IMG/VR virus record: IMGVR_UViG_2711768059_000002
Reading direction: 5' to 3' (one strand)
Origin: a virus
Taxonomy: Duplodnaviria; Heunggongvirae; Uroviricota; Caudoviricetes
Length of the DNA stretch: 7,085 bases
This document shows positions 1-7,085 of the stretch, in pieces (position 1 is the first letter of the stretch; each line of letters begins with the position of its first letter). The notes below the pieces were generated by a model, which did not search any database, had not been told where the DNA came from, and saw only the letters and a list, made by a program, of their open reading frames with translations. Both the position numbers and the translations under genes were made by a program.

Positions 1-2325
1 ACTGTTCCCTGAATTATTTATATCCCTGACAACAATTTCACCAGAAGCGTTAGCGGCCCTTAGTTCAGTTTGATCGACAACCGGACCTCCTTCGGATTGT
101 AATCTTTGAGAAACAAATGTTCTGTTTGAAACGTCCGTACCATACGCGGTGAAAGATTGTGTTGCTTTAATCTGACCATTGTTTACAAATATAGGAATAG
201 TGACGGTAAAATTTTTGTCAAAACTCAGGCCATTTGTTAATGCAATCCTTTCTGACACCCCTTGTCTGAACGGAAGGTTGCTGTAGAAGCCATGTTCACC
301 GCCAGTGAAGTCAAGAACATTTTTAACAAAGTTCTTGTCGTTATCCTCCGTTGACGTTGATACACCAAACTTATATCTAACCCCGTTGTCACCAATTACG
401 TAGTCTTCTGTTGGAACCTTAACTTTCGCCTTGTAGCCAGTTTGCACAACGACAGGAAAAGCGCTTTTATGGATGTAGAAAGCTACATGCTGCGCATAAT
501 CTCTTTGCGACGCTTTAATGCAAAGTATCCCGAGTTCATTTTTTTCATAGCAAACAAATGACCCGTAAGCCACATCGCGAACGTCACTCCAGCCACCACA
601 TCGAATGAACCCAAAAAATGAGTTACTATTAAGCGGATTTGATGCCGGACCTCCTGCTGTTTTTATTTCAACAGGACATAACATAGCACCGCTCCCATTC
701 ATTGCGGATGTGTCTATTATGACAGGGTAGTATTTGCCATCCACTGCACCACCAGGGGCATTAAGGGTCATCGCTTTTGTTAATCCACCCTCAGGGATTT
801 GCAAATTAGTTTTGGCGTCATCAAGGCTATTTGCGCCAGTGCCACCATGAGAAACATCAAGCGGTATCCATTTTTTTTGTGTGTCGCTGTAACACCCCCA
901 TGTTGATCCGGTTAAACCCAGGCGCATGGATTTATCATGGTTATATAACCATGTTTCGCTATTCCATTGGTCAAGACGGTCCACTTCATTTTTGCGAGCG
1001 TGGCGTGTCCATTGCGGGCCTGTTGTCGGATTCCAGCGATAAGTATAAAGCGAGCGCGTAGCCCATCCCTGAAATACACCTGTATACGCTGGAGTTCCAT
1101 CTACCTGACTAATAAACCCCGTAAGACTGCTTTCACCGGATGCAATCGATGGAAAGCCTTTTGCATTACTCATAATGCGCATAAATCCGATATACCCTGA
1201 TGGGTTGCCGGAAATATCAGGACAATCACGCGGGGCTGAGCCAAGACCGATATTATCGCCAACAATTACTTGCGCCTGGTTGCGATAATTAAGTGCGTCC
1301 GCCGCAGATTTCGCCGCGTTTGTTTCACTGGATTTAGCATTAGTTTCGCTGGCTTTAGCGTTTGTTTCGCTGCTCTTTGCTGCTGCCTCGCTATTTTTCG
1401 CGTTGGTTTCTGATTTTTTGGCTGCTGTCGCGGAGTTTGCCGATGCAGTTTGTGAGTCTGCTGCCGCCTGTGCGCTGTTATCCGCATTCGTCTCAGACGT
1501 TTTTGCGGCCTTCGCGGAATTTCCTGCCGCCGTTGCCGAGGAAGCTGCACTACTGGCACTTGATGATGCGTTCGTTTCTGATGATTTTGCCGCCTCTTTT
1601 GAGGCCGCCGCATCCCTGGCTGAGGTGGCAGCTTCTGACGCTTTCGTGGTCGCGGTGGATGCAGAAGTGGCGGCTGATTGTTCTGACGCTGCCGCATTCG
1701 TTTCTGACGTTTTCGCCGCACCGGCACTGGTAGCCGCCGCGCTTTTTGAGGACTCTGCAGCGGCAGCACTTTTTGAGGCTTCAGTGGCCTTTGTTGATGC
1801 CGTTCCTGCGCTGGAAGACGCTGACTGAGCCGACGACGCGGCCTGCCCGGCTGATGTGCTGGCTGCACGTGCTGAGCCTGTAGCATCAGTCGCATGGGTT
1901 GCCGCCTCACGGGCTGATGTGCCGGCATCGCTGGCTGACTTCTTCGCGGCTGCCGTGTCCTGTGCCACTGCGGACGCGTTACGCGCCACCTCTTCCACCA
2001 TCAGTTCAAAGCGGCGCAGTGCCTCCGGACGGGCATCATCCTCCGTCATGGCACCGAGAAAATCATTCAGCGTACCCGGTTGTGAGTCTTCATACACGGT
2101 GATGGTCCCGGCATGCGATGGCGGGAAGCCTTCCACCAACAGAATAACGCTGTACTGACCGTACTCAACGTCCATGCTGTAACGCCCTGCTTCATCCGGA
2201 TTTTCAGATGCCACCGTGTTCACCACCACCGTGGTGCTGTTACGTTTTGCTTTCAGCTGGATTGTGCAGTTCTGTACCGGTTTACCTGCACCGTCTTTCA
2301 GTACACCTGAAATCTTTACTGCCAT
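1..2325 (-). CDS. stf: Side tail fibre protein (lambda Stf-like), N-terminal 775 codons; the C-terminus and stop codon lie beyond the window start
   Basis: Hand translation of the minus strand from ATG at 2325..2323 gives MAVKISGVLKDGAGKPVQNCTIQLKAKRNSTTVVVNTVASENPDEAGRYSMDVEYGQYSVILLVEGFPPSHAGTITVYEDSQPGTLNDFLGAMTEDDARPEALRRFELMVEEVARNAS..., which matches the lambda Stf N-terminus as I remember it. The frame stays open for all 775 codons to position 1; I spot-checked codon by codon at 1..240, 790..900 and 1201..1320, and residue numbering stayed consistent (V355 at 1261..1263). A GGGGTG Shine-Dalgarno-like motif sits 3-5 nt upstream of the ATG (plus 2329..2334). Not in the ORF track because no stop is in the window. 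An Ala/Ser/Thr-rich shaft follows the N-terminal domain, then a different, lower-GC distal region. Confidence 0.9.
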   Translation of the reverse strand, partial: MAVKISGVLKDGAGKPVQNCTIQLKAKRNSTTVVVNTVASENPDEAGRYSMDVEYGQYSVILLVEGFPPSHAGTITVYEDSQPGTLNDFLGAMTEDDARPEALRRFELMVEEVARNASAVAQDTAAAKKSASDAGTSAREAATHATDATGSARAASTSAGQAASSAQSASSSAGTASTKATEASKSAAAAESSKSAAATSAGAAKTSETNAAASEQSAATSASTATTKASEAATSARDAAASKEAAKSSETNASSSASSAASSATAAGNSAKAAKTSETNADNSAQAAADSQTASANSATAAKKSETNAKNSEAAAKSSETNAKASETNAKSSETNAAKSAADALNYRNQAQVIVGDNIGLGSAPRDCPDISGNPSGYIGFMRIMSNAKGFPSIASGESSLTGFISQVDGTPAYTGVFQGWATRSLYTYRWNPTTGPQWTRHARKNEVDRLDQWNSETWLYNHDKSMRLGLTGSTWGCYSDTQKKWIPLDVSHGGTGANSLDDAKTNLQIPEGGLTKAMTLNAPGGAVDGKYYPVIIDTSAMNGSGAMLCPVEIKTAGGPASNPLNSNSFFGFIRCGGWSDVRDVAYGSFVCYEKNELGILCIKASQRDYAQHVAFYIHKSAFPVVVQTGYKAKVKVPTEDYVIGDNGVRYKFGVSTSTEDNDKNFVKNVLDFTGGEHGFYSNLPFRQGVSERIALTNGLSFDKNFTVTIPIFVNNGQIKATQSFTAYGTDVSNRTFVSQRLQSEGGPVVDQTELRAANASGEIVVRDINNSGNS
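1297..1965 (-). repeat. Low-complexity Ala/Ser/Thr-rich coding repeat region of the Stf shaft (about aa 121-343), including five tandem 21-nt heptad units at 1309..1413
   Basis: Hand translation shows repeated K-x-SETNA motifs (KTSETNAAAS, KSSETNASSS, KTSETNADNS) and, at aa 305-339, five consecutive heptads SETNAKN / SEAAAKS / SETNAKA / SETNAKS / SETNAAK. These correspond to imperfect 21-nt tandem copies such as AGCGAAACAAACGCTAAAGCC on the minus strand. The Ala-rich plus-strand ORF 1403..1828 and the Arg/Gln/Pro-rich minus ORF 1266..1928 in the track are alternative-frame readings of this same repeat. Confidence 0.7.
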
Positions 2326-2334
2326 ATTCACCCC

Positions 2335-2363
2335 ACAAAAAAGCCCGCCTGAACCGGCGGGCT
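2335..2363 (-). terminator. Putative Rho-independent terminator downstream of lom (minus-strand orientation)
   Basis: Plus 2342..2349 (agcccgcc) pairs with 2356..2363 (ggcgggct), giving an 8-bp GC-rich stem with a 6-nt loop (2350..2355). On the minus-strand transcript the hairpin is followed by a U-tract (plus a-run 2337..2342, read as UUUUUUG). It lies between the lom stop (2390..2392) and the stf start (2325). The plus-strand orientation has no U-tract. Confidence 0.6.
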
Positions 2364-2389
2364 GTCATAACACTGTGTTACCTGGCTAA

Positions 2390-2989
2390 TCAGAACTTAT
2401 AACCGACACCCACGATGAAACCGTCAGTGCGCCAATCGCCACTGCCGGAGCCTTCATAAACAATATCAATGGCCACGGATTCGGTCGGGTTAAACTGCAC
2501 GCCAGCCCCCCACGCCAGAGACGTGTTGCTGCGGCGACCGTCATCACTTCCGGTCAGCACTTCGTGCGTTTTCCCCTTGTTGTCAGTTACGCGGAGATAA
2601 TCCCCGGAGAAAGTCGAAATACGGCTGTAAGCCACACCCGCCATCGCATACGCGCTGAACCATTCATTCACGCGCACAGACGGCCCCGCCATCACGCTGA
2701 ACCAGCGGTTACGCACGGAATCTTCATGCCAGCGGGTATCGCTGTAATGAGTCAGCTGGCGATTCTTGTCTTCTGCATAGCTGAATGACGTCACCATCCC
2801 CAGCGTGTCCGTAAACTCATAACGGTATTTCACGTTAATCCCGTTAAGATCATCGCTGCCGGGAACGTTCGTCGAGGCATGAAGATACCCCGCGCTCAGC
2901 GTGGACTGATGTTCAGACGCCCATGCAGGCGCACCGGATACGGCCAGACAGATGGCTGCGGACAAAATGGCGGCATAAAGTTTACGCAT
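2390..2989 (-). CDS. lom: Outer membrane protein Lom (Ail/Lom/PagC/OmpX family eight-stranded beta-barrel), 199 aa
   Basis: ORF track 2390..2989 on the minus strand. N-terminal signal peptide MRKLYAAILSAAICLAVSGAPAWA with an AxA cleavage motif; C-terminus ends in the aromatic YKF typical of outer-membrane beta-barrels. The sequence matches lambda Lom as I remember it. ATG at 2989..2987 is preceded by GAGAGG (plus 2995..3000), 5 nt upstream. An in-frame TAA further upstream rules out a longer N-terminus. Position immediately after J is the canonical lambda location. Confidence 0.93.
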   Translation of the reverse strand: MRKLYAAILSAAICLAVSGAPAWASEHQSTLSAGYLHASTNVPGSDDLNGINVKYRYEFTDTLGMVTSFSYAEDKNRQLTHYSDTRWHEDSVRNRWFSVMAGPSVRVNEWFSAYAMAGVAYSRISTFSGDYLRVTDNKGKTHEVLTGSDDGRRSNTSLAWGAGVQFNPTESVAIDIVYEGSGSGDWRTDGFIVGVGYKF

Positions 2990-3010
2990 AATTACCTCTC
3001 GCTTTTCTGC

Positions 3011-3037
3011 AATAAAAAAGGCGTCATTTCTGACGCC
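3011..3037 (-). terminator. Putative Rho-independent terminator downstream of J (minus-strand orientation)
   Basis: Plus 3020..3026 (ggcgtca) pairs perfectly with 3031..3037 (tgacgcc), a 7-bp stem with a 4-nt loop that reads GAAA on the minus strand. On the minus-strand transcript it is followed directly by UUUUUUAUU (plus a-run 3014..3019). It lies between the J stop (3056..3058) and the lom RBS. Confidence 0.6.
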
Positions 3038-3055
3038 CGTTATGGGTTATAAAAT

Positions 3056-6457
<3,402 letters not shown>

Positions 6458-6476
6458 TCATGCTCCATAAACGATA

Positions 6477-6496
6477 AAACCGCCCGGAGGCGGTTT
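6477..6496 (-). other. Intergenic stem-loop between I and J; possible mRNA structural or weak attenuator element
   Basis: Plus 6477..6484 (aaaccgcc) pairs perfectly with 6489..6496 (ggcggttt), an 8-bp stem with loop cgga. On the minus strand it sits between the I stop and the J RBS, followed by UAUCGUUUAU. The U-run is short and partly inside the stem, so this is not a convincing terminator. Confidence 0.3.
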
Positions 6497-6514
6497 CACA
6501 TAAAACATTTTGCA

Positions 6515-7085
6515 TCAGCGACCAATCACCACAACCTGACCACCGTCCCCTTCGTCTGCCGTGCTGATCTCCTGAGAAACCACGCGTGACCCCACGCGCA
6601 TTTCCCCGTACAGAACAGGCAGAACATTGCCCTGGGCAACCATGTTATCCAGTGACGAGAAATAGGTGTTCTGTTTGCCGTTATCTGTACTTGCTGCCGT
6701 GGGCGTCCTGGCTTTCGGTGCCAGCATCTGCGCCACTCCGCCCAGGATCATACTGGCCCCTGCCGCATACATGCCCGATACAGCCGCGGCACCCAGCCAG
6801 CCCACAGGGTTCCACCATGCCACCGCAATCAGCGCCGCCCCCAGCACCACCTGAAACACACCGCCACTTTTAGCTCCCGCCAGACGCGGCACGATGTGGA
6901 TCACGGCACCATTTGCCAGCGGCTCATTAAGACGGGCAGACAATTCGGTTTCACCTGCATCACGCCCGGCAATGCGTACCTGGTACCAGCCGTCGCTCAG
7001 TTTCTGACGAAACGCCGGGTTCTGCATGGCCAGCGCCCGGATGGCTTCGGACCCCGTTTTCACTCGAAGGTCGATGCGGCGGCCA
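6515..7085 (-). CDS. I: Tail assembly protein I, C-terminal portion; the 5' end lies beyond the window end
   Basis: ORF track 6515..7063 on the minus strand. The M shown at 7063 is a GTG codon that is internal Val; the frame stays open to the window edge and translates as ...GRRIDLRVKTGSEAIRALAMQNPAFRQKLSDGWYQVRIAGRD...SQEISTADEGDGGQVVVIGR. This matches the C-terminal part of lambda gpI as I remember it, and the position immediately upstream of J fits. Confidence 0.88.
   Translation of the reverse strand, partial: GRRIDLRVKTGSEAIRALAMQNPAFRQKLSDGWYQVRIAGRDAGETELSARLNEPLANGAVIHIVPRLAGAKSGGVFQVVLGAALIAVAWWNPVGWLGAAAVSGMYAAGASMILGGVAQMLAPKARTPTAASTDNGKQNTYFSSLDNMVAQGNVLPVLYGEMRVGSRVVSQEISTADEGDGGQVVVIGR

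Follow-up and report, generated by a model that had tools for sequence, protein, structure and literature searches.

A mosaic side tail fibre gene with a lambda-type N-terminal part and a distal region related to lateral tail fibres of virulent siphoviruses

The partial gene at the left end of the viral DNA analysed here (the window, 7,085 nucleotides) is very probably the 5' two-thirds of a side tail fibre gene of a lambda-like E. coli prophage or phage, belonging to the mEp460 stf allele family and encoding a modular glycan adhesin. Sequence comparisons support its reading as a mosaic, in which a lambda-type N-terminal domain and proximal shaft are joined to a distal region of non-lambda type. 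The distal span that was first flagged, window 1-1296, corresponds to aa ~344-775 of the protein. Feature coordinates are collected in Table 1.

The stf-like frame starts with MAVKISG and leaves the window at base 1 without a stop. The ORF listing gives a collinear minus-strand order of I-J-lom-stf, which puts the gene after J and lom in a tail operon of lambda type, a context shared with the side tail fibre protein of phage mEp460 (AFM76057.1, 1202 aa). The Lom protein encoded here shares 98% identity with its mEp460 counterpart and 46.5% with that of lambda. J shares 89% identity with lambda J over the whole protein, but only 42% over the last 150 aa, and this C-terminal receptor-binding part also differs from that of mEp460 J (43.6% identity over the last 150 aa). 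The 8-bp stem of the hairpin between lom and stf contains 7 GC pairs and leads into a run of T, and the mEp460 annotation has a terminator at the equivalent place. Plus-strand ORFs at 831-1061 and 967-1200, inside the flagged span, were rejected as genes and regarded as frame shadows of the fibre gene, as were the long Pro/Arg-rich or antisense ORFs at 1266-1928 and 1403-1828 in the Ala-rich shaft. An assembly chimera was ruled out because a phage genome and many complete chromosomes have the same junctions: the distal DNA was found in phage mEp460 and in 249 of 5426 complete E. coli genomes, in 95 of which at least 80% of it is covered.

Table 1. Features of the window, with protein positions (aa) referring to the stf-like product
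Feature	Coordinates	Strand	Basis or remark
stf-like side tail fibre gene, first 775 codons	1..2325	-	open frame from ATG at 2325 to base 1
Collar domain that docks on the tail, aa 1-94	2044-2325	-	identity to Ur-lambda gpStfN
Prophage tail fibre N-terminal domain, aa 1-134	1924..2325	-	Pfam PF08400
Lambda-like Ala/Ser/Thr-rich proximal shaft, aa 135-280	1486..1923	-	BLASTN to lambda
Non-lambda K(S/T)SETNA heptad-like repeat shaft, aa 281-358	1252..1485	-	collapse of the lambda alignment
First distal module, aa 359-510, possible knob-like domain	796..1251	-	begins with the conserved motif IGLGSAPRDCPDISGNPSGY
Second distal module, aa 511-775	1..795	-	lowest GC in the gene
Beta-rich globular domain, aa 520-685	271-768	-	predicted structure, within the second distal module
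Intrinsic-terminator-like hairpin	2342..2363	-	in the lom-stf interval, 17 nt before the stf ATG
lom (Ail/Lom outer membrane protein)	2390..2989	-	ORF, 199 aa
J (central tail fibre/tip attachment protein)	3056..6454	-	ORF, 1132 aa

The N-terminal part is of lambda type. The PF08400 match covers profile positions 1-134 of 134 (E 7.4e-72, 240 bits), and 88 of the 94 collar residues (93.6%) are identical to Ur-lambda gpStfN, the collar structure of which has been solved by cryo-EM (PDB 9e7m; PMC12617516). Against lambda orf-401, BLASTP of the 775-aa sequence gave 87% identity over aa 1-284 and no match beyond, and BLASTN against lambda aligned window 1484-2517 only, likewise at 87%. In the alignment, homology to lambda DNA ends just past the KTSETN codons, at gene nucleotide ~840 (window ~1485), and the lambda-like part therefore ends at aa ~280. 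About 10 other lambdoid phages among the matches listed lose homology at query positions 5596-5602, equivalent to window ~1484-1490. The original prediction had residues 1 to ~340 as lambda-like; by BLASTP, BLASTN and alignment this holds as far as aa ~280 and fails for the next ~60 residues. Lambda (Ur-lambda) Stf, of 774 aa, has in common with the window protein the gene position after lom and the Ala/Ser type of shaft; aa 135-358 of the window protein consist of 34% A, 21% S and 12% T.

Judged by its sequence matches, the stretch of 78 residues at aa 281-358 is the junction zone between the lambda-like part and the part resembling lateral tail fibres (LTFs). This Ala/Ser/SETNA stretch is absent from lambda. 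SETNA occurs at aa 305, 319, 326 and 333, and a tandem repeat of 21 nt lies at window 1322-1372. At the protein level the shaft matches the LTF of phage FritzHoffmann from aa 318, and the shaft of the slur09 LTF over aa 204-510. The foreign non-repeat region starts at window 1252 (aa 359) with the motif IGLGSAPRDCPDISGNPSGY, and it is exactly at window 1252 that DNA homology to the LTF genes of both phages begins.

Full-length relatives of the gene product, 95-98% identical to it (97-98% for those in phage mEp460 and about 95 complete E. coli genomes), are 1181-1202 aa long. The 775 aa of the window are 98% identical both to mEp460 Stf and to a prophage protein of E. coli D3, and an exact DNA match of 950 nt to this group of closest relatives lies within window ~143-1092. 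With 775 codons open and relatives of this length, the earlier claim that the fibre is at least 775 aa, unfinished and longer than lambda Stf stands. Beyond the window, the relatives carry a Peptidase_S74 domain of the endosialidase/T5 pb1 type of intramolecular chaperone (PF13884; E 1e-12 at aa ~1057-1110 in mEp460 and D3) and the sequence NQSSDRDLKDD at aa 1056-1060 (mEp460, D3 and fS58a), in which the motif SS/DR..K is conserved in mEp460, D3, fS58a, FritzHoffmann, slur09 and PhiR70_1. An intact tfa chaperone gene had been expected after the fibre gene, and this expectation failed for the closest full-length relatives, whose fibre ends in Peptidase_S74: no tfa is annotated after the fibre gene in mEp460 or D3, and fS58a has only an annotated truncated tfa pseudogene. 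By tblastn, a tfa relic of ~45 codons (lambda Tfa aa 147-192) directly follows the stop in three of the four genomes examined (mEp460, fS58a and PhiR70_1); in D3, the C-terminal end of which differs from that of mEp460, it was not found. Lambda Stf is Tfa-assembled, with a T4 gp37-like tip, and 774 aa long, whereas the relatives of the window protein are about 1200 aa and have an S74 intramolecular chaperone instead. From its 97-98% identity to these relatives, we infer that the window's own 3' end would resemble theirs.

A defective prophage whose fibre gene is an inert remnant, making no functional fibre, is improbable. The 3' end does lie outside the window and many database copies are listed as partial, but those entries are mostly on very short contigs (1-2 kb for the top matches). 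In laboratory lambda, stf is frameshifted. The dispensability of Stf for lambda plaque formation (PMC3945230, PMC12617516) would also allow for a remnant; against it stand the 775 open codons and the intact versions of 1181-1202 aa, conserved at 95-99% in the viable phage mEp460 and in many genomes.

Base composition changes along the gene. GC is 44.4% at 1-1296, 56.9% at 1297-2325 and 56.3% in the rest of the window, and the sliding profile falls from 0.63 (1651-2100) to 0.41 (1-300), so that the profile is not flat and the mosaic reading is not refuted on this count. Earlier counts by hand were borne out at 1-60 (43.3%), 301-360 (40%), 1141-1200 (40%) and 961-1020 (55%); at 181-240 the value is low as stated, but measures 30.0% rather than 32%. 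That the lower GC is a mere by-product of amino-acid composition, the shaft being Ala-rich, rather than a mark of foreign origin is very unlikely. Composition does explain part of the difference between 1-1296 and 1297-2325, since GC2 reaches 0.81 in the shaft (aa 135-280) and Ala makes up 34% of aa 135-358. GC3, on which protein composition has little bearing, nevertheless declines from 0.60 (aa 1-134) through 0.48 (aa 135-281; likewise 0.48 for the shaft at aa 135-280) and 0.43 (aa 282-358) to 0.37 (aa 359-775). In I, J and lom it is 0.63-0.67, so the Ala-rich shaft alone does not account for the lower GC (chi-square, p = 4e-26 for the distal part against J and p = 5e-5 against the lambda-like part of stf). 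The distal value is like those of the homologous LTF genes in virulent phages of 37-43% GC (0.35 in FritzHoffmann, 0.29 in slur09). The fall in GC3 is a gradient beginning inside the lambda-like shaft, not a single step; as GC3 is already 0.48 there, composition alone marks no one sharp breakpoint.

The visible distal region was modelled with AF2 (aa 344-775, 24 sequences), with an overall pLDDT of 54 and values of 85-95 for aa ~363-453. Foldseek searches with this model returned weak matches to the R2 pyocin fibre (6ct8/6cl6; E 8e-4 to 3e-3, low TM-scores) and to phi812 baseplate proteins. Residues 363-453 are confidently modelled, and their assignment as an R2 pyocin fibre-like knob is weakly supported by these model-based matches; some homologues are named 'pyocin knob domain-containing S74 family peptidase' by NCBI. 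At aa 520-685, one beta-rich domain of the window is also predicted with confidence. The chance is slight that the distal part is not a plain fibre but an enzymatic module like those of tailspikes, a beta-helical depolymerase or deacetylase. Structure prediction had been advised as a way to look for trimeric beta-helix or enzymatic folds, and neither model of the visible part shows one. A profile search of the PDB with alignment A1 did match the depolymerases 7vyv and 7lzj, but only through an N-terminal segment that some of the aligned homologues had brought in (profile positions 2-107), and these matches were disregarded because they did not come through the window's own sequence. A scan of NCBIfam with the window protein and two full-length relatives gave no family.

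The distal region shows no detectable similarity to lambda Stf, as the original prediction had held. Searches with aa 282-775 against lambda orf-401, orf-314 and the six-frame translation of stf-tfa DNA gave a best E of 0.005, for low-complexity repeat only, with no significant similarity to orf-314 (E >= 1.5); no distal alignment approaching the identity of the N-terminal part was found, which leaves the mosaic reading unrefuted here as well. The reported lack of His-x-His repeats in the 775 codons was correct: HxH motifs number 0 in the window protein and 0 in the full-length relatives, against 8 in lambda orf-314. Among other phages and prophages, aa 1-510 are common to many database proteins and to PhiR70_1 Stf at 94-96% and diverge thereafter, and the first distal module is common as one unit to many prophage fibres. 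For aa 511-775, a second word-indexed protein search returned only 5 short partial proteins and added no alignment depth, and an exhaustive representative search was used instead.

Outside the mEp460 family, the distal region matches LTF genes of virulent siphoviruses. FritzHoffmann (Bas20; QXV79286.1, 1060 aa) is a virulent Nonagvirus of another phage family, with 7-deazaguanine-modified DNA. Its LTF gene is 85% identical to window 2-1252 at the nucleotide level, in a patchy manner: 95.0% at 726-1166, only 75.4% in the central cassette at 166-725, and 92.7% at 1-165. Its protein has a shorter shaft and a PF08400-like N-terminus too, the latter only 35% identical, and protein identity to mEp460 Stf runs from the end of the shaft into the S74 domain (78.6% between mEp460 Stf aa 320-1175 and FritzHoffmann LTF aa 192-1052). 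The LTF gene of the T5-like Tequintavirus slur09 (YP_009202114.1, 1272 aa) is 88% identical over window 979-1252 and 77% over 5-850. Like the window fibre, the slur09 LTF has SETNA-type shaft repeats and the transition motif IGLG..R.C.DISG.PSGY, and its homology to mEp460 Stf includes the S74 domain (69.7% protein identity over 746 aa, mEp460 aa 441-1183 against slur09 aa 526-1266). Its N-terminus is of T5 type, not PF08400, and is unrelated to that of the window; the neighbouring gene is annotated 'collar tail protein for L-shaped tail fibre attachment'. Given these matches, divergence in place of an ancestral lambda Stf part under diversifying selection, with no horizontal replacement, is effectively refuted at the sequence level: receptor-binding fibre parts evolve fast and GC3 declines gradually, not in one step, but no residual similarity remains to orf-401 past aa ~285 or to orf-314, HxH motifs are lacking, nucleotide identity of 75-95% to unrelated virulent-phage fibre genes has one shared start at window 1252, and the terminal chaperone is S74 rather than Tfa, with a tfa relic remaining in relatives.

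T5 pb1 is the archetype of the L-shaped tail fibre. A PDB sequence search with the full-length mEp460 protein gave no T5 pb1 chain at E <= 0.01; its matches were limited to the lambda collar (9e7m) and the chaperone of S16 gp37 (6f45). 'T5-like' therefore refers here to the LTFs of T5 relatives and not to T5 pb1 itself, and receptor specificity need not equal the polymannose specificity of T5, as the pb1 tip was not detected by sequence. Homology to the T5-relative LTFs is confined to the middle and C-terminal parts of the mEp460-type fibre.

A horizontal exchange of fibre modules is the most likely origin. The 3' end of a lambda-type stf and most of tfa would have been swapped for a lower-GC fibre cassette from a pool common with virulent phages, by recombination, either homologous or microhomology-mediated, with its left point in the repetitive shaft and its right point within tfa. 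We infer the direction of transfer from GC3 and the tfa relic only. In the resulting fibre, the collar (aa 1-94) would dock on the tail at the tube/tip junction, and the Ala/Ser-rich shaft (aa ~100-358) is presumably a trimeric coiled coil. Exchangeable non-lambda modules, matching the lateral (L-shaped) fibres of virulent siphoviruses (Nonagvirus, T5-like), follow from aa 359. In full-length relatives these run on to a distal tip, presumed to bind the receptor, and then to the C-terminal Peptidase_S74. This chaperone would drive trimer folding and then cleave itself at the conserved site NQSS/DRDLK, which would make a separate Tfa assembly protein unnecessary.

Lambda (Ur-lambda) Stf has been reported to bind OmpC. 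By analogy with related fibres, the window fibre most likely acts as a primary adhesin that binds a surface glycan (O-antigen or LPS) reversibly and would increase adsorption before J binds the terminal outer-membrane receptor. O-antigen has been shown to be a non-essential primary receptor of T5-like lateral fibres and has been proposed as the primary receptor of small siphovirus lateral fibres (PMC8594841, PMC4728585). Ur-lambda Stf makes adsorption faster and assists passage through unmodified O16 O-antigen (PMC11990801, PMC12617516). FritzHoffmann was isolated on K-12 without O-antigen (PMC8594841), a host on which it thus does not need its homologous fibre.

The architecture is real, yet already annotated in databases, and the gene is an ordinary mosaic fibre. 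Mosaic tail fibres shared across unrelated phages, lambda stf included, have been on record for decades (review: PMC3945230). As a discovery the gene carries little weight: a phage protein 98% identical to its product has already been annotated, and the NCBI pipeline names exactly this architecture ('prophage tail fiber N-terminal domain and S74 family endopeptidase-containing protein') in E. coli homologues (WP_073545343.1, WP_128447067.1). The gene does provide a natural example of fusion points between a lambda Stf N-terminus and a self-chaperoning foreign fibre, with junctions in the SETNA shaft and the IGLG..CPDISG motif; Stf fusions of this kind have been used for engineered lambda particles (bioRxiv 10.1101/2022.09.30.509847). 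In a 2014 survey of E. coli phages, temperate and virulent ones shared no recent mosaics, defined by >90% identity (PMC3945230). The patches of 441 nt (95%) and 165 nt (93%) shared with the virulent FritzHoffmann fall within that definition, and prophage and virulent fibres therefore appear to share one current host-range module pool, which is relevant to the choice of therapeutic phages. Of minor interest are these near-identical DNA patches in common with a virulent phage and the uncharacterised beta-rich domain of the middle of the fibre.

Every long ORF of the window lies on the minus strand (see the table below), and the stf-like fibre frame is missing from the ORF list because it is open up to the window edge. 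Window 1-1296 encodes aa ~344-775 of the fibre protein, counted from its ATG. The terminator-like hairpins after J and lom have the same arrangement in the annotation of phage mEp460. Two further ORFs overlap the Ala-rich shaft: one of 220 aa, rich in Pro, Arg and Gln (1266-1928, minus strand, another frame), and one of 141 aa, rich in Ala and Phe (1403-1828, plus strand). These are counterparts of the antisense orf206b annotated in lambda, and are most likely frame shadows of the GCN-rich repeats, not genes.

Features of the window and location of the tfa relic in related loci
Feature	Locus	Position	Strand	Remarks
Tail assembly gene I	window	6515-7063	minus	ORF
J	window	3056-6454	minus	ORF, 1132 aa
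Terminator-like hairpin after J	window	3038-3019	minus	
lom	window	2390-2989	minus	ORF
Terminator-like hairpin after lom	window	2363-2342	minus	17 nt upstream of fibre ATG
Fibre gene	window	ATG 2325 to base 1	minus	open 775 codons, begins MAVKISGVLKDG
tfa relic	E. coli fS58a prophage (L007)	13400-13537		
tfa relic	mEp460 (L001)	8611-8745		
tfa relic	PhiR70_1 (L006)	6493-6630		

The fibre had been proposed to be a mosaic with a lambda-like N-terminus and shaft to aa ~340. All factual elements of this original prediction were borne out, including the N-terminal match, and a single number needs correcting, the end of lambda similarity, which is at aa ~280. By BLASTP, aa 1-284 are 87% identical to lambda orf-401 with no match beyond, and by BLASTN the lambda match spans window 1484-2517 and then ends; the alignment collapses straight after the KTSETN codons, at gene nt ~840. 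Comparison of aa 282-775 with orf-401, orf-314 and the six-frame stf-tfa DNA returned low-complexity matches only (best E 0.005). The HxH repeats, eight of which occur in lambda orf-314, are indeed absent from the 775 visible codons, and none was found in any full-length relative. Between the lambda boundary (window 1485) and window 1252 lie 78 residues of K(S/T)SETNA heptad-like repeats, among them a 21-nt tandem repeat at window 1322-1372; at the protein level this stretch resembles the shafts of phages slur09 and FritzHoffmann, not that of lambda. The shaft contains seven SETNA copies (aa 207-337), of which the last three are 7 residues apart and coded by the tandem repeat. The break in lambda homology directly follows a SETN copy, the same repeat is present in the slur09 shaft, and it is plausible that SETNA repeats serve as microhomology sites for fibre recombination.

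In a megablast of window 1-1296, the 'side tail fiber protein' of mEp460 matched over the whole query at 98.5% identity. Further matches were to FritzHoffmann (Bas20), a virulent Nonagvirus, at 85% in its 'lateral tail fiber protein'; to slur09, a T5-like Tequintavirus, at 81% in its tail fibre; and to lambdoid PhiR70_1, in part of its Stf. Matches were present in 249 of 5426 complete E. coli genomes, with at least 80% of the query covered in 95, and are usually annotated 'prophage tail fiber N-terminal domain and S74 family endopeptidase-containing protein'. The slur09 homolog directly follows a gene annotated 'collar tail protein for L-shaped tail fibre attachment' and is therefore the slur09 lateral tail fibre (LTF). 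DNA homology to FritzHoffmann and slur09 starts at one and the same base, window 1252, which begins the conserved motif IGLGSAPRDCPDISGNPSGY; in each of the three phage families this motif comes after the repeat shaft. Since mEp460 aa 320-1175 align with FritzHoffmann LTF aa 192-1052 (78.6%), and aa 441-1183 with slur09 LTF aa 526-1266 (69.7%), homology places the entire distal ~860 residues, beyond the window part too, in the LTF family.

Identity to FritzHoffmann is uneven, at 95.0% over window 726-1166 (419/441), 75.4% over 166-725 and 92.7% over 1-165. A further shared junction falls at aa ~508-512 (window ~795-805): aa 1-510 are common to PhiR70_1 Stf and dozens of database proteins at 94-96%, with divergence after. 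A 1200-aa database representative (P0123) has zero mismatches to the window protein over aa 474-775, and 27 of its 32 differences fall within aa 353-440. Judged by these patterns together, the distal region is a patchwork of sub-modules, and the exchange of some of them with virulent phages was recent. Recent mosaics, defined by >90% identity, were absent between temperate and virulent phages in a 2014 survey that covered 84 E. coli phage genomes (PMC3945230); the 93-95% patches common to the window and a virulent phage lie above that cutoff. In the P0123 comparison, aa 353-440 form a hypervariable patch within the first distal module. PhiR70_1 Stf (L006 3964-6456, 830 aa) is a natural short variant, with 95% identity to mEp460 Stf over aa 1-512, 88% over the last 155 residues (S74 chaperone), and a different, much shorter middle segment, a pattern suggestive of a cassette swapped in frame, bounded by the aa ~510 junction on one side and the chaperone on the other.

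The GC counts that the reader made by hand were correct to within two points. Fibre GC3 falls from 0.60 (aa 1-134) through 0.48 (135-281) and 0.43 (282-358) to 0.37 (359-775), against 0.63-0.67 in I, J and lom; the distal part differs from J (p = 4e-26) and from the lambda-like part of the same gene (p = 5e-5). The raw GC contrast is exaggerated, but not created, by the Ala-rich shaft (34% Ala, GC2 0.81). Distal GC3 is close to that of the FritzHoffmann LTF gene (0.35; flanking DNA 43% GC), unlike the prophage's own tail genes, and is consistent with import from a lower-GC pool.

Over the 775 residues of the window protein, identity is 97-98% to the full-length relatives in mEp460 (1202 aa), the fS58a prophage (1200 aa) and the E. 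coli D3 prophage (1181 aa). A Peptidase_S74 domain (PF13884, E 1e-12) lies at aa ~1057-1110 in these relatives, immediately after a conserved NQSS|DRDLK motif that the FritzHoffmann and slur09 fibres also have; by the motif logic of PMC4728585, this is the Ser-Asp autocleavage signature of intramolecular chaperones. The tfa chaperone gene that had been expected does not follow the fibre gene in mEp460 or D3. Directly 3' of the stf stop in mEp460, fS58a and PhiR70_1 is a relic of the final ~45 tfa codons (lambda Tfa aa 147-192), 89-91% identical to lambda at the nucleotide level in mEp460 and fS58a and annotated as a pseudogene in fS58a only. This relic is most likely the right-hand scar of a replacement in which a self-chaperoning cassette took the place of the 3' end of a lambda-type stf together with tfa codons 1 to ~146. 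D3 is without the relic and differs at the extreme C-terminus, which indicates that this end of the locus was reworked more than once. Three more weak Tfa-like fragments lie downstream in fS58a (14129-14224, 14869-14940 and 14946-14984). In D3, genes with reverse transcriptase and SLATT domains lie 3' of stf, before a DinI-like gene (L002 8955-10854); the pair looks like a retron-type defence moron, in a slot that is empty in mEp460.

The overall quality of a first AF2 monomer model of aa 344-775 (alignment of 24 sequences) was poor (pLDDT 54), aa ~363-453 being its confident stretch. Foldseek matched it weakly to R2 pyocin fibre knobs and phi812 baseplate proteins, in line with the NCBI name 'pyocin knob domain-containing' of some homologs. 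An exhaustive search with aa 511-775, a module with no Pfam family of its own, gave 105 representative clusters at E <= 1e-3. A second model built on 52 of these (pLDDT 82.5, pTM 0.70) had a confident beta-rich domain at aa 520-685, with no close solved structure. This domain is a divergent core flanked by highly conserved stretches and, speculatively, could be a second binding domain. Homologs of the module also carry S74 (23/52), T4 Gp34_trimer (10), PF08400 (7), Collar and other fibre domains, partners consistent with the 'mobile pseudo-domains' described for tail fibres (PMC12143355). The beta-helix or enzymatic fold that had been envisaged was not recognised in fold searches of the models, and family scans found no catalytic family.

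Residues 1-94 are 93.6% identical to the cryo-EM-resolved gpStfN of Ur-lambda and on that identity would form the collar domain; in Ur-lambda, twelve gpStfN copies around the gpV/gpM junction give four trimeric fibres (PMC12617516). The Ala/Ser shaft is presumably a trimeric coiled coil as in Ur-lambda. Folding of the distal modules and tip would be guided by the S74 chaperone at the C-terminus, which would then cut itself off; we propose that tfa is missing because this chaperone does the folding. By analogy to the LTFs of T5-like and of small siphoviruses (PMC8594841, PMC4728585), to which Ur-lambda Stf adds a comparable case (PMC11990801), reversible attachment of the fibre to a surface glycan probably comes before J docks on a terminal receptor. 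We infer receptor class, trimeric state and cleavage; the tip lies beyond the window. The protein is a lambda Stf family member by its attachment module only, and differs from the lambda distal tip in HxH content and Tfa dependence. It is a homolog of the lateral fibres, ending in S74, that T5-like phages and Nonagvirus carry, and probably works like them, but it is without the T5-type N-terminus and its sequence does not match the solved T5 pb1 tip. The architecture is already known, being annotated in mEp460 and named by the NCBI pipeline, and it is textbook knowledge that Stf is mosaic across temperate and virulent phages (PMC3945230 and references therein).

Over the last ~150 aa of J (window 3056-3505), identity is only 42% with lambda J and 44% with mEp460 J, against ~90% for the remainder. 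This receptor-binding part is 98.7% identical to fS58a J, and its GC3 is 0.53-0.60 versus 0.68-0.75 upstream. The J C-terminus is probably the product of a second swap of a host-range module, in which case the terminal receptor would not be LamB. The lom product is 46.5% identical to lambda Lom and 98% to mEp460 Lom, and its DNA match to lambda is limited to a 59-nt stretch.

Follow-up and report, generated by a model that had tools for sequence, protein, structure and literature searches.

The window analyzed here, a 7,085-nt stretch of a tailed-phage genome (Caudoviricetes; IMG/VR record IMGVR_UViG_2711768059_000002), is the J–lom–stf junction of the tail (late) operon of a lambda-like prophage, and all of its genes lie on the minus strand. 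Many lambdoid and Stx-converting phages share the segment at 96–97.5% identity, the best match of the full window among E. coli prophages is 97.6% identical, and the lom–stf junction is found in ~78% of complete E. coli genomes. In the order of the coding strand, its genes and noncoding features are as follows.

7063..6515, minus strand: I-like tail assembly gene
6476..6493, minus strand: terminator-like hairpin in the I–J gap, CCGCCTCCGGGCGG followed by TTTT
3056..6454, minus strand: J, tail tip attachment/host specificity protein of 1132 aa, with six J-specific Pfam domains
3011..3038, minus strand: hairpin U, stem GGGCGTCA/TGACGCCT, loop GAAA, tail TTTTTTATT, from scan, RNAfold and covariation
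2990..3010, minus strand: lom leader, GCAGAAAAGCGAGAGGTAATT, 21 nt, with the RBS GAGAGG at 3000..2995
2390..2989, minus strand: lom, encoding a 199-aa Ail/Lom-family outer-membrane beta-barrel precursor (PF06316)
2368..2380, minus strand: perfect 6-1-6 palindrome TAACACAGTGTTA (13 bp), between the lom stop and hairpin D
2337..2363, minus strand: hairpin D, stem AGCCCGCC/GGCGGGCT, loop GGTTCA, tail TTTTTT
1..2334, minus strand: stf, side tail fibre of 775 aa (PF08400, phage_tail_N), ATG at 2325, open to the window edge

Lom matches PF06316 (Ail_Lom) over residues 1–199 of the 199-position profile (E = 4e-121, 402 bits against a cut-off of 23), which bears out its initial assignment to the Ail/Lom/OmpX family. 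The translation begins with a signal peptide, MRKLYAAILSAAICLAVSGAPAWA, and ends in ...VGYKF, with a C-terminal aromatic residue. Relatives of Lom in the PDB are lambda Lom (9wso_C), OmpX (1qj8) and Ail (3qra). In entry 9wso, chain C is the lambda "Outer membrane protein lom", one chain among others, and Lom is therefore in a complex there; the entry contains no J or Stf N-terminal chain, and the partner of Lom in it could reveal the real function of the protein. Downstream of lom, the stf frame runs from 2325 to the window edge with no stop codon. The distal part of stf (window 1..1725, minus strand) has GC and GC3 values of 0.47 and 0.40, compared with 0.58 and 0.56 in the first 600 nt of the gene, a drop that points to a mosaic joint within the tail-fibre gene.

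That Lom is a lysogenic-conversion or moron gene is already textbook knowledge, Lom being a standard example of a prophage gene that alters the host surface, and the J–lom–stf arrangement is ordinary lambdoid architecture. What the present analysis offers is a small refinement, namely that of the two hairpins flanking lom only D travels with it.

Hairpins in the intergenic gaps

A consensus scan of the window returned 10 terminator-like sites, a number not above chance (7.1 +/- 3.2 in shuffles); hairpins U and D, with 8 pairs each, are the best two and stand out by quality. For ranking only, we scored sites by hairpin energy plus T-tail, using a formula that is reportedly that of d'Aubenton-Carafa from 1990. 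D reaches +42.8, the best score, followed by U (+30.8) and the I–J gap hairpin (+19.3), with all other sites on both strands below 0; on the opposite strand, neither U nor D scores as a terminator. RNAfold recovers both stems from the minus-strand segments 2326..2389 and 2990..3055. When compared with dinucleotide shuffles, U folds with z = -3.2 (0/200 shuffles fold as well) and D with z = -2.2 (7/200). The GC-rich hairpins with U-tracts that the initial annotation had placed on either side of lom, on the minus strand, are thus found at those positions, fold as proposed and are the two top-scoring sites of the window. Its further observation, that each hairpin leads almost directly into the RBS of the next gene, also holds: the lom RBS GAGAGG begins 10 nt past the U T-run, and the stf RBS GGGGTGA (2334..2328) begins 2 nt past that of D. 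An Rfam scan of the window gave only isrG and ST7-AS1_2, with scores far short of the gathering thresholds, and the two hairpin regions thus correspond to no known RNA family. The K-12 3'-end mapping (Term-seq) supplements searched contain no lomR or stfR entries.

Hairpin U is formed by 8 pairs between 3038..3031 and 3026..3019 (dG -11.4 kcal/mol), and its GC-rich stem passes directly into TTTTTTATT, which runs to 3011. Across 12 distinct variants, 96.8% of the cells at stem positions are paired, compared with 35–60% in controls in which the 3' side is shifted. Changes on both sides are seen in three pairs (GC<->AU 7:5, CG<->UA 8:3 and AU<->UA 11:1), the covariation score was equalled in 0/500 shuffles, and the T-run columns (6 or more T) after the stem are invariant. 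The U stem is kept by compensatory changes. A further class of 36 loci, typified by L103, has a different U stem in the same layout (GGGCACCT-CAGG-AGGTGCC and variants). At one locus (L025) the U loop is exactly reverse-complemented, from GAAA to TTTC, on an unchanged stem, as expected from inversion of the palindrome centre.

Hairpin D pairs 2363..2356 with 2349..2342, also over 8 pairs (dG -16.0 kcal/mol), and its TTTTTT tail runs to 2337. It is nearly invariant, even beside Lom alleles that are 46–47% identical to the window Lom. Its four changes are one-sided, with pairing kept as G-U, and there is zero covariation, a consequence of this near invariance, so that support for D is thermodynamic, positional and conservational in kind. 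The palindrome TAACACAGTGTTA just upstream is conserved in lambda and at nearly all lom loci, with ~1.7 palindromes like it expected by chance in 7 kb, and may form a small additional stem or be bound by a protein. In sequence and predicted fold, U and D look like real, sense-oriented intrinsic terminators.

The 60-nt I–J gap holds the third and last positive-scoring site (hairpin scored at 6493..6480), and three of three coding-strand intergenic gaps therefore carry a terminator-like hairpin. Hairpins of this type thus occupy every gap of the operon segment and have no particular tie to lom. Lambda has the same hairpin in its I–J gap. Overlapping the I–J hairpin is GTGAAA-17 nt-TATCGT, which weakly resembles a promoter arranged in the "coupled" manner described below.

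Limits of the lom cassette

To delimit what accompanies lom, we compared four sets of loci: 80 viral loci selected with the window Lom, 41 genomic loci selected with the stf N-terminus, 80 viral loci selected with the lom-less stf N-terminus and 80 viral loci selected with lambda Lom. Where the flanks of window-type loci sufficed, 71 had J upstream and stf downstream, and the only 2 exceptions were IS insertions. At other sites J is followed directly by stf. Such an arrangement is seen in Escherichia ruysiae (L101), Escherichia sp. (L104) and phage 21, and lom-less J–stf junctions were counted in 22 phage records, in 19/80 viral loci and, among 5426 complete E. coli genomes, in at least 1179. 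The order at these empty sites is the J stop, ~17 nt, GGGCRCCAGAAATGGYGCC TTTTTTATT and, directly, TGTGGAGTGAATATG of stf. At empty sites ...GCC TTTTTTATT is joined to TGTGGAGTGAATATG, and at filled sites the same ...GCC TTTTTTATT is followed by a segment that opens with GCAG, includes lom and closes with GGCGGGCTTTTT, after which TGTGGGGTGAATATG resumes. Written out by its parts, the filled site reads TTTTTTATT, GCAGAAAAGCGAGAGGTAATT-ATG, lom, hairpin D with TTTTT and then TGTGGGGTGAATATG. This comparison defines one more feature.

2338..3010, minus strand: lom cassette, 673 nt, with the lom leader as its left end; the right edge can be placed at more than one position of the T-run

The leader is missing from empty sites and present in all window-type filled sites, and D is likewise missing from empty sites and present only alongside lom. 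As delimited by these alignments, the cassette comprises the 21-nt leader with its RBS, lom and D, the last being its own predicted intrinsic terminator. U behaves differently, being found at every lom-less J–stf junction examined and varying there as it does at filled sites. Since the lom-less junctions keep U and TTTTTTATT, followed by the stf RBS, U is assigned to the tail-operon backbone and not to the lom unit. lom itself is an optional insert, the structural genes on either side of it being direct neighbours in related phages; the difference between filled and empty sites may reflect either a gain of lom by insertion or its loss through deletion from one T-run to the other.

These limits bear on whether lom is a moron, as the initial annotation proposed in describing it as a moron-like cassette bracketed by two intrinsic terminators. 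The moron definition is that of Juhala et al. (2000), as restated by Cumby et al. (PMC3594210), a paper in which Lom is called a moron product. Of the features by which morons are recognized, the window presents an extra gene between genes adjacent in relatives and a factor-independent terminator of its own, hairpin D. A promoter of its own was not found by the sequence scans described below, and base composition does not deviate (GC of 0.555 in lom, 0.563 in J and 0.542 in the window; GC3 of 0.625 in lom and 0.673 in J). The cassette, being apparently promoterless and ordinary in composition, would be only partly moron-like, and of the two bracketing terminators D can be counted as part of it and U, kept where lom is absent, cannot.

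The reading that we favor, with a probability of roughly 70%, is that U is a backbone terminator after J, that lom sits behind it in a cassette with its own terminator D, and that both are bypassed through Q in lytic growth. Its closest rival, a classical self-contained moron in which lom and both hairpins were imported as one transcription unit, would account well for an optional gene with a cassette-borne D and would agree with the moron label given to Lom in PMC3594210. We nevertheless consider it quite unlikely, given that U occupies the lom-less junctions and varies in them as at filled ones, that the 21-nt leader has no promoter and the GC content is that of the neighbours, and that the I–J gap holds an equivalent hairpin. 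Deletion events that spared U might in principle explain the empty sites, but the structure of U is under selection where lom is absent. If the favored reading is right, a backbone U and a promoterless cassette show what moves when lom is gained or lost.

We also considered and rejected the idea that lom and the J receptor-binding domain are inherited as a unit, with Lom as a receptor-masking partner. Lom and J alleles reassort freely (r = 0.004, a qualitative result, the sample having been picked by Lom or stf similarity), and the allele comparison thus gives no support to a J–Lom functional unit. This free reassortment of Lom and J receptor-domain alleles marks U as a recombination boundary.

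Several loci that looked exceptional have simple explanations. Two candidates for lom in other upstream contexts proved to be insertions at U, namely an IS4-family element inside the hairpin (L014, 2900..2975) and an IS66-family element just past its T-run (L015, ~2945..2982). A 1.4-kb J–stf gap, considered as a second cargo gene (L139), contains instead lom and an IS200-family element located at the D T-run (2770..3490). IS elements have thus settled repeatedly in or beside the two hairpins, and terminator hairpins may be preferred IS targets. At two loci (L083 and L108, ~1570..2745), insertions of ~1.2 kb split lom. Two apparent highly divergent Lom alleles are Shigella flexneri pseudogenes of window-type lom, multiply frameshifted, with U and D intact beside them (L115, 2313..2910; L120, 2354..2944).

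A separate group of genomic contigs (L085-L100, L102, L105, L107, L109, L116-L118 and L121) is lambda-identical in Stf and Lom where checked; in L085-L093 Lom is 100% identical to that of lambda. Lambda-like contigs occur in assemblies of Leeuwenhoekiella, Shewanella, Desulfosporosinus, Oceanobacillus, Kitasatospora, Bradyrhizobium and other organisms, at ~1x coverage and in some cases with a length of ~48.4 kb. Their presence in such unrelated organisms is almost certainly contamination of public genomes with lambda control DNA.

Transcription of lom

On the coding strand, the consensus scan gave no sigma70-like site in the 21-nt lom leader or anywhere in I, J or lom. Scanning 400 nt upstream of lom under relaxed sigma70 criteria, in 7 alleles, yielded no candidate at a conserved position. 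Within the lom leader there is no -10-like hexamer upstream of the ATG, the single one overlapping the ATG itself. A PhoP-box scan upstream of lom gave 16 matches, compared with 10.5 +/- 3.5 expected, a chance level with none suggestive. These results agree with the earlier statement that the short stretch from U to the lom ATG does not accommodate a convincing sigma70 promoter; the distance from the U T-run to the ATG is 21 nt, and because the cassette begins there, it has no room for a promoter. Expression of lom in a lysogen would then have to depend on polymerase leaking past U or on initiation, weak or non-canonical, at a site that overlaps U.

Q acts on the lambda late operon. Under the favored reading, Q-modified RNA polymerase arriving from pR' would ignore U, D and the I–J hairpin during lytic growth, and a single late transcript would serve I, J, lom and stf; the window includes neither Q nor pR', and this read-through is proposed by homology with lambda. 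In PMC10325885, processive antitermination is described as the bypass of multiple terminators regardless of their sequence. In the repressed prophage, by the same analogy, unmodified polymerase would stop at each hairpin. U would block stray transcription from the tail genes, insulating lom and stf, and D would keep whatever transcription of lom there is from extending into stf and tfa.

Reports on lambda lom in lysogens are mixed. It is listed among lysogen transcripts in an array study (PMC1151598), as summarised in PMC2147009, whereas PMC2147009 itself gives lambda lom as undetected. The lom gene of phi24B, a distant homologue in another context, is equally expressed in lysogens and after induction. 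An efficient U would make the lysogenic expression that has been reported for Lom hard to account for without a further promoter.

One source of such a promoter could be U itself. A preprint (10.64898/2026.08.19.745784) describes 540 coupled terminator–promoter pairs in E. coli, in which the -10 hexamer directly follows the T-tract and the transcription start lies ~10 bp past the termination site. By analogy, the stem DNA and T-run of U would double as a promoter, and lom transcription would start ~10 nt past the termination point. The lambda locus has this feature: its U is followed by TATTAT (6.7 of 8.6 bits), which ends 20 nt before the ATG and leaves a short leader with the RBS. In the window, the U T-run is followed at best by TTTATT (2.4 bits), a hexamer without the essential -11 A. 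Moreover, -35 matches are poor in every U class, the lambda-type U was found only as identical copies, which give no basis for judging the conservation of TATTAT, and the preprint does not address this locus. We therefore regard a promoter-coupled U as very unlikely to be the explanation for the window. A broader proposal takes lom to be a promoterless cassette behind the backbone terminator and makes U the element that governs lysogenic expression, either as a leaky attenuator or as a dual promoter–terminator, apparently functional in lambda and degenerate in the widespread window-type allele. We hold this to be improbable; were it true, lysogenic conversion would be a property of some lom alleles and not of others. 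With U in the backbone and no promoter in the cassette, the old remark that "little is known about the lom promoter" becomes a testable choice between read-through of U and initiation overlapping it.

That the hairpins serve chiefly to stabilise 3' ends of the long late mRNA or to block its processing, shielding the J and lom segments from 3' exonucleases, is highly improbable, for the occurrence of a hairpin in all three coding-strand gaps, the conservation of the stems (which fits both roles) and the irrelevance of termination to an antiterminated polymerase in lytic growth are outweighed by the conserved run of 6 or more T after each stem, needed for termination and not for exonuclease protection, and by the naming of the phage 21 copy as a terminator by independent annotators, the two roles not being mutually exclusive.

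Comparison with known systems

The eight-stranded outer-membrane barrels Ail, OmpX and PagC have in common with the window Lom a full-length family match, an N-terminal signal peptide and a C-terminal ...GYKF. However, they are encoded by chromosomal or plasmid genes with their own regulated promoters, whereas the window Lom is the product of a prophage late-operon gene. The Lom of phage phi24B is ~40% identical to the window Lom, over the aligned part only, and stands in a different context. phi24B encodes a microRNA-size RNA, 24B_1, "between lom and vb_24B_43" (PMC4426718); a counterpart in the window was sought and rejected, as the 428-bp phi24B spacer has no similarity to the window and the promoter motif is missing.

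The morons of HK97 and HK022 (for example HK97 gene 15), described by Juhala et al. (2000) as summarised in PMC3594210, resemble lom in being non-essential extra genes between tail genes, and they resemble the lom cassette in having their own terminator and a product that acts on the lysogen envelope. The classical morons there described also have their own promoter and a differing GC content, and the window cassette has neither.

Comparison with lambda (NC_001416, 18903..19650) reveals the same layout, piece for piece, from the J stop through the stf RBS: a hairpin with a T-run, a ~20-nt leader with an RBS, lom, TAACACAGTGTTA, D and the stf RBS. However, the upstream hairpin of lambda, CGTCCG-GGAA-CGGGCG followed by TTTTATTAT, is unrelated in sequence to the window U, and it is succeeded by a good -10-like hexamer that the window lacks. 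The two Lom proteins are 46% identical and the C-terminal domains of J ~40% identical. In addition, identity between the two phages reaches 88–97% over the final ~60 nt of lom, hairpin D and the beginning of stf, compared with 30–60% in the body of lom, a pattern typical of lambdoid mosaicism.

Phage 21 (OL657228) provides the complementary case. After J it carries hairpin U as in the window backbone, GGGCGCCAGAAATGGCGCC with TTTTTTATT, followed by the stf RBS, and its depositors annotated this hairpin as "terminator" and then the stf ribosome-binding site. Having neither the lom cassette nor hairpin D, phage 21 represents the empty site corresponding to the window.
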